The notes under the pieces: model-generated
The model's input: the letters and a program-made list of their open reading frames with translations, nothing else
Told to the model about the DNA's origin: nothing
Databases searched by the model: none
Position numbers and translations under genes: made by a program
Shown: piece after piece, positions 1 to 64,000 of the stretch
How the letters are laid out: each line of letters begins with the position of its first letter
How positions within the stretch are numbered: position 1 is the stretch's first letter
NCBI RefSeq assembly: GCF_965641715.1
Contig: NZ_OZ282453.1
DNA from: Escherichia coli
Lineage (GTDB): Bacteria; Pseudomonadota; Gammaproteobacteria; Enterobacterales; Enterobacteriaceae
Reading direction: 5' to 3' (one strand)
DNA: 64,000 nucleotides

Positions 1-612
1 CCCGTTCATGGGCTGACCAGTAGCGATGAACATCCGCAGGCGTGCTGCGAACTGTGCCGCCAGCCGGTGGCAAAAAAGCCGGACACGCTGACTCACCTGT
101 CGGCGGAAAAAATGGTCGCCAAAAGCGATCCGCGTCTGGGTTTTCGCGCGGTTCTCGACAGCACCATTGCGCTGGCAGTGTGGCTGCAAATTGAACTGGC
201 GGAACCGTGGCAGCCGTGGCTTGCGGATATCCGTTCGCGTCTTGGCAACATTATGCGTGCCGATGCGCTGGGGGAACCGCTGGGCGATCAAGCGATTGTC
301 GGGCTTTCTGACGAAGATCTGCATCGGCTTTCTCATCAGCCGCTGCGCTATCTCGGCCACGATCATCTGGTGCCGGAAGCCAGCCACGGGCGCGATGCTG
401 CGTTGCTCAATCTGCTACGCACCAAAGTGCGGGAAACCGAAACCGTAGCGGCGCAGGTGTTTATCACCCGCAGCTTTGAAGTATTACGCCCGGACATCTT
501 GCAGGCGCTGAACCGCCTTTCGAGCACGGTCTACGTGATGATGATCCTGAGCGTAACGAAGCCGCCGCTAACGGTGAAGCAGATCCAACAACGACTGGGG
601 GAAACGCAATGA
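1..612 (+). CDS. eutT: Ethanolamine utilisation cobalamin adenosyltransferase EutT, 3' portion (5' end upstream of window)
   Basis: Reading frame open from position 1 to stop at 612; overlaps start of eutD by 4 nt; position in eut operon. Confidence 0.75.
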
Positions 613-1625
613 TTATTGAACGTTGTCGTGAACTGGCGTTGCGAGCGCCCGCCAGGGTGGTTTTTCCGGATGCGTTAGATCAACGTGTGCTGAAAGCTGC
701 GCAATATTTACATCAACAAGGTCTGGCAACGCCCATTCTGGTCGCCAATCCGTTTGAACTTCGTCAGTTTGCGCTCAGTCACGGCGTGGCGATGGACGGG
801 CTACAGGTGATTGATCCGCATGGCAACCTCGCAATGCGGGAAGAATTTGCTCATCGCTGGCTGGCCCGCGCGGGCGAAAAAACGCCGCCGGATGCGCTGG
901 AAAAACTTACCGATCCGCTGATGTTCGCCGCCGCAATGGTCAGCGCCGGTAAAGCGGATGTCTGTATCGCGGGCAACCTCTCTTCCACGGCGAATGTGCT
1001 GCGTGCCGGATTACGCATTATCGGCTTGCAGCCAGGCTGTAAAACGCTCTCTTCCATTTTCCTGATGCTGCCACAGTACAGCGGTCCGGCGTTGGGTTTT
1101 GCGGATTGCAGCGTGGTGCCACAGCCGACGGCGGCGCAGCTGGCGGATATCGCACTTGCCAGCGCTGAAACCTGGCGCACCATCACCGGAGAAGAGCCGC
1201 GCGTGGCGATGTTGTCGTTTTCCAGCAACGGTAGCGCCCGTCACCCCTGCGTTGCCAATGTCCAGCAGGCGACAGAAATCGTCCGTGAGCGCGCACCAAA
1301 GCTGGTAGTCGATGGCGAGTTGCAGTTTGACGCCGCCTTCGTGCCGGAAGTGGCGGCGCAAAAAGCGCCTGCCAGCCCGCTACAGGGCAAGGCCAATGTG
1401 ATGGTTTTTCCGTCGCTGGAAGCCGGAAATATTGGCTACAAAATCGCACAACGACTCGGCGGATATCGTGCCGTCGGGCCATTGATACAAGGACTTGCCG
1501 CGCCGATGCACGATCTCTCTCGTGGTTGTAGCGTGCAGGAAATTATCGAGCTGGCGCTGGTGGCAGCTGTGCCGCGTCAGACAGAAATGAACCGCGAAAG
1601 CAGTTTACAAACACTGGTTGAATGA
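609..1625 (+). CDS. eutD: Phosphotransacetylase EutD (338 aa)
   Basis: ORF translation recognised as PTA-family EutD; correct length and operon position. Confidence 0.9.
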
Positions 1626-1663
1626 ACGGTCCCGTTCTGGACCCTGATAAAGAGGAAAGCACA

Positions 1664-1957
1664 ATGGAAGCATTAGGAATGATCGAAACCCGGGGCCTGG
1701 TTGCACTGATTGAGGCTTCTGACGCGATGGTGAAAGCTGCGCGCGTCAAGCTGGTTGGTGTTAAGCAGATTGGCGGCGGCCTGTGTACTGCCATGGTTCG
1801 TGGTGATGTTGCAGCCTGTAAAGCGGCGACCGATGCCGGTGCCGCAGCGGCACAGCGTATCGGCGAGCTGGTATCTGTACACGTTATCCCGCGTCCGCAC
1901 GGCGACCTGGAAGAAGTGTTCCCGATCGGCCTGAAAGGCGATAGCAGCAACCTGTAA
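1664..1957 (+). CDS. eutM: Microcompartment shell protein EutM (97 aa)
   Basis: BMC-domain sequence [28 protein letters not shown]...; start taken at internal ATG 1664. Confidence 0.9.
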
Positions 1958-2063
1958 TCACCCTGTGTGACGTCGATTCGGGCGTCACGCTCTCTCATTT
2001 TTCATTTTACCTTCCGCGGAGGGTAGGGGGAGCTTTTACCTGAAATACGCCACGGAGGCGGGT

Positions 2064-2351
2064 ATGAAACTGGCAGTCGTCACTGGACAAATTGTTTGTA
2101 CCGTACGCCATCACGGACTGGCGCATGACAAATTGCTGATGGTGGAAATGATTGATCCACAAGGTAATCCTGACGGGCAATGTGCCGTCGCCATCGACAA
2201 TATTGGCGCGGGAACCGGGGAGTGGGTGTTGCTGGTGAGTGGCAGTTCCGCCCGCCAGGCGCATAAAAGCGAAACGTCACCGGTCGATCTGTGCGTGATT
2301 GGCATCGTCGATGAGGTGGTGTCTGGCGGTCAGGTAATTTTCCACAAATAA
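2064..2351 (+). CDS. eutN: Microcompartment vertex protein EutN (95 aa)
   Basis: EutN/CcmL-type sequence, operon position. Confidence 0.9.
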   Translation: MKLAVVTGQIVCTVRHHGLAHDKLLMVEMIDPQGNPDGQCAVAIDNIGAGTGEWVLLVSGSSARQAHKSETSPVDLCVIGIVDEVVSGGQVIFHK

Positions 2352-2362
2352 GGCAGAACATC

Positions 2363-3766
2363 ATGAATCAACAGGATATTGAACAGGTGGTGAAAGCGGT
2401 ACTGCTGAAAATGCAAAGCAGTGACACGCCGCCCGCCGCCGTTCATGAGATGGGCGTTTTCGCGTCCCTGGATGACGCTGTTGCGGCAGCCAAAATTGCC
2501 CAGCAAGGGTTAAAGAGCGTGGCAATGCGCCAGTTAGCCATTGCTGCCATTCGTGAAGCAGGCGAAAAACACGCCAGAGATTTAGCGGAACTTGCCGTCA
2601 GTGAAACCGGCATGGGTCGCGTTGAAGATAAATTTGCCAAAAACGTCGCTCAGGCACGCGGCACGCCAGGCGTTGAGTGTCTCTCTCCGCAAGTGCTGAC
2701 GGGCGACAACGGCCTGACTTTAATTGAAAACGCGCCCTGGGGCGTGGTGGCTTCGGTGACGCCGTCCACTAACCCGGCGGCAACCGTAATTAATAACGCC
2801 ATCAGCCTGATTGCCGCGGGCAACAGCGTCATTTTTGCCCCGCATCCGGCGGCGAAAAAAGTCTCCCAGCGGGCGATCACGCTGCTCAACCAGGCGATTG
2901 TTGCCGCAGGCGGGCCGGAAAACTTACTGGTTACTGTGGCAAATCCGGATATCGAAACCGCGCAACGCTTGTTCAAGTTTCCGGGTATCGGCCTGCTGGT
3001 GGTGACCGGCGGCGAAGCGGTAGTAGAAGCGGCGCGTAAACACACCAATAAACGTCTGATTGCCGCAGGCGCTGGCAACCCGCCGGTAGTGGTGGATGAA
3101 ACCGCTGACCTCGCCCGTGCTGCTCAGTCCATCGTCAAAGGCGCGTCTTTCGATAACAACATCATTTGTGCCGACGAAAAGGTACTGATTGTTGTTGATA
3201 GCGTAGCCGATGAACTGATGCGTCTGATGGAAGGCCAGCACGCGGTGAAACTGACCGCAGAACAGGCGCAGCAGCTGCAACCGGTGTTGCTGAAAAATAT
3301 CGACGAGCGCGGAAAAGGCACCGTCAGCCGTGACTGGGTTGGTCGCGACGCAGGCAAAATCGCGGCGGCAATCGGCCTTAAAGTTCCGCAAGAAACGCGC
3401 CTGCTGTTTGTGGAAACCACCGCAGAACATCCGTTTGCCGTGACTGAACTGATGATGCCGGTGTTGCCCGTCGTGCGCGTCGCCAACGTGGCGGATGCCA
3501 TTGCGCTAGCGGTGAAACTGGAAGGCGGTTGCCACCACACGGCGGCAATGCACTCGCGCAACATCGAAAACATGAACCAGATGGCGAATGCTATTGATAC
3601 CAGCATTTTCGTTAAGAACGGACCGTGCATTGCCGGGCTGGGGCTGGGCGGGGAAGGCTGGACCACCATGACCATCACCACGCCAACCGGTGAAGGGGTA
3701 ACCAGCGCGCGTACGTTTGTCCGTCTGCGTCGCTGTGTATTAGTCGATGCGTTTCGCATTGTTTAA
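2363..3766 (+). CDS. eutE: Acetaldehyde dehydrogenase (CoA-acetylating) EutE (467 aa)
   Basis: Aldehyde dehydrogenase family translation, expected length and position. Confidence 0.9.
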   Translation: MNQQDIEQVVKAVLLKMQSSDTPPAAVHEMGVFASLDDAVAAAKIAQQGLKSVAMRQLAIAAIREAGEKHARDLAELAVSETGMGRVEDKFAKNVAQARGTPGVECLSPQVLTGDNGLTLIENAPWGVVASVTPSTNPAATVINNAISLIAAGNSVIFAPHPAAKKVSQRAITLLNQAIVAAGGPENLLVTVANPDIETAQRLFKFPGIGLLVVTGGEAVVEAARKHTNKRLIAAGAGNPPVVVDETADLARAAQSIVKGASFDNNIICADEKVLIVVDSVADELMRLMEGQHAVKLTAEQAQQLQPVLLKNIDERGKGTVSRDWVGRDAGKIAAAIGLKVPQETRLLFVETTAEHPFAVTELMMPVLPVVRVANVADAIALAVKLEGGCHHTAAMHSRNIENMNQMANAIDTSIFVKNGPCIAGLGLGGEGWTTMTITTPTGEGVTSARTFVRLRRCVLVDAFRIV

Positions 3767-3776
3767 GGAGTAACAG

Positions 3777-4613
3777 ATGGCGCACGACGAACAATGGCTC
3801 ACCCCACGTCTGCAAACGGCGGCAACGCTGTGTAACCAGACGCCCGCCGCGACGGAATCTCCGCTGTGGCTGGGGGTGGATCTGGGCACCTGCGATGTGG
3901 TGTCGATGGTTGTCGACCGCGACGGTCAGCCAGTGGCGGTATGCCTCGACTGGGCCGATGTGGTTCGCGACGGCATCGTCTGGGATTTCTTCGGCGCTGT
4001 CACCATTGTTCGTCGCCATCTCGACACGCTCGAGCAGCAATTCGGTCGTCGTTTTAGCCATGCGGCGACTTCATTTCCTCCAGGTACGGACCCGCGTATT
4101 TCCATCAACGTGCTGGAATCTGCCGGACTGGAAGTGAGCCATGTGCTGGATGAGCCAACCGCAGTTGCGGATCTGCTGCAACTGGACAACGCCGGTGTAG
4201 TGGATATCGGCGGCGGCACTACCGGCATTGCCATCGTGAAAAAGGGCAAGGTGACGTACTCGGCGGATGAAGCCACCGGCGGACATCACATCTCTCTGAC
4301 TCTCGCCGGAAATCGCCGTATTTCGCTGGAAGAGGCGGAGCAGTACAAGCGCGGTCACGGTGAAGAGATTTGGCCTGCGGTGAAACCGGTGTACGAAAAA
4401 ATGGCGGACATTGTCGCCCGGCATATTGAAGGGCAGGGCATTACTGATTTATGGCTGGCGGGCGGCTCTTGTATGCAACCGGGCGTGGCGGAACTGTTTC
4501 GCAAACAATTCCCGGCGTTACAGGTGCATTTACCGCAGCACAGTTTGTTTATGACCCCGCTGGCGATCGCCAGTAGTGGGCGAGAGAAAGCGGAGGGGCT
4601 ATATGCAAAATGA
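3777..4613 (+). CDS. eutJ: Ethanolamine utilisation chaperone-like protein EutJ (278 aa)
   Basis: Hsp70/actin-fold EutJ translation; overlaps eutG start by 11 nt. Confidence 0.9.
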   Translation: MAHDEQWLTPRLQTAATLCNQTPAATESPLWLGVDLGTCDVVSMVVDRDGQPVAVCLDWADVVRDGIVWDFFGAVTIVRRHLDTLEQQFGRRFSHAATSFPPGTDPRISINVLESAGLEVSHVLDEPTAVADLLQLDNAGVVDIGGGTTGIAIVKKGKVTYSADEATGGHHISLTLAGNRRISLEEAEQYKRGHGEEIWPAVKPVYEKMADIVARHIEGQGITDLWLAGGSCMQPGVAELFRKQFPALQVHLPQHSLFMTPLAIASSGREKAEGLYAK

Positions 4614-5790
4614 ATTGCAGACCGCGCTCTTTCAGGCGTTCGATACCCTGAATCTGCAACGGGTAAAAACATTTAGCGTTCCACCGGTGACGCTTTGCGG
4701 TCCGGGCTCGGTGAGCAGTTGCGGACAGCAAGCGCAAACGCGTGGGCTGAAACATCTGTTCGTGATGGCAGACAGCTTTTTGCATCAGGCAGGGATGACC
4801 GCCGGGCTGACGCGTAGCCTGACCGTTAAAGGTATCGCCATGACGCTCTGGCCATGTCCGGTGGGCGAACCGTGCATTACCGACGTGTGTGCAGCCGTGG
4901 CGCAGTTGCGTGAGTCAGGCTGTGATGGGGTGATCGCGTTTGGCGGCGGCTCGGTGCTGGATGCGGCGAAAGCCGTGACGTTGCTGGTGACGAACCCGGA
5001 TAGCACGCTGGCAGAGATGTCAGAAACCAGCGTTCTGCAACCGCGCTTGCCGCTGATTGCCATTCCAACTACCGCCGGAACCGGCTCTGAAACCACCAAT
5101 GTAACGGTGATTATCGACGCGGTGAGCGGGCGCAAGCAGGTGTTAGCCCATGCCTCGCTGATGCCGGATGTGGCGATCCTCGACGCCGCATTGACCGAAG
5201 GTGTGCCGTCGCATGTCACGGCGATGACCGGCATTGATGCGTTAACCCATGCCATTGAAGCATACAGCGCCCTGAACGCTACACCGTTTACCGACAGTCT
5301 GGCGATTGGTGCCATTGCGATGATTGGCAAATCGCTGCCGAAAGCGGTGGGCTACGGTCACGACCTTGCCGCGCGCGAGAGCATGTTGCTGGCTTCATGT
5401 ATGGCGGGAATGGCGTTTTCCAGTGCGGGTCTTGGGTTGTGCCACGCGATGGCGCATCAGCCGGGCGCGGCGCTGCATATTCCGCACGGTCTCGCGAACG
5501 CTATGTTGCTGCCAACGGTGATGGAGTTTAACCGGATGGTTTGTCGTGAACGCTTTAGTCAGATTGGTCGGGCACTGCGAACTAAAAAATCCGACGATCG
5601 TGACGCTATTAACGCGGTAAGTGAGCTGATTGCGGAAGTTGGGATTGGTAAACGACTGGGCGATGTTGGCGCGACATCTGCGCATTACGGTGCATGGGCG
5701 CAGGCCGCGCAGGAAGATATTTGTCTGCGCAGCAACCCGCGTACCGCCAGCCTGGAACAGATTGTCGGACTGTACGCAGCGGCGCAATAA
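4603..5790 (+). CDS. eutG: Alcohol dehydrogenase EutG (395 aa)
   Basis: Iron-containing ADH translation; start placed at ATG 4603 (MQNELQTALF...). Confidence 0.88.
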   Translation: MQNELQTALFQAFDTLNLQRVKTFSVPPVTLCGPGSVSSCGQQAQTRGLKHLFVMADSFLHQAGMTAGLTRSLTVKGIAMTLWPCPVGEPCITDVCAAVAQLRESGCDGVIAFGGGSVLDAAKAVTLLVTNPDSTLAEMSETSVLQPRLPLIAIPTTAGTGSETTNVTVIIDAVSGRKQVLAHASLMPDVAILDAALTEGVPSHVTAMTGIDALTHAIEAYSALNATPFTDSLAIGAIAMIGKSLPKAVGYGHDLAARESMLLASCMAGMAFSSAGLGLCHAMAHQPGAALHIPHGLANAMLLPTVMEFNRMVCRERFSQIGRALRTKKSDDRDAINAVSELIAEVGIGKRLGDVGATSAHYGAWAQAAQEDICLRSNPRTASLEQIVGLYAAAQ

Positions 5791-5792
5791 AT

Positions 5793-5873
5793 GCCGGATG
5801 CGACGCTTGCCGCGTCTTATCCGGCCTACGGGATTGCACATGTAGGGCGGATAAGGCTTCACGCAGCATCCGC
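5793..5873. repeat. REP/BIME-type extragenic palindromic element in eutG-eutH spacer
   Basis: gccggatgcg...cttatccggcctac and inverted partner, typical enterobacterial REP signature. Confidence 0.6.
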
Positions 5874-5905
5874 TAATAAATAACAACTAACAGGGAGTAA
5901 AGGCG

Positions 5906-7132
5906 ATGGGAATTAACGAAATCATCATGTACATCATGATGTTCTTTATGCTGATAGCTGCCGTAGACAGGATCCTGTCGCAGTTCGGCGGTTCTGCTCG
6001 TTTCCTCGGTAAGTTCGGTAAAAGTATCGAAGGATCAGGCGGTCAGTTCGAAGAAGGCTTTATGGCAATGGGCGCACTGGGCCTGGCGATGGTCGGTATG
6101 ACCGCGCTGGCACCGGTACTGGCTCACGTTCTCGGGCCGGTAATTATTCCGGTTTACGAAATGCTCGGCGCTAACCCATCGATGTTCGCCGGAACACTGC
6201 TGGCGTGCGATATGGGCGGCTTCTTCCTCGCCAAAGAGCTGGCGGGCGGCGACGTAGCCGCGTGGCTATACTCTGGGTTAATTCTCGGGTCGATGATGGG
6301 GCCAACGATTGTGTTTTCCATTCCGGTGGCGCTCGGCATTATCGAACCTTCTGACCGTCGTTATCTGGCGCTCGGCGTGCTGGCGGGCATTGTGACCATT
6401 CCGATTGGTTGTATCGCTGGTGGTCTGGTTGCTATGTACTCCGGTGTTCAGATCAACGGCCAGCCGGTGGAATTCACTTTCGCCCTGATCCTGATGAACA
6501 TGATCCCGGTGATCATTGTTGCGATTCTGGTGGCGCTGGGGCTGAAATTCATCCCAGAAAAAATGATCAACGGCTTCCAGATCTTCGCCAAATTCCTCGT
6601 TGCATTGATCACCCTCGGTCTTGCCGCTGCGGTAGTGAAATTCCTGCTTGGCTGGGAACTGATCCCCGGTCTGGATCCTATCTTTATGGCCCCTGGCGAT
6701 AAACCCGGTGAGGTGATGCGCGCCATTGAAGTTATCGGTTCTATCTCCTGCGTTCTGTTAGGGGCGTATCCGATGGTGCTGCTGCTGACCCGCTGGTTTG
6801 AAAAACCGCTGATGAGCGTCGGTAAAGTGCTGAATATGAACAACATCGCGGCAGCCGGCATGGTGGCAACGCTTGCCAACAACATCCCGATGTTCGGCAT
6901 GATGAAGCAGATGGATACCCGCGGCAAAGTCATCAACTGCGCCTTCGCCGTTTCCGCTGCTTTCGCCCTGGGCGACCACTTAGGCTTCGCCGCTGCCAAC
7001 ATGAATGCCATGATCTTCCCGATGATTGTCGGCAAGTTGATCGGCGGCGTAACGGCGATTGGCGTGGCGATGATGCTGGTGCCAAAAGACGACGCGACCG
7101 CGGCTAAAACCGAAGCGGAGGCACAATCGTGA
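5906..7132 (+). CDS. eutH: Ethanolamine permease EutH (408 aa)
   Basis: Polytopic membrane protein translation, expected length and position. Confidence 0.9.
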   Translation: MGINEIIMYIMMFFMLIAAVDRILSQFGGSARFLGKFGKSIEGSGGQFEEGFMAMGALGLAMVGMTALAPVLAHVLGPVIIPVYEMLGANPSMFAGTLLACDMGGFFLAKELAGGDVAAWLYSGLILGSMMGPTIVFSIPVALGIIEPSDRRYLALGVLAGIVTIPIGCIAGGLVAMYSGVQINGQPVEFTFALILMNMIPVIIVAILVALGLKFIPEKMINGFQIFAKFLVALITLGLAAAVVKFLLGWELIPGLDPIFMAPGDKPGEVMRAIEVIGSISCVLLGAYPMVLLLTRWFEKPLMSVGKVLNMNNIAAAGMVATLANNIPMFGMMKQMDTRGKVINCAFAVSAAFALGDHLGFAAANMNAMIFPMIVGKLIGGVTAIGVAMMLVPKDDATAAKTEAEAQS

Positions 7133-8532
7133 ACACTCGCCAGCTACTGAGCGTCGGTATCGATATCGGCACCACCACCACCCAGGTGATTTTCTCCCAC
7201 CTGGAACTGGTTAACCGTGCGGCGGTGTCGCAGGTGCCGCGCTACGAATTCATCAAACGCGAAATTAGCTGGCAAAGCCCGGTGTTCTTTACCCCTGTCG
7301 ATAAACAGGGTGGTTTAAAAGAAGCGGAACTGAAATCGCTGATTTTAGAGCAATATCAGGCTGCGGGCATTGCGCCGGAAAGCGTTGATTCTGGTGCCAT
7401 CATCATCACCGGTGAAAGCGCGAAAACCCGCAATGCTCGCCCGGCGGTGATGGCGCTCTCTCAGTCGCTGGGCGATTTTGTCGTCGCCAGCGCCGGGCCG
7501 CACCTCGAATCCGTGATCGCCGGTCACGGTGCCGGGGCGCAAACCCTTTCTGAACAACGGCTGTGTCGGGTACTGAATATCGACATCGGCGGTGGCACCG
7601 CGAACTACGCCCTGTTCGATGCCGGAAAAATCAGCGGCACTGCCTGCCTCAACGTCGGTGGTCGCCTGCTGGAAACCGACAGCCAGGGGCGCGTGGTTTA
7701 CGCTCATAAACCGGGGCAGATGATTGTGGATGAGTGCTTCGGCGCAGGCACCGATGCCCGTTCGCTGACCGGCGCGCAGCTGGTGCAGGTTACCCGGCGG
7801 ATGGCAGAGCTGATTGTCGAAGTGATTGACGGAACGCTTTCGCCGCTCGCGCAGGCATTAATGCAAACCGGTTTGCTGCCCGCAGGTGTTACGCCCGAAA
7901 TCATTACGCTTTCTGGCGGCGTGGGCGAATGTTATCGCCACCAGCCCGCCGACCCGTTCTGTTTTGCCGATATTGGCCCGCTTCTGGCAACGGCGCTGCA
8001 TGACCATCCGCGCCTGCGTGAGATGAACGTGCAGTTTCCGGCGCAAACCGTGCGCGCCACGGTGATTGGTGCGGGTGCACATACCCTTTCGCTCTCTGGC
8101 AGCACAATCTGGCTGGAGGGCGTACAACTGCCGCTGCGCAATTTGCCGGTGGCGATCCCAATTGATGAAACGGATCTGGTGGGTGCCTGGCAACAGGCGC
8201 TGATTCAGCTGGATCTTGATCCCAAAACTGACGCGTACGTGCTGGCGCTTCCCGCCTCGCTGCCTGTGCGTTACGCCGCGGTACTGACGGTCATCAACGC
8301 GTTGGTCGATTTCGTCGCGCGTTTTCCGAATCCGAATCCCCTGCTGGTGGTGGCCGGGCAGGACTTTGGTAAAGCTCTGGGCATGTTGTTGCGCCCACAG
8401 CTACAACAACTCCCGTTGGCAGTCATTGACGAAGTGATTGTCCGCGCGGGGGACTATATCGACATTGGTACGCCTCTTTTTGGCGGATCGGTTGTGCCGG
8501 TGACGGTGAAATCACTCGCATTTCCTTCCTGA
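7129..8532 (+). CDS. eutA: Ethanolamine ammonia-lyase reactivating factor EutA (467 aa)
   Basis: Translation recognised as EutA; 4-nt overlap with eutH stop. Confidence 0.9.
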   Translation: MNTRQLLSVGIDIGTTTTQVIFSHLELVNRAAVSQVPRYEFIKREISWQSPVFFTPVDKQGGLKEAELKSLILEQYQAAGIAPESVDSGAIIITGESAKTRNARPAVMALSQSLGDFVVASAGPHLESVIAGHGAGAQTLSEQRLCRVLNIDIGGGTANYALFDAGKISGTACLNVGGRLLETDSQGRVVYAHKPGQMIVDECFGAGTDARSLTGAQLVQVTRRMAELIVEVIDGTLSPLAQALMQTGLLPAGVTPEIITLSGGVGECYRHQPADPFCFADIGPLLATALHDHPRLREMNVQFPAQTVRATVIGAGAHTLSLSGSTIWLEGVQLPLRNLPVAIPIDETDLVGAWQQALIQLDLDPKTDAYVLALPASLPVRYAAVLTVINALVDFVARFPNPNPLLVVAGQDFGKALGMLLRPQLQQLPLAVIDEVIVRAGDYIDIGTPLFGGSVVPVTVKSLAFPS

Positions 8533-8627
8533 ATACTGTAGTTATCAGGCGTGGCGCTGGGTGGCTGGGTGTTAGTGGGATTATATCCGGCTGTGTATCC
8601 GGTCGGGGTGATTGGTCTGTATAGCAG

Positions 8628-8648
8628 AAAACCCGGCGCGGGGCCGGG
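8628..8648 (-). terminator. Intrinsic terminator-like hairpin (minus strand) downstream of the 217-aa island ORF
   Basis: aaaacccggcgcggggccggg: GC stem with T-run on minus strand; identical 21-mer recurs at 10317-10337. Confidence 0.45.
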
Positions 8649-8655
8649 TGAACTA

Positions 8656-9309
8656 TCACTCAGGGAACAAGTTGATTTGAAGCAAACTGCCAATGTATTT
8701 ACCAGTGCTTTTAATTTTTCGCTTTGATGGCTTACACGAATTCAGGTTGACACCAGCCTGGCTAGATATTGGCTTGTATTGCCGCTCCGCCAGTACGATC
8801 AGGTCTGCCGCGTCTTTTAGCTTTCCATCGTTAGCCAGTTCCAATGCTCGATCCGCCATTTGCCCGCATTGTTGAATCAGCTTAAGTTGCGATACCTCCA
8901 GTCGCAATTGCTGGATTCGTTCTACCACTTTCGCCCTAATGCGCTTAGTTTCACGCATTCCCATTCTTAATGCCTGGTTGCCAGTAAGTGAGTAAACCTC
9001 TTTTTCTTTCCTGAAGTTTGCGGCTTTACCGTCAGCTTGGACGCGCATTTTATGCGCTTCCAAGAATTCGCCCTCCAATTCATCCCTGATCTTCGCGTTG
9101 AATCTGTCGTTCTTGAGTTCATTTAACCCTTCCGCCTTGCGGATCTGGTTGATTAACTCCAACAATTCATCACTGCGGATACGCCACTCGCTATCAACCT
9201 GTACCAAGTCAAACATGTTGTTGCTCCCGTTTTGCTGCCATAGGGCAACGGCTCGCCAGCCTTTATCACCTCCTTTAGTTGTTGCGATTCTTAACTGAAT
9301 GGTTATCAA
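8656..9309 (-). CDS. Hypothetical island protein, charged/coiled-coil-rich (217 aa as ORF; likely start at internal ATG 9216, 186 aa)
   Basis: ORF translation; GGGAG-type RBS upstream of internal ATG at 9216; no domain recognised. Confidence 0.45.
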   Translation of the reverse strand: MITIQLRIATTKGGDKGWRAVALWQQNGSNNMFDLVQVDSEWRIRSDELLELINQIRKAEGLNELKNDRFNAKIRDELEGEFLEAHKMRVQADGKAANFRKEKEVYSLTGNQALRMGMRETKRIRAKVVERIQQLRLEVSQLKLIQQCGQMADRALELANDGKLKDAADLIVLAERQYKPISSQAGVNLNSCKPSKRKIKSTGKYIGSLLQINLFPE

Positions 9310-9380
9310 AACGCTGCGTTAATATCATTGATATGTATCAAATTTGTTTTGTGACGCGACAATGCCTTGTGAATATCAAT

Positions 9381-9404
9381 AAAAAACCCAGCGCTATGGC
9401 TGGG
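9381..9404 (-). terminator. Intrinsic terminator-like hairpin downstream of HTH-protein gene
   Basis: aaaaaa-CCCAGC-gctatg-GCTGGG on plus strand, i.e. hairpin followed by T6 on minus strand. Confidence 0.45.
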
Positions 9405-9437
9405 CTTCGTTTAATGAGATGGGATTGAAAGCGGGTT

Positions 9438-10220
9438 TTATTTATCTCCCAGATTGTATTCCCAGTTGGGAAGTAAAGTTATCAGCTTGTCACCTTTCTT
9501 GCCTTTGCCGATCTGGTTGCCGTTCTCGTCTTTCTTGTGTGTGATTTCCTGGTCAACCTTAATCAATCCTCTCTCTTTGGCTTGCTCAATCAGTCGGTAG
9601 AATGCGCCGTTACTAATCGGCTTCCGGTTACCGTCGTTATCCATCGCAGTGATTTTCTGTTGCAGTCCGGCGTTATTGCCCAGGTATTCGCCACCTAACG
9701 CCGCCAGTACCTGACACAACATGCCGACACTGTATTTTTTCGGATTTGGGTTAATCCATTCTTTAGCTCCCATCTCTTTTTTGTCGTTGGGCGCTTGTTC
9801 TGCTGCTACTGCGTTCACCTTTTCATCTCCCATCTTGTTACCGCTTGCTGTGCGCTTAATTTCTTCCAGTTCTCTCTCAAGCTCACCTATACGTAATTCA
9901 CGCTCGATAATTACCCCGCGCAGCACATCATCATCACCGTGAGGGCTTGCCTGAATCCAGTTACCATTGGCGAGCGGTAGGAGGGCATAAATTCCGAACA
10001 GGTCACAAAGCGCGGCAAGTGTATTAAAATCAGGTTCCCGGCGTCCCTCCATCCAGTGGCTAACAGCGCCTTTTGTGACTGGTTCGCCTTTCTTGCTTTT
10101 AACACCCATGCGATCCAGTGCGGCGGCTATCTCTTCGCATTTAATGCCACGACCGCCAGCATAGCCCGCCGCTTTCGCGGCCCCTTTGAGGATGTCGTGA
10201 ATTTTCATTTCGTAACTCAT
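9438..10220 (-). CDS. Putative HTH (XRE-like) DNA-binding protein with uncharacterised C-terminal domain (260 aa from second ATG)
   Basis: Helix-turn-helix-like segment ...EEIAAALDRMGVKSKKGEPVTKGAVSHWMEG...; GGGAGA RBS 8 nt upstream of ATG at 10220. Confidence 0.55.
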   Translation of the reverse strand: MSYEMKIHDILKGAAKAAGYAGGRGIKCEEIAAALDRMGVKSKKGEPVTKGAVSHWMEGRREPDFNTLAALCDLFGIYALLPLANGNWIQASPHGDDDVLRGVIIERELRIGELERELEEIKRTASGNKMGDEKVNAVAAEQAPNDKKEMGAKEWINPNPKKYSVGMLCQVLAALGGEYLGNNAGLQQKITAMDNDGNRKPISNGAFYRLIEQAKERGLIKVDQEITHKKDENGNQIGKGKKGDKLITLLPNWEYNLGDK

Positions 10221-10226
10221 AATTTT

Positions 10227-10257
10227 ATCTCCCATCTCATGAACTATGGTGGGAGAT
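10227..10257. promoter_or_regulatory. Inverted repeat ATCTCCCA-N15-TGGGAGAT overlapping RBS/start of the HTH gene (candidate operator)
   Basis: Arms at 10227-10234 and 10250-10257 seen directly in sequence; the left arm coincides with the RBS/first-codon sequence, so arm identity may be partly coding-driven; function inferred. Confidence 0.3.
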
Positions 10258-10316
10258 TAACACGGCGGGCCTGTGGCGGGTAAGTGTAACGGGAGAGAAT
10301 GTTGATTCAGGTCACA

Positions 10317-10337
10317 AAAACCCGGCGCGGGGCCGGG
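10317..10337 (-). terminator. Intrinsic terminator-like hairpin downstream of the 158-aa island ORF (copy 2 of 21-mer)
   Basis: Identical to 8628-8648. Confidence 0.45.
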
Positions 10338-10359
10338 CTGTGTTAGTACGTCGTTGCTC

Positions 10360-10836
10360 TTAGTTCATGAGGAGATCTTTAAATTCGACGCCGTATTCAT
10401 GGGCAATGTCGCCTCTATAGTAGATGTTATCTTTCAGGATATATCCGACGTTTCTCAGGACGTGAGAACACTCTCTTACTGCTGCCTCTTTACCCCTTAA
10501 AACATCCTCCCCGCTAACTTCTTCGCCGCTGTACTTCACTGCGATGTTGTCTGCTGCACGCTCTGCTGCTTCCAGGCAATTAATCTTCACTTTTCCCCGA
10601 TTCTCCCAGGCAAAATCGCGGCCATAAATCCCCATTGCATCAACCATCTTTTGCGCAGTAGTGCGCTCATCCACCCATTCAGTGCGTTCGAACTTCTCGC
10701 CAGCAGCTACCCTTGCCGCCAGTTGTTCGTGTTGAGTCTGTACGGCCGCAGCCTCTTCTTCCCATTTGCCTTGCTCGTTGTATACGATGAAGCCAGTGAT
10801 GACTGCAGCGATTAGTAACTTGTCCAGAAAATTCAT
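10360..10836 (-). CDS. Hypothetical membrane-anchored protein (158 aa, N-terminal hydrophobic helix)
   Basis: ORF translation MNFLDKLLIAAVITGFIVY...; strong AGGAGGA RBS upstream of ATG. Confidence 0.5.
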   Translation of the reverse strand: MNFLDKLLIAAVITGFIVYNEQGKWEEEAAAVQTQHEQLAARVAAGEKFERTEWVDERTTAQKMVDAMGIYGRDFAWENRGKVKINCLEAAERAADNIAVKYSGEEVSGEDVLRGKEAAVRECSHVLRNVGYILKDNIYYRGDIAHEYGVEFKDLLMN

Positions 10837-11089
10837 AGCTTCCTCCTATCTGTTCAATTACCCGGCATCTCTTGCCGTTGAACGTATTAAACAAAATGCC
10901 AGTCAGGGATAAAGCGATCTGCGTCATAAAGTCCATCCCCCATCTCATTGATATTGATGGGAGATTGTTTAATTGGTCAGAAATTAAGCGTTTATGTGCG
11001 CTGCCGGGTATCCACCTCCTATCTGAAGATGGAAAGATGGGTGATATAATGTGATGGCAATTGGTGGATTGCGTGGTTTTTACAATGAT

Positions 11090-11120
11090 AAGGGGCTGGC
11101 GTAATGCTGGCCCCTTTGTT
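11090..11120 (+). terminator. Plus-strand-specific hairpin plus T-run (candidate terminator of a short plus-strand transcript)
   Basis: aggggctggc-gtaat-gctggcccc-tttgttt; stem needs G-U wobble pairs so folds only as plus-strand RNA. Confidence 0.3.
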
Positions 11121-11356
11121 TATCCGGTATCCGGTATCCGGTATAAGCGGGCGTGTATCCGGTAGCGGGGATATGGGCGCGTGTACGTGAAATCTGGCAA
11201 ATTAGCAGGGTAATTGTGAGGGAATTTTTGCGTAGGAGCGTTTGTGGCTGGTAGCTCAAAATTGAGCTTTGCTTTTCATTCAATGACTTAGGTTAATTCT
11301 AGCAAAACGCTAGGATTGAATGTCCGCCAGTCTGCTTCCCCTAGCGTGGGATTTGG

Positions 11357-13723
11357 TCAACGTCTGCGCGGCTGCAAAATTCCTCCGGGTCGTTGTGATT
11401 CACGCTGCATCAGTCGCATCGCTGTGTTTTCTATGGTCTGCTGCAGCGCTTTTGAGTCTTCCTCTGTCCAGCCGTTGTTAGCCTGGATGTTGAACGTATT
11501 GTTCATCGTGATTCCGCCACCGCCTACCAGATCGCGGCCCGGTGTAACTCGTCCACCTTCACCCGGGATCATGTACTGTTTCCCGCCAGTGGATGTAAAT
11601 AGCTCCGGTACTCCGTGCTCCCCGACCCTATAAAGATTGCCACCGTTAACAGCCCCGCCGTTGTAACGAGCGCCAGCCAGTCCAAGCGTTTTGGCGGCAG
11701 CTACGCCAGTAGTAAGCCCGGTAAGTCCAGTGGCCCCAGCGCCGCCCATCGTGGCTACGTTAGCCAGGTATGCAGGAGTGGCCCACGCCGATCCTAATGC
11801 TGTAGCCTCTGCTAGTGCTTTAGCTGTTGCGGCTGCGTTTGCGGCTTCACCAATTAGCTGCTGTTTAACCCACTCAGCACCCATCTGGACAATGCCACCG
11901 ACCACAGAAGACAGGATCGTACTGCCAACGTTGGCAAGTGACTCTTGCAGCGATTGAGTACCGTTTATCAGTCCGGTAAATGCGCTGCCAGCGCCAGACG
12001 ATAACCCATCGACCATATTCCCGATGAGGCCATTTATATCGCTTTGTTTCTTCCACTGCTGCCACTGGAGATCCAGAACCCTTTGTTCATGTGCGATCTC
12101 TTCCTGGCGCAACTGCTCTTCGGTAGCCCCAAGATCTAGAAGCATTTGCTTGCGAACAGCCCATTCATTTTGGATCTTCTGTATTGGGTCAATCTGAGCT
12201 TTCTGCTTATCCTGCTCACTGACAAGACTGTCCCATTTCGCTTTCTGCTTGCGGATGGCTTCAGCTTCATCAATTGCTGCGAGTGTACTTGCTCGCTGTT
12301 TCGCGCTGATCAACCGTTTCTGCTCAGCCGCTTCCAGGTCTTCTACTGCTTTTTTCCGTTTATTGAGCGCCGCTAGTTCGGGATCGTATTTTTCCACCAA
12401 TGAAAGGCCGCTTGCTTCCTTACGTTCGCGTTCTCTTTGTGCCTGTTTGGCTGCCTGCTTAGCGGCGTTTTCTGCTTGTTTGGCTGCTCTTTCTTTCGCC
12501 CTGGTGTTCTCTTCTTCCTTGCGCTTATTCTCTTCTAACTCCTTGTTTTGTTCGCGTAATTTAACGATTTCCTCATGATGCGCCTTTGTCAGCTGGCCTT
12601 CTTTCAGTGCCCGATCTATATCAGCGTTTGCGTTGCCTTTTAGCTGTTCCTGTTTAACTTGCAGATGTTTAATCATCATTTCGCCAGTGGCAATCGCTGC
12701 CGCAGACGCTCCAGCATTCAGAGCTTCATTTAACGCTCTCTGACGTTCTTCTGCTGTTAATGCCTCGTTGCTGTATCGAAGTAGCGCATCAACGTATTTC
12801 TCCAGTTCTGCGCGGCCTGCCGCAGTTGCTGGTTCCATTGCTTTTAGGATGCTCAGAAGGCTTTGCGCTTCATAGGAAGACGGGTTTTTGCGGAACTGCG
12901 CCATAGCGTTATAAAGCGCCATAGCTTCACCCTCTGTGATTCTGTACTTAGCTCCCAGCCCTTCAATGACCGCTGATAACTGTTTGCCAAGCGCTGCACC
13001 GAATGCGCCTTCCTTGCTTAATTTGTTGAGCACTTCACTCAGTGAATTTCCTGACACGCCCAGCGCGTCGAGTTCTCTTGCTACCGTTCCCAGGTCGCCG
13101 CCTTTCATCCATCCTGCATTAGAAAATTCAGTGATAGCCCGGCCCGCTTCCCGCGTTTCTTCCTGGAGTGTTTTTAGCGCCCGCACGGCCTGCTCTTTCA
13201 TTACGGCGGCGGCAATGGCGTTGTTCTGTGTGGCTTCGTAATATGAATCACTGAAAGCGTTAACGCCCTGGGTGGATTTGCCGATCACGGCGTCGATTGA
13301 TGCTAATGCCTCCTTCATCCTTTCAGCGCTATCCGTTGCGTCGTCCATGCTGTCCGTTAGGCTGTTGGCAATCGCCCCGCCAATAGCCATCACCGCCCCC
13401 ATGACCGCACCGCCAGTACCGAAGGCAGCGGCAAGTTGTGCACCCTGCACAGCGAACGCCTGGAGCGCATTACCGCCCATCTGCAATTGAGTGGCAAGGT
13501 CTGCGATCTGGTATGATGCGTTACGGATTGCCGGGGAAAGGTTGGTTTTGACTGCGGCAGACGTTTTGGTCATCTGCGTGTTCAGTTTTTTGACGCCACT
13601 GTCAGCGCGTTTTGCGCCGCGTTCTATACTGTCAAAAGCCTGGTCCGCTTCTTGTTGTGCTGCCAGGAGTTTACCAGTACGGGCGTCGACCTCATAGTAT
13701 ATGGTCCCAAGATTCCCACTCAT
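11357..13723 (-). CDS. Phage tail tape-measure-like protein (788 aa)
   Basis: Long Ala/Gly/Gln-rich coiled-coil protein; C-terminal motif ...GGNLYRVGEHGVPELFTSTGGKQYMIPG... resembles the conserved C-terminal block of siphovirus tape-measure proteins. Confidence 0.6.
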   Translation of the reverse strand: MSGNLGTIYYEVDARTGKLLAAQQEADQAFDSIERGAKRADSGVKKLNTQMTKTSAAVKTNLSPAIRNASYQIADLATQLQMGGNALQAFAVQGAQLAAAFGTGGAVMGAVMAIGGAIANSLTDSMDDATDSAERMKEALASIDAVIGKSTQGVNAFSDSYYEATQNNAIAAAVMKEQAVRALKTLQEETREAGRAITEFSNAGWMKGGDLGTVARELDALGVSGNSLSEVLNKLSKEGAFGAALGKQLSAVIEGLGAKYRITEGEAMALYNAMAQFRKNPSSYEAQSLLSILKAMEPATAAGRAELEKYVDALLRYSNEALTAEERQRALNEALNAGASAAAIATGEMMIKHLQVKQEQLKGNANADIDRALKEGQLTKAHHEEIVKLREQNKELEENKRKEEENTRAKERAAKQAENAAKQAAKQAQRERERKEASGLSLVEKYDPELAALNKRKKAVEDLEAAEQKRLISAKQRASTLAAIDEAEAIRKQKAKWDSLVSEQDKQKAQIDPIQKIQNEWAVRKQMLLDLGATEEQLRQEEIAHEQRVLDLQWQQWKKQSDINGLIGNMVDGLSSGAGSAFTGLINGTQSLQESLANVGSTILSSVVGGIVQMGAEWVKQQLIGEAANAAATAKALAEATALGSAWATPAYLANVATMGGAGATGLTGLTTGVAAAKTLGLAGARYNGGAVNGGNLYRVGEHGVPELFTSTGGKQYMIPGEGGRVTPGRDLVGGGGITMNNTFNIQANNGWTEEDSKALQQTIENTAMRLMQRESQRPGGILQPRRR

Positions 13724-14012
13724 AATATCTTTATCCGCGTTGTGCGGACACCTCCGATTATTCTTTACTCTAATAATTTCACAATGAAACAGTTTATTGC
13801 CGCTTCAGTGGCTTCGTGTTCCGGTTTGCTTCGATCAATCACAAAAAATACAGCTTAATAGAATCAATGGCTTATAAAGTTGTATTAGCTATGTTTCTTC
13901 GTCCGTGCCACTGAAAACCCAGTTTTTCCAATGGAATCAATACTGATATGTATCCATACTGTTTTTCACATAATGTACGTTATGCGCACTACGGGAAACG
14001 TACTGAATTTAT

Positions 14013-14243
14013 TTACTGGTCGCCGTTCAGTTCATGCAGAGTCTGTTCTGGCAATGAATCCAGCCAGTTTTCTGCATCCTCCCTGTAACACTCCAGGATG
14101 CAACGGTTTGTGAAGTTGATGAAAGCGGTCAGTGATTCTGCTTCGTCGTTCCTGTGCGTTCTCCTGGCGTGCTTGCGTAGTCGTTTCGCGTCTGCCAGTT
14201 GGTCATTGAGTATCTTCAGTCTGTCGGCAATATCATCGTTCAT
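14013..14243 (-). CDS. Hypothetical small island protein (76 aa)
   Basis: ORF with GAGGGAGAG RBS upstream of ATG. Confidence 0.4.
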   Translation of the reverse strand: MNDDIADRLKILNDQLADAKRLRKHARRTHRNDEAESLTAFINFTNRCILECYREDAENWLDSLPEQTLHELNGDQ

Positions 14244-14378
14244 GTCGTCTCTCCCTCGCGCGCGCGTCGTACTTGTCCGAAAATTACCCCCATAAAAGCG
14301 CCCCTCATATAGTGCAAAATCCCGGCTGACGCGGATCTCAGTGGGTTTTAGCAGTGAAAACTGACATCAAAAACGGCT

Positions 14379-14426
14379 CGCTAAGGTCCGCTAAGTATCC
14401 GCTATCGTTCGCTAACCCCCCGCTAA
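14379..14426. repeat. Five direct CGCTAA/CGCTAT hexamers phased at 10-11 bp (candidate protein-binding array)
   Basis: Copies at 14379, 14389, 14400, 14410, 14421; one helical turn apart; intergenic. Confidence 0.5.
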
Positions 14427-14430
14427 CCTA

Positions 14431-14796
14431 TTAGATATCGCATCCAACGCTATTGAGCTGGCTATGTATATCGGCGCGAATTAACTTCAGGCGTTTACAA
14501 AATTCGCGTTCTTCCGAATTAAGCTCGCGGCCACCTTGTTTCGAGGCAATGAGCTTGTTGATGGTGGAAAGCGAATATTCACTCCATATACGAAGCATTT
14601 GTCGCTTCATTGGTTGCTCGCTCAATGGTGAGTTTTTCAGGTCTGACACGCGCTCTGCGACGGTTCTTGCGATGCCTTGTACCACTCGTAGTGCCAACAT
14701 GATGATTTTCTCCGGACTTGTGCTAATATAGTTCCCGAACATTGTTTCGAGACTGCTTATCCTGTTTGTCTTGTCCGATTTGTTCATTGGTCGCAT
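14431..14796 (-). CDS. Hypothetical island protein (121 aa)
   Basis: ORF only; weak RBS, so lower confidence. Confidence 0.35.
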   Translation of the reverse strand: MRPMNKSDKTNRISSLETMFGNYISTSPEKIIMLALRVVQGIARTVAERVSDLKNSPLSEQPMKRQMLRIWSEYSLSTINKLIASKQGGRELNSEEREFCKRLKLIRADIHSQLNSVGCDI

Positions 14797-14838
14797 TGTT
14801 AAGTCAGCCGGGGTAATTCCCGGCTTTCTTTTATCCGA

Positions 14839-15381
14839 TCAGTACCGAATCCCTATCGCATTGAATACGCGTTTCCGTTGCTCAGCTTCAGGATCGGCGG
14901 CCATTTCTGGTTCTGGCTCCGGCATAGACGGGGCGGCATCAAAATGCTCAATTTCACGACCGAAATACGAGTTCAGGTCAATACCTGCCGAACTATCCAC
15001 TCCATCAAAATAGCGACGCTGTTCCTCGGTGAGACAGCTACCCAGACGTTCCTCAACCTGCGCCATAAACTCAGCATCCGGTGAGAAGTACTCATCCGGA
15101 GTCGGAGCACCGCTCTGTTTGTGCATCTCCATTTTCTCTGCGTTCGTTTTCAGCCCGGCAATGCGTTTCTCCAGTCCGGCGGCTTTAATAGCGTCAGCAA
15201 CGATTTGTGGGATCTGCGGTTTAATTATTTCGATAACTTCATTGCTGATTAATTTAAACTGGGCCATACGGATCGCTTTAATCTGCTTATTTAACAGTGC
15301 GCGTTCCCCTTCGTTGGCGGTTTTATCACGCTGTGCTACCAGTTCATCGCCTTTGTTTGTCAGTACATCAAATGCGTCCAT
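14839..15381 (-). CDS. Hypothetical island protein (180 aa, acidic C-terminus)
   Basis: ORF with strong GGAGGAGG RBS. Confidence 0.5.
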   Translation of the reverse strand: MDAFDVLTNKGDELVAQRDKTANEGERALLNKQIKAIRMAQFKLISNEVIEIIKPQIPQIVADAIKAAGLEKRIAGLKTNAEKMEMHKQSGAPTPDEYFSPDAEFMAQVEERLGSCLTEEQRRYFDGVDSSAGIDLNSYFGREIEHFDAAPSMPEPEPEMAADPEAEQRKRVFNAIGIRY

Positions 15382-15398
15382 TGTCTTTCCTCCTCCGA

Positions 15399-15725
15399 TT
15401 ATTTAAAAGTGCTTATTGACACGCCGAAACGACGACTTAATTCAAAAAGGAGTCGCGCCTTTGCAGTGCCTTCCATGTCTTCCGGCATTTCAGACTGAAG
15501 TTTATCAGCTACTTCATCAACAAGTGGCCGAACCGTTTCCACGAACTTGTCCGCAATATAATCAGCAGAACGCATCACTTTTTCCTGGAATTCCTCACGG
15601 CGTACCTGGGCGGCTGATTTAGGGGCTGTCGTGCGCTGAAAATAACTGTCTAATGAATGCATGGCATCTGCTCCTTTTACTTTGATTGCTGTTATTTCTT
15701 TAATTGTGTTTGCTTTGATTTTCAT
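15399..15725 (-). CDS. Hypothetical island protein (108 aa)
   Basis: ORF with AAGGA RBS; tightly packed after upstream gene. Confidence 0.5.
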   Translation of the reverse strand: MKIKANTIKEITAIKVKGADAMHSLDSYFQRTTAPKSAAQVRREEFQEKVMRSADYIADKFVETVRPLVDEVADKLQSEMPEDMEGTAKARLLFELSRRFGVSISTFK

Positions 15726-15801
15726 GCTGCCTATTCCTTCAGAAATTGCGGTAGTTTGCTTTTTAAATCAATAAGTTATTTGATAATCTCAGTAGCTGTT
15801 T

Positions 15802-15993
15802 TCATTGGTGGCGAGCGCCTTTGTTTTTATAGAATTCCAAAATCTCAGATCGGATAAACTTAATTCTTGAGCCAATCGGACTGACCGGGACGGGCCAGCC
15901 TTTAATCTTGTTCATCCACCGGAATATTGTCCGACGGGTAACGCCGAATAAAGCTGCTACCTCGTTAACCGTCATTAATTCGCTATCATTCAT
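15802..15993 (-). CDS. AlpA/excisionase-family small HTH regulator (63 aa)
   Basis: Translation ...MTVNEVAALFGVTRRTIFRWMNK... matches AlpA-type prophage regulators; typical partner of P4-type integrases. Confidence 0.6.
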   Translation of the reverse strand: MNDSELMTVNEVAALFGVTRRTIFRWMNKIKGWPVPVSPIGSRIKFIRSEILEFYKNKGARHQ

Positions 15994-16280
15994 GTTCTCA
16001 CCTCAAAAAGTAGCGGTGAGGAAAATATGGAGAAAACCCTCACCGCGCCCTGAATGAAATTAAAGACCAACATTACTGTTGATACTTATTATTATATTCC
16101 TCCTGTCCCTGTTTCACATCTTTTACCATATAGTGAAAGGGGATATTCTGTAATGTTTACAAAACTTTTAATTAGCAAAAAATAATTGCGCATCTCACGT
16201 AATGCAGGGATAATATTACTCAAGGGCTGGTTGCCCTTACTCAAAATGTGATCTATAACTACAACGATCTATTTCACTTC

Positions 16281-16307
16281 CCCGCTTTCTCCGGCGGGAT
16301 TTTTTTG
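16281..16307 (+). terminator. Plus-strand intrinsic terminator-like hairpin within 600-bp noncoding stretch
   Basis: cccgc-tttctccg-gcggg followed by a ttttttt. Confidence 0.4.
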
Positions 16308-17122
16308 CCTGCAATCTGGCACCATTGCGCACATTAAAATTAGATGCCATTTAAAAGCGATATAACGCGTTCTGCCGGGCTTAATTTTGGCTATCCACTT
16401 GGAAGGGTAAGCCTGTTTTGATTCGTCTGGCGTGGAATGGTGCGGCGGTAATATCAGATCTCAGCGTTCTGCGTGGTGGGATGAAATAGCCTGGCAGGAT
16501 TTGCGTGTGGTTTGCTCTCCCAAAAAATGGGGTAATGGCGCTGGCTGGATGGCAGGACTCCGCGCTGATTACTGGATGGCTGAAAATTTAATGAAATCGC
16601 ATCAATTTTAATGCGTCTAAATCGCTCTGTGGCGACGTGAAGTTTTCAGGTAAGCAAGTGTAGCTGTGTGGTGTGTTCATCGCGTTACTGGCACCATTCC
16701 GTTCGAATTTGGCGCTATCAGGATGGTTTGCGGTGGTCGGCGGCGGGGATAAACTTGCTTGAGTGGTCACCTCAGCCTGCTGTGCGTCGTGTGATGGTAC
16801 TGTCTGCACCTGGCTATACGCTGCTTTGCTGCTGTTTCCTGTCTGGTCTGTATACGCGATAAAACCCATCGGCTTTACAGTGAGTGAGTTTTTTGCGCTT
16901 TGCTTTCCATTCGGTTTGCTTACTGCTGCTGTGTGTCTGTGCGGTAGCTCAGAAAGCTGTCGATGATAACCATCACTGCCAGACCGTCTTTTGAGCTGGC
17001 GATTGCTCGAAGTCTTCCGAAGGTCCGCTGGGCTTGTTGCTTGTTTGTGTTCTTTTAAAATGCGCGCCTCTTACTTTCTCTTAAAAAGAAAAAAGGAATA
17101 TACAGATCTCATACTATGTGTG

Positions 17123-17273
17123 TCCCAAATGTCACACGTCATGGCCTGACCTGTATCCCAAATGTCACACGTCACCCTCTGACCTGTATCCCAAATGTCA
17201 CACGTACCTGTGTCCCAAATGTCACACGTCTATTGTTAATTAATTGTTGACCTGTGTCTCAAATGTCACACGT
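17123..17273. repeat. Iteron array: five direct copies of TCCCAAATGTCACACGT (fifth TCTCAAATGTCACACGT)
   Basis: Copies start 17123, 17156, 17189, 17213, 17257; AT-rich block tattgttaattaattgttga between copies 4 and 5. Confidence 0.65.
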
Positions 17274-17338
17274 CTGTTGATGGTTTAAGTAATAAAAAGG
17301 GCCACCATTTTAGGTGACCCATTGATGCGTTTTAGTCG

Positions 17339-18103
17339 TTATCTTGCGTTCTCGACCTGAAAAAGCATTCTGTATTTTCTTGCGTGCTGACCAATAACAT
17401 ATTCCCCGTATGGCTCAATGAGTCCTAACTCAACCAGGATTTTCATCTGGCGAATTACGGTGCGGCGATTCATGCCCCATTCATCAGCTATTTTTGCCTG
17501 GCAAACTTCAGATACATAAGATCCATCATTCTGCTTTCTTGCTGCTGATGCAATGCTGGATAATACGCTCCAGGCTGTAGCTTTAGCTTTATTCTCGCAA
17601 CCACTTCTGACAAATGCCTTACGTGCCGCACCCAAACAGACATAACTGCAATAAATTCCTTTTTCTTCCGTTTGGTATTGTGTCTCTTTATCCTGCATGG
17701 CTTCCGGTTCTTCCGGCGCTTCCTGCTGTGGTGCTGTCTGCGAAGTTTTAGCGGCCATACTGCGTAGCTCGTTCACGATATCAGTAGCTGATTTCTTCTC
17801 GCTTTTAGTTTCCTGCGTGACTGATAAATACTCACCTTGTAACGCCAGGAAGTCAGCGCGGGCGTTTGCCTGGCTTTGTTCTGGTGATTCAGGTTCTGCA
17901 TCGGCAGGTGATGAAATCGGTGATACACGCGCCCAGCCTGTTTTGGCGTTGCATTCCCAGCGATAACCATTAAAGCGGATATCATTCAGGCCATCATCAA
18001 TGGCGCTCCGTACTTCTTCCGGGATCGCGTCGATTTTCTGAAGGCTGTGTTTACCGAGTGATTCGCCTTGCCGTGGGGCGTAGGCGGTTGGTAAAATATT
18101 CAT
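17339..18103 (-). CDS. Putative winged-HTH DNA-binding protein, candidate replication initiator or regulator (254 aa)
   Basis: C-terminal HTH-like segment ...GMNRRTVIRQMKILVELGLIE...; perfect AAGGAGA RBS; iterons immediately 3' of gene. Confidence 0.5.
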   Translation of the reverse strand: MNILPTAYAPRQGESLGKHSLQKIDAIPEEVRSAIDDGLNDIRFNGYRWECNAKTGWARVSPISSPADAEPESPEQSQANARADFLALQGEYLSVTQETKSEKKSATDIVNELRSMAAKTSQTAPQQEAPEEPEAMQDKETQYQTEEKGIYCSYVCLGAARKAFVRSGCENKAKATAWSVLSSIASAARKQNDGSYVSEVCQAKIADEWGMNRRTVIRQMKILVELGLIEPYGEYVIGQHARKYRMLFQVENAR

Positions 18104-18349
18104 GTGGGATTTCTCCTTTTTACTTGTTTCCCATATCGCCCGGATTGGTTAGCGGCCTTCCGGGCTTTTTGTTGCGTTGATCCTATTTTCGATCCCCGGA
18201 TTTTTTATTACAAACTTGGCTTAATCATTGATTTTATTGGTATAGCTGTATAAAAGGATAACAGGATAAAAGGGTGATAGATTGTGTAACCTGTTAACCT
18301 TTTATACCAGTAAGGCGAAAGAAAAGCCGGACGAATCCGGCCTTATAGT

Positions 18350-19555
18350 TCACGGCTCCAGCGGATTACCGCCACCAGCCAATATCTGGTCGATGGCGTC
18401 GCTGTAGTCCTGCATCATGGCCCGCCGTTGCTTCAGATAGGCCGCCTGGTTATAAACGCCGCGCACACCTTTCGGAACGTGGGCCAGTTGGATTTCGATC
18501 CAGTCTGGTGAGTATCTGCCGTACTCGTTAAGTGCGGTTGAAAAGGTGGTTCGCCAGCCGTGACCAGTGGCTATCGACTTGTATCCGATACGCTCCAGGG
18601 CTTTAAGGATGGCACTGGCTGAAAGTGGCTTATCCATGAATCGACCAGGGAACACAAAAGCACTGTATCCGCTGCGGGTAAACTGGTCCTGTAATAGCTC
18701 GACCGCCTGCCGGGATAGCGGGACCACATGCGGGCGGCGGGCCTTCATGACTTCAGCGGGTAGGGTGATGGTTGCCGATTCCAGATCTACCCACTCCCAG
18801 CGCATTAAACGCAGTTCTGCGGTCCTTAGGGCGCTTAATATAAGCAAACGTATTGCCGTCTGAATCTGAACGCTCCCGGCTCTCTCAAGGGCTTTGTAGA
18901 AGGCCGGGATTTCGTTAATTTGTATCCATGCGTTATGGCCTGGGCGTCGGGCTTTCAATGCCGTGTCCAGATCTGCAACCGGATTTCGGTTAACCAGTTC
19001 AGTGATAACGGCAAATTTGAAGATTTCCCCTATACGCTGCCGTAATTTTCGGGCCTGTTCCGGCGCGGTGCGCTCTTTCTTCTGAAGCAATGCCAGCACG
19101 TCACGGGCCGTTATATCGACAATCGACCGCTTGCCAAGTACCGGATAAACATCTTTCTCCAGTGCCGATCTAACTTGTTTCGTGTAAGACTCAGACCAAC
19201 CGCTCACTCTGGTAGCAAACCAGTCTTCCGCTACCGTCTTAAAACTTGCCGCCATGTTGAGCGCATCAATGGCTTTCTCCTTGCGCGCTTCTTCCATTGG
19301 GTCAATTCCCTGGGCGATGAGTAAACGGCTCTCTGTGGCGCGTTTACGTGCTTCCTTCAAGGTAATCAGCGGATATACCCCAATAGCCTGTAACCGCTCT
19401 TTCTTGTCTATCCAGTACCGGAATCGCCAGTATTTGCTGCCATTGGGATGTACCAGCAAGAACAGGCCAGGTGTCTGTGAATCGGTGAGTTTGTAGGGCT
19501 TGTCCTTCGGCTGGGCGGCCTCTATGCCCTTTGCTGTCAGTGGTGTCTTGCTCAA
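18350..19555 (-). CDS. Tyrosine-type site-specific integrase, P4-like family (401 aa, TTG start)
   Basis: Translation ...GLFLLVHPNGSKYWRFRYWIDKKERLQAIGVYP... typical N-terminal arm-binding region of P4-type integrases; located at island edge. Confidence 0.85.
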   Translation of the reverse strand: MSKTPLTAKGIEAAQPKDKPYKLTDSQTPGLFLLVHPNGSKYWRFRYWIDKKERLQAIGVYPLITLKEARKRATESRLLIAQGIDPMEEARKEKAIDALNMAASFKTVAEDWFATRVSGWSESYTKQVRSALEKDVYPVLGKRSIVDITARDVLALLQKKERTAPEQARKLRQRIGEIFKFAVITELVNRNPVADLDTALKARRPGHNAWIQINEIPAFYKALERAGSVQIQTAIRLLILSALRTAELRLMRWEWVDLESATITLPAEVMKARRPHVVPLSRQAVELLQDQFTRSGYSAFVFPGRFMDKPLSASAILKALERIGYKSIATGHGWRTTFSTALNEYGRYSPDWIEIQLAHVPKGVRGVYNQAAYLKQRRAMMQDYSDAIDQILAGGGNPLEP

Positions 19556-19743
19556 AACCGGATACCTCGATCTAACGACTCGATAACCCCGCTCATGTAT
19601 CCGTCGCGTTCGGTTGCGTTCGGCAGGATAAGTAACGGGCGTATTAAGTGGAACACCTTACAGGACAAGGGATAACGATGAAATAGAATTGTTCGAATGC
19701 TGTGAAAAATGTTACTCATCACTTCTTCCTGAGGGAACGACTT

Positions 19744-21105
19744 ATGAAACTAAAGACCACATTGTTCGGCAATGTATATCAGTTTAAGGATGTAAAAGAG
19801 GTGCTGGCTAAAGCCAACGAACTGCGTTCGGGGGATGTGCTGGCGGGCGTCGCAGCGGCAAGCTCACAGGAGCGCGTGGCGGCAAAGCAGGTGTTGTCGG
19901 AAATGACCGTAGCGGACATCCGCAATAATCCGGTGATTGCCTATGAAGATGACTGCGTGACGCGGCTGATTCAGGACGATGTTAACGAAACGGCCTACAA
20001 CCAGATTAAAAACTGGAGCATCAGCGAACTGCGTGAGTATGTGCTGAGCGATGAAACCAGCGTGGACGACATTGCCTTTACCCGCAAAGGGCTGACCTCG
20101 GAAGTGGTCGCGGCGGTAGCGAAGATTTGCTCCAACGCGGACCTGATCTACGGCGCGAAGAAAATGCCGGTAATCAAAAAGGCCAATACCACCATCGGTA
20201 TTCCGGGCACCTTTAGCGCCCGTTTGCAGCCAAATGACACCCGTGACGACGTGCAAAGTATCGCCGCGCAAATCTACGAAGGGCTTTCCTTCGGGGTGGG
20301 CGATGCGGTGATCGGCGTCAACCCGGTAACTGACGATGTGGAAAACTTAAGCCGCGTGCTGGATACCATTTATGGCGTGATCGACAAATTCAACATCCCA
20401 ACTCAGGGCTGCGTACTGGCGCACGTCACCACCCAGATCGAAGCGATTCGTCGCGGCGCGCCTGGCGGACTGATTTTCCAGAGTATCTGTGGCAGCGAAA
20501 AAGGGCTGAAAGAGTTTGGCGTGGAACTGGCGATGCTCGACGAAGCGCGCGCAGTGGGCGCAGAGTTCAACCGTATCGCCGGGGAAAACTGCCTCTACTT
20601 CGAAACCGGACAAGGCTCTGCGCTATCCGCTGGCGCTAACTTCGGCGCTGACCAGGTGACGATGGAAGCACGTAACTATGGGCTGGCGCGTCATTACGAT
20701 CCGTTTATCGTCAACACCGTGGTCGGTTTTATTGGGCCGGAGTATCTCTACAACGACCGCCAGATTATCCGTGCTGGCTTAGAAGATCACTTTATGGGCA
20801 AGCTGAGCGGCATCTCTATGGGCTGTGACTGCTGTTACACCAACCACGCTGACGCTGACCAGAACCTCAACGAAAACCTGATGATCCTGCTCGCCACCGC
20901 AGGCTGCAACTACATCATGGGGATGCCGTTGGGCGATGACATCATGCTCAACTACCAGACCACCGCCTTCCACGACACTGCCACTGTGCGTCAGTTACTC
21001 AACCTGCGCCCGTCACCGGAGTTTGAACGCTGGCTGGAAAGCATGGGCATTATGGCAAACGGTCGCCTGACCAAACGGGCGGGCGATCCGTCACTGTTCT
21101 TCTGA
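19744..21105 (+). CDS. eutB: Ethanolamine ammonia-lyase large subunit EutB (453 aa)
   Basis: Translation recognised; start at ATG 19744 (MKLKTTLFG...). Confidence 0.9.
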   Translation: MKLKTTLFGNVYQFKDVKEVLAKANELRSGDVLAGVAAASSQERVAAKQVLSEMTVADIRNNPVIAYEDDCVTRLIQDDVNETAYNQIKNWSISELREYVLSDETSVDDIAFTRKGLTSEVVAAVAKICSNADLIYGAKKMPVIKKANTTIGIPGTFSARLQPNDTRDDVQSIAAQIYEGLSFGVGDAVIGVNPVTDDVENLSRVLDTIYGVIDKFNIPTQGCVLAHVTTQIEAIRRGAPGGLIFQSICGSEKGLKEFGVELAMLDEARAVGAEFNRIAGENCLYFETGQGSALSAGANFGADQVTMEARNYGLARHYDPFIVNTVVGFIGPEYLYNDRQIIRAGLEDHFMGKLSGISMGCDCCYTNHADADQNLNENLMILLATAGCNYIMGMPLGDDIMLNYQTTAFHDTATVRQLLNLRPSPEFERWLESMGIMANGRLTKRAGDPSLFF

Positions 21106-21125
21106 TGACGCGGAGATAACACATC

Positions 21126-22013
21126 ATGGATCAAAAACAGATTGAAGAAATTGTACGCAGCGTGATGGCGTCAATGGGACAAGTGGCCCCCGCGCCGTCA
21201 GAAGCAAAGTGCGCCACCACCAACTGTGCGGCACCGGTGACCTCGGAAAGCTGCGCGCTGGATTTAGGTTCTGCGGAAGCAAAAGCGTGGATTGGTGTTG
21301 AAAACCCACATCGTGCGGATGTGTTAACAGAACTGCGTCGCAGCACCGTGGCCCGCGTTTGTACCGGTCGTGCCGGTCCGCGTCCGCGTACCCAGGCGCT
21401 GCTGCGTTTCCTGGCCGATCACTCTCGTTCGAAAGATACCGTACTTAAAGAAGTGCCGGAAGAGTGGGTGAAAGCGCAGGGCTTGCTGGAAGTACGCTCT
21501 GAAATTAGCGACAAAAATCTCTACCTGACTCGCCCGGATATGGGCCGCCGCCTGTGTGCAGAAGCTGTTGAAGCGCTGAAAGCGCAGTGTGTTGCCAATC
21601 CGGACGTGCAGGTCGTTATTTCTGATGGCCTGTCAACTGATGCCATCACTGTGAACTACGAAGAGATCCTGCCACCGCTGATGGCGGGCCTGAAACAGGC
21701 CGGGCTGAAAGTCGGTACACCATTCTTTGTTCGTTATGGTCGCGTGAAGATTGAAGATCAGATCGGTGAGATCCTCGGCGCGAAAGTGGTGATCCTGCTG
21801 GTGGGGGAACGTCCGGGGTTAGGGCAGTCAGAAAGCCTCTCCTGCTACGCCGTTTACTCGCCGCGTATGGCGACCACCGTTGAGGCCGATCGCACCTGCA
21901 TCTCTAACATTCACCAGGGCGGCACGCCGCCGGTTGAAGCCGCAGCCGTCATTGTGGATTTGGCGAAACGTATGCTGGAGCAGAAAGCATCCGGCATCAA
22001 CATGACCCGATAA
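21126..22013 (+). CDS. eutC: Ethanolamine ammonia-lyase small subunit EutC (295 aa)
   Basis: Translation and position. Confidence 0.9.
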
Positions 22014-22022
22014 GGAGGCATC

Positions 22023-22682
22023 ATGCCAGCTTTAGATTTGATTCGACCGTCGGTAACCGCCATGCGGGTGATTGCCTCCGTTAACGCCGAATTTGCGCGT
22101 GAACTGAAATTGCCGCCGCATATTCGTAGCCTCGGGCTGATTTCTGCTGATTCCGATGACGTCACCTACATTGCCGCTGATGAAGCGACCAAGCAGGCGA
22201 TGGTGGAAGTTGTGTATGGCCGCTCGCTGTATGCGGGCGCTGCACACGGCCCGTCACCGACTGCCGGTGAAGTGCTGATTATGCTTGGTGGGCCAAACCC
22301 GGCGGAAGTGCGTGCAGGTCTGGATGCAATGGTTGCGCATATTGAAAATGGCGCTGCTTTCCAGTGGGCTAATGATGCGCAAGATACGGCATTCCTGGCA
22401 CATGTAGTTTCGCGTACCGGTTCTTATCTCTCATCAACCGCCGGGATCACGCTTGGCGATCCGATGGCGTATCTGGTGGCACCGCCGCTGGAAGCGACCT
22501 ACGGCATTGATGCAGCGTTGAAATCTGCCGACGTACAGCTGGTGACCTATGTCCCGCCACCGTCTGAAACTAACTACTCGGCAGCATTTTTAACCGGTAG
22601 CCAGGCAGCGTGTAAAGCGGCCTGTAACGCCTTTACCGATGCAGTGCTGGAAATCGCGCGTAATCCAATCCAGCGTGCGTAA
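22023..22682 (+). CDS. eutL: Microcompartment shell protein EutL (219 aa)
   Basis: Tandem-BMC shell protein translation. Confidence 0.9.
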
Positions 22683-22694
22683 TGGAGGTTGCCG

Positions 22695-23195
22695 ATGATC
22701 AATGCACTGGGATTGCTGGAAGTGGACGGCATGGTCGCTGCGATAGATGCAGCGGATGCCATGCTCAAAGCAGCTAACGTTCGTCTGCTCAGTCACGAAG
22801 TGCTTGACCCTGGTCGCTTAACGCTGGTGGTGGAAGGCGATCTGGCGGCGTGTCGTGCTGCGCTGGACGCAGGTTGTGCTGCCGCGATGCGTACCGGGCG
22901 TGTCATCAGCCGTAAGGAGATCGGTCGGCCAGACGATGACACCCAGTGGCTGGTTACTGGCTTTAACCGCCAGCCGAAGCAACCCGTAAAGGAACCCGAC
23001 GCGCCAGTTATCGTCGTGGAATCTGCTGACGAGTTGTTGGCGCTGTTAACATCAGTACGTCAGGGAATGACGGCAGGAGAAGTGGCTGCCCACTTTGGCT
23101 GGCCGCTGGAAAAAGCCAGAAATGCGCTCGAACAGCTCTTTTCTGCCGGGACGTTACGTAAACGCAGTAGTCGTTACCGTCTCAAGCCCCATTAA
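22695..23195 (+). CDS. eutK: Microcompartment shell protein EutK (166 aa)
   Basis: BMC domain plus C-terminal extension; GGAGG RBS before ATG 22695. Confidence 0.88.
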   Translation: MINALGLLEVDGMVAAIDAADAMLKAANVRLLSHEVLDPGRLTLVVEGDLAACRAALDAGCAAAMRTGRVISRKEIGRPDDDTQWLVTGFNRQPKQPVKEPDAPVIVVESADELLALLTSVRQGMTAGEVAAHFGWPLEKARNALEQLFSAGTLRKRSSRYRLKPH

Positions 23196-23240
23196 CCTGT
23201 CGGAGGTGCCGGGTGTCCTACAACACCCGGCATTAACATC

Positions 23241-24293
23241 ATGAAAAAGACCCGTACAGCCAATTTGCACCATCTTTATCATGAACCCTTACCCGAAAAC
23301 CTGAAGCTCACGCCGAAGGTCGAAGTGGATAATGTTCATCAACGACAGACAACGGATGTCTATGAACATGCTTTGACAATTACCGCCTGGCAGCAGATTT
23401 ACGATCAGCTGCATCCGGGCAAGTTTCATGGTGAATTTACGGAAATTCTACTCGATGATATTCAGGTTTTTCGTGAATACACCGGTCTGGCGCTGCGTCA
23501 GTCGTGCCTGGTCTGGCCGAACTCGTTCTGGTTTGGCATTCCGGCGACGCGCGGTGAGCAGGGATTTATCGGTTCGCAATGTCTGGGAAGCGCAGAAATT
23601 GCGACGCGCCCGGGTGGAACCGAGTTTGAATTAAGTACGCCGGACGATTACACGATCCTGGGCGTAGTGCTTTCTGAAGATGTCATCACTCGTCAGGCTA
23701 ACTTTTTGCATAATCCGGATCGGGTATTACATATGCTGCGTAGCCAGTCGGCGCTGGAAGTGAAAGAGCAGCATAAAGCCGCTCTGTGGGGCTTTGTCCA
23801 ACAGGCGCTGGCGACATTTTGCGAGAACCCGGAAAATCTTCATCAGCCTGCTGTGCGTAAAGTGCTGGGGGATAATTTGCTCATGGCGATGGGGGCGATG
23901 CTGGAAGAAGCGCAGCCAATGGTGACGGCGGAAAGCATCAGTCATCAGAGTTACCGTCGATTGCTTTCCCGCGCCCGTGAATATGTGCTGGAAAACATGT
24001 CCGAACCAGTGACGGTGCTGGAGTTGTGCAATCAATTGCACGTCAGCCGCCGCACGCTACAAAACGCATTTCACGCCATTTTGGGCATTGGTCCGAACGC
24101 GTGGCTGAAACGTATTCGCCTGAACGCCGTGCGCCGCGAATTGATAAGTCCGTGGTCACAAAGCACAACGGTAAAAGACGCCGCCATGCAGTGGGGATTC
24201 TGGCATCTTGGGCAATTTGCCACGGATTATCAGCAACTGTTTGCCGAGAAGCCGTCACTGACGCTGCATCAGCGGATGCGGGAGTGGGGGTGA
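23241..24293 (+). CDS. eutR: AraC-family transcriptional activator EutR (350 aa)
   Basis: AraC-type C-terminal HTH; position at end of eut operon. Confidence 0.9.
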
Positions 24294-24298
24294 GGGAG

Positions 24299-25201
<903 letters not shown>

Positions 25202-26071
25202 TTACCGCTTTCTCGAGTGTGCTTTCTGGTTGTCAAACCAGTGGAAATAACTGATCACGCCTTCGGCAATCGCTGTGGCGATTTTCTGGCGAAACGCCGC
25301 CGTGCCTAACAGCCGCTCTTCTTCCGGGTTGGTGATAAACGAGGTTTCCACCAGCACCGACGGAACCGACGGCGATTTCAACACCACAAACGCGGCTTGT
25401 TCGGTGTTGCGGCTGTGCAGTTTATGCACCGGCTTAATCTTTTTCAGAATATGCGAGCCGAGCGTCAGGCTGTTTTTAATAGTATCGGTTTGCACCAGAT
25501 CAAACAGCACTTGCTGCAATAGGTGATCCTTGTCAGTCGCCTTTTTACCGGCAACTTCATCGGCGCGGTTTTCGCGTTCAGACAGGTATTTCGCCATTGC
25601 GCTACTTGCCCCACGGTTAGAGAGGGCAAATACCGAAGCACCGGCAGCTTTCGGGTTGGTAAAGCCATCGGCATGAATTGACATAAACAGATCTGCGCCA
25701 TGTTTATGGGCGATTTCAACGCGATCGTAAAGTGGGATAAACGTATCGCCAGAACGCGTTAAACGCGCATCAATCCCATGATTACGCAAAATGGAACGGA
25801 CGTTTTTAGCAATCGCCAGCACCACATGTTTTTCTTTCGAACCGTTGCGTCCGATCGCTCCGGTATCAATTCCGCCGTGGCCTGGATCGAGAACAACGAC
25901 ACGTTTGCCGCCAGATTTTTTGGCTTTCGGCTTGCTGTGTCCGTTGCTGGTTTTTAAAGGTTCGTCTTTGGCGATGGCTTGCGACATTCCTGACAACGTC
26001 AGGGCAGCCAAACCGGCTTTCAGCACCTGGCGGCGCGAAGTGAGTGTTTTTAGTGGTTTAAAAGTGCTCAT
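25202..26071 (-). CDS. amiA: N-acetylmuramoyl-L-alanine amidase AmiA (289 aa, Tat-type signal)
   Basis: Translation with RR-containing signal peptide and amidase_3 features. Confidence 0.9.
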   Translation of the reverse strand: MSTFKPLKTLTSRRQVLKAGLAALTLSGMSQAIAKDEPLKTSNGHSKPKAKKSGGKRVVVLDPGHGGIDTGAIGRNGSKEKHVVLAIAKNVRSILRNHGIDARLTRSGDTFIPLYDRVEIAHKHGADLFMSIHADGFTNPKAAGASVFALSNRGASSAMAKYLSERENRADEVAGKKATDKDHLLQQVLFDLVQTDTIKNSLTLGSHILKKIKPVHKLHSRNTEQAAFVVLKSPSVPSVLVETSFITNPEEERLLGTAAFRQKIATAIAEGVISYFHWFDNQKAHSRKR

Positions 26072-26284
26072 ACGGCCTGAGTTGTAATAATAAAGTTCCA
26101 GATGTTATATCGTATCGCGTAATCCGTTACGACGGTTTGATGTTGAGAATTGTTTTACTTTTCATTTCAATAGTTGACAACTCCCCATTATGCCACTTTT
26201 TCAACCGATTTTCGTCAGATATTGGCTAATTCGACCGTTCACGCCATAATCAGCCTTTTAACCCGCAAAAAGGTAACGAATACC

Positions 26285-26710
26285 ATGGAGATACGCGTAT
26301 TTCGCCAGGAAGATTTCGAAGAGGTCATCACCCTTTGGGAGCGTTGCGACTTGCTGCGTCCGTGGAACGATCCGGAAATGGACATCGAGCGTAAGATGAA
26401 CCATGACGTCAGTTTGTTTTTGGTCGCTGAGGTAAACGGTGAAGTGGTCGGAACGGTGATGGGCGGTTATGACGGGCATCGCGGGTCTGCTTATTATCTT
26501 GGCGTGCATCCAGAGTTTCGTGGGCGTGGGATTGCCAATGCGTTGCTTAATCGGCTGGAGAAAAAGCTGATTGCTCGTGGCTGCCCGAAAATTCAGATCA
26601 ATGTGCCGGAAGATAACGACATGGTGCTCGGAATGTATGAACGCCTGGGATATGAACACGCCGACGTGCTGAGTCTGGGTAAGCGTTTGATTGAAGATGA
26701 AGAGTACTGA
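26285..26710 (+). CDS. ypeA: GNAT-family acetyltransferase YpeA (141 aa)
   Basis: Translation from internal ATG 26285 ([11 protein letters not shown]...). Confidence 0.85.
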
Positions 26711-27146
26711 GTTCCATCCTGTCCATTATGATGCGCACGGACGCCTGCGTTTACCCTTGCTCTTCTGGCTTGTGCTATTGCTTCAGGCGCGAACCTGGGT
26801 GCTGTTTGTCATTGCCGGTGCGTCGCGCGAGCAGGGTACTGCGCTGCTAAATCTGTTTTATCCCGATCACGATAATTTCTGGCTGGGGCTGATTCCAGGC
26901 ATTCCGGCGGTGCTGGCGTTTTTGTTGAGCGGTCGGCGGGCTACATTTCCTCGCACTTGGCATGTGCTCTATTTTCTGTTGCTGTTGGCGCAGGTGGTTT
27001 TACTTTGCTGGCAACCGTGGCTGTGGCTGAACGGTGAATCCGTTAGCGGTATCGGTCTGGCGCTGGTAGTGGCGGATATTGTGGCGTTAATCTGGCTGCT
27101 GACCAATCGACGTTTACGCGCTTGTTTTAATGAAGAAAAAGAATAA
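26697..27146 (+). CDS. yfeZ: Inner membrane protein YfeZ (149 aa)
   Basis: Hydrophobic translation; synteny. Confidence 0.8.
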
Positions 27147-27167
27147 CGCAGAGGTGCGCTTTGTTTA

Positions 27168-27266
27168 TGCCGGATGCGGCGTGAACGCCTTATCCGGCCT
27201 ACAAAACATCGAAAATTCAATATATTGCAGGAGAAAGTAGGCCTGATAAGCGTAGCGCATCAGGCA
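27168..27266. repeat. REP/BIME elements in yfeZ-yfeY spacer
   Basis: gccggatgcggcgtgaacgccttatccggcctac and taggcctgataagcgtagcgcatcaggc motifs. Confidence 0.65.
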
Positions 27267-27352
27267 ATTTTGTGTTTGTCATCAACCTTTAACGGCACTT
27301 TTTGGTGAATTTGCACTCCAAGCAACGTTATTGAATAACCAAAGGAAGTGAC

Positions 27353-27928
27353 ATGAAATCGCTGCGTTTAATGTTATGCGCTATGCCGTTGATGCTGACC
27401 GGCTGTTCCACGATGTCGTCAGTTAACTGGTCGGCCGCTAACCCGTGGAACTGGTTTGGGTCGTCCACCAAAGTGAGCGAGCAGGGCGTGGGTGAATTAA
27501 CGGCGTCCACACCACTGCAAGAACAAGCCATTGCTGATGCGCTTGATGGCGATTATCGCCTGCGCAGCGGAATGAAAACCGCGAACGGCAACGTGGTGCG
27601 CTTTTTTGAAGTGATGAAAGGCGACAACGTGGCGATGGTGATTAACGGTGATCAGGGCACGATCAGCCGCATTGATGTGCTGGATAGCGATATTCCAGCT
27701 GACACCGGTGTTAAAATCGGTACACCGTTTAGCGGCCTTTACAGCAAAGCATTTGGCAATTGCCAAAAAGCCGACGGTGATGATAATCGTGCTGTCGAAT
27801 GTAAAGCCGAAGGCAGTCAACATATTAGCTACCAGTTCAGCGGGGAATGGAGTGGCCCTGAAGGGTTAATGCCTTCGGACGATACCCTGAAAAACTGGAA
27901 AGTCAGTAAAATTATCTGGCGGCGTTAA
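27353..27928 (+). CDS. yfeY: Lipoprotein YfeY (191 aa)
   Basis: Signal peptide with lipobox LTGC; synteny. Confidence 0.85.
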   Translation: MKSLRLMLCAMPLMLTGCSTMSSVNWSAANPWNWFGSSTKVSEQGVGELTASTPLQEQAIADALDGDYRLRSGMKTANGNVVRFFEVMKGDNVAMVINGDQGTISRIDVLDSDIPADTGVKIGTPFSGLYSKAFGNCQKADGDDNRAVECKAEGSQHISYQFSGEWSGPEGLMPSDDTLKNWKVSKIIWRR

Positions 27929-27939
27929 TTTGCGTCTGA

Positions 27940-28923
<984 letters not shown>

Positions 28924-28980
28924 GCGTTTCTGATTCATTGATTAAAGGCCAGCCAGTAACACAACTGACTGGCCTTTTTA

Positions 28981-30282
28981 TTACTGCTTTAACGCCGCAT
29001 ACACTTGATCAACTACCCAACCATAAGTTGCAATCGGCAACTGACCGCTTTCGAACATATTGGGATTTTTGTGTGGATCGGCAACTGGCGAATGTGGCTT
29101 GTTGCTTAACATCACAATCGCCATATGATTCACCGGATCGATAACGGTCACCGTCCCGGTCCAGCCAGTGTGACCGTAGGTTTGCGGGCTTGCCAGCGTG
29201 CCAAACGTCGGCGTCATGGTGGCATTACCATTCACGCGCCAGCCAAGGCCAAAAGTGGCATCTTCCTTAGAGCTGGTGGTGAACATCTTCACCGTTTCCG
29301 CACTGAACAGCTGCACATCACCATAGCCACCGCCGTTCAGCATCGTTTGCATTAACACCGCAATATCGCCGGTATTGGAAAACAAACCTGCGTGCCCGGA
29401 AACACCGCCCATCGAATAAAAGGCTTTTTCATCGTGCACCTGACCCCAGAGAGTGGAGGTGCGGATATTCGGGAAATGGATCACGCCATCGCGGGTATTG
29501 CCGTTCAGTTCCGTGGCGGCAATTTGCTGTGGTTTAAAGCCTTTCAGCAGCGGATTAAATACCGTGTGCGTCAGGCCGAGCGGGCGATAAATCGACTCTT
29601 CAACATAGCGGTCAAGTGGCTGACCGGTAACCGACTCGACGATAAATCCAAGCAGCATATAATCGACATCGCTGTAGATATGCTTGCTGCCGGGCTGATA
29701 CTCCAGCGGCGTGCGCTTGATCATCTCCAGCGTCTGGCCTTTATCCTGGGAATATAACGCGCCCGCGACCGCTTTATTCGGATATTGTGGGTCCGCCGGG
29801 AAACCGCCGCTGTGATGCAGCAGATCAGAAATCCGCAACGTGTTTTTGCCTTTAATGGTGTCATTTGGGTTATCGGCAAATCCCGGAATATATTTCGCAA
29901 TCCGATCGTCAGGATGCAGCTTGCCTTCGCTCATTAGCTTTTGCAGAGCAAAGTTAGTGGCGTACATTTTGGTGTTTGAGGCCAGATCATACAGCGTCCC
30001 GGTGGTGGCTTTTACAGGCTGCGCCATTAACGTGCTGCCATCGTACTTTTTCGCCGCGCCCCAGGCTTTGCGATAAACAATCTGATTATCTTTTATAATC
30101 AGCAGGTTTACGCCGGGATAACCGGCGTCCACTTGCTGGCTTATCCAGCGATCCATCTGATTAAGCCGTTCGACGTTAAACCCTGCTTTCTCTGGCGAAC
30201 TTTCTGTCAGAACAGGGTATTTTGCGGCGCTGACGCTACAGCTGACAGCCAGCAGAGAAAGATAGAGCATTGTCCGTTTCAT
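28981..30282 (-). CDS. yfeW: Penicillin-binding protein 4B / beta-lactamase-fold DD-peptidase YfeW
   Basis: Signal peptide plus serine beta-lactamase-like translation; start chosen at MKRTMLY. Confidence 0.8.
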   Translation of the reverse strand: MKRTMLYLSLLAVSCSVSAAKYPVLTESSPEKAGFNVERLNQMDRWISQQVDAGYPGVNLLIIKDNQIVYRKAWGAAKKYDGSTLMAQPVKATTGTLYDLASNTKMYATNFALQKLMSEGKLHPDDRIAKYIPGFADNPNDTIKGKNTLRISDLLHHSGGFPADPQYPNKAVAGALYSQDKGQTLEMIKRTPLEYQPGSKHIYSDVDYMLLGFIVESVTGQPLDRYVEESIYRPLGLTHTVFNPLLKGFKPQQIAATELNGNTRDGVIHFPNIRTSTLWGQVHDEKAFYSMGGVSGHAGLFSNTGDIAVLMQTMLNGGGYGDVQLFSAETVKMFTTSSKEDATFGLGWRVNGNATMTPTFGTLASPQTYGHTGWTGTVTVIDPVNHMAIVMLSNKPHSPVADPHKNPNMFESGQLPIATYGWVVDQVYAALKQ

Positions 30283-30286
30283 ATTA

Positions 30287-31711
<1,425 letters not shown>

Positions 31712-31714
31712 GGG

Positions 31715-32611
31715 TTATTCCTTGTCTAAAACCTGACGAATAAAGCCGCCGTGTTGATCCAGGCGTTTTTTAGCTTCTGCGGCATCGAGATTTTTCAGCA
31801 CCATCACAATGGCCGTTTTACAGTTGCGCTCGCAGGCAATTAACGCTGTTTCCGCTTGTTCGGCATTACATCCGGTGGCGTTTTTAACGATATTGACCTG
31901 GCGCACATGCAGTTTTTCGTTGGTGGCGACCACATCGACCATCAGGTTGCCGAACACTTTGCCGGATTTAATCATCAGCCCGGTGGAGAGCATATTGAGC
32001 ACCAGTTTCTGCGCTGTGCCTGCTTTCATTCGCGAAGAACCGGTAACCACTTCGGCACCTACAATCGGTGTAATGGCAAACTCAGCGGTGGATGAAACGG
32101 CGCTCCCCGGATTACAGGAAATTCCCACTGTGCGGCAGCCGAGCTGGTGTGCGTATTCCAGTCCGGCAATTACATACGGCGTGCGACCACTGGCCGCAAT
32201 GCCAACCACCACATCCTGCGCGGTTAAGCCGATGTTTTTCAGATCGTTAACACCGCCTTCCCGGCTATCTTCAGCGCCTTCCACCGCGTGCTGAATGGCA
32301 TATTCGCCGCCAGCAATTAATCCAACCACCAAACCCGGTTTCACGCCGTAGGTGGGCGGACATTCGCTGGCATCCAGAATCCCCAGACGACCGGATGTTC
32401 CCGCACCGAGATAAATCAGACGACCGCCGCCGCTTACCTGGGCGTGGATAACATCGATCGCCGCGGCGATATCCGGCAGTACGCGCTCAACGGCAAGCGG
32501 TACGGTTTTATCTTCATCGTTGATAATCCGGCACATTTCCAGCGTTGATACGCGGTCAATTTCAGCCGAGGCGGCGTTCGAGCCTTCGGTAATCATCTTT
32601 TCAAGTTGCAT
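31715..32611 (-). CDS. murQ: N-acetylmuramic acid 6-phosphate etherase MurQ (298 aa)
   Basis: SIS-domain translation. Confidence 0.9.
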
Positions 32612-32774
32612 CGGTGGTGACCTTACTATTTACGATCAAATAATTGCAGATGTATGGAATCATATATCCCGAATTGACAGACTTAAAGGAATCATTGAGT
32701 CTACACTCGCAGAGTGTGAAGAGCGTCATAAGAACTTAAGCGGAATTTTTGCTGCCAGCCCAGGAGAGTGGAAG

Positions 32775-33632
32775 ATGTTGTACCTGACGAAAATACGCAA
32801 TGCGGAAAGTGAATTTACCGAGAACGAGCAAAAAATTGCTGACTTTCTGCGGGCCAACGTGAGTGAGCTGAAATCCGTCTCTTCGCGCAAGATGGCGAAA
32901 CAGCTCGGCATCAGCCAGTCGAGTATTGTGAAGTTTGCCCAGAAGCTCGGCGCACAAGGATTTACTGAATTGCGTATGGCGTTAATAGGCGAATACAGTG
33001 CCAGCCGGGAGAAAACGAATGCCACGGCGCTGCACCTGCACAGTTCGATTACCAGTGATGATTCGCTGGAAGTGATTGCCCGCAAACTGAATCGCGAAAA
33101 AGAGCTGGCGCTGGAGCAAACCTGCGCGTTGTTCGACTACGCGCGGCTGCAAAAAATCATTGATGTCATCAGTAAAGCGCAATTTATTCAGATAACGGGC
33201 CTGGGCGGATCGGCGCTGGTGGGGCGCGATCTGTCGTTCAAACTGATGAAAATTGGCTATCGCGTGGCCTGCGAAGCCGACACGCACGTACAAGCCACCG
33301 TTTCCCAGGCGTTGAAAAAAGGCGATGTACAAATCGCTATCTCTTACAGCGGCAGTAAAAAAGAGATTGTCTTGTGCGCAGAAGCGGCACGAAAGCAGGG
33401 GGCAACGGTGATTGCCATTACTTCTCTGGCTGACTCTCCGCTGCGGCGGCTGGCGCATTTCACACTCGATACCGTTTCCGGTGAAACCGAATGGCGTAGC
33501 TCGTCGATGTCTACCCGCACGGCGCAAAATTCTGTTACCGATTTACTGTTTGTTGGTCTTGTGCAACTCAATGATGTGGAGTCATTGAAAATGATTCAGC
33601 GCAGCAGTGAGCTAACACAACGCCTGAAATGA
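32775..33632 (+). CDS. murR: RpiR-family transcriptional regulator MurR (285 aa)
   Basis: HTH plus SIS domain; divergent from murQP; start at ATG 32775. Confidence 0.88.
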
Positions 33633-33760
33633 TGCATAAAGCAGCGACTGGATTGAGATTTTCCTGAATTAGTGAGCTGATCCGCAGCAATATTTTGTTT
33701 ATCCTGTATTTTCAGAGGGAATGGAGTGTAACGCTCTGTATTAACAAGGAGAGCATTAAA

Positions 33761-34552
33761 ATGGGTAAACTCACGGGCAAGACAGCACTGATTACGGGCG
33801 CATTGCAGGGAATTGGCGAAGGAATTGCCAGAACTTTTGCACGTCATGGCGCAAACCTAATCTTGCTGGATATCTCCCCTGAGATCGAAAAGCTGGCGGA
33901 CGAACTGTGTGGTCGTGGTCATCGCTGTACGGCGGTTGTCGCCGATGTGCGTGACCCGGCGTCGGTAGCCGCAGCTATCAAACGCGCGAAGGAAAAAGAA
34001 GGGCGCATTGATATCCTGGTGAATAACGCAGGCGTTTGTCGTCTGGGCAGTTTCCTCGATATGAGCGATGACGATCGCGATTTCCATATTGATATCAATA
34101 TTAAAGGCGTATGGAACGTCACGAAGGCGGTGCTGCCGGAGATGATTGCGCGCAAAGATGGTCGCATTGTGATGATGTCTTCGGTCACTGGCGATATGGT
34201 GGCCGATCCGGGTGAAACGGCGTACGCTTTAACGAAAGCGGCGATTGTTGGCCTGACTAAATCGCTGGCGGTGGAGTACGCGCAGTCGGGGATTCGCGTT
34301 AACGCCATCTGCCCGGGATACGTCCGCACGCCAATGGCGGAAAGCATTGCCCGCCAGTCGAACCCGGAAGATCCAGAGTCGGTGCTGACTGATATGGCAA
34401 AAGCAATCCCGCTGCGTCGCCTCGCCGATCCGCTGGAAGTCGGCGAACTGGCGGCCTTCCTCGCATCGGATGAATCCAGCTATTTAACCGGTACACAGAA
34501 TGTGATTGATGGCGGCAGCACACTGCCGGAGACGGTCAGCGTCGGTATCTGA
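33761..34552 (+). CDS. ucpA: Short-chain dehydrogenase/reductase UcpA (263 aa)
   Basis: TGxxxGxG Rossmann motif, SDR translation; start at ATG 33761. Confidence 0.85.
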   Translation: MGKLTGKTALITGALQGIGEGIARTFARHGANLILLDISPEIEKLADELCGRGHRCTAVVADVRDPASVAAAIKRAKEKEGRIDILVNNAGVCRLGSFLDMSDDDRDFHIDINIKGVWNVTKAVLPEMIARKDGRIVMMSSVTGDMVADPGETAYALTKAAIVGLTKSLAVEYAQSGIRVNAICPGYVRTPMAESIARQSNPEDPESVLTDMAKAIPLRRLADPLEVGELAAFLASDESSYLTGTQNVIDGGSTLPETVSVGI

Positions 34553-34709
34553 TTCACCTCTGTTTCCTCCCTGCATGTGTGGGGAGGATTTCGTCTTATT
34601 CCCTTTTCAACTTCCAAATCACCAAACGGTATATAAAACCGTTACTCCTTTCACGTCCGTTATAAATATGATGGCTATTAGAAAGTCATTAAATTTATAA
34701 GGGTGCGCA

Positions 34710-35726
34710 ATGGCCGTTAACTTACTGAAAAAGAACTCACTCGCGCTGGTCGCTTCTCTGCTGCTGGCGGGCCATGTACAGGCAACGGAACTGCTGAACA
34801 GTTCTTATGACGTCTCCCGCGAGCTGTTTGCCGCCCTGAACCCGCCGTTTGAGCAACAATGGGCCAAAGATAACGGCGGCGACAAACTGACGATAAAACA
34901 ATCTCATGCCGGGTCATCAAAACAGGCGCTGGCAATTTTGCAGGGCTTAAAAGCCGACGTTGTCACTTATAACCAGGTGACCGACGTACAAATTCTGCAT
35001 GATAAAGGCAAGCTTATCCCGGCGGACTGGCAGTCGCGCCTGCCGAATAATAGCTCGCCGTTCTACTCCACCATGGGCTTCCTGGTGCGTAAGGGCAACC
35101 CGAAGAATATCCACGACTGGAACGACCTGGTGCGCTCCGACGTGAAACTGATTTTCCCGAACCCGAAAACGTCGGGTAACGCGCGTTATACCTATCTGGC
35201 GGCATGGGGCGCAGCGGATAAAGCTGACGGTGGCGACAAAGCCAAAACCGAACAGTTTATGACCCAGTTCCTGAAAAACGTTGAAGTGTTCGATACTGGC
35301 GGTCGTGGCGCGACCACCACTTTTGCCGAGCGCGGGCTGGGCGATGTGCTGATTAGCTTTGAATCGGAAGTGAACAACATCCGTAAACAGTATGAAGCGC
35401 AGGGCTTTGAAGTGGTGATTCCGAAAACCAACATTCTGGCGGAATTCCCGGTGGCGTGGGTTGATAAAAACGTGCAGGCCAACGGTACGGAAAAAGCAGC
35501 AAAAGCCTACCTGAACTGGCTCTACAGCCCGCAGGCGCAGACCATCATCACCGACTATTACTACCGCGTAAATAACCCGGAAGTCATGGACAAACTGAAA
35601 GATAAATTCCCGCAGACCGAACTGTTCCGCGTGGAAGACAAATTTGGCTCCTGGCCGGAAGTGATGAAAACCCACTTCACCAGCGGCGGCGAGTTAGACA
35701 AGCTGTTAGCGGCGGGGCGTAACTGA
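34710..35726 (+). CDS. cysP: Thiosulfate-binding periplasmic protein CysP (338 aa)
   Basis: Translation with signal peptide; heads cysPUWA. Confidence 0.9.
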
Positions 35727-36559
35727 TGTTTGCAGTTTCATCAAGACGCGTGCTGCCGGGCTTTACCTTAAGCCTCGGCACCAGTCTGCTGTTTGTTTGC
35801 CTGATTTTGCTGCTGCCACTCTCCGCGCTGGTGATGCAGCTGGCCCAGATGAGCTGGGCGCAGTACTGGGAGGTGATCACCAACCCGCAGGTGGTCGCAG
35901 CCTACAAAGTGACGCTGCTGTCGGCGTTTGTGGCATCGATTTTTAACGGCGTTTTCGGTCTGCTGATGGCGTGGATCTTAACTCGTTATCGCTTCCCTGG
36001 CCGCACGCTGCTTGATGCGCTGATGGATTTACCCTTTGCGCTGCCAACGGCAGTCGCCGGTTTAACGCTGGCCTCGCTCTTTTCTGTAAACGGTTTTTAC
36101 GGTGAATGGCTGGCGAAGTTTGATATCAAAGTCACCTATACCTGGCTGGGGATTGCGGTGGCGATGGCCTTTACCAGCATTCCGTTTGTGGTACGTACCG
36201 TGCAGCCGGTGCTGGAAGAGTTAGGCCCGGAATATGAAGAAGCGGCGGAAACGCTTGGTGCAACGCGCTGGCAGAGTTTCTGTAAAGTGGTGCTGCCGGA
36301 GCTTTCTCCGGCGCTGGTGGCGGGCGTGGCGCTGTCGTTTACCCGTAGTCTTGGTGAGTTTGGCGCGGTGATATTTATCGCCGGGAACATCGCCTGGAAG
36401 ACGGAAGTGACGTCGCTGATGATTTTTGTGCGCTTGCAGGAGTTTGATTACCCGGCGGCGAGCGCGATTGCTTCGGTGATCCTCGCGGCATCTCTGCTGC
36501 TGCTGTTCTCAATTAACACTCTGCAAAGTCGCTTTGGTCGGCGTGTGGTAGGTCATTAA
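35726..36559 (+). CDS. cysU: Sulfate/thiosulfate ABC transporter permease CysU (CysT)
   Basis: Translation; start overlaps cysP stop. Confidence 0.9.
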   Translation: MFAVSSRRVLPGFTLSLGTSLLFVCLILLLPLSALVMQLAQMSWAQYWEVITNPQVVAAYKVTLLSAFVASIFNGVFGLLMAWILTRYRFPGRTLLDALMDLPFALPTAVAGLTLASLFSVNGFYGEWLAKFDIKVTYTWLGIAVAMAFTSIPFVVRTVQPVLEELGPEYEEAAETLGATRWQSFCKVVLPELSPALVAGVALSFTRSLGEFGAVIFIAGNIAWKTEVTSLMIFVRLQEFDYPAASAIASVILAASLLLLFSINTLQSRFGRRVVGH

Positions 36560-37434
36560 TGGCGGAAGTTACCCAATTGAAGCGTTATGACGCGCGCCCG
36601 ATTAACTGGGGCAAATGGTTTCTGATTGGCATCGGGATGCTGGTTTCGGCGTTCATCCTGCTGGTGCCGATGATTTACATCTTCGTGCAGGCATTCAGCA
36701 AGGGGCTGATGCCGGTTTTACAGAATCTGGCCGATCCGGACATGTTGCACGCGATTTGGCTGACGGTGATGATTGCGCTGATTGCCGTACCGGTGAACCT
36801 GGTGTTCGGCATTCTGCTGGCCTGGCTGGTGACGCGCTTTAACTTCCCCGGACGCCAGTTACTGCTGACGCTACTGGACATTCCGTTTGCCGTATCGCCG
36901 GTGGTTGCCGGTCTGGTGTATCTGCTGTTCTACGGCTCTAACGGCCCGCTGGGCGGCTGGCTGGATGAACATAATCTGCAAATCATGTTCTCCTGGCCGG
37001 GAATGGTGCTGGTCACCATCTTTGTGACGTGTCCGTTTGTGGTGCGCGAGCTGGTGCCGGTGATGTTAAGCCAGGGCAGCCAGGAAGACGAAGCGGCGAT
37101 TTTGCTTGGCGCGTCTGGCTGGCAGATGTTCCGTCGCGTTACATTACCGAATATTCGCTGGGCGCTGCTTTACGGCGTGGTGCTGACCAACGCCCGCGCG
37201 ATTGGCGAGTTTGGCGCGGTGTCGGTGGTTTCCGGCTCGATTCGTGGCGAAACACTTTCGCTGCCGTTACAGATTGAATTGCTGGAGCAGGACTACAACA
37301 CCGTCGGCTCCTTTACCGCCGCCGCGCTGTTGACGCTGATGGCGATTATCACCCTGTTTTTAAAGAGTATGTTGCAGTGGCGTCTGGAGAATCAGGAAAA
37401 ACGCGCGCAGCAGGAGGAGCATCATGAGCATTGA
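36559..37434 (+). CDS. cysW: Sulfate/thiosulfate ABC transporter permease CysW
   Basis: Translation; start overlaps cysU stop. Confidence 0.9.
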
Positions 37435-38521
37435 GATTGCCAATATTAAGAAGTCTTTTGGTCGCACCCAGGTGCTGAACGATATCTCACTGGATATTCC
37501 TTCTGGTCAGATGGTCGCGTTGCTGGGGCCCTCCGGCTCCGGGAAAACCACGCTGCTGCGGATTATCGCCGGGCTGGAGCATCAAACCAGCGGGCATATC
37601 CGTTTCCACGGTACCGACGTCAGCCGCCTGCATGCGCGCGACCGTAAAGTCGGTTTCGTGTTCCAGCATTACGCGCTGTTCCGCCATATGACGGTATTCG
37701 ACAATATCGCTTTTGGCCTGACGGTGCTGCCGCGTCGCGAGCGCCCGAATGCCGCGGCGATCAAAGCGAAAGTGACAAAATTGCTGGAAATGGTCCAGCT
37801 TGCCCATCTGGCGGATCGTTATCCGGCGCAGCTTTCCGGCGGCCAGAAACAGCGTGTAGCGCTGGCGCGTGCGCTTGCTGTAGAACCGCAAATTCTGCTG
37901 CTTGATGAACCGTTTGGCGCGTTGGATGCGCAGGTGCGTAAAGAGCTGCGTCGCTGGCTGCGTCAACTCCATGAAGAACTAAAATTCACCAGCGTTTTTG
38001 TGACCCACGATCAGGAAGAAGCGACCGAAGTAGCTGATCGTGTAGTTGTGATGAGCCAGGGCAATATTGAACAGGCTGACGCGCCGGATCAGGTATGGCG
38101 CGAACCGGCGACCCGTTTTGTGCTCGAATTTATGGGCGAAGTGAACCGCCTGCAGGGAACCATTCGCGGCGGGCAGTTCCATGTTGGCGCACATCGCTGG
38201 CCGCTGGGCTACACACCTGCGTATCAGGGGCCGGTGGATCTCTTCCTGCGCCCGTGGGAAGTGGATATCAGCCGCCGTACCAGCCTCGATTCGCCGCTGC
38301 CGGTACAGGTACTGGAAGCCAGCCCGAAAGGTCACTACACCCAATTAGTGGTGCAGCCGCTGGGGTGGTACAACGAACCGCTGACGGTCGTGATGCATGG
38401 CGACGATGCCCCGCAGCGTGGCGAGCGTTTATTCGTTGGTCTGCAACATGCGCGGCTGTATAACGGCGACGAGCGTATCGAAACCCGAGATGAGGAACTT
38501 GCTCTCGCACAAAGCGCCTGA
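37424..38521 (+). CDS. cysA: Sulfate/thiosulfate ABC transporter ATP-binding protein CysA
   Basis: Walker [13 protein letters not shown] signature LSGGQKQR. Confidence 0.9.
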
Positions 38522-38543
38522 TAGGTTGAGTGAATGTTAAACG

Positions 38544-38575
38544 CCCGGAGGCGCTTCCCGCGATCCGGGTTTTTT
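38544..38575 (+). terminator. Intrinsic terminator-like hairpin after cysA
   Basis: cccgga...tccggg stem followed by tttttt. Confidence 0.4.
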
Positions 38576-38595
38576 AATGGCAAGGTTTGTAACCT

Positions 38596-38631
38596 GTAGG
38601 CCTGATAAGACGCGCAAGCGTCGCATCAGGC
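38596..38631. repeat. REP element in cysA-cysM spacer
   Basis: gtaggcctgataagacgcgcaagcgtcgcatcaggc. Confidence 0.6.
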
Positions 38632-38654
38632 GACACCACGTATGGACAGAGATC

Positions 38655-39566
38655 GTGAGTACATTAGAACAAACAATAGGCAATACGCCTCTGGTGAAGT
38701 TGCAGCGAATGGGGCCGAATAACGGCAGTGAAGTGTGGTTAAAGCTGGAAGGCAATAACCCGGCCGGTTCGGTGAAAGATCGTGCCGCGCTATCGATGAT
38801 TGTTGAGGCGGAAAAGCGCGGGGAAATTAAACCGGGTGATGTGTTAATCGAAGCCACCAGTGGTAACACCGGCATTGCGCTGGCAATGATTGCCGCGCTT
38901 AAAGGCTATCGCATGAAATTGCTGATGCCCGACAACATGAGCCAGGAACGCCGTGCGGCGATGCGTGCTTATGGTGCGGAACTGATTCTTGTCACCAAAG
39001 AGCAGGGCATGGAAGGTGCGCGCGATCTGGCGCTGGAGATGGCGAATCGTGGTGAAGGAAAGCTGCTCGATCAGTTCAATAATCCCGATAACCCTTACGC
39101 CCATTACACCACTACCGGGCCGGAAATCTGGCAGCAAACTGGCGGGCGCATTACCCATTTTGTCTCCAGCATGGGAACAACCGGCACTATCACCGGTGTG
39201 TCACGCTTTATGCGCGAACAATCCAAACCGGTGACCATTGTCGGCCTGCAACCGGAAGAGGGCAGCAGCATTCCCGGCATTCGCCGCTGGCCTACGGAAT
39301 ATCTGCCGGGGATTTTCAACGCTTCGCTGGTGGATGAGGTGCTGGATATTCATCAGCGCGATGCAGAAAACACCATGCGCGAACTGGCAGTGCGGGAAGG
39401 GATTTTCTGTGGCGTCAGTTCCGGCGGCGCGGTTGCTGGAGCACTGCGGGTGGCAAAAGCTAACCCTGGTGCGGTGGTGGTAGCGATCATCTGCGATCGT
39501 GGCGATCGCTACCTTTCCACCGGGGTGTTTGGGGAAGAGCATTTTAGCCAGGGGGCGGGGATTTAA
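38655..39566 (+). CDS. cysM: Cysteine synthase B CysM (303 aa, GTG start)
   Basis: PLP-dependent cysteine synthase translation; GTG at 38655 gives VSTLEQTIGNTPLVKL. Confidence 0.88.
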   Translation: MSTLEQTIGNTPLVKLQRMGPNNGSEVWLKLEGNNPAGSVKDRAALSMIVEAEKRGEIKPGDVLIEATSGNTGIALAMIAALKGYRMKLLMPDNMSQERRAAMRAYGAELILVTKEQGMEGARDLALEMANRGEGKLLDQFNNPDNPYAHYTTTGPEIWQQTGGRITHFVSSMGTTGTITGVSRFMREQSKPVTIVGLQPEEGSSIPGIRRWPTEYLPGIFNASLVDEVLDIHQRDAENTMRELAVREGIFCGVSSGGAVAGALRVAKANPGAVVVAIICDRGDRYLSTGVFGEEHFSQGAGI

Positions 39567-39568
39567 GA

Positions 39569-40028
<460 letters not shown>

Positions 40029-40041
40029 GAGAAAAAATTAA

Positions 40042-40893
40042 ATGAGTAGTTTGTTGTTGTTTAACGATAAGAGCAGGGCACTGCAGGCGGATATCGTCGC
40101 CGTGCAGTCGCAGGTAGTGTACGGCAGCGTAGGCAACAGCATTGCCGTGCCTGCTATCAAACAGAACGGCCTGAATGTCTTTGCCGTGCCGACGGTATTG
40201 CTGAGCAATACGCCGCATTATGACACTTTCTACGGTGGTGCGATTCCGGACGAATGGTTTAGCGGCTATTTGCGTGCGCTTCAGGAGCGTGATGCGCTGC
40301 GCCAACTTCGTGCTGTAACCACGGGCTATATGGGAACGGCATCGCAAATCAAAATCCTTGCCGAGTGGCTGACTGCGCTACGCAAAGACCATCCTGACCT
40401 ATTGATCATGGTCGATCCGGTGATTGGCGATATTGACAGCGGAATTTATGTCAAACCTGACCTTCCCGAAGCGTATCGACAATATTTACTGCCGCTGGCG
40501 CAGGGAATTACCCCCAATATCTTTGAGTTGGAAATCCTGACCGGTAAAAATTGCCGCGATCTCGACAGTGCCATTGCTGCCGCAAAAAGTCTGCTTTCAG
40601 ACACATTAAAATGGGTGGTGATTACCAGCGCCTCCGGTAATGAAGAAAATCAGGAGATGCAGGTTGTGGTGGTCACTGCCGACAGCGTGAATGTCATTTC
40701 CCATTCACGGGTAAAAACCGACCTGAAAGGGACTGGCGACCTGTTTTGTGCTCAGCTCATCAGTGGCTTGCTGAAAGGGAAGGCGTTAACCGATGCAGTG
40801 CACCGAGCGGGGTTGCGCGTACTGGAAGTGATGCGCTACACCCAGCAGCATGAGAGCGATGAATTGATTTTGCCGCCGCTGGCGGAAGCATAA
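40042..40893 (+). CDS. pdxK: Pyridoxal/pyridoxine/pyridoxamine kinase PdxK (283 aa)
   Basis: Ribokinase-fold PL kinase translation; location next to crr. Confidence 0.85.
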
Positions 40894-40935
40894 AAAAATG
40901 GCGCCGATGGGCGCCATTTTTCACTGCGGCAAGAA

Positions 40936-41445
40936 TTACTTCTTGATGCGGATAACCGGGGTTTCACCCACGGTTACGCTACCGGACAGTTTGATCAGTT
41001 CTTTGATTTCGTCCATGTTGGAGATAACAACCGGAGTCAGGGTAGACTTGGCTTTCTCTTCCAGCAGCGGCAGATCAAATTCAATGACAGTATCGCCAAC
41101 TTTCACGCGCTGACCTTCTTCAGCAATACGCTTGAAGCCTTCGCCTTTCAGTTCAACGGTGTCGATACCGAAGTGGACGAACAGTTCAACGCCGCTATCA
41201 GATTCGATAGAGAATGCGTGGTTGGTTTCAAAGATTTTACCAATGGTGCCGTCTACAGGCGCGACCATTTTGTTACCCGTTGGTTTGATAGCAATACCAT
41301 CACCAACGATTTTTTCCGCAAAAACGACATCCGGCACGTCTTCGATATTGACGATCTCGCCAGAGAGCGGAGCAATGATCTCAATAGTTCCGGTATCCTT
41401 CTTGTCGTCGGAAACCAGAGATTTCAGTTTATCGAACAAACCCAT
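40936..41445 (-). CDS. crr: PTS glucose-specific EIIA component Crr (169 aa)
   Basis: Translation recognised. Confidence 0.92.
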
Positions 41446-41485
41446 GATCTTCTCCTAAGCAGTAAATTGGGCCGCATCTCGTGGA

Positions 41486-43213
41486 TTAGCAGATTGTTTT
41501 TTCTTCAATGAACTTGTTAACCAGCGTCATTAACTCGTCCGTTGTCGGTTGAGCAAGAGCCTGCTCTGCTAACACCTTCGCATCTTCGAAGTTCGTGTTA
41601 CGGATAATCTTCTTAATGCGCGGGATAGAAATGGCGCTCATAGAGAATTCGTCCAGACCCATCCCCAGCAACAGAAGTGTAGCACGTTCATCGCCAGCAA
41701 GCTCACCACACATGCCAGTCCATTTGCCTTCAGCATGAGAAGCATCAATAACTTGCTTGATCAAGTTCAGCACGGACGGTGACATTGGCTGGTAAAGGTG
41801 TGAAATCATATCATTACCACGGTCAACTGCCAGAGTGTACTGCGTTAAATCATTGGTGCCGATACTAAAGAAATCAACTTCTTTGGCTAAATGACGTGCA
41901 ATTGTTGCGGCAGCCGGTGTTTCCACCATTACGCCGATTTCAATTGACTCGTCAAACGCTTTACCTTCGTCGCGCAGTTCCTGTTTGTAGATTTCGATCT
42001 CTTTGCGCAGTGCACGCACTTCTTCAACAGAGATGATCATCGGGAACATAATGCGCAATTTACCGAAAGCCGAGGCACGCAGGATAGCGCGGAGCTGATC
42101 GCGCAGGATCTCTTTACGATCCATCGCGATACGGATAGCGCGCCAGCCGAGGAACGGGTTCTCTTCTTTCGGGAAGTTCATGTATGGCAGCTCTTTGTCG
42201 CCGCCGATGTCCATGGTACGAACGATAACCGCCTGCGAGCCACACGCTTCAGCCACTGCTTTGTAAGCAGCAAACTGTTCTTCTTCAGTGGGCAGCGCGT
42301 CGCGGTCCATGAACAGGAACTCAGTACGATACAGACCAACGCCTTCAGCGCCGTTACGCTCTGCACCTTCAACGTCACGAACCGTACCAATGTTAGCGCA
42401 TACTTCTACCTGGTGACCGTCCAGCGTAATAGCTGGCAGATCTTTCAGTTTAGCAAGCTCTGCTTTTTCAGAAGCCACTTGCTCCTGAACAGCGCGCATT
42501 TTATCAATAACTTCGTTGGTTGGATTGACGTAAACCTGATTATTTACGGCATCCAGAATCAGATAGTCGTCATTTTTCACCTGAGAGGTGACGCTACCGG
42601 TACCCACGATAGCAGGCAGTTCCAGAGAACGCGCCATGATAGAGGTGTGGGAAGTACGGCCACCCGCGTCGGTGATGAAACCCAGCACCTTCTTCAGGTT
42701 CAGCTGTGCGGTTTCGGACGGCGTCAGGTCAGCGGCAACCAGAATGACTTCATCCTGAATGGCGCTCAGGTCGATAATCTTCAGGCCCAGGATGTTGCGC
42801 AGCAGGCGCTTACCGATATCACGTACGTCAGCCGCACGTTCTTTCAGGTATTCATCATCCAGCTCTTCCAGGGCAGAAGCCTGACCTTCGATAACTTCAT
42901 GAGCAGCTGCGTCAGCTGTCATGTGTTTATCTTTAATCAGGGCTATGATTTCCTGCTCCAGCTCCTCATCTTCGAGCAGCATAATATGCCCTTCAAAGAT
43001 GGCTTCTTTTTCTTCACCGAACGTTTCACCAGCTTTCGTTTTGATCGTTTCCAGCTGGGCTGATGCCTTGGCACGACCGCTCAGAAAACGTTCAACTTCC
43101 TGATCAACCTGGTCGGCAGAAATTTTTTTCCGGTCAATGACAATTTCGTCTTCTTTCAGAAGCAGAGCTTTACCGAAAGCGATACCCGGGGATGCTAAAA
43201 TGCCTGAAATCAT
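41486..43213 (-). CDS. ptsI: PTS Enzyme I (575 aa)
   Basis: Translation recognised. Confidence 0.92.
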
Positions 43214-43257
43214 AACCCTACCTTACTTGTGACTGATTTTTAAAAGAACCCGGGAAA

Positions 43258-43515
43258 TTACTCGAGTTCCGCCATCAGTTTAACCAGATGTTCAACCGCT
43301 TTCTGCTCGTCTTCGCCTTCTGCGGAGATAGTCACAACGGTACCTTGAGTCAGGCCCAGAGTCTGCAGTTTAAACAGGCTTTTCGCGCTGGCGCTTTTGC
43401 CGTTGGAAGTCACAGTAATTTCAGAAGTGAAGCCCTTAGCTTCTTTTACAAACTGGGCAGCAGGGCGGGTGTGCAGACCGTTCGGAGCGGTAATGGTAAC
43501 TTCTTGCTGGAACAT
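43258..43515 (-). CDS. ptsH: PTS phosphocarrier protein HPr (85 aa)
   Basis: Translation [23 protein letters not shown]... Confidence 0.92.
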
Positions 43516-43847
43516 TGTATTTCCCCAACTTATAGGTTTAGTGTTGTGGAACTAAAGTCTAGCCTGGCGGTTCGACTTTAGCCTGTATTGTTAGCGCCAG
43601 TTTTTAACAGACGCGACGCACGAAGAGCGCAATACAGTCCATTGCTGGCGGGTGTTGACCGCTGACGTTTCGTACGTCATTAAACATTATGCCGCTAAAG
43701 GAAGAATTGAACCAAATCATAAAATCGATTCAGCTTTGGCTTTTCCTGTAACGATTAATTTCGCGCATCAAAATAATTAGTCTGGTTAAATACCAGTTCC
43801 GACAGGCTGAATCAATGCCAGGAGGGGCGAAAGTTTGAAGCAGGCCA

Positions 43848-43876
43848 CAAAAAAGCACCTAAAAAGGTGCTTTTTT
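43848..43876 (-). terminator. Bidirectional intrinsic terminator-like hairpin downstream of cysK
   Basis: aaaaagcacc-taaa-aaggtgc-tttttt. Confidence 0.5.
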
Positions 43877-43898
43877 ACGCATTTTTAACAAGCTGGCA

Positions 43899-44870
43899 TT
43901 ACTGTTGCAATTCTTTCTCAGTGAAGAGATCGGCAAACAATGCGGTGCTTAAATAACGCTCACCCGATGACGGTAGAATAACCACAATATTCTTGTTGGT
44001 AAAGCTTTCATCTTCTTGTAGTTTCAACGCCGCAGCAACAGCTGCTCCAGAAGAGATACCTGCAAGAATACCTTCTTCTTCCATCAGACGACGCGCGGTA
44101 GAAATCGCTTCTTCATTGGTTATGCCAATGACTTTATCGACCAGCTTGAGATCGAGGTTAGCCGGGATAAAACCAGCGCCAATACCCTGAATTTTATGCG
44201 GGCCAGGTTTAATCTCTTCACCTGCCAGCGCCTGGGCGATAACTGGAGAATCGGTTGGCTCAACGGCGACAGAGATAAGATCGGTCTTGCCTTTGGTGCC
44301 TTTAATGTAGCGGCTGACGCCAGTCAGCGTACCGCCAGTCCCAACGCCAGCAATAAATACATCAACCTGACCGTCGGTATCTTCCCAGATCTCCGGACCG
44401 GTGGTTTTTTCGTGAATTTCAGGGTTTGCCGGATTGCTGAATTGTTGCAGCAGCAGGTATTTCTCTGGATTGCTGGCGACAATTTCTTCTGCTTTTTGGA
44501 TTGCGCCTTTCATGCCTTTAGCACCTTCGGTCAGCACCAGGTTTGCACCTAACGCTTTCAGCAGCTTGCGGCGTTCAATACTCATGGTTTCTGGCATGGT
44601 CAGGGTGAGTTTGTAACCGCGAGCGGCAGCTACATAGGCCAGTGCAATCCCGGTATTACCGCTGGTCGGTTCAACCAGTTCAACGCCTGGTTTCAGCACG
44701 CCGCGCTTTTCGGCATCCCAAATCATGTTGGCACCGATACGGCACTTAACGCTGAAGCTGGGGTTACGAGATTCCACCTTCGCCAGAATGCGTCCGTTAC
44801 CGATGCGATTCAGGCGAACCAGCGGCGTGTGACCGATAGTCAGCGAGTTATCTTCAAAAATCTTACTCAT
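43899..44870 (-). CDS. cysK: Cysteine synthase A CysK (323 aa)
   Basis: Translation recognised. Confidence 0.92.
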
Positions 44871-45054
44871 GGCCTGTCCTTAACTGTATGAAATTGGGAT
44901 ACAACAGGTAGCATACCCGCTCAGAGAATATGCGGAAGTAAGGATTTAGCATATCTATATACAGAAGGGAAATAATGACATGCAAGATGGAATAAGGGGC
45001 GGCATAAGCCACCCCTGTTTCACACAAACGGTTTACAAAATAACCGGTAGATTG

Positions 45055-45816
45055 TTACCGCCACATCGCGTGTTTATCGCGATAGCAATCGACCCACATC
45101 GCCGTCGCGCCACAAACGGCAACGGGCATGATGAACAGATTAAGCAGCGGGATCATCGTAAACAGGCTGGTTAAAGCACCAAACTGCATATTGGTGATTT
45201 TGCGTGTGCGCAGGGCGGTGCGCATCTCTTTAAACGGCACTTTGTGGTTATCGAAGGGGTAATCGCAATACTGGATGGCTAACATCCAGGCGCTAAACAG
45301 GAACCACAGTACCGGCGCGACGGTTTGCCCAATACCAGGGATGAAGTAAAGAATTAGTAATACAATTGCGCGTGGCAGATACCAGGCAAATTTTTGCCAT
45401 TCGCGTTTCATGATTCGCGGCACATCTTTCATGATACCGAAAATCCCGGTATCTGGCGGTGTAGCGCCAGTCAATCGTGCTTCCAGTTGTTCAGCCAATA
45501 AACCGTTGAACGGAGCGGCAATCCAGTTAGCAATCGTTGAGAAGAAATAGCCAAACACTAACAGCACAGAGATGACAGCCAGAGGCCACAACAGATAGCT
45601 CAGCCATTGTAACCAGTCCGGAACATAACTCATGAGAGTCGGGATCCAGACATCGAGTTGCGTAAAGAGCCACCAGAATGCGCCCCCCATCAACAAAATA
45701 TTGACCAGCAGCGGTAAAATAACGAAACGCCGAATCCCAGGTTGCGAGACGAGCTTCCAGCCTTGCGCAAAATAGTAAAAACCGCTGCGTGGGGCAGATG
45801 TGAATGATGAAACCAT
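45055..45816 (-). CDS. cysZ: Sulfate transporter CysZ (253 aa)
   Basis: Polytopic membrane translation and synteny. Confidence 0.88.
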
Positions 45817-46045
45817 AATCAGGATGAGCTCCTTTTGACCAATCCCAGGAAAATTGTGCGTATTTTACCGGGTAATTGCGCAATGGACAGTTAGGATATG
45901 TTCGAAAAAACAGCAAAAAGCACGATTTCATCTATCTTTGTGCTGTGAAAGTTAATAGTGCACTTGCACTTGAGGTAATCGGCAAATACTCTTAGTGAGT
46001 AAATGTTTGCCGTGGTGGCAAGGTGTTAGAACAACAGAGAATATA

Positions 46046-47044
46046 ATGATGCAGGATTTGCGTCTGATATTAATCATTGTTGGCGCGATCGCCATAATCG
46101 CTTTACTGGTACATGGTTTCTGGACCAGCCGTAAAGAACGATCTTCTATGTTCCGCGATCGGCCATTAAAACGAATGAAGTCAAAACGTGACGACGATTC
46201 TTATGACGAGGATGTCGAAGATGATGAGGGCGTTGGTGAGGTTCGTGTTCACCGCGTGAATCATGCCCCGGCTAACGCCCAGGAGCATGAGGCTGCTCGT
46301 CCGTCGCCGCAACACCAGTACCAACCGCCTTATGCGTCTGCGCAGCCGCGTCAACCGGTCCAGCAGCCGCCTGAAGCGCAGGTACCGCCGCAACATGCTC
46401 CGCGTCCAGCGCAGCCGGTGCAGCAACCCGTGCAGCAGCCTGCCTATCAGCCGCAGCCTGAACAGCCGTTGCAGCAGCCAGTTTCGCCACAGGTCGCGCC
46501 AGCGCCGCAGCCAGTGCATTCAGCACCGCAACCGGCACAACAGGCTTTCCAGCCTGCAGAACCCGTAGCGGCACCACAGCCTGAGCCTGTAGCGGAACCG
46601 GCTCCAGTCATGGATAAACCGAAGCGCAAAGAAGCGGTGATTATCATGAACGTCGCGGCGCATCACGGTAGCGAGCTAAACGGTGAACTGCTTCTTAACA
46701 GCATTCAACAAGCGGGCTTCATTTTTGGCGATATGAATATTTACCATCGTCATCTTAGCCCGGATGGCAGCGGCCCGGCGTTATTCAGCCTGGCGAATAT
46801 GGTGAAACCGGGAACCTTTGATCCTGAAATGAAGGATTTCACTACTCCGGGTGTCACTATCTTTATGCAGGTACCGTCTTACGGTGACGAGCTGCAGAAC
46901 TTCAAGCTGATGCTGCAATCTGCGCAGCATATTGCCGATGAAGTGGGCGGTGTCGTGCTTGACGATCAGCGCCGTATGATGACTCCGCAGAAATTGCGCG
47001 AGTATCAGGACATCATCCGCGAAGTTAAAGACGCCAACGCCTGA
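46046..47044 (+). CDS. zipA: Cell division protein ZipA (332 aa here)
   Basis: N-terminal TM anchor, long P/Q-rich linker, C-terminal FtsZ-binding domain; start at ATG 46046. Confidence 0.88.
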
Positions 47045-47073
47045 TACACTTAAGGCAAATTAACTCCTCTTCG

Positions 47074-47097
47074 AACCCCCGCTTGTCGGGGGTTTTT
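47074..47097 (+). terminator. Intrinsic terminator-like hairpin after zipA
   Basis: cccccg-cttgt-cggggg-ttttt. Confidence 0.45.
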
Positions 47098-47105
47098 AGC
47101 ATTGA

Positions 47106-49130
<2,025 letters not shown>

Positions 49131-49131
49131 G

Positions 49132-49350
49132 ATGGAAAAAGAGCAGCTGATTGAAATAGCCAATACGATAATGCCGTTTGGCAAATACAAAGGGCGTCGC
49201 TTAATCGACCTGCCGGAGGAGTATCTGCTGTGGTTTGCCCGCAAAGATGAGTTCCCGGCAGGGAAGCTCGGTGAGCTAATGCAAATCACGCTGCTGATTA
49301 AAACCGAGGGGCTGACGCAACTGGTCCAGCCCCTGAAGCGTCCGCTTTAA
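49132..49350 (+). CDS. ypeB: Small conserved protein YpeB (72 aa)
   Basis: ORF immediately after ligA stop; translation MEKEQLIEIANTIMPFGKYKGRRLIDLP... Confidence 0.7.
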   Translation: MEKEQLIEIANTIMPFGKYKGRRLIDLPEEYLLWFARKDEFPAGKLGELMQITLLIKTEGLTQLVQPLKRPL

Positions 49351-50345
49351 GCTTTATCGGTGCTGCTTTCCTGCTGCGCCTGTAACTGTTCGGTCTGGCG
49401 TTTGTATCGACGCGCCAGCACCGCACAGACCATCAATTGGATCTGATGGAAAATCATCAGGGGCAGCACCATCATACCGATCACCGATGTGGGGAACAGA
49501 ATGTTTGCCATCGGGATGCCATTTGCCAGACTCTTTTTCGAACCACAAAAGACGATAGTAATTTCATCTGCCTTATTGAAGCCCAGTCGGCGTGCCATAA
49601 AGACGTTAACTACAATCACGATAGCCAGAAGAACGCAGCTGACCACCACGATAAACAGCAATGATCCCCAGCCAACTTTATGCCAGATACCATTAACGAC
49701 GGCTTCGCTGAACGCTGTATAAACCACCAACAGAATGGACGTCTGGTCAGTTTTCGCAATCCATTTTTTATTGCGCGACACCCAGTCACCAATCCACGGC
49801 CGGGAAAGATGCCCCAACACAAACGGCAGCAGCAGTTGCAGCATAATTTTACCGACCTGCTCAAGGCTGCCCCCTGCACCGTGAACATTCATCACCAGAC
49901 CAACCAGCAATGGTGAAAGGAAAATCCCCAGCAGGCTGGATGCTGACGCAGAACAAACCGCCGCCGCGACGTTACCGCCCGCCATTGACGTGAAGGCGAT
50001 TGCAGACTGCACGGTAGCCGGGAGAATGCACAAGTAGAGAAAACCGGAGTAGAGCATCGGGTCGACATTTACCGGTTTCCACCAGGCAAACAGTACACCC
50101 AGAATCGGAAACAGCACGAAGGTGCTGCACATTACCCACAAATGCAGTCGCCAGTGACCACCGCCAGCAATAATCGCCTCACGCGACAACTTCGCGCCGT
50201 GCATAAAGAACAGCAGGGCAATAGCTGCGGTGGTCAGATTTTCAAAGAAGGGGACGAAATCGCCTCTGGCCGGAAAGAAAGAGGCCAGCAACACCACCGT
50301 GATCAGGGTTAAGGTGAAAGGATCGAGGATACGAAAAAGTTTCAT
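49347..50345 (-). CDS. yfeH: Bile acid:sodium symporter-family membrane protein YfeH (332 aa)
   Basis: Polytopic membrane translation, synteny. Confidence 0.85.
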   Translation of the reverse strand: MKLFRILDPFTLTLITVVLLASFFPARGDFVPFFENLTTAAIALLFFMHGAKLSREAIIAGGGHWRLHLWVMCSTFVLFPILGVLFAWWKPVNVDPMLYSGFLYLCILPATVQSAIAFTSMAGGNVAAAVCSASASSLLGIFLSPLLVGLVMNVHGAGGSLEQVGKIMLQLLLPFVLGHLSRPWIGDWVSRNKKWIAKTDQTSILLVVYTAFSEAVVNGIWHKVGWGSLLFIVVVSCVLLAIVIVVNVFMARRLGFNKADEITIVFCGSKKSLANGIPMANILFPTSVIGMMVLPLMIFHQIQLMVCAVLARRYKRQTEQLQAQQESSTDKA

Positions 50346-50434
50346 AAAGACTCCAGATGATCGATGGTTCTATTGTGCTTCTTCCAGTTTGAGAAATAAA
50401 ATTGATTTATTGCATCCATTCATGAAGAAAACAG

Positions 50435-51361
50435 ATGAATTATTCTTTAAAACAATTAAAGGTTTTCGTCACAGTAGCGCAGGAGAAAAGTTTTAGTCGT
50501 GCAGGAGAGCGTATCGGCCTGAGCCAGTCGGCAGTAAGTCACAGTGTGAAGGAGCTGGAAAATCATACTGGTGTTCGCCTGCTGGACAGAACCACGCGTG
50601 AAGTGGTGCTTACAGATGCAGGGCAGCAGTTGGCTTTGCGTCTTGAGCGACTGCTGGATGAACTTAACAGCACGTTGCGCGATACCGGGCGTATGGGGCA
50701 ACAACTGAGCGGAAAAGTTCGGGTCGCTGCCAGCCAGACCATTTCCGCGCATCTTATTCCGCAATGCATTGCTGAAAGCCATCGCCGCTATCCAGATATT
50801 CAGTTTGTCCTGCACGATCGTCCGCAGCAGTGGGTGATGGAAAGTATTCGCCAGGGAGATGTCGACTTTGGCATCGTCATCGATCCAGGCCCAGTGGGCG
50901 ATCTGCAATGTGAAGCGATTCTTTCCGAGCCTTTCTTTCTGCTTTGCCATCGCGATAGCGCTTTGGCCGTGGAAGATTATGTACCCTGGCAGGCATTACA
51001 GGGAGCGAAATTGGTGTTGCAGGATTACGCGTCAGGCAGCCGACCGCTGATTGACGCAGCGCTGGCGCGCAATGGTATTCAGGCGAATATTGTGCAGGAG
51101 ATTGGACATCCGGCGACGCTGTTCCCGATGGTAGCCGCAGGCATCGGCATCAGTATTCTTCCCGCACTGGCGCTACCATTGCCTGAAGGTAGCCCACTGG
51201 TGGTAAAGCGCATTACGCCGGTTGTTGAACGCCAGTTGATGCTGGTGCGCAGGAAGAACCGTTCACTTTCCACCGCCGCTGAAGCGTTATGGGACGTGGT
51301 ACGAGACCAGGGCAATGCGCTAATGGCTGGTCGGGAAGGGGATCCGTTGTATCAGATATAG
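50435..51361 (+). CDS. yfeR: LysR-family transcriptional regulator YfeR (308 aa)
   Basis: N-terminal LysR HTH; divergent from yfeH. Confidence 0.85.
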
Positions 51362-51693
51362 ATATCGATATGAGTCGTATTTTCAACAGGATTTAGAAGG
51401 GATACATTCAGAGACAAACGCTGCTCTTTCTCCTGCGCCTTTTCTGCCTGCTGTCTCTGCAACTGCGCCAGTTGTGTTTCCAGTAGGGTGATTTGCTGTT
51501 GAATCAATTCGGCCTGTTTTTGCTTGTCTTCAGCACTGCCGCTAGTGTCTACAATCTCTTTAATTTGTTGAGTGAGTTTGATGATTTGCTGACTTATCCG
51601 CGCGATTTGTGAAGCAACATCGCTACCTTGTGATGCCCTGTTACTACTCTGTGTTTGTATGGAAGGAATTGAAGTTGAAGAGATAGTGGCCAT
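51352..51693 (-). CDS. FlxA-like Gln-rich coiled-coil protein (113 aa)
   Basis: Translation ...[48 protein letters not shown]... resembles FlxA-like family; overlaps yfeR 3' end by 10 nt. Confidence 0.4.
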
Positions 51694-51781
51694 TGTTCAG
51701 TCCTCGTCACTGTACGAGGTAATATCGGTAGAAGAACAAGGAACTTGAGAAGAAAAATCAATCTTACAAATCGCAGATAGC

Positions 51782-51808
51782 AAAAAAGCGCCTTTAGGGC
51801 GCTTTTTT
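51782..51808 (-). terminator. Intrinsic terminator of tRNA operon (after lysV)
   Basis: aaaaaagcgcc-tttagg-gcgc-tttttt palindrome directly 3' of tRNA-Lys. Confidence 0.6.
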
Positions 51809-51812
51809 ACAT

Positions 51813-51888
51813 TGGTGGGTCGTGCAGGATTCGAACCTGCGACCAATTGATTAAAAGTCAACTGCTCTACCAACTGAGCTAACGACCC
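51813..51888 (-). tRNA. lysV: tRNA-Lys (anticodon UUU)
   Basis: 76-nt cloverleaf; reverse complement reads GGGTCGTTAGCTCAGTTGGTAGAGCAGTTGACTTTTAATCAATTGGTCGCAGGTTCGAATCCTGCACGACCCACCA. Confidence 0.95.
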
Positions 51889-51892
51889 GAAG

Positions 51893-51968
51893 TGGTGGGT
51901 GATGACGGGATCGAACCGCCGACCCCCTCCTTGTAAGGGAGGTGCTCTCCCAGCTGAGCTAATCACCC
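51893..51968 (-). tRNA. valY: tRNA-Val (anticodon UAC)
   Basis: 76-nt tRNA, anticodon loop CTTACAA on coding strand; identical to the other two copies. Confidence 0.95.
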
Positions 51969-52014
51969 ACTTCGGTACTTCACATTGTTACAAGAAATTT
52001 AGCTGGCGAGAAAG

Positions 52015-52090
52015 TGGTGGGTGATGACGGGATCGAACCGCCGACCCCCTCCTTGTAAGGGAGGTGCTCTCCCAGCTGAGCTAATCACCC
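52015..52090 (-). tRNA. valX: tRNA-Val (anticodon UAC)
   Basis: Identical copy. Confidence 0.95.
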
Positions 52091-52134
52091 ACTTCTCAAT
52101 TTCTTGCTACACGGCGGAGACTACATAAAGTAGT

Positions 52135-52210
52135 TGGTGGGTGATGACGGGATCGAACCGCCGACCCCCTCCTTGTAAGGGAGGTGCTCTCCCAGCTGAG
52201 CTAATCACCC
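52135..52210 (-). tRNA. valU: tRNA-Val (anticodon UAC)
   Basis: Identical copy, first gene of operon. Confidence 0.95.
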
Positions 52211-52227
52211 CCGCTGTGTGGAGTCGC

Positions 52228-52255
52228 ATTATAGGGAGAGTTCAAAATGAGTCAA
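52228..52255 (-). promoter_or_regulatory. Near-consensus sigma70 promoter of the valU tRNA operon
   Basis: On minus strand: TTGACT - 16 bp - TATAAT, about 18 bp upstream of valU. Confidence 0.6.
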
Positions 52256-52468
52256 CGCATTTTCTAAAGAAATTGTTCGTTCGTCGTAAATTTAAGCAAG
52301 ATGATCGCAAAACAGACCGTGTTGCGCAATTTGTCAACGAAAACAATAATGCGTAAGGTAGAAGCCCGAACTACATTGAGGAATCAGGCGGGAGTGATAG
52401 AATATCGCCCACTCAATTTTTCCAGGATTTGCCGGTTGTCGGCATCTTTCTAAACGTAAGGCCATTTC

Positions 52469-53884
52469 ATGAAAATCAAAACTCGCTTCGCGCCAAGCCC
52501 AACAGGCTATCTGCACGTTGGCGGCGCGCGTACTGCTCTTTACTCCTGGCTTTTTGCACGTAACCACGGCGGTGAGTTCGTGCTGCGTATTGAAGACACC
52601 GATCTTGAGCGTTCCACGCCGGAAGCTATCGAAGCCATTATGGATGGCATGAACTGGCTGAGCCTGGAGTGGGATGAAGGTCCGTACTACCAGACCAAAC
52701 GTTTTGATCGCTACAACGCAGTGATCGATCAGATGCTGGAGGAGGGCACTGCTTATAAATGCTATTGCTCTAAAGAGCGCCTGGAAGCGCTGCGCGAAGA
52801 ACAAATGGCGAAAGGTGAGAAGCCGCGTTATGACGGTCGCTGCCGCCACAGTCATGAGCATCACGCTGATGATGAGCCGTGTGTCGTACGTTTTGCTAAC
52901 CCGCAGGAAGGTTCTGTTGTTTTTGACGATCAGATCCGTGGTCCGATCGAGTTCAGCAACCAGGAGCTGGATGATCTGATTATCCGCCGTACCGATGGTT
53001 CCCCAACCTATAACTTCTGTGTGGTTGTCGATGACTGGGATATGGAAATCACCCACGTTATCCGTGGCGAAGACCATATCAACAACACGCCACGCCAGAT
53101 CAACATTCTTAAAGCCCTGAAAGCGCCGGTACCGGTTTACGCGCACGTTTCTATGATCAACGGCGATGACGGCAAAAAACTGTCCAAACGTCACGGGGCA
53201 GTCAGCGTAATGCAGTATCGTGATGACGGTTATTTGCCAGAAGCACTGCTGAACTATCTGGTGCGTCTGGGCTGGTCCCACGGCGATCAGGAAATCTTCA
53301 CTCGTGAAGAGATGATCAAATACTTCACTTTGAATGCCGTCAGCAAATCTGCCAGTGCGTTCAACACCGACAAGCTGCTGTGGCTGAACCATCACTACAT
53401 TAATGCGCTGCCGCCGGAGTATGTTGCTACTCACTTACAGTGGCACATTGAGCAGGAAAATATCGATACCCGTAACGGCCCGCAGCTGGCTGATCTGGTG
53501 AAACTGCTGGGCGAACGCTGCAAGACGCTGAAAGAGATGGCACAGAGCTGCCGTTATTTCTACGAAGATTTTGCTGAGTTCGATGCCGACGCCGCGAAAA
53601 AACATCTGCGTCCGGTAGCGCGTCAGCCGCTGGAAGTGGTTCGTGACAAACTGGCCGCGATTACTGACTGGACCGCTGAAAACGTTCATCACGCTATTCA
53701 GGCGACGGCGGATGAGCTGGAAGTGGGTATGGGTAAAGTTGGTATGCCGCTGCGTGTCGCCGTAACCGGTGCGGGGCAGTCTCCGGCACTGGATGTTACC
53801 GTTCACGCAATCGGTAAGACACGTAGCATTGAGCGTATCAACAAAGCGCTGGCCTTTATTGCTGAACGCGAAAACCAGCAGTAA
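52469..53884 (+). CDS. gltX: Glutamyl-tRNA synthetase GltX (471 aa)
   Basis: Class I aa[12 protein letters not shown] (HIGH) motif and KLSKR (KMSKS) motif. Confidence 0.93.
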
Positions 53885-53901
53885 TTAGCGTGTAAAAAGA
53901 T

Positions 53902-53936
53902 AAACGGCAGGAGATAATATCCTGCCGTTTTTTATT
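53902..53936. terminator. Bidirectional intrinsic terminator between gltX and yfeD
   Basis: aaacggcagga-gataatat-cctgccg-tttttt. Confidence 0.6.
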
Positions 53937-54328
53937 TATGCTGATTCGTCAATATCGAGACGGGCGAGGAAATTGCGAATTCCTTCACGTGACAAAAATT
54001 GCGCGACTTTTTCCTGCTCAATGTCTGTCATATTATCTATCGCGTTGATGATTTGTCGATACGCCGGGGCGCGTGCTCCAGGAGCGTATTCAGCAATTCT
54101 CTCTTCAGCTTCCATCAACATTGGTGTGTTATGGAAGGCTGGCGTGTTCTGAATAAACTCGCAAACTTGCGTATCGACCAGAATAAGTCTGGCACGACCG
54201 CCTTTCACGCCGGGAAATTTTTCCGTTTTCCAGCCTTTTTCTCTGATCCAACGGTTAACAGTTTGTTTAGCCACACCGAGGCATTCAGCCAGTTCTTCGG
54301 TGGTCATTTTATTGCGTAATCTTTTCAT
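53936..54328 (-). CDS. yfeD: Small putative DNA-binding protein YfeD (130 aa)
   Basis: N-terminal HTH-like ...TEELAECLGVAKQTVNRWIREKGW...; synteny. Confidence 0.7.
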   Translation of the reverse strand: MKRLRNKMTTEELAECLGVAKQTVNRWIREKGWKTEKFPGVKGGRARLILVDTQVCEFIQNTPAFHNTPMLMEAEERIAEYAPGARAPAYRQIINAIDNMTDIEQEKVAQFLSREGIRNFLARLDIDESA

Positions 54329-54329
54329 A

Positions 54330-54689
54330 TTATTTGCTATCGCGAATCCCTAAGCGTTGTAACAATCCGATAATCCCTTCCCGCAGAAGCAAGGATGTAA
54401 ACTGTTTTTGTTCAACTGGCGTCATCTCTTTCGCCAGTGTCACCAGCAATACTTCAAGCGGCGCATCACCAGAAAGGGCAGGCGCTTCTCCCTGACCTTC
54501 TGGACGTTCAGCATTACGAATATATTCACGAACCTGTTCATTGACGTGAACCAGTCGGGCTTTGCCACCCTGGACGCCTGGTTTTGGTGACGTCGTCCAG
54601 CCTTCCTTGCGTACCCATTTATTAATGGTCTGGCGGCTATAGCCGGTCAGTCTGGCAAGTTCATCTGGCGTCATCCTCTCCTTGAACAT
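54330..54689 (-). CDS. yfeC: Small putative DNA-binding protein YfeC, paralog of YfeD (start may be internal ATG 54674)
   Basis: ...PDELARLTGYSRQTINKWVRKEGW... parallels YfeD; synteny. Confidence 0.7.
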   Translation of the reverse strand: MFKERMTPDELARLTGYSRQTINKWVRKEGWTTSPKPGVQGGKARLVHVNEQVREYIRNAERPEGQGEAPALSGDAPLEVLLVTLAKEMTPVEQKQFTSLLLREGIIGLLQRLGIRDSK

Positions 54690-54848
54690 AACAATTCCCT
54701 GAATGTATGTGGGTCTATTAGTAGTTCATTTTATAGCACCACTTTACAGGAAACCGTGACATGAATAACTACTGAATGCGAGCGGTTTTCCAAAATTGTT
54801 CATTTGCCTGATTTTTCAGCGATTGAAACTACACGCTGCAATTTGCCG

Positions 54849-54877
54849 TTGACACATTCGGGCGGAATTCATATGAT
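54849..54877 (+). promoter_or_regulatory. Sigma70 promoter of tRNA-Ala operon
   Basis: TTGACA - 17 bp - TATGAT about 33 bp upstream of first tRNA-Ala. Confidence 0.55.
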
Positions 54878-54909
54878 GCCGCCCGTCAACTCGACAAGCT
54901 TTACGTGAC

Positions 54910-54985
<76 letters not shown>

Positions 54986-55024
54986 AATTTTGCACCCAGC
55001 AAATTTGGTACGTAAACGCATCGT

Positions 55025-55100
<76 letters not shown>

Positions 55101-55107
55101 AATTTCC

Positions 55108-55136
55108 AACCCTCGCTGCAAAGCGGGGGTTTTTTG
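55108..55136 (+). terminator. Intrinsic terminator after tRNA-Ala pair
   Basis: ccctcgct-gcaa-agcggggg-tttttt. Confidence 0.55.
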
Positions 55137-55307
55137 TCTCTGCTTTTTGCCGCTTTTGTAATACAGTCTACGTCCGGGTTAGCGCCGCCTGGTGAAAGCA
55201 TCATTGGATGAAAAATCGGCAACAGGCTGGCCCCTGTTTGCTTCGCGATGCGAATAAACTTATTATTTGTGTGCCTGAAAACCCCGATCAGTGAGAGTAG
55301 TGTACTC

Positions 55308-57497
55308 ATGTTTGTGGAGCATAACCTGATAAAAAATATCAAGATATTCACACTAGCGTTTACGCTCACCGTGGTACTTATTCAGCTATCCCGTTTTATT
55401 TCGCCACTTGCCATTATCCATTCCAGTTATATCTTTCTGGCGTGGATGCCACTGTGCGTAATGCTGTCAATCTTGTTTATCTTTGGCTGGCGCGGTGTCG
55501 TTCCCGTTTTATGCGGGATGTTTTGCACCAATCTGTGGAACTTTCATCTCTCTTTTTTACAGACTGCGGTCATGCTCGGCAGCCAGACATTTGTCGTGTT
55601 GTGTGCCTGCGCAATATTACGCTGGCAGCTGGGGACGCGTTGGCGTTATGGATTGACCAGCCGATATGTCTGGCAACGTCTGTTCTGGCTTGGTTTGGTG
55701 ACGCCGATCGGCATCAAATGCAGCATGTATCTTGTGGGGAGCTTCTTTGATTTCCCGCTAAAGATATCCACCTTTTTCGGCGATGCGGATGCCATTTTCA
55801 CGGTCGTGGATTTACTAAGCCTTTTCACCGCTGTTCTGATTTACAACATGCTTTTCTACTATCTCACTCGCATGATTGTAAGTCCCCACTTTGCGCAGAT
55901 ATTGTGGCGCAGGGATATCGCTCCGTCATTGGGCAAAGAGAAACGCGCATTTACCTTAAGCTGGCTGGCAGCGTTAAGCGTGCTGCTACTTCTGCTGTGC
56001 ACACCTTATGAAAACGACTTTATTGCCGGTTACCTGGTACCCGTTTTCTTCATCATCTTTACCCTCGGGGTCGGTAAGCTTCGCTATCCGTTTTTAAATC
56101 TCACCTGGGCTGTTTCAACGCTTTGCCTGCTGAATTACAACCAGAACTTTTTGCAAGGGGTGGAAACCGAATATTCGCTGGCATTTATTCTCGCGGTGCT
56201 GATTTCCTTTAGCGTTTGCCTGCTCTATATGGTGCGCATTTATCATCGCAGTGAATGGCTTAATCGCCGCTGGCATTTGCAGGCGCTGACCGATCCGTTA
56301 ACGCTCCTGCCCAACTTTCGTGCGTTGGAACAAGCGCCGGAGCAAGAGGCGGGCAAGAGTTTTTGCTGCCTGCGCATTGATAATCTTGAGTTTATGAGTC
56401 GTCATTACGGGTTGATGATGCGCGTTCACTGTATCCGATCAATTTACCGTACGCTGCTGCCATTGATGCAGGAAAACGAAAAGTTGTATCAATTGCCGGG
56501 TAGTGAACTGCTGTTAGTGCTGAGCGGGCCGGAAACGGAAGGGCGACTCCAGCATATGGTTAACATCCTGAATAGTCGGCAAATTCACTGGAACAATACC
56601 GGGCTGGATATGGGCTATGGTGCTGCCTGGGGGCGTTTTGATGGAAATCAGGAAACCTTGCAACCCTTGTTGGGGCAGTTAAGCTGGCTGGCGGAGCAAT
56701 CCTGCGCACATCATCATGTGCTGGCGCTGGATAGCAGAGAGGAGATGGTTTCCGGGCAGACCACTAAACAGGTGCTATTGCTGAATACCATTCGCACGGC
56801 GTTAGATCAGGGTGATTTGCTGCTCTACGCCCAGCCAATTCGCAACAAAGAGGGTGAAGGTTATGATGAGATCCTCGCGCGACTGAAATATGACGGCGGC
56901 ATTATGACCCCGGATAAGTTTCTGCCCCTTATTGCTCAGTTTAACCTTAGCGCGCGTTTTGATTTGCAAGTGCTGGAATCCTTGTTGAAGTGGCTGGCAA
57001 CACACCCTTGCGACAAAAAAGGCCCGCGCTTTTCAGTTAATTTAATGCCGCTCACGCTGCTGCAAAAGAATATTGCCGGGCGGATTATTCGTCTATTTAA
57101 GCGTTATCACATCTCCCCGCAGGCGGTCATTCTTGAGATCACCGAGGAGCAGGCGTTTTCTAACGCAGAAAGCAGCATGTACAACATCGAGCAGCTGCAT
57201 AAGTTTGGTTTCCGGATTGCGATTGATGACTTTGGCACCGGATATGCCAACTACGAACGGTTAAAGCGTTTGCAGGCTGATATCATCAAAATTGATGGCG
57301 TCTTTGTGAAAGATATCGTCACGAATACGCTGGATGCGATGATTGTGAGATCAATTACCGATCTGGCGAAAGCGAAGTCATTGAGTGTGGTTGCGGAGTT
57401 TGTTGAGACGCAACAGCAGCAGGCGCTATTGCATAAGCTCGGAGTGCAATATCTGCAAGGGTATTTGATTGGACGCCCGCAGCCATTAGTTGATTAA
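55308..57497 (+). CDS. yfeA: Membrane-anchored c-di-GMP phosphodiesterase YfeA (MASE1-GGDEF-like-EAL, 729 aa)
   Basis: N-terminal polytopic region, C-terminal EAL-type domain; start at ATG 55308. Confidence 0.85.
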   Translation: MFVEHNLIKNIKIFTLAFTLTVVLIQLSRFISPLAIIHSSYIFLAWMPLCVMLSILFIFGWRGVVPVLCGMFCTNLWNFHLSFLQTAVMLGSQTFVVLCACAILRWQLGTRWRYGLTSRYVWQRLFWLGLVTPIGIKCSMYLVGSFFDFPLKISTFFGDADAIFTVVDLLSLFTAVLIYNMLFYYLTRMIVSPHFAQILWRRDIAPSLGKEKRAFTLSWLAALSVLLLLLCTPYENDFIAGYLVPVFFIIFTLGVGKLRYPFLNLTWAVSTLCLLNYNQNFLQGVETEYSLAFILAVLISFSVCLLYMVRIYHRSEWLNRRWHLQALTDPLTLLPNFRALEQAPEQEAGKSFCCLRIDNLEFMSRHYGLMMRVHCIRSIYRTLLPLMQENEKLYQLPGSELLLVLSGPETEGRLQHMVNILNSRQIHWNNTGLDMGYGAAWGRFDGNQETLQPLLGQLSWLAEQSCAHHHVLALDSREEMVSGQTTKQVLLLNTIRTALDQGDLLLYAQPIRNKEGEGYDEILARLKYDGGIMTPDKFLPLIAQFNLSARFDLQVLESLLKWLATHPCDKKGPRFSVNLMPLTLLQKNIAGRIIRLFKRYHISPQAVILEITEEQAFSNAESSMYNIEQLHKFGFRIAIDDFGTGYANYERLKRLQADIIKIDGVFVKDIVTNTLDAMIVRSITDLAKAKSLSVVAEFVETQQQQALLHKLGVQYLQGYLIGRPQPLVD

Positions 57498-57525
57498 CAG
57501 GCGTAAAAAAGCCGGGGAATTATCC

Positions 57526-58864
57526 CATAAGCGCTAACTTAAGGGTTGTGGTATTACGCCTGATATGATTTAACGTGCCGATGAATTACTCTCACGATAA
57601 CTGGTCAGCAATTCTGGCCCATATTGGTAAGCCCGAAGAACTGGATACTTCGGCACGTAATGCCGGGGCTCTAACCCGCCGCCGCGAAATTCGTGATGCT
57701 GCAACTCTGCTACGTCTGGGGCTGGCTTACGGCCCCGGGGGGATGTCATTACGTGAAGTCACTGCATGGGCTCAGCTCCATGACGTTGCAACATTATCTG
57801 ACGTGGCTCTCCTGAAGCGGCTGCGGAATGCCGCCGACTGGTTTGGCATACTTGCCGCACAAACACTTGCTGTACGCGCCGCAGTTACGGGTTGTACAAG
57901 CGGAAAGAGATTGCGTCTTGTCGATGGAACAGCAATCAGTGCGCCCGGGGGCGGCAGCGCTGAATGGCGACTACATATGGGATATGATCCTCATACCTGT
58001 CAGTTCACTGATTTTGAGCTAACCGACAGCAGAGACGCTGAACGGCTGGACCGATTTGCGCAAACGGCAGACGAGATACGCATTGCTGACCGGGGATTCG
58101 GTTCGCGTCCCGAATGTATCCGCTCACTTGCTTTTGGAGAAGCTGATTATATCGTCCGGGTTCACTGGCGAGGATTGCGCTGGTTAACTGCAGAAGGAAT
58201 GCGCTTTGACATGATGGGTTTTCTGCGCGGGCTGGATTGCGGTAAGAACGGTGAAACCACTGTAATGATAGGCAATTCAGGTAATAAAAAAGCCGGAGCT
58301 CCCTTTCCGGCACGTCTCATTGCCGTATCACTTCCTCCCGAAAAAGCATTAATCAGTAAAACCCGACTGCTCAGCGAGAATCGTCGAAAAGGACGAGTAG
58401 TTCAGGCGGAAACGCTGGAAGCAGCGGGCCATGTGCTATTGCTAACATCATTACCGGAAGATGAATATTCAGCAGAGCAAGTGGCTGATTGTTACCGTCT
58501 GCGATGGCAAATTGAACTGGCTTTTAAGCGGCTCAAAAGTTTGCTGCACCTGGATGCTTTGCGTGCAAAGGAACCTGAACTCGCGAAAGCGTGGATATTT
58601 GCTAATCTACTCGCCGCATTTTTAATTGACGACATAATCCAGCCATCGCTGGATTTCCCCCCCAGAAGTGCCGGATCCGAAAAGAAGAACTAACTCGTTG
58701 TGGAGAATAACAAAAATGGTCATCTGGAGCTTACAGGTGGCCATTCGTGGGACAGTATCCCTGACAGCCTACAAAACGCAATTGAAGAACGCGAGGCATC
58801 GTCTTAACGAGGCACCGAGGCGTCGCATTCTTCAGATGGTTCAACCCTTAAGTTAGCGCTTATG
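57526..58864 (+). mobile_element. IS186 (IS4 family) insertion sequence, ~1339 bp
   Basis: Terminal inverted repeats CATAAGCGCTAACTTAAGGG... / ...CCCTTAAGTTAGCGCTTATG; 10-bp target duplication GGAATTATCC at 57516-57525 and 58865-58874. Confidence 0.88.
57581..58693 (+). CDS. insL: IS186 transposase InsL (370 aa)
   Basis: Translation MNYSHDNWSAILAHIGKPEELD... recognised as IS186 transposase. Confidence 0.9.
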   Translation: MNYSHDNWSAILAHIGKPEELDTSARNAGALTRRREIRDAATLLRLGLAYGPGGMSLREVTAWAQLHDVATLSDVALLKRLRNAADWFGILAAQTLAVRAAVTGCTSGKRLRLVDGTAISAPGGGSAEWRLHMGYDPHTCQFTDFELTDSRDAERLDRFAQTADEIRIADRGFGSRPECIRSLAFGEADYIVRVHWRGLRWLTAEGMRFDMMGFLRGLDCGKNGETTVMIGNSGNKKAGAPFPARLIAVSLPPEKALISKTRLLSENRRKGRVVQAETLEAAGHVLLLTSLPEDEYSAEQVADCYRLRWQIELAFKRLKSLLHLDALRAKEPELAKAWIFANLLAAFLIDDIIQPSLDFPPRSAGSEKKN

Positions 58865-58896
58865 GGAATTATCCCCGGCTTTTTTATGTATGGTGC

Positions 58897-60099
58897 TTAC
58901 AGCACCAGTGCTGCGATTGACGCAGACAGCACACTCACCAGGGTAGAGCCGTAAACCAGTTTCAGACCGAAGCGAGAAACCACGTTACCTTGCTCTTCAT
59001 TCAGGCCCTTAACTGCACCTGCGATAATCCCGATTGAAGAGAAGTTAGCGAAGGAAACCAGGAACACAGAGATGATGCCTTCAGCACGCGGAGAGAGCGT
59101 GGAAGCAATTTTCTGCAGATCCATCATCGCAACGAACTCGTTAGAAACCAGTTTGGTCGCCATGATACTGCCCACTTGCAGTGCTTCACTGGAAGGAACA
59201 CCCATCACCCATGCAATCGGATAGAAGATGTAGCCCAGGATGCCCTGGAAGGAGATGCTGTAGCCAAACCAGCCAGTCACGGTAGCAAACAGTGCGTTCA
59301 GCGCGGCGATCAGGGCGATAAAGCCGATCAGCATCGCGGCAACGATAATGGCAACTTTGAAACCTGCCAGAATGTATTCACCCAGCATTTCGAAGAAGCT
59401 CTGACCTTCGTGCAGGTTGGACATCTGAATGTTTTCTTCACTGGCATCAACACGGTAAGGGTTGATCAGCGACAGCACGATAAAGGTGCTGAACATATTC
59501 AGTACCAGTGCTGCAACGACATATTTCGGCTCCAGCATGGTCATGTATGCACCAACGATGGACATCGACACGGTGGACATCGCCGTTGCTGCCATGGTGT
59601 ACATACGGTTACGGGAGATTTTGCCAAGGATATCTTTATAGGCAATAAAGTTTTCAGACTGACCCAGAATCAGGGAGCTGACGGCGTTAAAGGATTCCAG
59701 TTTGCCCATACCGTTGACTTTGGAGAGCAGGAAACCAATTGCGCGGATAATCACCGGCAACACGCGAATGTGCTGGAGAATACCGATCAGTGCAGAGATA
59801 AAGACGATTGGGCACAGTACTTTCAGGAAGAAGAATGCCAGGCCTTGATCATTCATGCTACCAAAGACGAAGTTAGTCCCTTCGTTGGCAAATCCGAGCA
59901 GTTTTTCGAACATTTCGGAGAAGCCTTTCACGAAGCCTAAACCAACGTCGGAGTTCAGGAAGAACCACGCCAGTAACACTTCGATAACAAGCAGTTGAAT
60001 AACATAACGGATACGAATTTTTTTGCGGTCGCTGCTTACCAGCAGTGCGAGAATCGCAACAACGGCAAGTGCCAGTACAAAATGAAGGACGCGGTCCAT
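58897..60099 (-). CDS. nupC: Nucleoside:H+ symporter NupC (400 aa)
   Basis: CNT-family permease translation; start at [11 protein letters not shown]. Confidence 0.9.
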
Positions 60100-60365
60100 A
60101 TTTGCTCCAAATATGAGGCAGGTTAAATTTCCGTGCACATTCTATGTAACATGGTTAAGGAAAACGAGATCTGACACACACTATAATGACGTCCTGTGAC
60201 AAGCTTCAAAAATAGTGAGCTGTCATACATTTCTGCTATGTTGTGTATGGAAGCTGAAAGTTATGTAAATGTGCTAACATTAAACATAACCATAACATTC
60301 AAGTCATCAATCTTTTCGTAGTCATAATCCTGGTCTATCAGAGAAATCACCACAATCCATTTAAA

Positions 60366-60422
60366 TGAATTTGATAATCATTCTCGTTTGACATAGCATG
60401 AAACATAGCAAAGGCTATGTTT
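60366..60422 (+). promoter_or_regulatory. mntH control region: Fur-box-like AATGAATTTGATAATCATTCTC and MntR palindrome AAACATAGCAAAGGCTATGTTT
   Basis: Perfect 9-3-9 inverted repeat at 60401-60422; Fur-box-like 60366-60387. Confidence 0.6.
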
Positions 60423-60425
60423 TAG

Positions 60426-61673
<1,248 letters not shown>

Positions 61674-61700
61674 TTGAATGAGCGTCGCATCTGGCACTAT

Positions 61701-61790
<90 letters not shown>

Positions 61791-61813
61791 TTGTGCTCCA
61801 TTGGCGAATGTGT

Positions 61814-62140
61814 TTAATGGCGGTGTCCATGTCCGCGGCCTTTTCCGCGATGATCGTCACGATCGCGCCAGCCTTCACGATAGCCACGCTCATATGCTTT
61901 ACGCTTATCCCAGCCACGATGGTAGCCATTATCATGACGCCACCAGCGGTTTTTACGCCATTCATAATTGCGATGCCAGTAGTCACGGTCGCGCCAGTGA
62001 CCACCGTCCCAGTAATTACCGTAATGATCGCGATCGCCAATTTGTAATTTGATTGATGGCAGTAGGGTGATTTCGCCTGCGTTTGCCGCAAGCGGGGTAA
62101 ATGCCATCAGGGCGGCCGCCAGAAACAGTGACCTGAACAT
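61814..62140 (-). CDS. ypeC: Periplasmic His/Arg/Trp-rich small protein YpeC (108 aa)
   Basis: Signal peptide then [20 protein letters not shown]-type repeats. Confidence 0.8.
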
Positions 62141-62254
62141 TGTTATTCTCCTTCACGATCGAAGCCGTCAGCGGCCTGTTAACGCAATATTACGGGGAGG
62201 TAAAGCCCCGTATCATCGCCATAACTCTTAAATCATAAAGGAGAGCATTTTTTG

Positions 62255-63511
62255 CTAAACGTTATCGTGGGGTGGCTGTTGCTTCGGACGATTGACCATC
62301 ATCATCGGCTTACCTGCTAATAACAGCCATGCCGGAAGCATGACGATACAGAGCAGCGGTAGCAATGTGGTATTGGGTACAACGACTGCCGCCATAAAAA
62401 GACTTAACCAGCCATCGCGTGTTACCACCAGCACGATGCCGAGAATAGCGCAGGAAACGGTTATTGCCGCTGGTACGGCGGGAACGTGCTCATGCAGCAT
62501 CAACCCTAATGCCACGCCGACAAACACTGCCGGGAAGATTCGCCCACCGCGAAAGCCACTGGCGGCAGCAACGACCAGGGCGGCAAGTTTAATTACCGCC
62601 AGCAAAAAGTAATCGCTGGTGCTGAAAGCCTGATTTGCCACCATCTGCTGCATCTCATCCAGCCCTTTAAACAGCGAAACTGGTCCACCAATAACCCCCA
62701 GAATACCGAGAATAAATCCGCCAATACCCAGCACGAGCACCGGATTTTTCATTTGATGCATCATCGCGTGCAACCGTGGTAAGCACCATACGGCGACCAT
62801 CCCTGCTGCGATGGCAATCGCCGCGACAATTGCACCGCTGAGAATATCGGTCATTTCCATCTGTCCGTAATGCGCAATGGGCAGTGAAAAATGGGGATGG
62901 AAAAATAATCCGGTAGTAAGTGCACCAGCTGCTGCCGCCATTAACGGCGCAAAAAGACGATCCCATAGCGGAACTTCACTACTGCCATTTAAGGTTTGCG
63001 AAAATATCAACGCCGCCGCAACAGGTGTACCAAACAGCGCGCCGATGGTTCCGGCAGAGGCTAAAATAGTCCACTCCATTCGGTTGACGCGCGGTAACAG
63101 ACGAGCGCCAATGGCAACCGCAAGGGCGATATTGACGGTCATGATCGGATGTTCCGGCCCCAGGCTGACGCCGCCAGCAAGACCGAGAATTAATGCTACG
63201 ATAAGTCCTGGTAGCGCAGAGGGCGGAACCGGTGCGCCGATCAGCGGTTCACAGGCGGGGTCTGGTCCGGCATGACCCTGGCTGAAACGGATAACCAACC
63301 CCACCGCAATACCCGTTAGCGTTAATACACCGATGATCCAGAGGGGTGAATCCTGGGCTATCCCCAGAGTTCCCGGCAGTCGTTGCCAGAGCAAATTCTG
63401 TAATACCGAGGCGATTTTCATCACCACAATCAGAATAAGACTGGACGCAATCCCAATTGCCACGGCGGGGAGCGATAATAACAACATGGTTCTGGCTCGC
63501 GGATGGAGCAT
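62255..63511 (-). CDS. yfeO: ClC/voltage-gated chloride channel-family membrane protein YfeO (418 aa)
   Basis: Polytopic membrane translation, synteny with glk. Confidence 0.85.
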
Positions 63512-63714
63512 GTTCTATTCCTTATGCGGGGTCAGATACTTAGTTTGCCCAGCTTGCAAAAAGGCATCGCTGCAATTGGTGCTGAAACGATAAAGTAATT
63601 GTGTGACCCAGATCGATATTTACAGGGAGCCTGCCTTTCCGGCGTTGTTGTTATGCCCCCAGGTATTTACAGTGTGAGAAAGAATTATTTTGACTTTAGC
63701 GGAGCAGTTGAAGA

Positions 63715-64000
63715 ATGACAAAGTATGCATTAGTCGGTGATGTGGGCGGCACCAACGCACGTCTTGCTCTGTGTGATATTGCCAGTGGTGAAATCTCGCA
63801 GGCTAAGACCTATTCAGGGCTTGATTACCCCAGCCTCGAAGCGGTCATTCGCGTTTATCTTGAAGAACATAAGGTCGAGGTGAAAGACGGCTGTATTGCC
63901 ATCGCTTGCCCAATTACCGGTGACTGGGTGGCAATGACCAACCATACCTGGGCGTTCTCAATTGCCGAAATGAAAAAGAATCTCGGTTTTAGCCATCTGG
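63715..64000 (+). CDS. glk: Glucokinase Glk, 5' portion (continues beyond window)
   Basis: ATG 63715 opens [21 protein letters not shown]..., ROK/glucokinase N-terminus; no stop before window end. Confidence 0.85.

Follow-up and report, generated by a model that had tools for sequence, protein, structure and literature searches.

The window analysed here, a stretch of 64,000 nucleotides from Escherichia coli, carries an island of 11.2 kb between eutA (7129-8532) and eutB (from about 19744), the site that CPZ-55 occupies in K-12. An 8-bp duplication, CTTCCTGA, at 8525 and 19725 marks the two ends of the island and matches the published CPZ-55 target duplication (PMC6379469). The genes of the island all lie on the same strand and include the tyrosine integrase IntZ at the eutB end (18350..19555, minus strand; 92% identity to K-12 IntZ), a Rep-like gene accompanied by five iterons, an AlpA-like winged-HTH gene, four orphan genes and a tail tape-measure gene. 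The Rep-like protein (17339..18103, minus strand; 254 aa) has a C-terminal HTH that falls just below the Pfam cut-off for HTH_36 (E 3.5e-5; 23.9 vs 25 bits), gives weak matches to replication initiators in PHROGs and is weakly similar to YffL. The iterons, each of about 22 bp (TGTRTCYCAAATGTCACACGTC), are located at 17119..17285 beside an AT-rich stretch just 3' of the Rep-like gene, and together with that stretch are presumed to form the putative origin.

The island is of the CPZ-55 type on two counts: it encodes an IntZ integrase and lies between eutA and eutB, flanked by the TCAGGAAG/CTTCCTGA duplication, and it has yff genes in common with K-12; an 89-aa protein is homologous to YffM (45% identity), a 158-aa protein to YffR (34%) and a 265-aa protein to YffS (70%). 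The K-12 element (intZ, yffL-yffS) differs in that it lacks the AlpA-like, 108-, 180- and 76-aa genes and the tape-measure gene, whereas it keeps the small terminase YffO (PF20901, E 2.6e-9) and YffP, both of which are missing from this island. Among the 10 island proteins scanned there was no match to capsid, portal, TerL or lysis genes, and against Pfam and PHROGs the same proteins included no P4-like (Sid, Psu, Delta, alpha-primase) or cf-PICI (capsid, portal, protease) genes. No primase, small terminase, Rpp or phage-like cos was found in the island, and blastn of positions 13650-17400 against phages detected no DNA similarity.

From the AlpA-like gene to the tape-measure gene (11357..13723, minus strand; 788 aa, phrog_1538, E 8e-112) the sequence-only reading had described five consecutive minus-strand ORFs of 63, 108, 180, 121 and 76 aa, tightly packed and preceded in four cases by strong Shine-Dalgarno sequences. 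All five were found where it had placed them, upstream of the tape-measure gene, and as an uncharacterised co-directional gene set within a mobile element they are supported; the start of the 121-aa ORF and the tight packing of the whole set did not survive. Going down the operon, the intervals between genes measure 76, 17, 42 (or 138, once the start is corrected, see below), 187 and 289 nt; the description is apt only for the first three genes, and the two largest gaps both hold conserved non-coding elements. Reading the sequence confirmed the Shine-Dalgarno calls for the 63-aa gene (GAGGTGA), the 180-aa gene (GGAGGAGGA) and the 76-aa gene (GAGGGAGAG), but the AAGGA of the 108-aa gene is weaker. 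The 121-aa ORF, for which only a weak RBS had been noted, has no Shine-Dalgarno sequence at its called start; this is a start-codon artefact rather than biology, because the true start is an internal ATG at 14700 with GGAGA in front of it.

The first gene of the operon (15802..15993, minus strand; 63 aa) encodes an AlpA-like, excisionase-type winged-HTH protein. It passes the Pfam cut-off for HTH_17 (E 7e-9; 36.2 vs 27 bits) and misses that for Phage_AlpA (E 0.029; 14.7 vs 21 bits); it matches phrog_66, "excisionase and transcriptional regulator" (E 1.7e-9), its close homologs are named "AlpA family transcriptional regulator" by RefSeq, and its dN/dS is 0.06-0.25. The second gene (15399..15725, minus strand; 108 aa) belongs to an orphan helical family that is kept in all relatives and has no family, PDB or phage match. 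Only 12 close homologs were found among 5.8 billion proteins, and the distant members (9 loci) were reached by transitive linking; a conserved D(S/T)YF and a C-terminal RLL..(S/A)N.LG are the motifs of the family. A C-terminal HTH (RRFGVSISTFK) was considered and rejected since it is unconserved in the family alignment. The start of this gene may be Met22 (ATG at 15662, Shine-Dalgarno AAGGAG), giving a product of 87 aa, as the distant homologs and one 87-aa RefSeq call start there.

The third gene (14839..15381, minus strand; 180 aa) encodes a protein that begins with a helical hairpin and long helices (residues 1-89), continues with an acidic region predicted at low confidence, in which (L/Y)T..Q..YFD motifs recur, and closes with a conserved basic C-terminal helix, RKRVFNAIGIRY. 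The AF2 model reaches a pLDDT of about 90 over residues 1-75 and of 46-77 over the remainder; a fold search with this model returned generic helical bundles and coiled coils only, none of them at E <= 0.001. Sixteen matches were the only ones among 1.84 billion representative proteins, and no relatives were found in the one-genome-per-species pattern scan or in IMG/VR viral contigs. In distant relatives the protein is split into genes of about 80 and about 140 aa, the N-termini of which are paralogous. The idea that the conserved C-terminal peptide mimics the C-terminus of a helper scaffold was rejected, no motif like it being found in the head-to-tail region of mEp013 or mEp021.

For the fourth gene, called as a 121-aa ORF (14431-14796, minus strand), we aligned 27 sequences besides that of the window, all of 67-100 aa. 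Its members start at or beside an internal Met column, mostly as ML(A/T)L(R/K), with two N-terminally shorter exceptions (K-12 YffM and the relative L016; relatives are given L numbers here), and the RefSeq lengths of the relatives are 89-95 aa. The called ORF is therefore over-extended and the real product is an 89-aa protein of the YffM family (14431..14700, minus strand). Its AF2 model consists of three helices (pLDDT 93.5, pTM 0.82), and Foldseek against PDB and BFVD returned only generic bundles, none at E <= 0.001. The family is highly variable within E. coli (56 clusters, 49-99% identity): when the window is compared with L002, the neighbouring 108- and 180-aa genes show 98-99% identity, but for the 89-aa gene the identity falls to 74%, with dS 2.1 and a dN/dS of 0.12 at that dS. 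The fifth gene (14013..14243, minus strand) encodes a 76-aa helical protein, again with no family or PDB match and with only 8 homologs; it occurs in islands that lack the small terminase.

For each of the five ORFs, diverged elements contain homologs that are 40-60% identical over the full length, and the dN/dS of the 108-, 180- and 76-aa genes is 0.4-0.74, calculated from few substitutions; because of these homologs and of dN/dS values below 1, we regard the ORFs as more than chance. The same observations bear on whether they might be decaying remnants of a dead prophage without current function. The literature counts CPZ-55 among the cryptic, "grounded" prophages, and K-12 has indeed lost most of the module, but here the ORFs are intact, their length has been kept across 40-60% divergence, and the gene order is conserved in about 20 elements as well as in plasmids, which makes decay extremely improbable.

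The statement that only the first gene resembles a nameable family was borne out in every collection searched. The four orphans, searched as single proteins, had no real match in Pfam, PHROGs, NCBIfam or PADLOC, nor did any member of three family alignments in PHROGs; in PADLOC the 108-, 180- and 76-aa proteins were without a match and the 121-aa ORF gave a chance-level Cas8b only (E 0.017). Searches of PDB by sequence and by profile yielded nothing real for the small proteins, fold libraries nothing nameable, and a joined tblastn query with the four proteins detected no phage homologs in 50,697 phage records. Matches to designed helical repeats and TPR-like proteins were rejected as compositional, with no passing stretch. 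Remote homology searches and structure prediction had been proposed among the checks on the sequence-only reading, with clear homology to known structural or assembly proteins as one result that would speak against it; both were carried out and such homology was absent.

Several non-coding elements accompany the genes. In the leader, a promoter-like site (GTGAAA-N18-AATAAT, 16117-16088; promoter scan) is followed by a hairpin, GCGGTGAGG-N16-CCTCACCGC (16013..16046, minus strand), just 5' of the Shine-Dalgarno sequence of the first gene, and by a U-run read from the sequence (16005-16009, minus strand). The leader of the window folds more stably than its shuffles (z = -3.7), and six diverged islands have, in the same place, a GC-rich stem of 9-12 bp with a large CU-rich loop and a U-run, the sequence of the stem differing. 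The hairpin and U-run are a candidate for a terminator-like attenuator or an operator. A divergent small RNA upstream of alpA was also considered and rejected: RNAalifold backed the terminator stem alone and Rfam gave no match. Between the 180-aa gene and the next gene an 8-bp GC-rich hairpin (14806..14825) is terminator-like on the plus strand only, the T-run being missing after it on the minus strand.

Directly 3' of the 89-aa gene, five TAGCG/CGCTA repeats (14379..14425) are helically phased with a spacing of 10-11 bp; no other 5-mer in the 64-kb window forms a run of four or more copies in phase. The counterparts at this position are TTAGCG-like repeats at 11 bp in L018 and six copies of AATTCG at 11 bp in L016, in both cases directly upstream of the small-terminase gene; the phased array is missing from L002, L006, L007 and L009. 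The repeats are a candidate protein-binding array, either a pac/TerS site or a site for a regulator. Between the 76-aa gene and the tape-measure gene lies an AT-rich non-coding region of about 270 nt (13724..14012, minus strand), which ends in GGAGG, an TCCGCACAACGCGGA hairpin and the ATG and contains no minus-strand ORF of at least 40 aa. It shows few substitutions across an alignment of eight islands, although the tape-measure proteins are far more diverged and the upstream genes are different, and it is 90.7% identical to one relative, H68 (megablast).

Every relative examined (about 20 islands, and E. coli plasmids of 8-10 kb) repeats the order AlpA-like, (HNH), 108, 180 and 89-aa family. 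What comes next is in most cases an Sf6-type small terminase with a YffP-like gene, and tail-completion and tape-measure genes are frequent there. The position of the small genes is always the same, with the AlpA-like regulator on one side and the small-terminase or tape-measure module on the other. The small terminase (PF20901) is syntenic with the module in eight relatives (L005, L012, L013, L016, L017, L018, L020 and L022). The module is known from integrated islands at two att sites (in L008 it is found with a different integrase at another chromosomal site) and from small plasmids, which are circular, measure 9-9.7 kb, occur in E. coli and carry a serine recombinase; no relatives were found in IMG/VR viral contigs or in the representative genomes of other species.

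Anti-defence and exclusion cargo sits in variable hot spots. The small genes constitute the most conserved, syntenic core of the family and not such a hot spot, and therefore their position points to a role in the life cycle of the element itself. The suggestion in the sequence-only reading of anti-defence or exclusion functions thus went unsupported. That the small genes are cargo which the element merely carries along, be it for anti-defence, for superinfection exclusion or for regulation directed at the host, we consider distinctly unlikely. This view has in its favour that small orphan proteins of mobile elements often have roles of this type, that the hypervariability of the 89-aa family within E. 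coli would fit an arms race, and that the first gene has a sub-threshold match to MAD1, the HTH component of a methylation-associated defence system. This match, however, is far below the curated cut-off (28.6 vs 80 bits) and concerns the generic winged HTH only, none of the four orphans matched in PADLOC, and the variable cargo of the islands is located elsewhere, at the eutA-proximal end, where an AIPR-family gene is annotated in some relatives and different genes are present in others.

The occurrence of the module on small circular plasmids raises the alternative that the genes serve the maintenance or replication control of an episomal form (copy number, partition or stability). The phased repeats beside the 89-aa gene could then be a centromere-like site, and the 180-aa protein has a weak, sub-threshold similarity to KleA/KleC of IncP plasmids (E 0.0022; 18.7 vs 25 bits). 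Replication, however, is encoded elsewhere, by Rep with its iterons and in L013 by a DUF5906 protein; the searches revealed no fold or family of the ParA, ParB or RHH type, and the module is physically tied to the small terminase in most relatives, with the repeats of L016 and L018 lying directly upstream of terS; we regard a maintenance function as unlikely.

The tape-measure gene suggests yet another assignment for the genes nearest to it. Its closest phage relatives belong to the mEp013/mEp021 group (residues 431-788 are 56% and residues 1-75 are 45% identical to mEp013, the middle being divergent). Upstream of the tape-measure gene are the 89- and 76-aa genes, which might serve the tape-measure protein of the island as chaperones of tail assembly or as other helpers, in the manner of lambda G/GT. 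In those islands examined that bear a tape-measure gene, the 76-aa family immediately precedes the tape-measure module (elsewhere, in L008 and L009, the module is deleted or IS-disrupted), and in L004 a 70-aa homolog, 60% identical, precedes an HK97-gp10-like gene and the tape-measure gene. Chaperones of the lambda G/GT type are made from two overlapping ORFs, linked by a -1 frameshift, that directly precede the tape-measure gene, whereas the island has no overlapping -1 frame ORF, the 289-nt non-coding gap parts the 76-aa gene from the tape-measure gene, and there is no match to PHROG tail chaperones. The 89-aa family occurs equally in plasmids and islands that have no tape-measure gene (K-12, L005, L023-L025), because of which the G/GT idea was rejected for that gene. 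As an explanation of both genes we judge a chaperone role very unlikely; for the 76-aa gene alone, a role as tail chaperone or helper is possible, if on the doubtful side.

Taken as the promoter-proximal conserved core of the main operon, the five ORFs fit best into an element of the CPZ-55 family that is read as a PICI-like phage satellite, a reading that we place a little above even. Gram-negative PICIs (e.g., EcCICFT073, with int, alpA, pri-rep and Rpp/cos) are 10-15 kb long with an integrase at one end (PMC6739421). The island agrees with them in size (11.2 kb), in its integrase at one end and in its site-specific insertion. At the head of its co-directional operon is a candidate AlpA-type regulator (above the cut-off for HTH_17 and below that for Phage_AlpA), and it has a putative replication module of its own (a Rep-like HTH protein with only weak initiator matches, and iterons); capsid and lysis genes are absent, and packaging-redirection genes are present in relatives. 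It differs in that the replication gene is placed between int and alpA, that Rpp is absent, its relatives using an Sf6-type TerS, and that a full-length tape-measure gene breaks the usual rule of "no structural genes". As to a packaging-hijack function (TerS, Rpp or cos), none was found here, although TerS is present in most relatives. Rpp is a protein of 144-153 aa with an N-terminal MerR-like winged HTH and a C-terminal helical dimerisation domain (PMC6739421). An Rpp-like identity was rejected on architecture, the 89-aa protein being a bare three-helix bundle and the small ORFs being without meaningful sequence matches in PDB.

Two further satellite systems offer partial parallels. A satellite that encodes a small terminase together with its own tape-measure protein is represented by the EPIPs of Mycolicibacterium, and according to the preprint on them no other satellite is known to have a tape-measure protein, a proposed case in PLE11 excepted (bioRxiv 10.64898/2025.12.02.691453, December 2025). 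The EPIPs belong to an unrelated host phylum, have a serine integrase and other gene content, and were isolated as particles, whereas the CPZ-55-type family is known from genes alone; we found no paper in the literature that treats these genes or CPZ-55 as a satellite. The second parallel is operon 1 of the SaPIs of Staphylococcus aureus (cpmA, cpmB, ptiA/B/M, ppi, terS), in which small proteins remodel the capsids of the helper and block its packaging. There, too, a run of small lineage-specific proteins directly precedes the terS of a satellite; the likeness is one of position only, with no similarity in sequence or fold, another host clade and other regulators.

In such a satellite the core operon probably acts in helper exploitation rather than as anti-defence cargo, as its conserved neighbourhood with packaging genes suggests. 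The element would excise, replicate and be packaged, and the specific functions that we infer for the operon are the following. A signal from the helper phage would let transcription pass the leader hairpin and U-run, after which the AlpA-like protein would promote excision and expression of the operon. The 108-, 180- and 89-aa proteins might then bind helper proteins as small adaptors, either diverting packaging or assembly in favour of the element or hampering the helper, a role modelled, by gene position only, on Cpm, Ppi and Pti, whose genes lie ahead of terS in the staphylococcal islands. Among the three, the 180-aa protein would be the leading candidate for a scaffold- or adaptor-like role; a specificity factor, in touch with a partner that itself varies (for instance a terminase), would most plausibly be the hypervariable 89-aa three-helix bundle. 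The fold predictions gave generic helical bundles, which neither support nor specify a function. The 76-aa protein may belong functionally with the tape-measure module, replacing TerS-YffP in terminase-less islands like this one.

More tentatively, CPZ-55 and its relatives (islands and plasmids of 8-10 kb) could constitute an undescribed class of E. coli satellites, in which the AlpA-led 108/180/89 trio would be a new helper-hijacking apparatus. Many of its members themselves encode a tape-measure protein, which diversifies fast and is at times accompanied by a tail-completion protein and a cyclophilin, so that the tail of the helper, and not only its capsid or packaging, might be remodelled; this extension is less probable than not, by a clear distance. 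In practical terms the yield is modest: one start codon has been corrected, the genes have been placed in a defined conserved module, and anti-defence cargo has become less likely. If the satellite reading is right, a "cryptic prophage" of K-12 that has been mapped for decades would be the eroded remnant of an active satellite family, and each of the four families of orphan proteins would be a candidate for a new means of phage parasitism. With the mEp021 group as candidate helpers, the family would offer an Enterobacterial case, in a tractable host, of a satellite with its own tape-measure protein.

The five minus-strand ORFs lie exactly where the sequence-only reading had placed them, and the ORF table gives them as 15802-15993 (63 aa), 15399-15725 (108 aa), 14839-15381 (180 aa), 14431-14796 (121 aa) and 14013-14243 (76 aa), with a 788-aa tape-measure ORF (11357-13723; phrog_1538, E 8e-112) downstream. 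The gaps along the series to the tape-measure gene are 76, 17, 42, 187 and 289 nt, so the tight packing that had been described is true of the first genes only. On the minus strand, the strong Shine-Dalgarno sequences reported for four ORFs are good for the 63-, 180- and 76-aa genes and only moderate for the 108-aa gene (in which Met22, the point at which conservation within the family sets in, is a second plausible start with AAGGAG upstream); the 121-aa start has none.

Comparison with its homologs indicates that the 121-aa ORF is mis-started and that the true product has 89 aa. In the family alignment all 27 of the 27 other sequences are 67-100 aa long, and their N-termini, mostly ML(A/T)L(R/K), fall at or beside the column of an internal Met (the exceptions, K-12 YffM and the protein of the related locus L016, are N-terminally shorter); this column corresponds to an ATG at 14700 with GGAGA nine bases upstream. 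RefSeq annotates the gene as 89-95 aa in close relatives. With the start at 14700, the weak ribosome-binding site noted for this ORF ceases to be an anomaly.

All five ORFs read as genes: every family has full-length homologs (40-60% identity) in diverged elements, and comparison with E. coli relatives puts dN/dS at 0.06-0.25 in the first gene, at 0.12 in the 89-aa gene and, with very few substitutions behind the value, at 0.4-0.74 in the remaining genes. Set against these homologs and ratios, the explanation that the ORFs are dead remnants is hardly credible. The window and the related island L002 show sharp mosaicism, the 108- and 180-aa genes being nearly identical (1-2 differences) and dS being 0.37 in the first gene and 2.1 in the 89-aa gene.

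The genes belong to an 11.2-kb lower-GC island flanked by eutA (7129-8532) and eutB and bounded by the 8-bp duplication CTTCCTGA. CPZ-55, a cryptic prophage of K-12, has the same site and duplication (PMC6379469), and by its site, integrase and shared yff genes the island is assigned to the CPZ-55 type. Every gene of the island is read from the minus strand. IntZ (92% identity to the K-12 protein) comes first, followed by a 254-aa Rep-like HTH protein with weak family matches; five ~22-bp iterons (TGTRTCYCAAATGTCACACGTC) and an AT-rich stretch just 3' of its gene (17119-17285) are presumed to be the island origin, a ~1.3-kb regulatory region precedes the five ORFs, and homologs of YffR and YffS come after the tape-measure gene. 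Pfam, PHROGs and NCBIfam scans of the island found no gene for capsid, portal, large terminase or lysis. The last island gene (217 aa, 8656-9309) has weak PHROG matches to anti-repressors (Ant-like, E 1e-5). The eutA-proximal end differs among strains (e.g., some relatives have an annotated AIPR-family gene) and is likely a cargo hot spot. The longest eutB ORF (467 aa) starts at a GTG within the island junction (19702-19744); since the 453-aa EutB of K-12 matches an ATG near 19744, the listed ORF is over-extended.

Related loci were gathered through homologs, E. coli genomes and plasmids, and their proteins were then clustered locally. The recurrent order is an AlpA-like gene, (an HNH endonuclease), the 108-, 180- and 89-aa families, (one or two ~90-120-aa genes), an Sf6-type small terminase (PF20901), a ~196-aa protein, (an HK97-gp10-like tail-completion protein) and the tape-measure protein. 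In K-12, YffO (6612-7028 in L003, the K-12 locus; annotated as uncharacterised) is an Sf6-type small terminase (PF20901, E 2.6e-9) and YffP is the ~196-aa protein. The 89-aa protein, too, has a homolog in K-12, the truncated YffM. This recurrence tells against the earlier idea of anti-defence cargo: the small ORFs appear to form the conserved core of a satellite-like element and not its variable cargo, and cargo functions for them are accordingly improbable. In the locus L008 (NZ_CP172108.1, near ychJ/rssA), which lies elsewhere in the chromosome, the same module follows an integrase of another kind and is interrupted by IS elements, so the module moves from one integration backbone to another. 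Three small E. coli plasmid records (L023-L025: NZ_CP062859.1, CP057337.1 and CP057168.1), two circular (9.0 and 9.7 kb) and one linear (8.0 kb), carry the AlpA-108-180-89-TerS-YffP module together with a serine recombinase, lack a tape-measure gene and may be episomal satellites. We regard episome maintenance as an unlikely role for the small ORFs, though a slightly better one than cargo.

The island in the window represents a sub-type without TerS and YffP, with the 76-aa gene instead. In the related locus L004 a homolog of the 76-aa gene stands before a gp10-like and the tape-measure gene, with a cyclophilin gene adjoining. A role as tail chaperones, a little less probable than cargo for the set as a whole, is a tentative possibility for the 76-aa gene alone. 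Genes for a cyclophilin-type peptidyl-prolyl isomerase and HK97-gp10-like proteins lie beside the tape-measure gene in L004 (11384-12893) and in another relative, L017 (9295-9795 and 11484-11927); a periplasmic prolyl isomerase assists HK97 genome injection.

The statement that no family could be named beyond the AlpA-like first gene was borne out. The product of that gene passes Pfam HTH_17, fails Phage_AlpA and has "excisionase and transcriptional regulator" as its best PHROG, which marks it by sequence as a MerR/excisionase-type wHTH protein. For the 108-, 180-, 89- and 76-aa proteins nothing significant was found in Pfam, PHROGs (scanned also with every family member), NCBIfam or PADLOC, among PDB sequences (single queries or profiles), or by tblastn against 50,697 phage records. 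Close homologs among 5.8 billion proteins number 12 for the 108-aa and 8 for the 76-aa protein; the 180-aa protein has 16 matches among 1.84 billion representatives, and the 89-aa protein 56 clusters (49-99% identity), those with a source name being all from E. coli.

The 89-aa protein, the C-terminal half of which is 45% identical to K-12 YffM, is confidently modelled as an antiparallel three-helix bundle (pLDDT 93.5, pTM 0.82), for which Foldseek against PDB and viral models returned generic bundles only (none with E <= 0.001). Because the model is neither an HTH nor a ribbon-helix-helix, the protein more likely binds protein than DNA. Four cysteines (CPxxC ... EC ... GCD) are conserved in many members of the family and suggest that a metal is bound there; three of the four have been lost from the copy in the window, and the family thus has two sub-types. 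In the 180-aa model residues 1-89 are helical and well predicted; the remainder is acidic, is modelled with low confidence and contains repeats of the motif (L/Y)T..Q..YFD. The fold search with this model gave no match. The C-terminal helix (RKRVFNAIGIRY) is kept in distant relatives as RKRILNAIGIPC and similar, and in distant relatives the gene is split into ~80-aa and ~140-aa genes, the N-terminal hairpins being paralogous.

Several non-coding elements accompany the genes. Directly 5' of the ribosome-binding site of the first gene, downstream of a promoter-like site, lies a leader hairpin (16005-16046, minus strand), in which a 9-bp perfect stem (16046-16038/16021-16013) encloses a CU-rich loop and is accompanied by a U-run. 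At the corresponding position, five other diverged islands carry a stem of another sequence, again with a large CU-rich loop (12-29 nt across the six) and a U-run, and this conservation of structure argues for a functional attenuator or terminator, or possibly an operator. On the plus strand, divergent from the AlpA-like gene, a promoter-like site (16156-16183) and a conserved intrinsic terminator (16281-16306) could delimit a ~110-nt small RNA; RNAalifold backs the terminator only, and Rfam gave no match. Immediately after the 89-aa gene, five TAGCG/CGCTA repeats with 10-11 bp phasing (14379-14425) form the only such run within the 64-kb window. TTAGCG-like repeats in L018 and AATTCG repeats in L016 occupy the same position, directly upstream of terS, and the phased array is absent from other relatives; an obvious guess would be an array for pac/TerS binding or for a regulator.

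The ~270 nt of non-coding sequence upstream of the tape-measure gene (13724-14012) show few substitutions across eight aligned islands, the tape-measure proteins of which are far more diverged, and reach 90.7% megablast identity to one relative. They end with GGAGG and the hairpin TCCGCACAACGCGGA, the ATG following about 30 nt downstream, which may form a hairpin-bridged ribosome-binding site. The tape-measure gene, intact in the window, is very variable between otherwise near-identical islands (loci L001, L002, L004, L016-L018 and L020). The closest phage tape-measure proteins, alike at the N- and C-termini, are those of the mEp013/mEp021 group, which makes these phages candidate helpers.

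Across the element family an integrase or recombinase is combined with presumed replication functions and an AlpA-like regulator; most members carry a small but not a large terminase, capsid and lysis genes occur in none, and size and gene order are stable across many strains. For these reasons the gene set reads as the signature of a phage satellite and not of random prophage decay. A helper-phage signal would allow transcription past the leader hairpin, the AlpA-like protein would bring about excision and operon expression, and the 108-, 180- and 89-aa proteins would act on helper proteins, favouring packaging or assembly of the element or interfering with the helper. Stated this generally, the mechanism is slightly favoured; any one protein's assignment is at best improbable. 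The hypervariable 89-aa bundle would be the best candidate for a specificity contact with a variable partner, e.g., terminase, and the 180-aa protein, given its coiled N-terminus, low-confidence (possibly flexible) acidic middle and conserved basic C-terminal helix, would be the likeliest of the set to serve as a scaffold or adaptor. The 76-aa protein would go with the tape-measure module.

In staphylococcal islands the Cpm, Pti and Ppi genes precede terS, and the analogy with the small genes here is one of position. The island would work like a PICI, yet it fails two usual PICI criteria, carrying a structural gene (tape-measure) and, in this copy, no recognisable packaging function. A P4-like or capsid-forming satellite was ruled out by the Pfam and PHROGs scans. 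Rpp proteins, 144-153 aa long, consist of a wHTH and a domain for dimerisation (PMC6739421), and on this size and architecture none of the small proteins is Rpp. According to a December 2025 preprint (bioRxiv 10.64898/2025.12.02.691453), tape-measure proteins are unknown in satellites except for mycobacterial EPIPs and a proposed case in PLE11, so family members bearing one would be unusual; that they make up a so far undescribed class of E. coli satellites encoding a tape-measure protein of their own is possible but doubtful. The observation of five small genes stands with one start corrected, their biochemical functions being proposals, and the context shifts them from possible anti-defence cargo to the conserved core of a satellite-like element.

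Follow-up and report, generated by a model that had tools for sequence, protein, structure and literature searches.

How small-terminase rings choose their own DNA is still poorly defined, and we know of no discrete recognition site for terminases of the Sf6 type. In phages lambda and P1, multiple short terminase-recognition repeats are located beside the cutting site. Lambda cosB (R3-I1-R2-R1, the gpNu1 sites) lies directly upstream of the small-terminase gene, with R sites of 16 bp that have mixed orientation and need IHF, and the pac site of P1 consists of seven TGATCA/G hexamers, which are Dam sites in two clusters. Direct repeats of about 10.5 bp that occupy one helix face and are bound cooperatively are also known from the P2 Cox, 186 Apl and P22 Xis arrays and from OmpR/PhoB-type sites, where they are found at att sites or defined promoters.

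The closest described system is the pac region of phages SPP1 and SF6 (boxA/boxB/boxC; pacL-pacC-pacR), which is bound by the G1P ring. In SPP1, sets of direct repeats span promoters and the start of the gene encoding the small terminase subunit (TerS), with short repeats immediately upstream of this gene and running into it (PMC4737164). The TerS rings of SPP1 and SF6 measure about 90 Å across, and the distance between adjacent helix-turn-helix (HTH) motifs, about one B-DNA turn, favours wrapping of the DNA around the ring; the complex of TerS with pac also reduces transcription of the terminase operon (PMC4737164). Satellites can also encode a TerS that redirects the packaging of their helper, as is the case for SaPI TerS and for pac-type PICIs (strategy (iii) in PMC11417361).

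The locus analyzed here is a phased array of short direct repeats in a phage satellite of Escherichia coli, located in a window of 64,000 nucleotides (the window is the whole stretch of DNA that was analyzed). In related satellites the array likewise stands immediately upstream of a TerS gene, and an HTH ring with wrapped DNA and an effect on terminase transcription is proposed for it as for SPP1 and SF6. It differs from their pac regions in that the satellite TerS belongs to the Sf6 type (PF20901) and in that the array is more regular, with five to seven near-identical boxes at strict 10/11-bp spacing. Furthermore, its carrier is a satellite and not a phage, the window has no terminase gene, and binding in the satellite is a prediction. 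With lambda cosB and P1 pac it shares the multiple short repeats. Unlike the lambda R sites, which need IHF, the array has no IHF consensus around it (14200-14500, up to one mismatch), and unlike the P1 hexamers its boxes contain no GATC. In contrast to the arrays of the Cox, Apl, Xis and OmpR/PhoB type, it has no att site within 5 kb and no recognizable promoter.

The satellites carrying the array resemble SaPIs and pac-type PICIs in being small integrative elements with int, an AlpA-like gene, rep with iterons and their own TerS gene, and in having no large terminase. The presence of an own TerS without a large terminase implies a hijack of the helper motor towards a satellite-specific signal. 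They differ from SaPIs and PICIs in forming a narrow E. coli clade with a predicted (mEp021-like) helper, and some members, including the one in the window, possess a tape-measure-like gene. Literature searches yielded no description of this satellite family.

Structure of the island and of the array

The island extends from about 8533 to 19701 in the window, is inserted between eutA and eutB and is a CPZ-55-type phage satellite. On the - strand it carries, in this order, an intZ-type tyrosine integrase at the eutB-proximal island end (18350-19555), a 254-aa HTH protein with weak PHROG matches to replication initiation proteins (17339-18103), a 63-aa AlpA/excisionase-like HTH protein (15802-15993) and small ORFs of 108, 180 and 121 aa. 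These are followed by the array, a 76-aa ORF (14013-14243) and a 788-aa tape-measure-like gene (11357-13723). The 121-aa ORF directly upstream of the array (14431-14796) belongs to a small protein family that every island of both types encodes, whether it has the array or not, and gave no match in Pfam, PHROG and NCBIfam searches. The tape-measure-like gene matched phrog_1538 (E=8e-112), and its best phage matches were mEp021-like E. coli siphophages with 52-60% identity.

Five copies of TGTRTCCCAAATGTCACACGT with a 33-bp period are located directly downstream of the Rep-like gene (17119-17285). These iterons are likely the replication origin of the island. The same iteron set is carried by the satellite of strain PEC145 (L003 14142-14229).

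The sole promoter-like site on the gene strand near the array module was detected at 16088-16117 (- strand, GTGAAA-18-AATAAT), upstream of the AlpA-like gene, consistent with one operon that starts at the AlpA-like gene and continues across the array region. A module of 2.5 kb at 8650-11176 encodes a 217-aa anti-repressor-like protein, a 265-aa HTH protein and a 158-aa ORF and is missing from the two related islands L002 and L003. It is flanked by similar 31-nt sequences containing GTATCCGG at 8582-8612 and 11142-11172. Identical 21-nt GC-rich hairpin-like repeats at 8628-8648 and 10317-10337 and 3.4 copies of TATCCGG at 11121-11144 were also identified in this region. An inserted or tandem element is one possible origin of the module, a relic of an att or arm site another.

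The array occupies 14379-14426. On the + strand the hexamer CGCTAA starts at 14379, 14389, 14410 and 14421 and CGCTAT at 14400. The start-to-start distances are therefore 10, 11, 10 and 11 bp, as a preliminary description of this DNA had claimed, and give a double unit of 21 bp (TTAGCGRRCGATAGCGGRTAC). Because the nearby genes are all on the - strand, the boxes read TTAGCG or ATAGCG along the direction of transcription, with TAGCG as their core. The placement given in that description was also correct: a gap of 4 nt lies between the last + strand box (14421-14426) and the 121-aa ORF stop codon (14431-14433), and the first box is located 135 bp from the ATG (14243) of the 76-aa ORF.

The hexamer as such is not over-represented in the window (73 matches against 61 +/- 8 expected); it is the phased cluster that stands out. 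In 300 first-order-Markov simulations of 64 kb, chains of hexamers with at most one mismatch and steps of 10 or 11 bp were searched. The longest chain had three members in 280 runs and four in 19, and a chain of five was found in 0 of the 300 simulations. Since the same alternating 11/10-bp spacing recurs in diverged relatives, chance and base composition, the latter named earlier as a possible source of the pattern, can be excluded as the cause of the array.

Stop codons are present in all of the boxes: each has TAG on the - strand, and each except the CGCTAT box has TAA on the + strand. The 10/11-bp spacing places these stops in two of the three reading frames of each strand, which is probably a side effect of the box sequence.

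The array and TerS genes in related satellites

In PEC145 the segment homologous to the array region is located between a cargo gene encoding a peptidyl-prolyl isomerase (PPIase) and a gene annotated as 'terminase small subunit-like'. The 214-aa protein encoded by the latter matched phrog_1482 (E=6.5e-16) and the Pfam family PF20901 (Sf6_terminase), and a profile of the TerS family matched the structure of the Sf6 gene 1 protein (3HEF, E=1e-9, residues 9-122). As judged from these profile comparisons, the gene downstream of the array in the relatives is a genuine Sf6-type TerS gene. The cargo gene of PEC145 (L003 9166-9666, PPIase B-like) is inserted between the gene of the 121-aa family and the array, and an ISKpn26 copy and an HNH endonuclease gene are situated further upstream.

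Contigs encoding 11 of 20 database TerS homologues, 64-93% identical to the PEC145 protein, were examined with a register-aware box scan. One array per island was detected in five distinct lineages (PEC145/L003, L081/82, L076/77, L083-86 and L087/88), which span two integration sites, one between eutA and eutB and the other between rssA and ychJ. In the satellites at the rssA-ychJ site a DEAD-box helicase gene adjoins the TerS module. In all five lineages the array was on the strand of the TerS gene, 95-105 bp upstream of its ATG, and consisted of five to seven boxes with strictly alternating 11/10-bp spacing. The box core was TAGCG, with the variants TAACG, TAGTG and TAGCA.

The last box was followed after 27-28 bp, including a T-rich tract, by a conserved CTAAAACC in all array-bearing lineages. 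This element opens an 80-bp leader that reaches the ribosome-binding site of the TerS gene. On the other side of the array the lineages had different genes (a gene of the 121-aa family, the PPIase gene, or a 78-aa or 100-aa gene), while the link to the TerS start was constant. The array is thus independent of its upstream neighbour.

Box positions were conserved better than the sequences between them: 19 of 25 box columns were invariant over the five lineages against 7 of 22 spacer columns. These results agree with the earlier general idea of a cooperative binding array on one helix face, which the comparison of sequences supports. The DNA-binding region of TerS (residues 12-70) was almost invariant in all lineages, as was the box core. 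The integrases, like the AlpA-like and Rep proteins, differed from one island type to the other. The box cores and their exact phasing were kept across lineages in which TerS is only 64-68% identical, which argues for selection on the boxes.

At least three other terminase-bearing lineages possessed the leader without a TAGCG array (L075/L078/L079, L091/L093 and L092), and the DNA-binding region of their TerS was nearly identical. The array therefore appears to be dispensable or accessory to TerS, unless these islands are defective; several of them carry IS605-type insertions or integrase fragments. The TAGCG array was thus absent from some islands with the cognate TerS, whereas a pac site would be expected wherever that TerS occurs. 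The preliminary description had named missing conservation in homologous islands as a ground for refutation, and the outcome is divided, since the common CPZ-55-type islands have no array and 5 of the 9 distinct terminase-bearing lineages sampled have kept it. The proteins common to all intact array-bearing islands were TerS, its partner of 108 or 106 aa and a few small families, all of which were also encoded by array-less islands. The 108-aa partner gave no match in Pfam.

A different repeat was found in L094, a relative at the eut site. It has four copies of AGGTTT at exactly 11 bp in the position of the array (3895-4000), and its TerS alone departs from the others at three positions of the N-terminal arm that are invariant elsewhere (GRPIKYNQQR against GRPTKYTQRR). 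This joint change of repeat and TerS arm is suggestive of co-variation, seen in a single lineage.

Remnant of the terminase module in the window

The preliminary description had missed the context of the array, which is the upstream module of a small-terminase gene that was lost from the island. In PEC145 and L081 the sequence upstream of the terminase gene shares about 80% identity with 14282-14442 of the window. Downstream of the array the window has kept the conserved leader that extends towards the terminase start codon (14294-14378, - strand, containing CAGTTTTCACTGCTAAAACC and, further on, ATCCGCG followed by CAGCCGGGATTTTGCACTATATGAGGGG). The same leader was present in the terminase-bearing relatives L075, L078 and L091-L094, which have no TAGCG array. 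The leader RNA gave no Rfam match, no conserved fold and no covariation, and explanations at the RNA level were dropped.

The leader is followed by a relic of the TerS start (14240-14293, - strand), which consists of the ATG and two codons (ATGGGGG) homologous to the start of the PEC145 TerS gene. Beyond these codons the window continues with common-type sequence, namely the stretch found there after the stop codon of the 121-aa-family gene (TAATTTTCGGACAAG). The fusion, which joined the terminase ribosome-binding site and start codon to this sequence, has created a mini-ORF of 17 codons (MGVIFGQVRRAREGETT, followed by a stop codon), whose TGA overlaps the ATG of the 76-aa ORF (ATGA), and this overlap could allow translational coupling.

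L002, an island of the common type, has no array, and only 38 bp separate its 121-aa-family gene from the 76-aa gene. The segment of the window that is unmatched in L002 (14287-14548, - strand) is a mosaic in which array and leader are flanked by the 3' end of the 121-aa gene on one side and by the terminase ATG on the other. Neither TerS nor its downstream 108-aa partner is encoded anywhere in the 64-kb window, and DNA searches of two complete genomes with the same arrangement revealed no TerS homologue. Because array, leader and TerS ATG are kept and TerS is gone, the array of the window represents the upstream module of the lost terminase gene. For the window itself, the main result is that an odd intergenic segment is explained as a mosaic relic of this module.

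Possible functions of the array

Of the explanations considered, the best supported is that the array is a docking site for the terminase ring of the satellite, that is, a pac-type signal, which would have been orphaned in the window. In its favour are the constant position upstream of the TerS gene in five lineages, the near-invariance of both the box core and the DNA-binding region of TerS, the joint change in L094, and the SPP1 precedent. Our confidence in this reading is somewhat below even, and both TerS as the binder and packaging as the function are predicted from sequence comparisons. The N-terminal HTH domains of the TerS ring would follow each other at intervals of about one B-DNA turn. 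With TAGCG boxes recurring every 10-11 bp, five to seven of them would then meet neighbouring TerS subunits, and the DNA would wrap around the ring. The complex of TerS and DNA would recruit the large terminase of the helper phage, leading to a cut nearby and to packaging of the satellite. The same complex may damp transcription into the terminase gene, as in SPP1.

In the window, recombination or deletion would have taken away the terminase gene together with its 108-aa partner and fused array, leader and ATG to the 76-aa and tape-measure genes. The orphan array would be active only when a matching TerS is supplied in trans and would otherwise be a relic.

The box spacing fits the separation of one turn between the DNA-binding domains of TerS rings, a geometry that comes from the SPP1 and SF6 proteins (PMC4737164). 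Against the docking reading, the isolated DNA-binding domain of SF6 and SPP1 TerS showed little specificity for the repeats (PMC4737164). The window also has the array without TerS, of which only the ATG and two codons are left, and adjacency to a terminase gene is historical there. A further point against it is that the pac site of P22 is located inside the TerS gene and not upstream of it.

If the docking reading holds, the array would join the terminase recognition repeats, an already known type of site. It would be an unusually clean substrate for the DNA-wrapping model, situated beside a terminase gene of solved fold. It would also define a packaging signal for a small family of E. coli satellites at the eut operon (the CPZ-55 site) and at the rssA-ychJ site.

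An extension of the docking reading, which we consider improbable, is that the TerS-less island of the window keeps a working packaging signal. It would then be mobilized by the TerS of a co-resident satellite, or of a helper that acquired one, as a 'satellite of a satellite' riding the same helper (mEp021-like) particles. Should this be true, an Sf6-type terminase ring would for the first time have a recognition code defined at the sequence level, in which each subunit takes one box.

A regulatory function is the next candidate, and we regard it as rather unlikely. The array would be an operator or activator array for a regulator encoded by the helper or the island, binding tandem sites on one helix face like OmpR/PhoB-type regulators or P2 Cox. 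It would switch the terminase or late genes, which in the window would be the 76-aa and tape-measure genes. With a fixed 27-28 bp between it and CTAAAACC, the last box would fall at about -43 if TAAAAC directed a start. Some relatives do without the array, as is often the case for accessory regulatory inputs, and the module has been kept in front of other genes after the loss of the terminase.

However, a scan for sigma-70 promoters and terminators in 14244-14430 found none, and the best -10 candidate (TAAAAC/TAAAAA) has no critical final T. A promoter is also not needed there in the common island type, whose 76-aa gene comes 38 bp after its neighbour without the module. Moreover, no regulator of the islands co-varied with the array, as the AlpA-like proteins differ and the 121-aa family occurs with and without it, and the single array per island means that a second operator is absent.

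We regard it as quite unlikely that the array serves some other purpose, or none, in the window. It might then be the site of a DNA-bending protein of the host or helper, or a decaying hitch-hiker produced when a 21-bp duplication slipped. Such a view would be in line with its rarity, since the array or an 81%-identical copy was found in only 3 of 5426 complete E. coli genomes, with the empty viral, species-representative and metagenome scans described below, and with its loss in several relatives. It is opposed by the box cores and phasing that were maintained while TerS diverged to 64-68% identity. OxyR-type sites (an ATAG…CTAT dyad) and other host-factor motifs were considered and dropped, as all boxes point in the same direction.

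Several binders had been proposed in the preliminary description, including the adjacent AlpA-like protein and recombination-directionality factors acting on arm-type sites. A role of the array in excision through such proteins is very improbable. Phased direct repeats are typical of Xis/Cox/Apl-type proteins and the AlpA-like gene is 1.4 kb from the array, but each island end is about 5.3-5.8 kb away from it. Between the two array-sharing island types, the AlpA-like proteins are barely related (21% identity over 34 aa), and the array is missing in about 240 genomes that have the same AlpA-like gene (98% identical in L002). The array is therefore independent of AlpA. ParB-like binding found no support either, as no Par proteins were identified among the island ORFs with PHROGs and NCBIfam.

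The 254-aa Rep-like protein, which had also been suggested as a binder, has its own iterons at 17119-17285, a better candidate for the origin than the TAGCG array. The islands of the rssA type encode a different Rep (DnaD_N/HTH_36) and contain 3.5 copies of the 22-bp iteron CCCCTACCGCCAGACGGTAGCC inside the rep gene (L076 11729-11808), so that the iterons follow the Rep type and the TAGCG array, which is constant across both Rep types, does not. That the array itself consists of origin iterons with a 21-bp period bound by the island initiator is scarcely credible: although 2.5-3.5 units with a period of 21-22 bp are typical of iteron origins and TRF reported a 21-bp unit in PEC145, better iterons exist in each island type next to or within rep, 2.9 kb separate the array from the rep-like gene, and 14200-14500 has no DnaA consensus (up to one mismatch) and at most 60% AT in any 30-bp window.

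Probable helper phage

The best phage match of the satellite TerS was in the mEp021-like group, with 33% identity in the N-terminal half. Since the tape-measure gene of the window also finds its best matches in this phage group, the sequence similarities indicate that the satellites probably exploit mEp021-like temperate siphophages as helpers. A satellite with its own tape measure is unusual, and the match of the 788-aa gene points to the helper group.

The first 50,000 of the 52,961 bp of mEp013, the region before its TerS gene and the 541 bp that precede the TerS gene of mEp021 contained no phased TAGCG array. Mimicry of a helper signal was thus rejected as an explanation, and the signal would be specific for the satellites.

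Distribution of the island and of the array

Of 5426 complete E. coli genomes, about 242 had an island of this family. Only two of them carried the 221-bp surroundings of the array unchanged, and one more, that of strain PEC145, had a copy with 81% identity. BLAST of a 176-bp segment against 50,697 phage records gave no match, and exact-pattern scans of IMG/VR with a four-box pattern and a leader pattern were also negative. A relaxed four-box pattern matched 71 times in 100,044 species-representative genomes, all in unrelated taxa and none in Enterobacteriaceae. The 95 matches of the TAGCG four-box pattern in JGI metagenomes included none with the shared segment or a TerS homologue, and they were set aside as unrelated tandem repeats or chance.

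Viral contigs searched with the TerS alignment for related loci yielded one distant match only. In an exhaustive search of 1.84 billion protein representatives, the satellite TerS formed a single cluster at 50% identity, so that boxes and DNA-binding domain could be compared only within this narrow family. If the docking reading holds, the array would be a marker of the satellite family, which points to mEp021-like phages as helpers. Many of the distant matches to the DNA-binding domain of TerS carried this domain four times in tandem within about 300 aa, in effect as an array of covalently linked terminase-type HTH units.

Follow-up and report, generated by a model that had tools for sequence, protein, structure and literature searches.

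The c4 RNA of the phages P1 and P7 (acting on ant/icd), the sar RNA of phage P22 (ant) and the FinP RNA of the F plasmid (traJ) are antisense repressors, which occlude the ribosome-binding site of their target. The CI RNA of the satellite phage P4 is cut from the leader of the transcript that it controls and pairs with seqA and seqC, so that transcription terminates early. In the Vibrio cholerae satellite PLE, the trans-acting sRNA SviR, which is induced during ICP1 infection, pairs with the satellite's own mRNAs as well as, via separate seeds, with mRNAs of the phage (Dunham, Angermeyer and Seed, bioRxiv 10.1101/2022.04.08.487710). Among the PICIs, EcCICFT073 carries int and alpA on one strand and uses AlpA as a helper-phage-induced activator, with no protein repressor known (Fillol-Salom et al. 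2018, PMC6092414). Related islands are described as using AlpA in the same way (PMC6092414, PMC11773190); according to the founding study, alpA-type islands have no known global repressor, and the inducer of alpA on the side of the helper phage was still to be found (PMC6092414).

The window, i.e. the whole stretch of 64,000 nucleotides of Escherichia coli DNA that was analysed (NZ_OZ282453.1), contains an island between eutA and eutB, in which a short non-coding locus lies back-to-back with an alpA-like gene (Table 1). This locus in all likelihood represents a genuine, previously undescribed gene family. The evidence further leans, if only slightly, towards 16186-16306 being an independently transcribed sRNA of ~86 nt, which would belong to the regulatory core of the int/alpA islands at the CPZ-55 site and repress translation behind alpA; transcription, repression and a role in island quiescence are what we infer from the comparisons given below. 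The locus thus constitutes a concrete candidate for post-transcriptional control of alpA-type Gram-negative islands. If this is confirmed, PLE with SviR would no longer be the only satellite family that uses an sRNA in trans, these islands being the second one, and an unannotated RNA gene would be added to ~3% of complete E. coli genomes. In the literature searched, the core sequence of the RNA occurs in no paper, and no sRNA beside alpA is reported for PICI-like islands.

Like SviR, the island sRNA is encoded by a phage satellite and conserved in all element variants, and pairing with mRNAs of the own element is common to SviR and the prediction made here. On the contrary, the two RNAs lack sequence similarity and belong to different hosts and satellite families, and SviR has experimental support, whereas the island sRNA is predicted from its sequence. 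With c4, sar and FinP it would share the nature of a short structured RNA of a mobile element, directed at the SD or start of a gene at the head of a cascade and keeping the element quiescent or immune. However, sar and FinP are encoded in cis, overlapping the genes that they repress, and c4 is processed from the same operon, while the island sRNA comes with a promoter of its own, points away from its predicted target at a distance of ~430 bp and has no Rfam match. P4 resembles the island in its AlpA/Vis-type regulator and tyrosine integrase and in having an RNA instead of a protein as repressor, as is proposed for the island. Unlike CI RNA, though, the island sRNA is a separate divergent gene with a predicted translation block and without similarity in sequence or structure; immunity of the P4 type was rejected in view of the own promoter, the orientation divergent from the operon and a complementarity to the alpA leader that is no better than that of shuffled sequences. 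The analogy to the small RNAs of P4, drawn in an earlier note on this DNA, consequently holds as a functional likeness only, since the locus is similar to no Rfam family, phage antisense RNAs included. As to EcCICFT073-type PICIs, the one-strand order of int and alpA is shared with the window island and no sRNA has been reported for them; the eut-locus family differs by its eut site, by the lack of a recognisable primase-replicase and by carrying an HNH endonuclease and a tape-measure protein.

In K-12, the site between eutA and eutB is held by the cryptic prophage CPZ-55, which has neither alpA nor the sRNA. Gram-negative PICIs were characterized by int and alpA, a primase-replicase with adjacent ori, genes for packaging redirection, a size of ~10-15 kb and a specific att site. 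Of these traits, the window island, all genes of which lie on the minus strand, exhibits int, alpA, the size of ~11 kb and the fixed eutA/eutB site, and its relatives carry terminase-small-subunit-like and HNH genes. A primase-replicase was not recognised in the window island, where an HTH_36/replication-initiator-like ORF with iterons is found instead: five direct repeats TGTRTCCCAAATGTCACACGTC occupy 17119-17285 just downstream of this 254-aa ORF and are probably the island's iteron-type origin. The tape-measure protein comprises 730-790 aa in the window island and its relatives (the copy of locus L035 spans 5368-7560), matching phrog_1538 with E = 8e-112 and 2e-102. No further recognisable tail or head genes accompany it, so that it is an unusual cargo for a satellite-like int/alpA element. 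In some island variants, a type II toxin gene of the YafO family lies between integrase and sRNA, on the opposite strand (L004 4546-5025; L005 4205-4684). Elsewhere in the window, six tRNA genes form two clusters at 51816-52210 (minus strand) and 54910-55097 (plus strand), with Rfam scores of 63-79 bits.

Table 1. Features of the sRNA locus and of the surrounding island in the window
Feature	Position	Strand	Remarks
eutA (end)	8532		left border of the ~11-kb island
Tail tape-measure protein, 788 aa	11357-13723	-	phrog_1538
Regulator-like and anti-repressor-like proteins		-	remaining island genes
Four small ORFs of unassigned role		-	beyond the alpA-like gene
Initiation region of the gene after alpA (108-aa ORF 15399-15725)	15726-15760	-	not complementary to the sRNA
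alpA-like gene, 63 aa, HTH_17	15802-15993	-	Pfam PF12728, E = 7e-9; phrog_66 excisionase/regulator
alpA leader hairpin and U-run	16003-16046	-	GCGGUGAGG ... CCUCACCGC (16013-16046), then CUACUUUUU, directly 5' of the SD GAGGUGAG
Probable alpA promoter	16091-16119	-	ATGTGA, 17 bp, TATAAT
sRNA promoter	16186-16214	+	-35 TTGCGC 16186-16191, 17-bp spacer, -10 GATAAT 16209-16214
Predicted primary transcript, ~86 nt	16221-16306	+	start inferred 7 nt past the -10; end within the T-run
5' stem-loop SL1	16222-16238	+	AAGGGC-TGGTT-GCCCTT
Seed CUCAAAAUGUGAUCU, predicted single-stranded	16240-16254	+	form in relatives (G/A)CCUCAAAAUGUGAUC
Invariant core AUAACUACAACGAU, 14 nt	16255-16268	+	defined by conservation
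Rho-independent terminator	16281-16306	+	CCCGCT-TTCTCC-GGCGGG (16281-16298), A, T7 (16300-16306)
Conserved non-coding block	16308-16432	.	directly after the sRNA terminator; 115-140 bp
93-aa ORF		-	between the 254-aa ORF and the 600-bp gap holding the sRNA locus
HTH_36/replication-initiator-like protein, 254 aa	17339-18103	-
Tyrosine integrase	18350-19555	-
Integrase initiation region, weak candidate target	19547-19574	-	GUUUUGAGCAAG 19547-19558; start codon UUG 19553-19555; UAGAUCG 19568-19574
eutB (start)	19702		right border of the island

A 5' hairpin, an unstructured stretch, a U-rich segment and a Rho-independent terminator make up the usual layout of enterobacterial base-pairing sRNAs, and a long U-tail together with a U-rich stretch ahead of the terminator fits the known Hfq-binding module. 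In the island sRNA, the terminator consists of a 6-bp stem, a 6-nt loop, an A and U7, with the U-rich UAUUUCACUU just before it. The features of the Hfq module that are visible in the sequence alone are this U-rich segment, the terminator and the U7-U9 tail, and Hfq may take part in the action of the sRNA. Likewise, the length, which lies within the 50-300 nt expected, the own promoter and the Rho-independent terminator with its long U-tail correspond to the layout of a trans-acting sRNA. The earlier note had set out a promoter TTGCGC-17-GATAAT at 16186-16214, a hairpin at about 16222-16238 and a terminator with T7 at 16281-16307, all of which proved exact to the base; its statement that 15994-16587 contains no ORF of at least 60 aa was confirmed as well, the longest ORF found at the gap being one of 59 aa (16432-16611).

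Considered on their own, promoter and terminator signals do not clearly exceed chance. The terminator was located by the scanner and is unidirectional, as its minus-strand side has no T-run, and four terminator-like sites were seen versus 2.7 expected in the terminator scan. The promoter reaches 8/12, which is below the scanner threshold of 9/12, and hence was not called in the window, and a looser scan returned nine plus-strand matches of at least 8/12 inside 660 bp. For the predicted 87-nt transcript, the fold has an energy of -23.4 kcal/mol (z = -3.05), which one of 200 shuffled sequences equals. It is the comparison with relatives that raises the locus above chance, because the promoter spacing is kept and both hairpins still pair. 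Against this background, there is hardly any probability left for the view that no functional unit exists and that a terminator, with a fortuitous promoter match beside it, has been conserved through recent kinship. Such matches are indeed frequent at a score of 8/12, many copies are 95-99% identical and two strains have lost or disrupted the gene; nevertheless, versions of ~72% identity keep all elements, the flanking modules have been swapped by recombination, and the two stems vary yet pair.

Homologues of the sRNA segment were found in 186 of 5426 complete E. coli genomes, once per genome and with 72-100% identity, in 25 metagenome contigs and, as a diverged copy, on the 9-kb circular record CP057168.1 (L051). 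From E. coli genomes, metagenomes and this circular element, 24 distinct versions were gathered, which bears out strongly the conservation among related islands on which the earlier note had made its case depend. The -10 hexamer GATAAT is kept in all 24 versions and the -35 reads TTGC(G/A)(C/A) in 23 of them (TTGTAT in L007), with a 17-bp spacing that is constant throughout while the letters of the spacer vary; in the relative L008 the promoter is called by the scanner. The covariance model R1 retrieves 36 homologues at 104-139 bits and a copy truncated by IS5 (L010) at 71.5 bits. The surrounding DNA is a recombination mosaic, in which the query blocks 1-209 and 251-524 are found independently and the sRNA gene is kept as a unit. 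Among the databases searched, homologues are confined to eut-site islands and the one circular element: two scans of IMG/VR gave none, and two sequence patterns run against species-representative genomes of other taxa yielded 0 matches and 15 clearly random matches, respectively. Two natural knock-outs occur. In strain AW1.7, an IS5 copy (L010 1976-3017) removes the promoter and SL1, and strain MMC-J-0105 (L054 ~3700-3715) has lost the sRNA gene through a deletion that extends from the promoter spacer into the DNA beyond the gene. Moreover, ~109 Klebsiella T1-like phages (Webervirus) carry 32 nt with 90% identity to the 3' half of the terminator and the following GCCTGCAATCTGG; the match, which joins window 16289-16319 to 1501-1532 of L052 (Klebsiella phage Domnhall), just upstream of the small terminase gene, may be due to chance (E-value 0.6).

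Covariance analysis, which had been proposed in the note, supports both hairpins. The stem of SL1 occurs in at least six different sequences, all of which pair (AAGGGC/GCCCUU, AAGGG/CCCUU, GAGGAU/AUCCUC and GAGGU/GCCUC, furthermore GA-GGUU/AACC-UC, AAGGAUU/AAUCCUU and GAGG/CCUC), and five of six SL1 pairs have changed on both sides. Overall, two-sided changes affect six pairs, including the third stem pair of the terminator, which is swapped from C:G to A:U in 7 of 37 sequences. In the R1-based alignment, 82.5% of the cells pair, compared with 28-50% when the partners are slid, and the covariation score amounts to 0.201 versus 0.117 for shuffles (0 of 500 reach 0.201) and at most 0.10 for slid partners, figures that are supportive but constitute no formal probability, as R1 itself shaped the alignment and the sequences share a common descent. 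From the same alignment, RNAalifold recovered the terminator only; SL1 is missed because its length varies, and its support therefore rests on the individual folds and the pair counts. Between the hairpins, ~40 nt in the middle of the RNA are largely unstructured, A/U-rich and conserved, and the terminator ends in U7-U9 in the various versions.

Affiliation with other RNA classes was not found. At gathering thresholds, Rfam 15 gave only the six tRNA matches in the whole window, and a permissive scan of 15500-17400 remained at chance level (GcvB with 17.7 bits versus 42 needed, LhrC with 26.6 versus 110), so that the Rfam check put forward in the earlier note produced no family. A type I toxin-antitoxin system, which would call for a small hydrophobic toxin ORF overlapping or adjoining the RNA, was dismissed, the small ORFs nearby not being conserved, and for want of such conservation a coding role of the region was likewise dismissed: these ORFs comprise 43 aa on the plus strand (16054-16185), in a region taken by unrelated sequence in other island types, and 37 aa on the minus strand (16237-16350), in a reading frame that is broken in the L007 type. 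A cis-encoded antisense RNA of the sar, FinP or OOP type was rejected too, as no minus-strand ORF of at least 60 aa overlaps 16186-16307. Of the orientation assigned in the note, antisense and divergent to the island genes, the second part stands with respect to alpA, while the first does not, no annotated gene being overlapped; the probable alpA promoter (16091-16119) lies downstream of the sRNA gene in the minus-strand sense, and overlap of the sRNA with read-through RNA is possible.

The predicted target emerged from a k-mer scan of all loci for complementarity to the sRNA. A single match recurs, on the gene strand and ~420-440 bp from the sRNA, namely (G)ATCACATTT(T)GAGG followed by ATG 7-9 nt later, and it coincides with the translation-initiation region of the gene directly behind alpA. 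In the mRNA, the site takes the form 5'-(G)AUCACAUUU(U)GAGG-N7-9-AUG and is the reverse complement of the sRNA segment (G/A)CCUCAAAAUGUGAUC, which is located just 3' of SL1. This complement of 13-15 nt at the SD of the next gene is present in L005-L009, L028, L030, L032, L035, L038, L044, L047 and L049, and in these 13 loci the gene encodes an HNH endonuclease-like protein. In L003, L004, L026 and L036, an unrelated gene at the same position is preceded by CCACAUUUAAGAGG, with a complement of 7+3/4 nt. The duplex of the sRNA with the SD region is strongest in L008, which pairs at 14/14 nt with -22.6 kcal/mol and z = -6.9, and the remaining pairs lie between -11.1 and -20.8 kcal/mol (z = -2.4 to -5.9); for 11 of 13 such pairs none of 300 shuffles is as good. 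At the target, UCACAUUUGAGG is nearly constant while its flanks differ between island types, and the alpA-HNH junction of the HNH-type island in E. coli ATCC 8739 (NC_010468.1, island around 1,354,950-1,355,090) reads AUCACAUUUGAGG-N-AUG. Where seed and target differ, a one-nucleotide bulge (AAAA versus UUU) or a C·A mismatch results, and there are no clean compensatory changes. L051, where the HNH gene overlaps the stop of alpA, offers no free initiation region for it, and the sRNA of this element has lost GUGAUCU. Helper phages as bearers of the target were considered as well: among enterobacterial phages no homologue of the HNH protein was found, only Caulobacter phages having one, at 30% identity.

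The complementarity of the seed to the SD points to translational repression. A sigma-70-type promoter would drive the sRNA back-to-back with the alpA promoter, and the exposed seed would pair around the SD of the gene immediately behind alpA, usually the HNH endonuclease heading an operon that includes the tape-measure protein; as the pairing covers the SD, ribosome binding should be blocked. The operon behind alpA would then remain silent until induced alpA transcription outruns the sRNA; with AlpA as an activator that the helper phage turns on, the sRNA would set the threshold for the island. The proposal of a plus-strand regulatory RNA of ~85 nt, made in the earlier note, is thereby supported by conservation, covariation and SD complementarity in most relatives. 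The same letters could, however, be read as DNA. According to this alternative, which we consider very unlikely, the 14-bp direct repeat CCTCAAAATGTGAT, together with ATAAC-N4/5-CGAT, provides operators for AlpA or another island protein and the hairpins end stray transcription. Of CCTCAAAATGTGAT, one copy lies in the sRNA and one at the gene that follows alpA, and on DNA the two indeed form a direct repeat; most variants contain a core-like motif, ATAACGGCGCGAT, within the promoter spacer, and AlpA is a DNA-binding, autoregulating activator (PMC6092414; PMC11773190). Yet only two copies of CCTCAAAATGTGAT exist per island, neither of them at a promoter, and operators would leave unexplained the promoter spacing, the covarying 5' hairpin and the exact cover of an SD on the opposite coding strand.

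On the alpA side, the arrangement is equally stable. The sRNA gene stands back-to-back with the alpA-like gene in every locus with enough flanking sequence, across three very different alpA alleles. The -10 of the alpA promoter is kept in relatives, and its equivalent in L008 was called by the scanner (TTGAAC-17-TAAAAT). In the window, ~70 bp separate the alpA promoter from the -35 of the sRNA, so that the two promoters point away from each other and the alpA mRNA shares no stretch with the sRNA. All 18 versions of the alpA leader fold as a GC-rich hairpin with a U-run; the letters of the stem differ and most loops keep CCAUAUUU. This hairpin looks like a transcription attenuator or a translational operator and could be the point at which the helper phage switches alpA on. 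Pairing of the sRNA with the alpA leader or SD was discarded, being no better than for shuffles in eight island types, and a possible kissing contact of AAAAUGUG with CAUAUUUU, the conserved loop of the leader, shows no covariation with the sRNA variants; the alpA SD region UUUUGAGG of the window offers a 7-nt match to the sRNA.

The position between alpA and the genes upstream of it is the basis of a further interpretation, in which the locus is a cis insulator: converging transcription, or a duplex with read-through RNA, would keep upstream minus-strand transcripts off alpA, and the sequence of the RNA would matter little. In L003, L004 and L009, an upstream minus-strand gene does end 25-35 nt from the sRNA terminator without a terminator of its own, the sRNA terminator is inactive in the minus direction, and accidental alpA expression is costly in related islands, given that AlpA overexpression in EcCICFT073 results in uncontrolled replication (PMC6092414). 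Other variants such as L008, on the other hand, possess a good terminator of the upstream gene ~140 bp before the sRNA gene, and insulation accounts neither for the near-invariant single-stranded core nor for a complement of 13-15 nt at a distant SD, which makes this interpretation decidedly improbable.

In the island of the window itself, another gene has taken the place behind alpA and the family target site is gone, the sRNA gene being intact. In the entire 64-kb window, the target motif is absent at up to three mismatches, apart from the antisense strand of the sRNA itself, and the sRNA gives -13.9 kcal/mol and z = -1.1 with the initiation region of the next gene. The copy in the window is less important for this reason. 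Islands of its type, one carrier of which is strain USDA-ARS-USMARC-49610 (NZ_CP104123.1), are the commonest among complete genomes, and an intact sRNA in an island without the target implies that the family target cannot be the whole function of the RNA. The integrase start codon is a weak candidate for a target of the window sRNA. It was the best of 55 ORF initiation regions scanned in the island: its GUUUUGAGCAAG pairs with CUUACUCAAAAU of the sRNA at 11 of 12 positions and UAGAUCG pairs with CGAUCUA, in part through the SL1 stem. For the five window-type versions, the duplex reaches -22.2 to -24.3 versus about -16 to -18 in shuffles (p = 0.013-0.143; at most 0.043 in four of five), so that significance is nominal at best, and for other sRNA types the integrase pairing is not significant against shuffles. 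Scans of the whole island with the full sRNA gave mostly unrealistic long-loop duplexes, and the integrase site alone recurred. The window sRNA would most likely still act via the CUCAAAA part of its seed; either the RNA is partly orphaned, or it works through this short seed or through the second conserved segment, the core.

The core AUAACUACAACGAU is the most conserved segment of the RNA, being unchanged in 22 of 24 versions (position 6 is U instead of C in L006, position 7 C instead of U in L051), and lies outside the proposed SD pairing. No recurrent partner site emerged when all loci were scanned with 9-mers, the long loci with 8-mers and the alpA operon for duplexes, and a recurrent TCGTTGTAG match in eutB was rejected for having the same sense as the sRNA. 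By analogy to SviR of PLE, the core could be directed at a helper phage or at the host, or else serve to bind a protein. This leads to the reading that the RNA is real but has its main job on a host or helper-phage transcript, reached via the core in the manner of SviR, with pairing inside the own island being secondary. In its favor, the most conserved part has no partner inside the islands, window-type islands retain the sRNA without an in-island target, and a satellite sRNA acting on both genomes has a precedent (bioRxiv 10.1101/2022.04.08.487710). The core might, however, be a binding site for Hfq or another protein instead, and we rate such a main job as rather unlikely compared with the repression behind alpA outlined above. 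A bolder extension of this repression, which must be called doubtful, sees in the sRNA the missing 'master repressor' of the alpA-type satellite: made constitutively, it would hold the lytic/packaging operon, and in some variants the integrase, below threshold until the helper boosts alpA, while AUAACUACAACGAU would act as a second seed on helper or host. If so, the switch between satellite and helper would be RNA-based rather than protein-based.

Directly behind the sRNA terminator, the conserved non-coding block is present in all 26 distinct downstream versions, including that of the 9-kb circular element. It sits between the terminator of the upstream gene and that of the sRNA, its indels break reading frames, and no promoter was predicted within it in L008; it might be an origin or a packaging site, or encode a further RNA. 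The circular element itself (L051; CP057168.1, 9003 bp), annotated as an E. coli plasmid, combines an alpA-like gene, HNH, sRNA and the conserved block with a serine recombinase in place of the tyrosine integrase, and may be an episomal or excised form of the island.

Follow-up and report, generated by a model that had tools for sequence, protein, structure and literature searches.

Gene content of the island between eutA and eutB

The window that we analyzed, a single stretch of 64 kb, contains a ~11-kb CPZ-55-type island that spans ~8.6–19.6 kb and lies between eutA and eutB. The right end of the island is formed by an integrase gene that abuts eutB and carries the intZ annotation in near-identical genomes. 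Adjoining the integrase is the gene for a 254-aa protein, and a set of five repeats stands 3′ of that gene in gene orientation. The features considered here are as follows:

18350..19555, minus strand: P4-type tyrosine integrase, intZ-like (ORF of 401 aa; NCBIfam integrase domain, 1e-74)
18311..18341, minus strand: integrase terminator hairpin GCCGGATTCGTCCGGC, then a T-run (direct sequence reading)
18068..18172, plus strand: candidate ~70-nt antisense (counter-transcript) RNA with promoter, two hairpins and U-run
17339..18103, minus strand: 254-aa putative initiator gene with ATG start and AAGGAG 9 nt upstream
17299..17320, minus strand: rho-independent terminator of the 254-aa gene, GGGTCACC-loop-GGTGGCCC and then TTTTT, between stop codon and array
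17119..17279, minus strand: five-iteron direct-repeat array, core ACGTGTGACATTTGGGA in gene orientation
17231..17250, unstranded: AT-rich spacer tattgttaattaattgttga within the array, absent from most relatives and dispensable
17040..17118, unstranded: AT-rich tract on the distal side of the array, up to 75% AT versus 51% for the island, invariant in close relatives
16890..17026, unstranded: non-coding "block A", ~90–95% identical across lineages that differ in initiator genes and iterons
15802..15993, minus strand: HTH gene of the AlpA/excisionase type, which comes next among the conserved island genes (outside the module, context only)

The island is related to CPZ-55, a cryptic prophage of E. 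coli K-12, but is fuller and intact, and it has the PICI-type traits of a terminal integrase, alpA, a unidirectional gene order, a ~10–15 kb size class and a specific attachment site; one of its relatives occupies a second attachment site. It is an integrative element and probably depends on a phage. There are also hints of a phage link in a tape-measure-like gene and in a small terminase-like (TerS-like) gene in relatives. Among the island proteins we found no helicase, primase or loader and no partition NTPase, and within the ranges searched there were no attachment-site direct repeats of at least 10 nt at the island ends. Searching the literature for this type of island, or for yffL or intZ in connection with a satellite, gave nothing relevant. 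The integrase terminator hairpin is unchanged across five lineages, K-12 included, and the layout of integrase, gene, terminator and direct-repeat array is common to all 12 of the related loci (12/12).

The repeat array and its flanking DNA

An earlier note on this DNA had reported five direct copies of a 17-mer, one with a single mismatch, at spacings of 33/33/24/44, and this description proved exact. The copies of TCCCAAATGTCACACGT lie at 17123–17273, just beyond the terminator of the 254-aa gene, with cores at 17123–17139, 17156–17172, 17189–17205, 17213–17229 and 17257–17273, the last of which has one mismatch while the other four are perfect. No further match with up to three mismatches occurs in the whole 64-kb window (0.19 expected by chance), and none of 100 shuffled sequences reached five copies. 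The true repeat unit exceeds 17 nt and is approximately CCTGTRTCCCAAATGTCACACGTC, and the number of copies is polymorphic in near-identical islands (4, 5, 5 or 6). The five tandem, same-orientation repeats stand beside the putative initiator gene, as in iteron-type theta replicons, where at least three of ~17–24 bp are expected; analogous arrays are present in 12/12 related loci. The repeats had been placed directly downstream of the ORF; they are indeed 3′ of it in gene orientation, but the terminator at 17299–17320, which has equivalents in loci L003 and L004, intervenes.

The AT-rich block described between copies 4 and 5 also exists (17231–17250). The 44-bp unit with this block, the proposed melting site, is missing in most close relatives; the spacer is present in the window and in strain Z142-6. 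The conserved AT-rich tract is outside the array. It is this tract at 17040–17118 that we consider the candidate unwinding region on the basis of its composition and conservation, and L003 and L014 have an analogous feature in three AT-rich repeats of 14–16 nt after their arrays. Neither an IHF consensus nor, near the array, a DnaA box (TTWTNCACA, up to one mismatch) was found in a scan of 15991–17400, the only DnaA box matches being at 16017 and 16110, ~1 kb away. A weak promoter-like site (9/12 match) overlaps the last iteron in the window.

Beyond the AT-rich tract, block A may be part of an origin or a separate cis element; L004 and L005 are without it and keep their arrays. Three roles for block A were rejected: that of a structured RNA (with z-scores of +0.16 and −0.45 for its fold), that of a coding region (its sole ORF, of 93 aa, is not conserved) and that of a helper-phage cos/pac site, for which we found no phage homologue and a single plasmid match that is a copy of the K-12 yffM remnant.

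A question arising from this layout is "Would replication start at the array itself?" P1 has nine RepA iterons (incA) immediately past the 3′ end of repA, with oriR upstream (P1 record annotation), and since incA is a copy-control locus, not an origin, the island array could also be a control site with initiation elsewhere. The module would still be one of replication, with the array titrating the initiator or handcuffing origins, like P1 incA or F incC, and the true origin would be located either in the AT-rich tract and block A or within the gene, in the way that P1 oriL lies within repL (P1 record annotation; PMC9948254). An iteron number that varies freely from 4 to 6, which is more easily tolerated at a control locus, and a strongly conserved non-coding block after the array both fit this explanation. 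However, the window has one cluster of sites only and no second set, the array directly adjoins the AT-rich tract, as in origins, and arrays are kept in the two loci without block A. We consider a purely regulatory array quite unlikely.

The 254-aa protein and its matching repeats

The 254-aa ORF and its good ribosome-binding site, as described by the earlier note, were borne out, and the ORF is under purifying selection. Its N-terminal ~125 aa are near-invariant among relatives (dN/dS 0.13–0.24), and this orphan conserved region (~1–125) is followed by a disordered, acidic linker and then by a winged helix (~150–254) that forms the variable C-terminal part. The C-terminal HTH had been correctly recognized: Pfam HTH_36 matches the window protein at 8.8e-5 and 14 of 18 family members, the best at 9.6e-10, and the AlphaFold2 model is confident at residues ~150–250; it has one winged helix, a small beta domain and disordered parts. 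The Pfam matches of the family are limited to the generic HTH_36 and HTH_Crp_2; there was no match to RepL (PF05732) for the window protein or any of the 18 family members, nor to Rep_3 or related families for the window protein or family members. Neither Pfam nor the AlphaFold2 model indicated a two-winged-helix Rep of the Rep_3/RepA/pi type.

What kind of protein is this? Searches of PHROG with five variants gave matches that are almost all annotated as replication initiator, O-like or DnaD-like, with E-values down to 1.6e-9, and there was a single marginal match to MarR (3e-3). Additionally, tblastn found a 2.57-kb plasmid whose sole non-Mob gene is RepL (annotated as such; Pfam RepL, 6.5e-7), and this protein is matched by the family in hhalign (89.6%, E 1.9e-6) and by family member P0033 in BLASTP (2e-9); the family also matches P1 RepL (hhalign, 70.8%, E 3.8e-5). 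These sequence comparisons show the C-terminal winged helix to be kin to plasmid initiators of the RepL type and to phage initiator families. No homology was found to P4 alpha with hhalign or to lambda O with hhalign and BLASTP, and no primase/helicase (pri-rep) domain is present in the 254-aa protein or in other island proteins. The best match in a PDB sequence search with the family profile had an E-value of 0.04, and NCBIfam returned a sub-threshold ArsR match only. Foldseek (PDB, BFVD) matched only generic winged helices (MarR, CodY, TubR, ArsR) and therefore cannot separate initiators from regulators. For the N-terminal region, a HMMER search of 1.84 billion representatives gave 13 matches, of which 11 are family members or fragments and the other two are proteins of ~1,000–1,270 aa with weak multi-stretch similarity, so this region is an orphan that offers no clue to its partner.

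The presence of TubR, a winged-helix centromere binder, among the structural neighbors raises another explanation, namely that the winged-helix protein acts on the repeats either as a centromere-like site, in segregation, or as a packaging (pac/cosB-like) site, in encapsidation. Arrays of direct repeats are also what terminase small subunits and partition adaptors bind to, and relatives of the island have a small terminase-like gene. That TerS-like gene is, however, separate from the one studied here, a partition NTPase is missing from the island, by sequence the protein is kin to initiators, and the array and block A are unlike any phage sequence. We regard such a function as very improbable.

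The protein and its repeats were also compared across the 12 loci. The C-terminal winged helix is hypervariable and falls into distinct classes, each of which has its own repeat sequence:

window and L012: TCCCAAATGTCACACGT, same C-terminal class in both
L004: ACCCCTGACACCAGAAACAGGGGT, spacing 45/24/33/33, as in the window
L003 and L014: AACTCGTTATCATTCTGAGCAC, six copies, then the three AT-rich 14–16-nt repeats
L005: AGACCCCCACCAAAAATTGGCTAC
L006, L007 and L013: CACCCCCACCAAATTTGGGCTAC
L008: ACCCTACCCCAAAATGACCT
K-12 yffL: GGTGGGTCAAAAGTTGCCGTTA, four copies

Three blind predictions that the same C-terminal class would have the same iteron were all borne out (3/3), including across different attachment sites and N-terminal forms. 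This co-variation suggests that the specificity of the putative initiator is matched to the iteron sequence. Some iteron types have internal dyads, such as CCAAATTTGG in L006.

Would a repressor and its operators not vary together in the same way? The earlier note had offered operators as its alternative, and a repressor-operator (immunity) module is the main rival to an origin. The 254-aa protein would be a master regulator like Stl/Rpr or a phage repressor, its variable winged helix and the operators would give each lineage its immunity specificity, and the N-terminal region would sense a common inducer, for instance a helper-phage protein. In keeping with this, the gene adjoins int upstream of the alpA operon, a frequent location for repressors, a variable DNA-binding domain with a conserved second domain also fits repressors, MarR and ArsR regulators are among the structural neighbors, and the island is without replication enzymes; the internal dyads and the weak 9/12 site over the last iteron in the window point the same way. 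Against it stand the profile matches to replication initiators, next to a single marginal one to MarR, and the domain kinship to RepL. The four to six same-orientation repeats lie beyond a terminator, not around a promoter, and no conserved promoter follows the arrays: L004 and L006 have none, and the matches seen in L003 are produced by its repeat. Since, in addition, opposite-strand cargo genes stand between array and alpA in some lineages, the repeats are badly placed as operators of the alpA operon. Furthermore, Gram-negative PICIs are run by the activator AlpA, and no master repressor has been described for them (PMC6092414). The repressor-operator explanation is weakened by these observations and we think it unlikely.

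Control of the gene may be of a different kind. At its 5′ end, on the opposite strand, we identified a candidate antisense RNA whose promoter has a −35 of TTGCCG, an 18-nt spacer and an extended −10 (TGgTAAAAT), and which is complementary to the 254-aa gene over its Shine-Dalgarno sequence and start codon, the anti-SD CUCCUU being in the loop of hairpin 1. Its predicted fold of −24.4 kcal/mol (z −3.62) was equaled by none of 200 shuffles, the sense strand of the locus folds worse (−19.2 kcal/mol), and G-U pairs favor the antisense (plus) strand. The candidate is kept in 9 loci, with compensatory changes in four pairs that none of 500 shuffles reached. All of the sequence features of a plasmid ctRNA are thus there, conserved and covarying, for what is still a predicted RNA, and its position over the ribosome-binding site of the gene resembles plasmid copy control. 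An Rfam scan of the whole island with E up to 1 gave no match for the antisense candidate or block A, placing both outside the known RNA families. No iteron-like half-sites were found at the promoter of the 254-aa gene. We also considered the 21-bp inverted repeat at 18248–18307 as an autoregulatory site of the protein and rejected it, as it does not co-vary with the winged-helix class.

A putative origin module and its relation to known systems

The co-variation of repeat and winged helix over 12 loci, the kinship to RepL and phage initiators, and the antisense candidate over the ribosome-binding site together make an initiator with a cognate iteron origin the best supported interpretation; the AT-rich tract next to the array also counts in its favor. 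On these grounds our best reading, in which we have moderate confidence, is that the 254-aa gene and the five repeats form a Rep-iteron origin cassette. The self-replication proposed by the earlier note is thereby strengthened, although the specific analogy that it drew to SaPIs and PICIs holds in layout only. In kind, the module would most likely be a small self-replicating unit of a generally known type whose initiator protein is unusual. A number of observations were counted against an origin: the array has no DnaA box or IHF site near it, the island has no helicase, primase or loader, the protein has no Pfam RepL or Rep_3 match, its structural matches are generic, its winged helix is C-terminal, it has no homology to lambda O or P4 alpha, and its promoter has no half-iteron. 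A mobilome study saw no extrachromosomal activity of CPZ-55 in K-12 (bioRxiv 10.1101/2024.07.17.603846), where the copy is, however, degraded.

If the origin reading is correct, how would such a small protein start replication? Judging from the co-variation, the RepL/HTH_36-like winged helix would bind the iterons just past its own terminator, and the bound protein may then open the adjoining AT-rich tract at 17040–17118. Because the island encodes neither helicase nor primase, we propose that the conserved N-terminal region and acidic linker would recruit those of the host or a helper phage. The predicted ~70-nt antisense RNA covering the ribosome-binding site would probably throttle synthesis of the protein. 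Winged helix and iteron array appear to be inherited jointly as a specificity cassette that may be exchanged between islands, and such exchange would prevent cross-talk among co-resident elements.

More tentatively, and with somewhat more doubt than belief, we suggest that CPZ-55-type islands are an undescribed satellite-like family of E. coli. Its members would have a minimal "adaptor" initiator, in which a swappable RepL-like winged helix with its iteron cassette is joined to an orphan N-terminal region that hijacks a helicase or loader of the helper phage or host, as well as plasmid-style antisense RNA control; block A would then count as a new cis-acting origin element and YffL as a decayed initiator. 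If true, this would give a function to an uncharacterized E. coli protein family that includes K-12 yffL, and to the long-known, unexplained CPZ-55, and it would add an initiator architecture with no helicase or primase to the replication strategies of integrative satellites. Nature would also have supplied at least seven orthogonal pairs of protein and iteron with one common effector region, usable for studying the evolution of origin specificity and the recruitment of foreign replisomes by small mobile elements. If the protein is a repressor instead, the same pairs would be a set of orthogonal regulators.

Among described elements, CPZ-55 of K-12 (intZ, yffL-yffS) has the same eutA/eutB insertion site and an intZ integrase. 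Its yffL belongs to the same protein family in diverged form and is accompanied by four iterons of its own and by what is left of block A. Unlike the island in the window, CPZ-55 is a deleted copy that lost alpA and its neighbors and in which yffM is a 3′ gene remnant; YffL is without the conserved N-terminal region, and the annotated start of yffL appears to run into a homologue of the 5′ UTR.

Lambda O and ori-lambda resemble the module in an initiator that combines a winged helix, a flexible linker and a second domain that recruits a partner (a role that is inferred for the island protein), and in four to six iterons, some with internal dyads, beside AT-rich DNA; PHROG families annotated as O-like were also matched. 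However, there is no detectable homology to lambda O itself, the order of the domains is reversed (the winged helix is N-terminal in lambda O), the putative origin of the island is outside the gene, and the island has no P-like loader gene. The iteron plasmids (P1 RepA/oriR-incA, F RepE, R6K pi, pSC101 RepA and RK2 TrfA) likewise have tandem same-orientation repeats of 17–24 bp, spaced by ~22–33 bp, by the rep gene and with an AT-rich neighbor, and arrays 3′ of rep are known there, such as P1 incA. The island differs from them in the single winged helix in place of the WH1-WH2 Rep_3 fold, in an array without a DnaA box, and in a promoter without an autoregulatory half-iteron, control being apparently by the predicted antisense RNA and not by autorepression.

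The RepL family (small enterobacterial and Firmicute RepL plasmids and the RepL/oriL lytic replicon of P1) is detectably homologous in its HTH_36-type winged helix, and it too consists of small proteins without enzymatic domains that lean, as is proposed for the island protein, on the replication proteins of the host. In P1, replication driven by RepL depends on an AT-rich element but on neither DnaA nor IHF sites (PMC9948254), and such sites are likewise absent near the island array. In contrast to this family, the island protein has no Pfam RepL match, and its winged helix, at ~150–254 compared with ~47–110 in the plasmid RepL and 51–105 in P1 RepL, sits behind the orphan N-terminal region and acidic linker. 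In addition, P1 oriL is inside repL whereas the island has its putative origin outside and 3′ of the gene, in the form of an iteron array, and the island module is chromosomally integrated beside an integrase.

With regard to PICIs, the analogy drawn by the earlier note to SaPIs and PICIs holds for the layout only; no DnaA box is present near the array, and the AT-rich block is missing from most relatives. Unlike PICIs, the island has no primase or helicase (pri-rep) domain, its gene stands between int and alpA instead of following alpA, only some island copies have an AT-rich region with a set of iterons on either side, and the initiator family shows no sequence relationship to P4 alpha. Nevertheless, it is the Gram-negative PICIs (PMC6092414) and the PIMEs (bioRxiv 10.64898/2026.01.12.698999) that have experimentally shown rep-ori modules of matching layout. 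The island shares with PICIs (SaPIs and Gram-negative ones such as EcCICFT073) and PIMEs the integrase, alpA and unidirectional transcription, and, as a putative feature, an origin of iterons and AT-rich DNA directly 3′ of the initiator gene; in all of them, and by co-variation in the island, the specificity of the initiator matches the sequence of the iterons.

The island and its repeat array

An insertion of ~11 kb separates eutA (7129-8532) from eutB (19702-21105) in this E. coli, at the site where K-12 carries its cryptic prophage CPZ-55. Every one of its genes is on the minus strand, and the features, in island gene order, are:

18350-19555, minus: P4-type integrase, first
17339-18103, minus: 254-aa gene, second, followed by the repeats
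18068-18172, plus: candidate antisense RNA, opposite the RBS and start codon of the 254-aa gene
17299-17320: rho-independent terminator, between the stop codon of the 254-aa gene and the array
~1.1 kb after the repeats: no conserved ORF
15802-15993, minus: AlpA-type gene
after the AlpA-type gene, minus: several orphan genes
11357-13723, minus: 788-aa tape-measure-like gene
last, minus: HTH gene and anti-repressor-like gene

An earlier note had described five direct copies of TCCCAAATGTCACACGT, one of them mismatched, lying 3' of the 254-aa ORF, and we confirmed both points: the copies start at 17123, 17156, 17189, 17213 and 17257, all in the same direction with one mismatch in the last, and they are 3' of the gene because it runs on the minus strand (18103 to 17339). 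No further match with three or fewer mismatches was found elsewhere in the 64 kb; the chance expectation is 0.19, and five copies were reached in 0 of 100 shuffles. The full repeat unit exceeds 17 nt (approximately CCTGTRTCCCAAATGTCACACGTC).

The same note had stressed the AT-rich block between copies, but this spacer is not essential because most close relatives lack the 44-bp unit that carries it. Outside the array, an AT-rich tract at 17040-17118 (AT up to 75%) shows no variation among the close-relative strains compared. Near-identical islands (17119-17279 in the window, and loci L009, L010 and L011) have 4, 5, 5 or 6 iterons. They differ by whole units gained or lost, both 33-bp units and the 44-bp unit with the spacer, which points to frequent recombination within the array.

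Directly past the AT-rich tract is a conserved non-coding stretch, block A, with a core from 17026 to 16890, that reaches ~16580 in some lineages. It is ~90-95% identical across lineages with an initiator-gene dS of ~0.5 and unrelated iterons, and is more conserved than the synonymous sites of the neighboring gene. A remnant persists at the start of K-12 yffM, and the block is missing from loci L004 and L005. Block A had no Rfam match, significant fold, conserved ORF or phage match, and among plasmids it matched only a copy of the yffM remnant; it may form part of the origin or act independently in cis. A second conserved non-coding stretch, block B (15990-16438), is directly upstream of the alpA-type gene, whose regulatory region it probably holds; L003 and L007 have it at 85-88% identity, and it includes, on the opposite strand (16281-16298, plus), a strong terminator-like hairpin, CCCGCTTTCTCCGGCGGG, followed by a T-run.

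The 788-aa protein matches the phage tail tape-measure family phrog_1538 end to end (8e-112), with no other recognizable tail or head genes in the 11-kb island; its homologs in relatives have 725-728 aa, and in some relatives a small Sf6-terminase-like gene is present as well. This combination suggests a satellite that would supply its own tape measure, or turn the tape measure against a helper phage. At the far end (8656-10235, minus) the island encodes two proteins, either of which could contribute to helper-phage sensing. One, of 217 aa, had weak PHROG matches of the anti-repressor (Ant-like) kind and is annotated by PGAP as GrpE in a near-identical genome; the other, of 265 aa, has an HTH at its N-terminus.

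The 254-aa protein and its matching repeats

The 254-aa ORF has an ATG start with AAGGAG in front. Pfam recognized only a C-terminal HTH_36/Crp-like winged helix (14 of the 18 family members hit HTH_36, the strongest at 9.6e-10), and the structure prediction that had been proposed as a check bore this out: AlphaFold2 gave a confident winged-helix domain at residues ~150-250 and a small beta domain of moderate confidence at residues ~29-62, with the remainder disordered. With the yffL type left out, the family occurs in ~100 of 5,426 complete E. coli genomes, single-copy and chromosomal without exception, and its range is essentially E. coli alone. The N-terminal 137 residues had 13 matches among 1.84 billion representative proteins, 11 of them family members or fragments. 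Residues 1 to ~125 are nearly invariant and are followed by a variable acidic linker and a winged helix of several very different classes. As the N-terminal region has a dN/dS of 0.13-0.24 with dS up to 0.6, its conservation reflects selection, not recent exchange.

In common shorter forms of 166-193 aa (P0030, P0033, P0037 and P0041, from L006-L008), residues ~17-95 are missing, and with them the predicted beta domain. What remains comprises the initial ~14 residues, a helix with the sequence KSEKKSAxDIVNELRSKAAAK, the linker and the winged helix; iteron arrays still accompany these forms.

Every related locus examined has the order gene, terminator, same-orientation repeat array, and across these loci the repeat sequence follows the winged-helix class.

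Table. Repeats and winged-helix class at related loci (locus; protein; repeat; copies or spacing)
Window, L012; same class as window protein; TCCCAAATGTCACACGT; 5 copies in window
L004; 70% identical to window protein; ACCCCTGACACCAGAAACAGGGGT; same spacing, 45/24/33/33
L003, L014; 55% identical to window protein; AACTCGTTATCATTCTGAGCAC; 6 copies, then three AT-rich 14-16-nt repeats
L005; 53% identical to window protein; AGACCCCCACCAAAAATTGGCTAC; 2 copies
L006, L007, L013; class different from window protein; CACCCCCACCAAATTTGGGCTAC; 3-4 copies
L008; class different from window protein; ACCCTACCCCAAAATGACCT; 5 copies
K-12 yffL; distant family member; GGTGGGTCAAAAGTTGCCGTTA; 4 copies

Three repeat types were predicted from the C-terminal class ahead of inspecting the loci, and all held: the window iteron for P0004 (window-type C-terminus), the L006 iteron for P0010 (full-length N-terminus with a P0030-type C-terminus) and the L003 iteron for P0009, which has a P0012-type C-terminus and is located at the eut site, not the lysP/cirA-near site. 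Because the repeat follows the class and 3 of 3 predictions held, we infer that winged helix and array move together as a specificity cassette. There is thus strong indirect evidence, from sequence comparison, that the 254-aa protein binds the repeats.

Initiator or regulator

In PHROG searches with the five C-terminal classes, almost all matching families were annotated as replication initiation, O-like or DnaD-like (best E 1.6e-9), with the winged helices covering the DNA-binding ends of the initiator profiles. MarR was matched only once, marginally. We consider the main rival reading, a repressor-operator cassette, unlikely. A tblastn search of plasmids led to a 2,569-bp Salmonella MOBV plasmid on which the sole gene besides the relaxase encodes a 213-aa protein annotated RepL (Pfam RepL 6.5e-7, also HTH_36), homologs of which are the only gene on plasmids down to 1.2 kb. 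The family profile aligned with this protein at 89.6% probability (E 1.9e-6) and with P1 RepL at 70.8% (E 3.8e-5), and P0033 matched the plasmid protein by BLASTP (2e-9). Together with the PHROG families, these alignments point to an initiator rather than a regulator.

Placement points the same way: the arrays are positioned past a terminator, L004 and L006 have no conserved promoter behind theirs, and opposite-strand cargo genes separate array and alpA in some lineages. Promoter matches after the L003 array come from the repeat itself. By analogy with P1, where the iterons directly 3' of repA, placed like those here, are the control locus incA and not the origin, the array might instead be a control locus.

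Fold searches with the 254-aa protein returned generic winged helices; neither it nor family members matched Pfam RepL or Rep_3, and comparisons with lambda O and P4 alpha gave no homology. The gene's own promoter has no iteron-like site. A self-replication module, as first proposed, is nonetheless the best-supported reading of the 254-aa gene and repeats, and from sequence analysis we think it fairly probable given the RepL-related winged helix, the class-matched repeats and their placement, although no DnaA box or IHF consensus was found near the array and no helicase, primase or loader gene among the island genes. RepL-driven replication of P1 does not need DnaA/IHF sites (PMC9948254). The putative initiator, a variation on the iteron Rep-ori theme, is best described as little beyond an exchangeable domain for origin binding plus an orphan region that is conserved and presumably recruits a foreign replisome.

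A predicted antisense RNA would be a further replicon-like trait. A promoter with an extended -10 is predicted at 18068-18097 on the plus strand; two hairpins come after it, then a terminator-like U-run whose end is near 18172, giving a predicted RNA of ~70 nt complementary to the Shine-Dalgarno and start codon, with the anti-SD in a loop. Its fold beats 200 of 200 shuffles (z -3.62) as well as the sense strand; it is kept in nine loci, with compensatory changes in four base pairs and strand-specific G-U pairs that favor the plus strand, and had no match in Rfam. Its predicted promoter, encoded opposite the first codons of the 254-aa family, may explain their invariance.

A 21-nt inverted repeat (18248-18307; 90% complementary, 18-nt loop) lies past the integrase terminator and ahead of the 254-aa gene's promoter region. 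The window and L004 have this repeat, and L003 and L006 have unrelated sequence in its place. The inverted repeat does not co-vary with winged-helix class and was rejected as a specificity-linked site. Two GATC sites are just downstream (~18185-18205).

Relation to known systems

The K-12 CPZ-55 copy, at 6.8 kb, is a deleted relative of the island; excision of this degraded element is only rare (PMC3105296) and it gives no extrachromosomal signal (bioRxiv 10.1101/2024.07.17.603846). At the K-12 locus with yffL and yffM (NC_000913.3 2560257-2561613), the annotated yffL start falls inside the homolog of the family 5' UTR hairpin, and an alternative start, MSDMLAVEQ with AAAGGAG in front, aligns with the family start codon. 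yffM looks like a deletion product, because its start falls within the remnant of block A and its end resembles the C-terminus of a 121-aa ORF in the window.

Homology of the 254-aa family to RepL initiators is confined to the winged helix, and RepL and lambda O both have theirs at the other end of the protein. As the family also departs from RepL in domain order and does not match the Pfam model, we rejected RepL membership and call it RepL-like. Similarly, the island was not filed as a PICI because it has no pri-rep enzyme, a defining feature of those elements. In layout, its module is nevertheless similar to experimentally demonstrated rep-ori modules of Gram-negative PICIs (PMC6092414) and of PIMEs (bioRxiv 10.64898/2026.01.12.698999). 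Like PICIs and PIMEs, the island has an integrase and alpA, genes that run in one direction, and iterons accompanied by AT-rich DNA directly 3' of the putative initiator gene.

Follow-up and report, generated by a model that had tools for sequence, protein, structure and literature searches.

The 332-residue ZipA of Escherichia coli is a common linker-length allele from which the K-12 form was probably derived by deletion

ZipA of Escherichia coli K-12 is a protein of 328 amino acids (PMC6904479). Its P/Q-rich linker is described as an unstructured, flexible tether that runs from the membrane anchor to the FtsZ-binding domain (PMC6904479, citing Ohashi et al. 2002), and the same source argues that the tether can also be compact (PMC6904479). 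ZipA is anchored in the membrane, and its C-terminal domain holds FtsZ while suspended on a largely unstructured P/Q linker of about 100 residues. The paper of Ohashi and colleagues is reportedly the primary one on this tether. A literature search returned no readable paper that measured the effect of ZipA linker length, and the mBio 2021 paper on ZipA does not discuss the linker.

Here we describe the zipA gene encoded in a stretch of 64,000 nucleotides of E. coli DNA (NCBI RefSeq assembly GCF_965641715.1, contig NZ_OZ282453.1), to which we refer as the window and by whose numbering coordinates are given unless another locus is named. The open reading frame starts with ATG at 46046 and ends with TGA at 47042-47044, and in matching genomes the RefSeq annotation of zipA is exactly this 999-nt CDS (Table 1). 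Its product scored 417.6 bits with the septum_zipA equivalog model TIGR02205, where the cutoff is 119.65, and the match covered residues 4-324, qualifying as full length. In the protein alignment residues 1-119 agree fully with K-12 and run through the plan of anchor, charged region and P/Q linker; the transmembrane anchor was placed by this identity to K-12 and by the domain description in PMC6904479. The gene order cysZ-zipA-ligA is that of MG1655 and of the 15 other genomes that we compared, and a search of 5,426 complete E. coli genomes recovered zipA in 5,425 of them. Given the matches to TIGR02205 and to Pfam ZipA_C, the conserved gene order and the annotation throughout these genomes, the gene is, by its sequence, zipA, with all the defining features that could be checked present. 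As its FtsZ-binding domain is 100% identical to that of K-12 ZipA, the protein would be expected to bind the C-terminal peptide of FtsZ and to be needed for division.

Table 1. Features of zipA in the window and the corresponding linker spot in other Escherichia lineages.
Feature	Sequence	Coordinates	Strand	Description
zipA CDS	window	46046..47044	+	999 nt, 332 aa plus stop; from the ORF and sequence
N-terminal transmembrane anchor	window	46064..46129	+	residues 7-28; boundaries from K-12 domains in PMC6904479
Charged region	window	46130..46300	+	residues 29-85; boundaries from PMC6904479
P/Q-rich linker	window	46301..46612	+	residues 86-189 (K-12 numbering 86-185)
Codon 120	window	46403..46405	+	CGT (Arg) here, CAT (His) in K-12; sole amino-acid substitution relative to K-12
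First 12-nt unit	window	46418..46429	+	GTGCAGCAACCC (V-Q-Q-P); as aligned, missing from K-12-type alleles
Second 12-nt unit	window	46430..46441	+	GTGCAGCAGCCT (V-Q-Q-P); sole copy kept in K-12
C-terminal FtsZ-binding domain	window	46637..47008	+	residues 198-321; Pfam PF04354 ZipA_C, E = 3.2e-46, 156.8 bits
Linker spot	SCPM-O-B-8794			QPVQQP-QPVQQP, two 18-nt units
Linker spot	E1V33			three 18-nt QPVQQP units
Linker spot	E. albertii			two units, second degenerate
Linker spot	Escherichia sp. MOD1-EC7003			one unit, GGGCAGCAACCG

Between zipA and ligA lies a GC-rich hairpin followed by T5 (47073..47097, plus strand), for which the predicted RNA fold has an energy of -15.5 kcal/mol (z = -3.0, equalled by none of 200 shuffles). 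It looks like a candidate intrinsic terminator, although it was missed by a scan for consensus terminators; the matching promoter scan returned no sigma-70 site. Four open reading frames of 66-112 aa, in other frames or on the opposite strand, run across the linker (46181-46647). They are an expected by-product of stop-poor, CAG/CCG-rich sequence and do not indicate overlapping genes.

The gene of the window and that of K-12 MG1655 share their neighbourhood, their start (ATGATG at 46046), their stop and the first 233 nt, and the anchor, the charged region and the FtsZ-binding domain are the same in protein sequence. The first-pass annotation of the window had noted a ZipA of 332 aa, as against 328 aa for K-12. 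Both lengths were borne out, the former by the 999-nt ORF on the plus strand and the latter by MG1655 b2412 (NP_416907.1; 987 nt), and when ZipA was aligned across strains the reference was indeed not of identical length. What sets the window apart from MG1655 is an extra VQQP unit, Arg120 in place of His120 and eight synonymous differences. Both the DNA and the protein alignments assign the one length difference to a single in-frame 12-nt indel within the P/Q linker, where the window reads CAGCCG-GTGCAGCAACCC-GTGCAGCAGCCT-GCC and K-12 reads CAGCCG-GTGCAGCAGCCT-GCC. The two units have their first 8 nt, GTGCAGCA, in common and agree at 10 of 12 bases; the two differences, CAA/CAG and CCC/CCT, are synonymous and fall in third positions.

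The linker (residues 86-189) contains 32 P and 26 Q among its 104 residues (56% P+Q), with five occurrences of CAGCCG and three of CAGCAG. Its initial description as a P/Q-rich tract built of short nucleotide repeats is correct as to composition and motifs but holds only loosely as to repeats, since Tandem Repeats Finder reported no array between 45900 and 47200 even at a minimum score of 30, and the comparison with codon shuffles indicates that the short-repeat content mostly follows the P/Q codon composition. Pairs of the same 8-mer numbered 19 in the linker compared with 14.7 ± 6.9 in the shuffles, a difference that is not significant (24% of the shuffles reach 19), and pairs of the same 6-mer numbered 123 compared with 84.8 ± 16.4 (about 3% of the shuffles reach 123). 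There is one true tandem repeat in the linker, the two 12-nt units at 46418-46441, and it sits precisely at the length difference. We also considered the linker as a simple-sequence contingency locus and rejected this assignment, because there is no array, only two imperfect 12-nt units, and because two length classes cover nearly all the matched genomes.

The distribution of these two classes was estimated over complete E. coli genomes. In a sample of 60 rows taken at even steps down the genome ranking, zipA was 999 nt long in 25, 987 nt in 33, 994 nt in one and 888 nt in one. With a 90-nt probe that spans the indel, 5,416 complete E. coli records gave a match, and about 2,335 of them aligned at full length and ungapped, as two-copy alleles do. 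At least 80% of the probe was aligned in 4,031 of the 5,416 records, and 1,692 of these 4,031 fell in the 80-90% identity band, in which the 12-nt gap is bridged; about 1,385 records aligned only from probe position 39 on, as does K-12 with its His120. About 43% of the 5,416 genomes would thus carry two copies and about 57% one, figures that were estimated from bands of BLAST identity and coverage, together with the 60-row sample, rather than by a per-genome tally, and that agree with the 26 of 60 in the probe's own spread sample. Only some one-copy alleles carry His120 (by partial probe alignment, about 1,385 among roughly 3,070 genomes with one copy). A three-copy E. coli allele appeared in neither 60-row sample. 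Among the carriers of the 332-aa form are many O157:H7 strains, IHE3034, NC101, an O145 strain and the Nissle derivative SYNB1934, and the one-copy carriers include K-12 and BL21. As side observations of the genome search, two zipA matches lay on plasmid-labelled records, one genome carried zipA twice, and a single genome among the 5,426 had no match.

The ZipA of the window is the same in all 332 residues as RefSeq WP_001299866.1, which is annotated in O157:H7 NE 1169-1 and in PapM-32-1, and at the DNA level its zipA is 100% identical to that of PapM-32-1 and 99.7% identical to that of O157:H7. The 332-aa ZipA is an ordinary, common allele that is already catalogued in RefSeq. The first-pass annotation had suggested strain-level indel variation by repeat slippage. 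Its anatomical part stood, as the indel is in frame, 12 nt long and located in a short tandem repeat with 8-nt GTGCAGCA flanks, but the variation is not a matter of single strains, being a species-wide dimorphism.

The perfect match of zipA to PapM-32-1 is a local one and does not make the two strains close relatives, as the flanking 25 kb are about 98.3% identical. Over the 22 kb from 36000 to 58000 the best complete RefSeq E. coli genome, in a collection without Shigella, reached at most 98.9% identity, and the source strain would belong either to a poorly sampled lineage or to a locally mosaic one. Compared with PapM-32-1, the window has an insertion of about 1.3 kb between pdeA and nupC (57527-58863), which encodes a 372-aa IS4-family transposase (NF033592, 133 bits; ORF 57575-58693, plus strand). 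This insertion is a candidate copy of IS186, which presumably is carried by K-12 too between nupC and pdeA (yfeA). A small rearrangement or length difference relative to PapM-32-1 (L073, 25785-25881) was seen at 51770-51830, beside the RtT sRNA and a lysine/valine tRNA cluster, where the two alignment blocks share about 60 nt of the window but leave out about 95 nt of PapM-32-1; it is probably variation in repeat units of the tRNA/RtT region.

Other length alleles of zipA were found in two E. coli strains from chicken meat in Laos. EM10-18-28 (L057, 301-1188) has a 111-nt in-frame linker deletion between two CAGCAGCC repeats, leaving 295 aa, and EM03-18-08 (L058, 436-1368) has a 54-nt in-frame linker deletion between GCCGCAGCC repeats, leaving 310 aa. 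Both alleles are annotated as intact zipA, and from them the essential ZipA appears to tolerate the loss of up to about a third of the linker. Among 48 related enteric species the length of complete ZipA ORFs varies from 307 to 350 aa, nearly all of it in the linker, and all the natural length variation that we observed in ZipA maps there. At the level of sequence comparison, these alleles show that the linker tolerates changes in length. In FCI17 (L056, 301-1294) zipA is annotated as a frameshifted pseudogene of 994 nt, in which GTGCAGCAACCC is replaced by GGCGCCC. Because zipA is essential, an assembly error in the GC-rich repeat is more likely there than a real pseudogene.

The outgroups were taken from a degenerate-pattern scan in which each species was represented by one genome. 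The scan yielded 54 enteric loci, including E. albertii and three other Escherichia lineages, but neither E. fergusonii nor an E. coli reference genome. By the identity of ligA to that of the window, MOD1-EC7003 is the nearest of the four (93.7%), followed by SCPM-O-B-8794 (91.1%), E1V33 (91.0%) and E. albertii (89.4%). Their ZipA proteins (321, 320, 326 and 331 aa, respectively) share the domain plan of the window's ZipA, are conserved in their N- and C-terminal parts, hold a variable number of (Q)PVQQP units at the same spot of the linker and carry further linker indels of 21-42 nt downstream. The unit in these lineages is 18 nt long (QPVQQP), in contrast to the 12-nt unit of the window, and is present in two or three copies, with a single one in MOD1-EC7003. 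In the multi-copy outgroups (E. albertii, SCPM-O-B-8794 and E1V33) the first unit ends in CAA-CC and the last in CAG-CC, like units 1 and 2 of the window. The single unit of MOD1-EC7003 ends in CAA-CCG, whereas that of K-12 ends in CAG-CCT; as the CAA-type end was kept, the single copy of MOD1-EC7003 points to a loss separate from that of K-12.

To place the alleles within the species, a neighbour-joining tree of cysZ-zipA-ligA was built from 4,014 ungapped columns and rooted with E. albertii. The set comprised eight two-copy alleles (seven genomes and the window) and eight one-copy genomes. Two-copy alleles form the base of the tree (one group of IHE3034, TUM2830, STEC299 and Ec15103, another of EcPF15 and 181.1), and one-copy alleles are found at the tips, where they adjoin the window and O157:H7. 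Seven of the eight one-copy alleles share one haplotype, which is set apart from the window/O157 type by the deletion together with two linked derived Ts, at 46279 and 46513. The allele of the window is thus similar to the direct precursor of the K-12 type. The remaining one, LHM10-1, has its single copy on a different haplotype, so that the one-copy alleles were monophyletic in none of the 200 bootstraps. Either a second deletion or within-gene recombination would account for LHM10-1, and its surviving unit is uninformative, as slippage anywhere in the shared 8 nt gives the K-12 product.

The 332-aa, two-copy form is probably the ancestral one and the K-12 type derived from it by deletion, because the CAA/CAG marks of the outgroups match the units of the window and because two-copy alleles lie at the base of the local tree. 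Strict parsimony that considers nothing but copy number is ambiguous, as the nearest sampled outgroup, MOD1-EC7003, has a single unit. This single unit also agrees with the opposite direction of change, in which the VQQP unit was recently duplicated by a 12-nt slippage in this strain or a close ancestor, on a K-12-like 328-aa background, and where repeat units match perfectly over 8 nt, slippage can indeed add units as well as remove them. However, a fresh duplication of the K-12 unit would yield two identical units, which would then need chance mutation to the outgroup pattern, whereas the units of the window show two synonymous differences in their 12 positions, and the CAA/CAG one recurs between the corresponding copies of three other Escherichia species. 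The basal position of the two-copy alleles and the spread of the allele, in about 43% of complete genomes and across O157:H7, IHE3034, NC101 and Nissle-derived strains, also speak against a gain in a single strain, a reading that is already largely refuted and that we regard as quite improbable. We give practically no credence to the possibility that the length difference is an artefact of assembly or sequencing or of another choice of start codon. GC-rich, low-complexity repeats are error-prone and the FCI17 frameshift falls at this very unit, but thousands of independent complete genomes show the same in-frame indel, and these population data already refute an artefact. A mechanical ORF from GTG at 45995 would give 349 aa; it is not the annotated gene, for which RefSeq uses the 999-nt CDS, and start, stop and the first 233 nt are as in K-12.

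A reading that we consider less improbable than these two, though still unlikely, is that the spot is a hotspot with repeated, reversible gain and loss of the 12-nt unit, in which case the state of the allele would say little about ancestry. The non-monophyly of the one-copy alleles, with LHM10-1 on a haplotype unlike the main one, is what such a hotspot would produce, and so are the one to three units seen at this spot among Escherichia species, the further in-frame linker deletions in E. coli and the FCI17 frameshift, which maps to the same 12-nt unit. Yet within-gene recombination explains LHM10-1 equally well, and the other seven of the eight sampled one-copy alleles share a haplotype with two linked derived SNPs. 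Three-copy alleles, too, were missing from both 60-row samples of E. coli, and two imperfect units for which Tandem Repeats Finder scores nothing are far from the tract of a typical contingency locus.

The explanation that we hold to be very probable as a whole is that the window carries an ordinary zipA with a common two-copy allele, likely the older one, that the K-12 type lost 12 nt, and that the difference is expected to be neutral. By this explanation, the two-copy form of E. coli would have been derived from a form with two 18-nt units through a loss of 6 nt. The deletion of the K-12 type would then have arisen on a haplotype close to that of the window, with 12 nt lost between the two 8-nt GTGCAGCA repeats. 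Since the indel is bounded by this 8-nt direct repeat, much as the longer deletions in the rarer 295-aa and 310-aa alleles are bounded by theirs, we infer slippage; more broadly, the anatomy suggests that the route may have been replication slippage or unequal recombination at short homology.

The change of four residues makes the tether about 4% longer or shorter, and we expect it to be functionally neutral, because the linker is a flexible tether and its natural length varies widely. That the 328/332-aa dimorphism and the in-frame indels at this spot across Escherichia are not neutral seems to us very improbable, and nothing in the present data favours selection on tether length. If it were true, tether length might be adjusted to such things as the geometry of the envelope or the spacing between the Z-ring and the membrane, and the alleles might stand at intermediate frequency through selection linked to lineage or lifestyle.

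For the use of K-12 as a reference, the comparison has two consequences. Residues past position 126 are numbered four higher in the window than in K-12, and K-12 residue numbers in the FtsZ-binding domain (e.g., M226 and R314) correspond to numbers higher by four in about 43% of E. coli, including O157:H7 and many B2 pathogens. At the zipA linker K-12 would represent a derived, minority-history form, and the length in the reference should not be taken as the ancestral length.

Follow-up and report, generated by a model that had tools for sequence, protein, structure and literature searches.

A flxA-like gene beside a tRNA operon of Escherichia coli probably occupies an ancestral site and may belong to the late flagellar regulon

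The interval between yfeR and lysV in Escherichia coli has two quite different contents. In K-12, it holds a block of xap genes and yfeN; in the stretch of E. coli DNA analysed here (the window, 64,000 nucleotides), it holds a single short gene of the FlxA family. This raises the questions of which content is the older, and of how a lone flxA-like gene next to a tRNA operon is expressed. The explanation that we regard as highly probable as a whole is that the flxA-like gene stands at its ancestral site, 3′ of the tRNA operon and tail-to-tail with yfeR, that the xap/yfeN block is derived, and that the flxA-like gene has its own sigma-28 promoter.

The interval is bounded on the left by yfeR (50435-51361, plus strand), which encodes a LysR-family regulator of 308 amino acids and was identified from the list of open reading frames (ORFs) and the RefSeq annotation of 99%-identical loci. 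On the right is the tRNA operon valU-valX-valY-lysV (51813-52210, minus strand), identified by ARAGORN and Rfam tRNA. It comprises three genes for tRNA-Val(UAC), i.e., valU (52135-52210), valX (52015-52090) and valY (51893-51968), followed by lysV for tRNA-Lys(UUU) (51813-51888), and a consensus scan gave a sigma-70 promoter match for it (TTGACT-16-TATAAT, 52255-52228). An intrinsic terminator of the operon, AAAAAAGCGCCCTAAAGGCGCTTTTTT (51782-51808, minus strand), was read from the sequence directly 3′ of lysV; it is missing from the consensus-scan list. Beyond the operon, gltX (52469-53884, plus strand) serves as a conserved anchor on the right-hand side of the syntenic block. Between the yfeR stop codon and lysV there are 451 bp, in which the only sizeable ORF is the flxA-like gene (51352-51693, minus strand), which has an ATG start and encodes 113 amino acids. 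It is convergent with yfeR, and the 3′ ends of the two genes share 10 nt (51352-51361). A preliminary description of this DNA had given the gap as about 450 bp with one Gln-rich ORF of 113 amino acids overlapping yfeR by 10 nt, and in this it was accurate. The gap contains no other ORF of at least 60 amino acids with a different function, and no flanking direct repeats.

Such a short ORF of low complexity (18% Gln) in the spacer after a tRNA operon could be a reading frame that arose by chance, or a remnant in decay, particularly as the segment which contains it has a GC content of 43% (52% nearby and for the window), and as frameshifted variants of 95 and 159 amino acids occur in some assemblies. 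That the ORF is non-functional is nevertheless scarcely conceivable. The protein matches the Pfam family FlxA (PF14282) far over threshold (E 7e-14; 52.2 bits against a gathering cut-off of 26.3 bits; residues 15-92), and at least 80% of the segment is present at 95% identity or more in 1,307 genomes. Full-length orthologues are found in several genera, down to 43% identity, with the helical core and the C-terminal motif kept in the alignment; the dN/dS ratio is 0.17-0.24 in those comparisons where dS is unsaturated; and upstream of the ATG there are a Shine-Dalgarno sequence (GAGGA, 51705-51701) and a promoter motif, both conserved and at a fixed distance. Judged by these features of its sequence, the ORF is a genuine gene and did not arise by chance. 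RefSeq labels its product “FlxA-like family protein”.

The protein is rich in Gln (17.7%) and has no Cys, Trp or Phe. It is predicted to comprise a disordered N-terminus rich in Ser, Thr and Gln (residues 1-24) and an antiparallel helical hairpin. In the AlphaFold model, the helices span residues 25-49 and 54-99, with pLDDT of 81-90 across the central helical blocks (approximately residues 31-80), whereas residues 4-22, rich in Ser, Thr, Gln, Ile and Pro, have pLDDT below 50 and no secondary structure. The C-terminal HIDIYI aligns with IDIYV of K-12 FlxA and with every orthologue, so that a hydrophobic tail, IDIY[IV], would be the conserved C-terminal element. If the layout of the FlxA family is taken as approximately 100-125 amino acids, a Gln-rich helical core and a C-terminal (I/V)D(I/V)Y(I/V), the window protein has all three. 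A sequence search for solved structures matched designed coiled coils alone, which reflects composition, and Foldseek with the model against the PDB had no match that reached E 0.001; the highest-ranked, a FliJ-like CdsO hairpin (E 0.28), is non-significant and is not used as evidence.

How does the K-12 allele differ? Between yfeR and lysV, K-12 has yfeN-xapA-xapB-(DUF1427)-xapR and an RtT-like unit, i.e., genes for xanthosine utilisation and a Tsx/OmpK-type channel, unrelated to the flxA-like gene. The preliminary description had placed a block xapR-xapB-xapA-yfeN here in K-12, and the block is indeed there, with a length of 4.39 kb. Exactly the same interval is involved in both alleles, from the yfeR stop codon to the lysV terminator region: junction BLAST showed that homology to K-12 ends one base past the yfeR stop codon and restarts at 51759, so that 4,390 bp in K-12 take the place of a 396-bp (0.40 kb) allele-specific segment in the window (51363-51758, to which no strand applies), delimited by junction BLAST, junction sequences, GC content and allele counts. 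The K-12 flanks are 97-100% identical to those of the window. In K-12 and Citrobacter freundii, tblastn at E 1 or better turned up no flxA-like remnant apart from noise. Neither the ORF list nor junction BLAST revealed an integrase, an att-type repeat or a phage gene in the window gap, and the annotation of the K-12 xap/yfeN block has no integrase. An integrative island adjacent to the tRNA genes was thus ruled out, there being neither integrase nor att-like repeats.

The family takes its name from FlxA of K-12 (b1566, phrog_11044), which is encoded in the Qin prophage, and the preliminary description had held that FlxA-like proteins are usually prophage-associated, which would make a lone gene here odd. 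The two proteins are alike in several respects: they belong to the same Pfam family, they are of similar size (110 amino acids for K-12 FlxA and 113 for the window protein), they share a layout of Ser/Thr-rich N-terminus, Gln-rich helical core and C-terminal IDIY[IV], and both genes are lone and monocistronic. However, they are only 43% identical, over 74 residues only; the window protein scores 34 bits against phrog_11044 and K-12 FlxA scores 238 bits; and the window gene lies at a fixed chromosomal site common to several genera, with yfeR and the tRNA operon as neighbours, whereas K-12 flxA lies in a lambdoid prophage. Neither the close similarity to K-12 FlxA nor the lambdoid prophage site that would mark a Qin-type FlxA is thus found. 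A tblastn search of 50,697 phage records with the flxA-like protein gave no match (K-12 FlxA gave one, an induced prophage), and all family members whose context was examined are lone chromosomal genes in non-phage settings. The expectation of a prophage association therefore did not hold: the window gene is a member of a paralogous chromosomal subfamily, distinct from K-12 flxA, and a prophage origin was ruled out by the lack of matches in phage records and the separation from K-12 FlxA in PHROGs.

Within E. coli, alleles were counted over 5,426 complete genomes. The flxA-like allele is present in 1,317 of these (24%), including BL21(DE3) and O157:H7, always as one or two copies of the segment per genome and on chromosomes only; 4,091 genomes (75%), including K-12, have the yfeN segment, and the count for the xapABR segment is the same. 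Almost always, one allele excludes the other. In strain MLI104K2, the locus has decayed into a mosaic in which a flxA-like pseudogene stands with fragments of xapA and xapB. The flxA-like segment falls into two identity classes, with subtypes at 99% and 97%: in 937 genomes identity is at least 99%, and in 377 it is 95-99%. The xap/yfeN block occurs in two forms that are 6-10% apart, with subtypes at 99% and 94%/89.5%. Thus, the flxA-like gene is an ordinary strain polymorphism, already annotated, and the spot beside the tRNA gene is variable in E. coli, as the preliminary description had supposed; a full-text search of the literature found nothing on polymorphism between yfeR and lysV.

The order of the locus in other genera bears on which allele is older. 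Where the contig reaches, the order gltX, two to four tRNA-Val genes plus tRNA-Lys, flxA-like, yfeR, yfeH is found in Pseudocitrobacter, Kluyvera, Pluralibacter and Enterobacter, and the same order from gltX to yfeH is found in one of two Citrobacter lineages and in further Enterobacteriaceae. Among the 21 loci extending as far as yfeR, the flxA-like ORF overlaps or abuts this gene in 19 and lies 17 nt from it in two (L022 and L026); one Cedecea colo locus (L023) has gltX, the tRNA genes and the flxA-like gene only, with no match to yfeR or yfeH. Because this order is common to several other genera, the window is taken to be in the old state and K-12 to carry a replacement, in which the xap/yfeN block would have replaced the flxA-like gene together with its promoter and left no trace; strains with the window allele lack the xanthosine genes altogether. 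The preliminary description had suggested the opposite, i.e., that this strain holds a replacement or deletion, and had allowed that reference genomes with the same arrangement as the ancestral one would refute this; the outgroups provide such genomes.

According to the reading that takes the K-12 order as the norm, the strain lost xapR-xapB-xapA-yfeN by deletion or replacement beside the tRNA genes, and a prophage-type flxA-like gene was left or imported. K-12 and 75% of E. coli do have the block, tRNA genes are common insertion points, and FlxA of K-12 is a prophage protein. A refined version of the deletion is conceivable from Citrobacter: in C. amalonaticus the order is lysV-xapR-xapB-xapA-flxA-like-yfeR, i.e., xapABR has been added and the flxA-like gene kept (C. 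freundii has xapABR without flxA-like or yfeN), and deletion of xapABR from an ancestor of this kind would leave the short allele; the mosaic of MLI104K2 is also in favour of this reading. Against this, the arrangement without xap genes is seen in several other genera, the lysV-to-flxA-like spacer of the window is colinear with that of Pseudocitrobacter and has no xap remnant, the gap has no mobile-element features, and the protein differs from the prophage type. The deletion reading is largely refuted by outgroup synteny, and we consider it very unlikely. A different possibility is that the gene is old in the Enterobacteriaceae but that the E. coli ancestor had xap/yfeN, and that the short allele was re-acquired by homologous recombination from a Pseudocitrobacter-like donor, with yfeR and the tRNA operon as flanks. 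A genome scan for the flxA-like locus matched no species representative of Escherichia or Salmonella, so that the case for ancestry within the genus Escherichia is an indirect one, and E. coli may have re-imported the allele. The contexts in E. albertii, E. fergusonii and Salmonella were sought via the YfeR cluster, whose listed members are all from E. coli. Compared with a Pseudocitrobacter metagenome-assembled genome (MAG), the flxA-like segment has 91-96% nucleotide identity and a dS of 0.10, whereas the adjacent yfeR has a dS of 0.71, a difference which, on the sequences compared, shows a recent exchange between genera at the locus. In addition, yfeR of E. coli is unusually near that of Pseudocitrobacter (dS 0.71, against 2.5-2.8 to C. 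freundii and E. hormaechei), and the neighbouring genes have no such bias. However, transfer from E. coli to Pseudocitrobacter is equally possible; compared with P. faecalis, the flxA-like gene (dS 0.55) and yfeR (dS 0.71) are similarly diverged; the two identity classes of the segment in E. coli indicate long residence; and repeated import fits the xap/yfeN block, with its two forms, better than it fits the short allele. Re-acquisition therefore seems unlikely, and the flxA-like gene at its ancestral site is preferred.

If the window allele is the older, a view centred on K-12 has to be corrected, as the laboratory reference has the derived state at yfeR-lysV. BL21(DE3), O157:H7 and approximately a quarter of E. 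coli have kept the older gene and lack xapABR and yfeN, which predicts that they do not grow on xanthosine. For annotators and for pan-genome studies, the locus is also a clean example of one allele exchanged for another between a stop codon and a tRNA terminator; the practical value is small.

The flxA-like gene is probably transcribed from its own promoter. A sigma-28 (FliA) type motif, TCAAGTTC-N11-ACCGATAT, lies upstream of it (51721-51748, minus strand), with the -35 element at 51748-51741 and the -10 element at 51729-51722, as found by pattern match and by a position weight matrix (PWM). The pattern TMAAG-N15-CCGATA has one match in the window, against 0.01 expected. With the PWM, which was built from ChIP-seq FliA sites (PMC4183435), the motif scores 15.5, the second best of 128,000 positions, although this is below the median of verified FliA sites (19.8); its -10 element in E. 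coli starts with A where the consensus has G. From the motif, transcription would start at approximately 51715, giving a leader of approximately 22 nt. In 19 of 23 orthologous loci, the best PWM match of the whole 3-12 kb locus sits 27-36 nt before the ATG (the 23 loci fetched represent 21 distinct species or strains, as P. faecalis and K. ascorbata each occur twice). E. hormaechei likewise has the motif, and so do distant members of the family with unrelated genomic surroundings; in the latter it lies 29-31 nt before the ATG. In K-12, ChIP has verified a FliA promoter for the prophage paralogue flxA, whose expression drops 140-fold in a fliA deletion (PMC4183435); from the end of the -10 element to the ATG there are 23 nt in K-12 flxA (motif 21 nt) and 28 nt in the window gene. 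The flxA-like gene would thus be a class-3, i.e., late, member of the flagellar regulon, like flxA of K-12. Across several genera and in unrelated contexts, the family goes with a sigma-28 motif at a short, constant spacing from the start codon, which speaks for a genuine function in the late flagellar programme. A full-text search of the literature found nothing on “FlxA-like”, and what it found on the function of FlxA went no further than membership of the regulon.

The leader has a further feature, the inverted repeat CCTCGT-ACAGTG-ACGAGG (51702-51719, minus strand; RNA fold). Its 3′ arm covers the GAGGA Shine-Dalgarno sequence, and its 5′ arm lies at approximately -4 to +2 of the predicted start. 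The transposase gene of IS10 is protected from outside transcription by “fold-back inhibition”. The two are alike in that the 3′ arm lies over the ribosome-binding site and the 5′ arm coincides with or precedes the gene's own start (here a predicted one). Because of this position of the 5′ arm, only read-through transcripts would fold. Perhaps, then, the hairpin silences read-through transcripts from the tRNA operon, whereas sigma-28 transcripts would start inside the hairpin and remain translatable. Unlike the IS10 case, the pairing is weakly conserved: the window hairpin folds at -8.6 kcal/mol (z -2.5), but in orthologues a pyrimidine tract is found at the same place with weak folds (z 0.7 to -2.5), and apart from the E. 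coli/Pseudocitrobacter sequences and some of those from Kluyvera, no hairpin reaches significance. Folded one by one, 23 upstream regions (22 orthologues and K-12 flxA) have a mean z of approximately -1, and several have no hairpin. On these grounds, the hairpin as a conserved RNA element is entertained only as a hypothesis.

What the protein does in the late flagellar programme is a matter for speculation; possibly, it is a late substrate of the flagellar type III apparatus. In E. coli, FlxA of K-12 was enriched in the exoproteome with FlgK, FliD, FliC, FlgL and FlgM, although this exoproteome also held cytoplasmic CheY and metabolic enzymes (PMC6391000); because of the latter, lysis together with induction of the regulon could explain extracellular FlxA. 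At 42 °C, the protein and mRNA of K-12 FlxA are regulated oppositely, and secretion of FlgM is impaired (PMC6551532). The flxA-like protein is like FlgM and the other sigma-28-dependent late substrates in being small, in having a class-3-type promoter and a disordered Ser/Thr-rich N-terminus, and in that its K-12 paralogue is found extracellularly with FlgM, FlgK, FlgL, FliD and FliC. It is unlike them in that it has no sequence or significant fold similarity to them and that no chaperone gene adjoins it. The disordered N-terminus expected of a late export substrate is present (residues 4-22); this is necessary but far from sufficient. Speculatively, and by analogy, the protein may thus resemble FlgM-type late substrates in behaviour only. 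The most far-reaching form of the idea, which is quite unlikely, is that the FlxA family is an unrecognised class of small late flagellar type III substrates, made from sigma-28 transcripts only, with an anti-Shine-Dalgarno hairpin blocking translation of read-through RNA from the tRNA operon, which is strongly expressed, and that the gene has been traded for xanthosine utilisation in three quarters of E. coli.

A minor observation concerns the region directly after lysV. In the window, no RtT-like repeat unit follows lysV, and an Rfam search of the gap matched no RNA family; in K-12 and other strains, one or two extra RtT units of 156 bp are present there. The RtT-like unit is the sole tRNA-derived repeat at this locus, and it varies independently.

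The flxA-like ORF of the window (113 amino acids, 51352-51693, minus strand) is already annotated, belongs to a known family and sits at a site whose polymorphism is known. It is flanked on one side by yfeH (49347-50345, minus strand) and yfeR (50435-51361, plus strand), and on the other by lysV, the gene for tRNA-Lys(UUU) (51813-51888, minus strand), three tRNA-Val(UAC) genes ending at 52210 (minus strand) and gltX (52469-53884). The ORF and yfeR are convergent and overlap by exactly 10 nt, and 451 bp lie between the yfeR stop and lysV; the gap, the ORF, its Gln-richness (17.7% Gln; no Cys, Trp or Phe) and the overlap are all as the preliminary description gave them. The RefSeq name of the ORF is already "FlxA-like family protein". 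The protein matches the Pfam family FlxA (PF14282; E 7e-14, 52 bits, cut-off 26 bits), and none of the NCBIfam models is specific for it. Orthologues are full length down to 43% identity and have kept both the core (…SQIxRITQQIxKLTQQLK…GSAEEKQKQ…, followed by a further 15 residues) and the C-terminus (…HQIDIY[IV]), with a dN/dS of 0.17-0.24 where dS is measurable. The gene is real.

The FlxA family is small: among 1.8 billion cluster representatives, 276 match at E <=0.001, and nearly all members have 100-125 amino acids. FlxA of K-12 is 43% identical to the window protein over 74 residues (E 2e-12), and the two have their size and C-terminus in common. However, the phage family phrog_11044 is matched by K-12 FlxA with 238 bits and by the window protein with only 34 bits, and among 50,697 phage records K-12 FlxA is found in one induced prophage, whereas the window protein has no match. 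By these comparisons, the window protein belongs to a subfamily separate from the prophage FlxA. The family members looked up are lone genes amid metabolic or regulatory genes, none of them in a prophage or a flagellar operon; thus, a lone gene is the norm for the family, not an oddity, as had been supposed from a prophage association of FlxA-like proteins.

In K-12 (BW25113), the yfeR-lysV interval contains yfeN, xapA, xapB, a small DUF1427 gene, xapR and a feature annotated as "RtT sRNA". Junction mapping shows that homology to K-12 extends past the yfeR stop codon to 51362, where it ends, and restarts at 51759, 24 nt ahead of the lysV terminator. Thus, window 51363-51758 (396 bp, 43% GC) corresponds to 4,390 bp (47% GC) in K-12, between flanks of 97-100% identity. 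Of 5,426 complete genomes of E. coli, 1,317 (24%) have the 396-bp segment, always on the chromosome and once or twice in each (median 1); BL21(DE3), E. coli B ATCC 11303 and strains of O157:H7 are among them. The yfeN segment and the xapABR segment of K-12 are each present in 4,091 genomes (75%). The two states hardly ever occur together and jointly cover all but about 18 genomes.

Each state has subtypes. The flxA-like segment is found at >=99% identity in 937 genomes and at 95-99% in 377; xapABR at >=99% in 2,433 and at about 94% in 1,451; and the yfeN part at >=99% and at about 89.5%, the latter in 1,464 genomes. The divergence between the two E. coli forms of the xap/yfeN block (8964-13353 of the K-12 locus) far exceeds that of its flanks, which suggests that the block was imported into E. 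coli more than once. A rare, decayed mosaic allele occurs in E. coli MLI104K2 (L027 5890-7100), in the order yfeR, 54 bp of K-12-type sequence, a flxA-like pseudogene (75% identity to the window gene), a 64-bp xapA fragment, xapB fragments and lysV; it may be a relic of an arrangement with both flxA-like and xapABR, as in Citrobacter amalonaticus. Some E. coli assemblies have frameshifted versions of the flxA-like gene, one of 159 amino acids (P0001, P0002), reaching into the antisense of yfeR, and one truncated to 95 (P0007), so the gene is not intact in every carrier.

The RtT feature of K-12 and many other strains, 156 bp long, lies between the terminator and lysV and repeats the lysV 3′ end plus terminator. 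The window has no copy, K-12 and many strains have one, and MLI023K2 has two (region compared: window 51759-51830; K-12 13354-13570; public loci L002 4414-4539 and L028 5414-5695). Copy number varies independently of the neighbouring allele, flxA-like or xap. Rfam gave no match to RtT in the window.

Which state is older can be read from other genera. An alignment of the flxA-like protein, run against a single genome from each bacterial species, returned 22 loci, annotated by tblastn and ARAGORN, from Pseudocitrobacter, Kluyvera (seven species or strains), Pluralibacter, Enterobacter, Cedecea, Citrobacter and other Enterobacteriaceae. The order gltX, two to four tRNA-Val plus tRNA-Lys, flxA-like, yfeR, yfeH is present in all loci of sufficient length except that of Cedecea colo (L023), which has gltX, the tRNAs and flxA-like with no match to yfeR or yfeH. 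Of the 21 loci that extend to yfeR, 19 have the flxA-like ORF overlapping yfeR by up to 10 nt or abutting it, and the other two have it 17 nt away; Enterobacter hormaechei matches the window in layout, with a 113-aa ORF and a 10-nt overlap. C. amalonaticus has xapR-xapB-xapA between lysV and flxA-like, the latter kept at the place where K-12 has yfeN; Citrobacter freundii has xapABR and neither flxA-like nor yfeN; and K-12 has no trace of flxA-like. The simplest reading is that the ancestral state in this part of the Enterobacteriaceae was lysV/flxA-like/yfeR, that the xap genes would have arrived in the interval later, and that in K-12-type E. coli yfeN would have replaced the flxA-like gene together with its promoter. 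The preliminary interpretation was therefore half right: the K-12 gene order had been given correctly and the spot is variable, but the replacement or deletion ascribed to this strain belongs to K-12, as the arrangement shared by several genera is that of the window, and the prophage link fails. One scan locus, L012, labelled "Chryseobacterium sp. 18061", shows the synteny usual for Enterobacteriaceae and is almost identical to the locus of Citrobacter sp. 18056; almost certainly the label is wrong or the assembly contaminated.

The locus may also have been exchanged between genera. Comparison of window 50435-51693 with four loci (L004, L005, L030, L032) gives, for E. coli yfeR, a dS of 0.71 to Pseudocitrobacter faecalis versus 2.5-2.8 to C. 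freundii and E. hormaechei, a bias that zipA, ligA, yfeH and gltX do not have. This closeness of yfeR is seen in all E. coli strains, K-12 included. The flxA-like segment is 91-96% identical to that of a Pseudocitrobacter MAG, with a dS of 0.10 next to a yfeR dS of 0.71. Such values suggest inter-genus exchange, by which some E. coli lineages could have regained the short allele; the low dS and the lack of any Escherichia or Salmonella representative among the loci of the species scan speak for such a re-import. We regard it as rather unlikely, and the allele could instead have passed out of E. coli. With or without re-import, the conclusion is unchanged: the arrangement is old and that of K-12 is the replacement.

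Sequence and conservation both show a sigma-28 promoter motif ahead of the gene, at a fixed distance from its start codon. The motif TCAAGTTC-N11-ACCGATAT (51748-51722, minus strand; 28 nt ahead of the ATG) fits the consensus TAAAGTTT-N11-GCCGATAA, and the 64-kb window has a single match to TMAAG-N15-CCGATA where 0.01 would be expected. With a weight matrix derived from the stronger of the FliA sites mapped by ChIP-seq (Fitzgerald et al. 2014; PMC4183435, Table 2), the site scores 15.5, second best among 128,000 positions and within the range of verified FliA sites (8.7-29.3). In 19 of 23 orthologous loci (from 21 distinct species or strains, with two samples each of P. faecalis and K. ascorbata; both strands scored), the top-scoring position across the entire 3-12 kb falls 27-36 nt ahead of the flxA-like ATG, and the stretch between the two elements is not conserved. 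E. hormaechei has the motif 28 nt ahead of the ATG. Among distant family members in unrelated contexts, two have the motif 29 and 31 nt before the ATG and a third has a weak one. In K-12, flxA has a FliA promoter verified by ChIP, and its expression falls from 280 to 2 on deletion of fliA (PMC4183435); there, the -10 element ends 23 nt before the ATG, and the 28-nt motif 21 nt before it. Thus placed, the window gene is very probably a class-3 gene of the flagellar regulon, with a predicted FliA-dependent start near 51715, and what remains of interest is the role of a small-protein family linked to sigma-28. The best matrix match in the window, GAAATATATTCCGGGATTTGCCGATAAC (score 20.8; 29869-29896, minus strand), is intragenic, in sense orientation within a 462-aa yfeW/pbp4B-like ORF (28981-30369), and is absent from the 52 K-12 FliA sites listed in PMC4183435.

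There is no terminator between the flxA-like gene and yfeR, either at 51352-51361 or in orthologous loci; given the 3′ overlap or abutment, sigma-28 transcription would enter yfeR antisense and might conceivably interfere with the YfeR/YfeH pair, which is osmoregulated. An inverted repeat, CCTCGT-ACAGTG-ACGAGG (51719-51702; -8.6 kcal/mol, z -2.5), pairs the Shine-Dalgarno sequence. Its 5′ arm spans roughly -4 to +2 relative to the predicted start, so only RNA reading through from the tRNA operon would form the hairpin; speculatively, it might act on such RNA much as in the fold-back inhibition of IS10. Orthologues have a pyrimidine tract at the matching position and some have compensatory stems (e.g. 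CCTTAT/ATAAGG in Kluyvera); their folds are weak overall.

Speculatively, the protein, whose expression is probably late within the flagellar regulon, might be exported via the flagellar type III apparatus. FlgK, FliD, FliC, FlgL and FlgM are late export substrates. E. coli FlxA is enriched with these five in an exoproteome that also held cytoplasmic CheY and metabolic enzymes (PMC6391000), and FlxA protein and mRNA are regulated in opposite directions at 42 C, a temperature at which FlgM is secreted inefficiently (PMC6551532), both data sets being on the K-12 paralogue. A PDB sequence search with the window protein returned designed coiled coils only, and Foldseek no significant match. AlphaFold, run with the orthologue alignment (mean pLDDT 67.8), predicts a hairpin of two helices (25-49 and 54-99) about the conserved GSGSAEE turn (pLDDT 81-90 across about residues 31-80, <=69 toward the end of helix 2) and a low-confidence C-terminal tail. 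Residues 1-24 are predicted to be unstructured, and this disordered, Ser/Thr-rich N-terminus would fit export.
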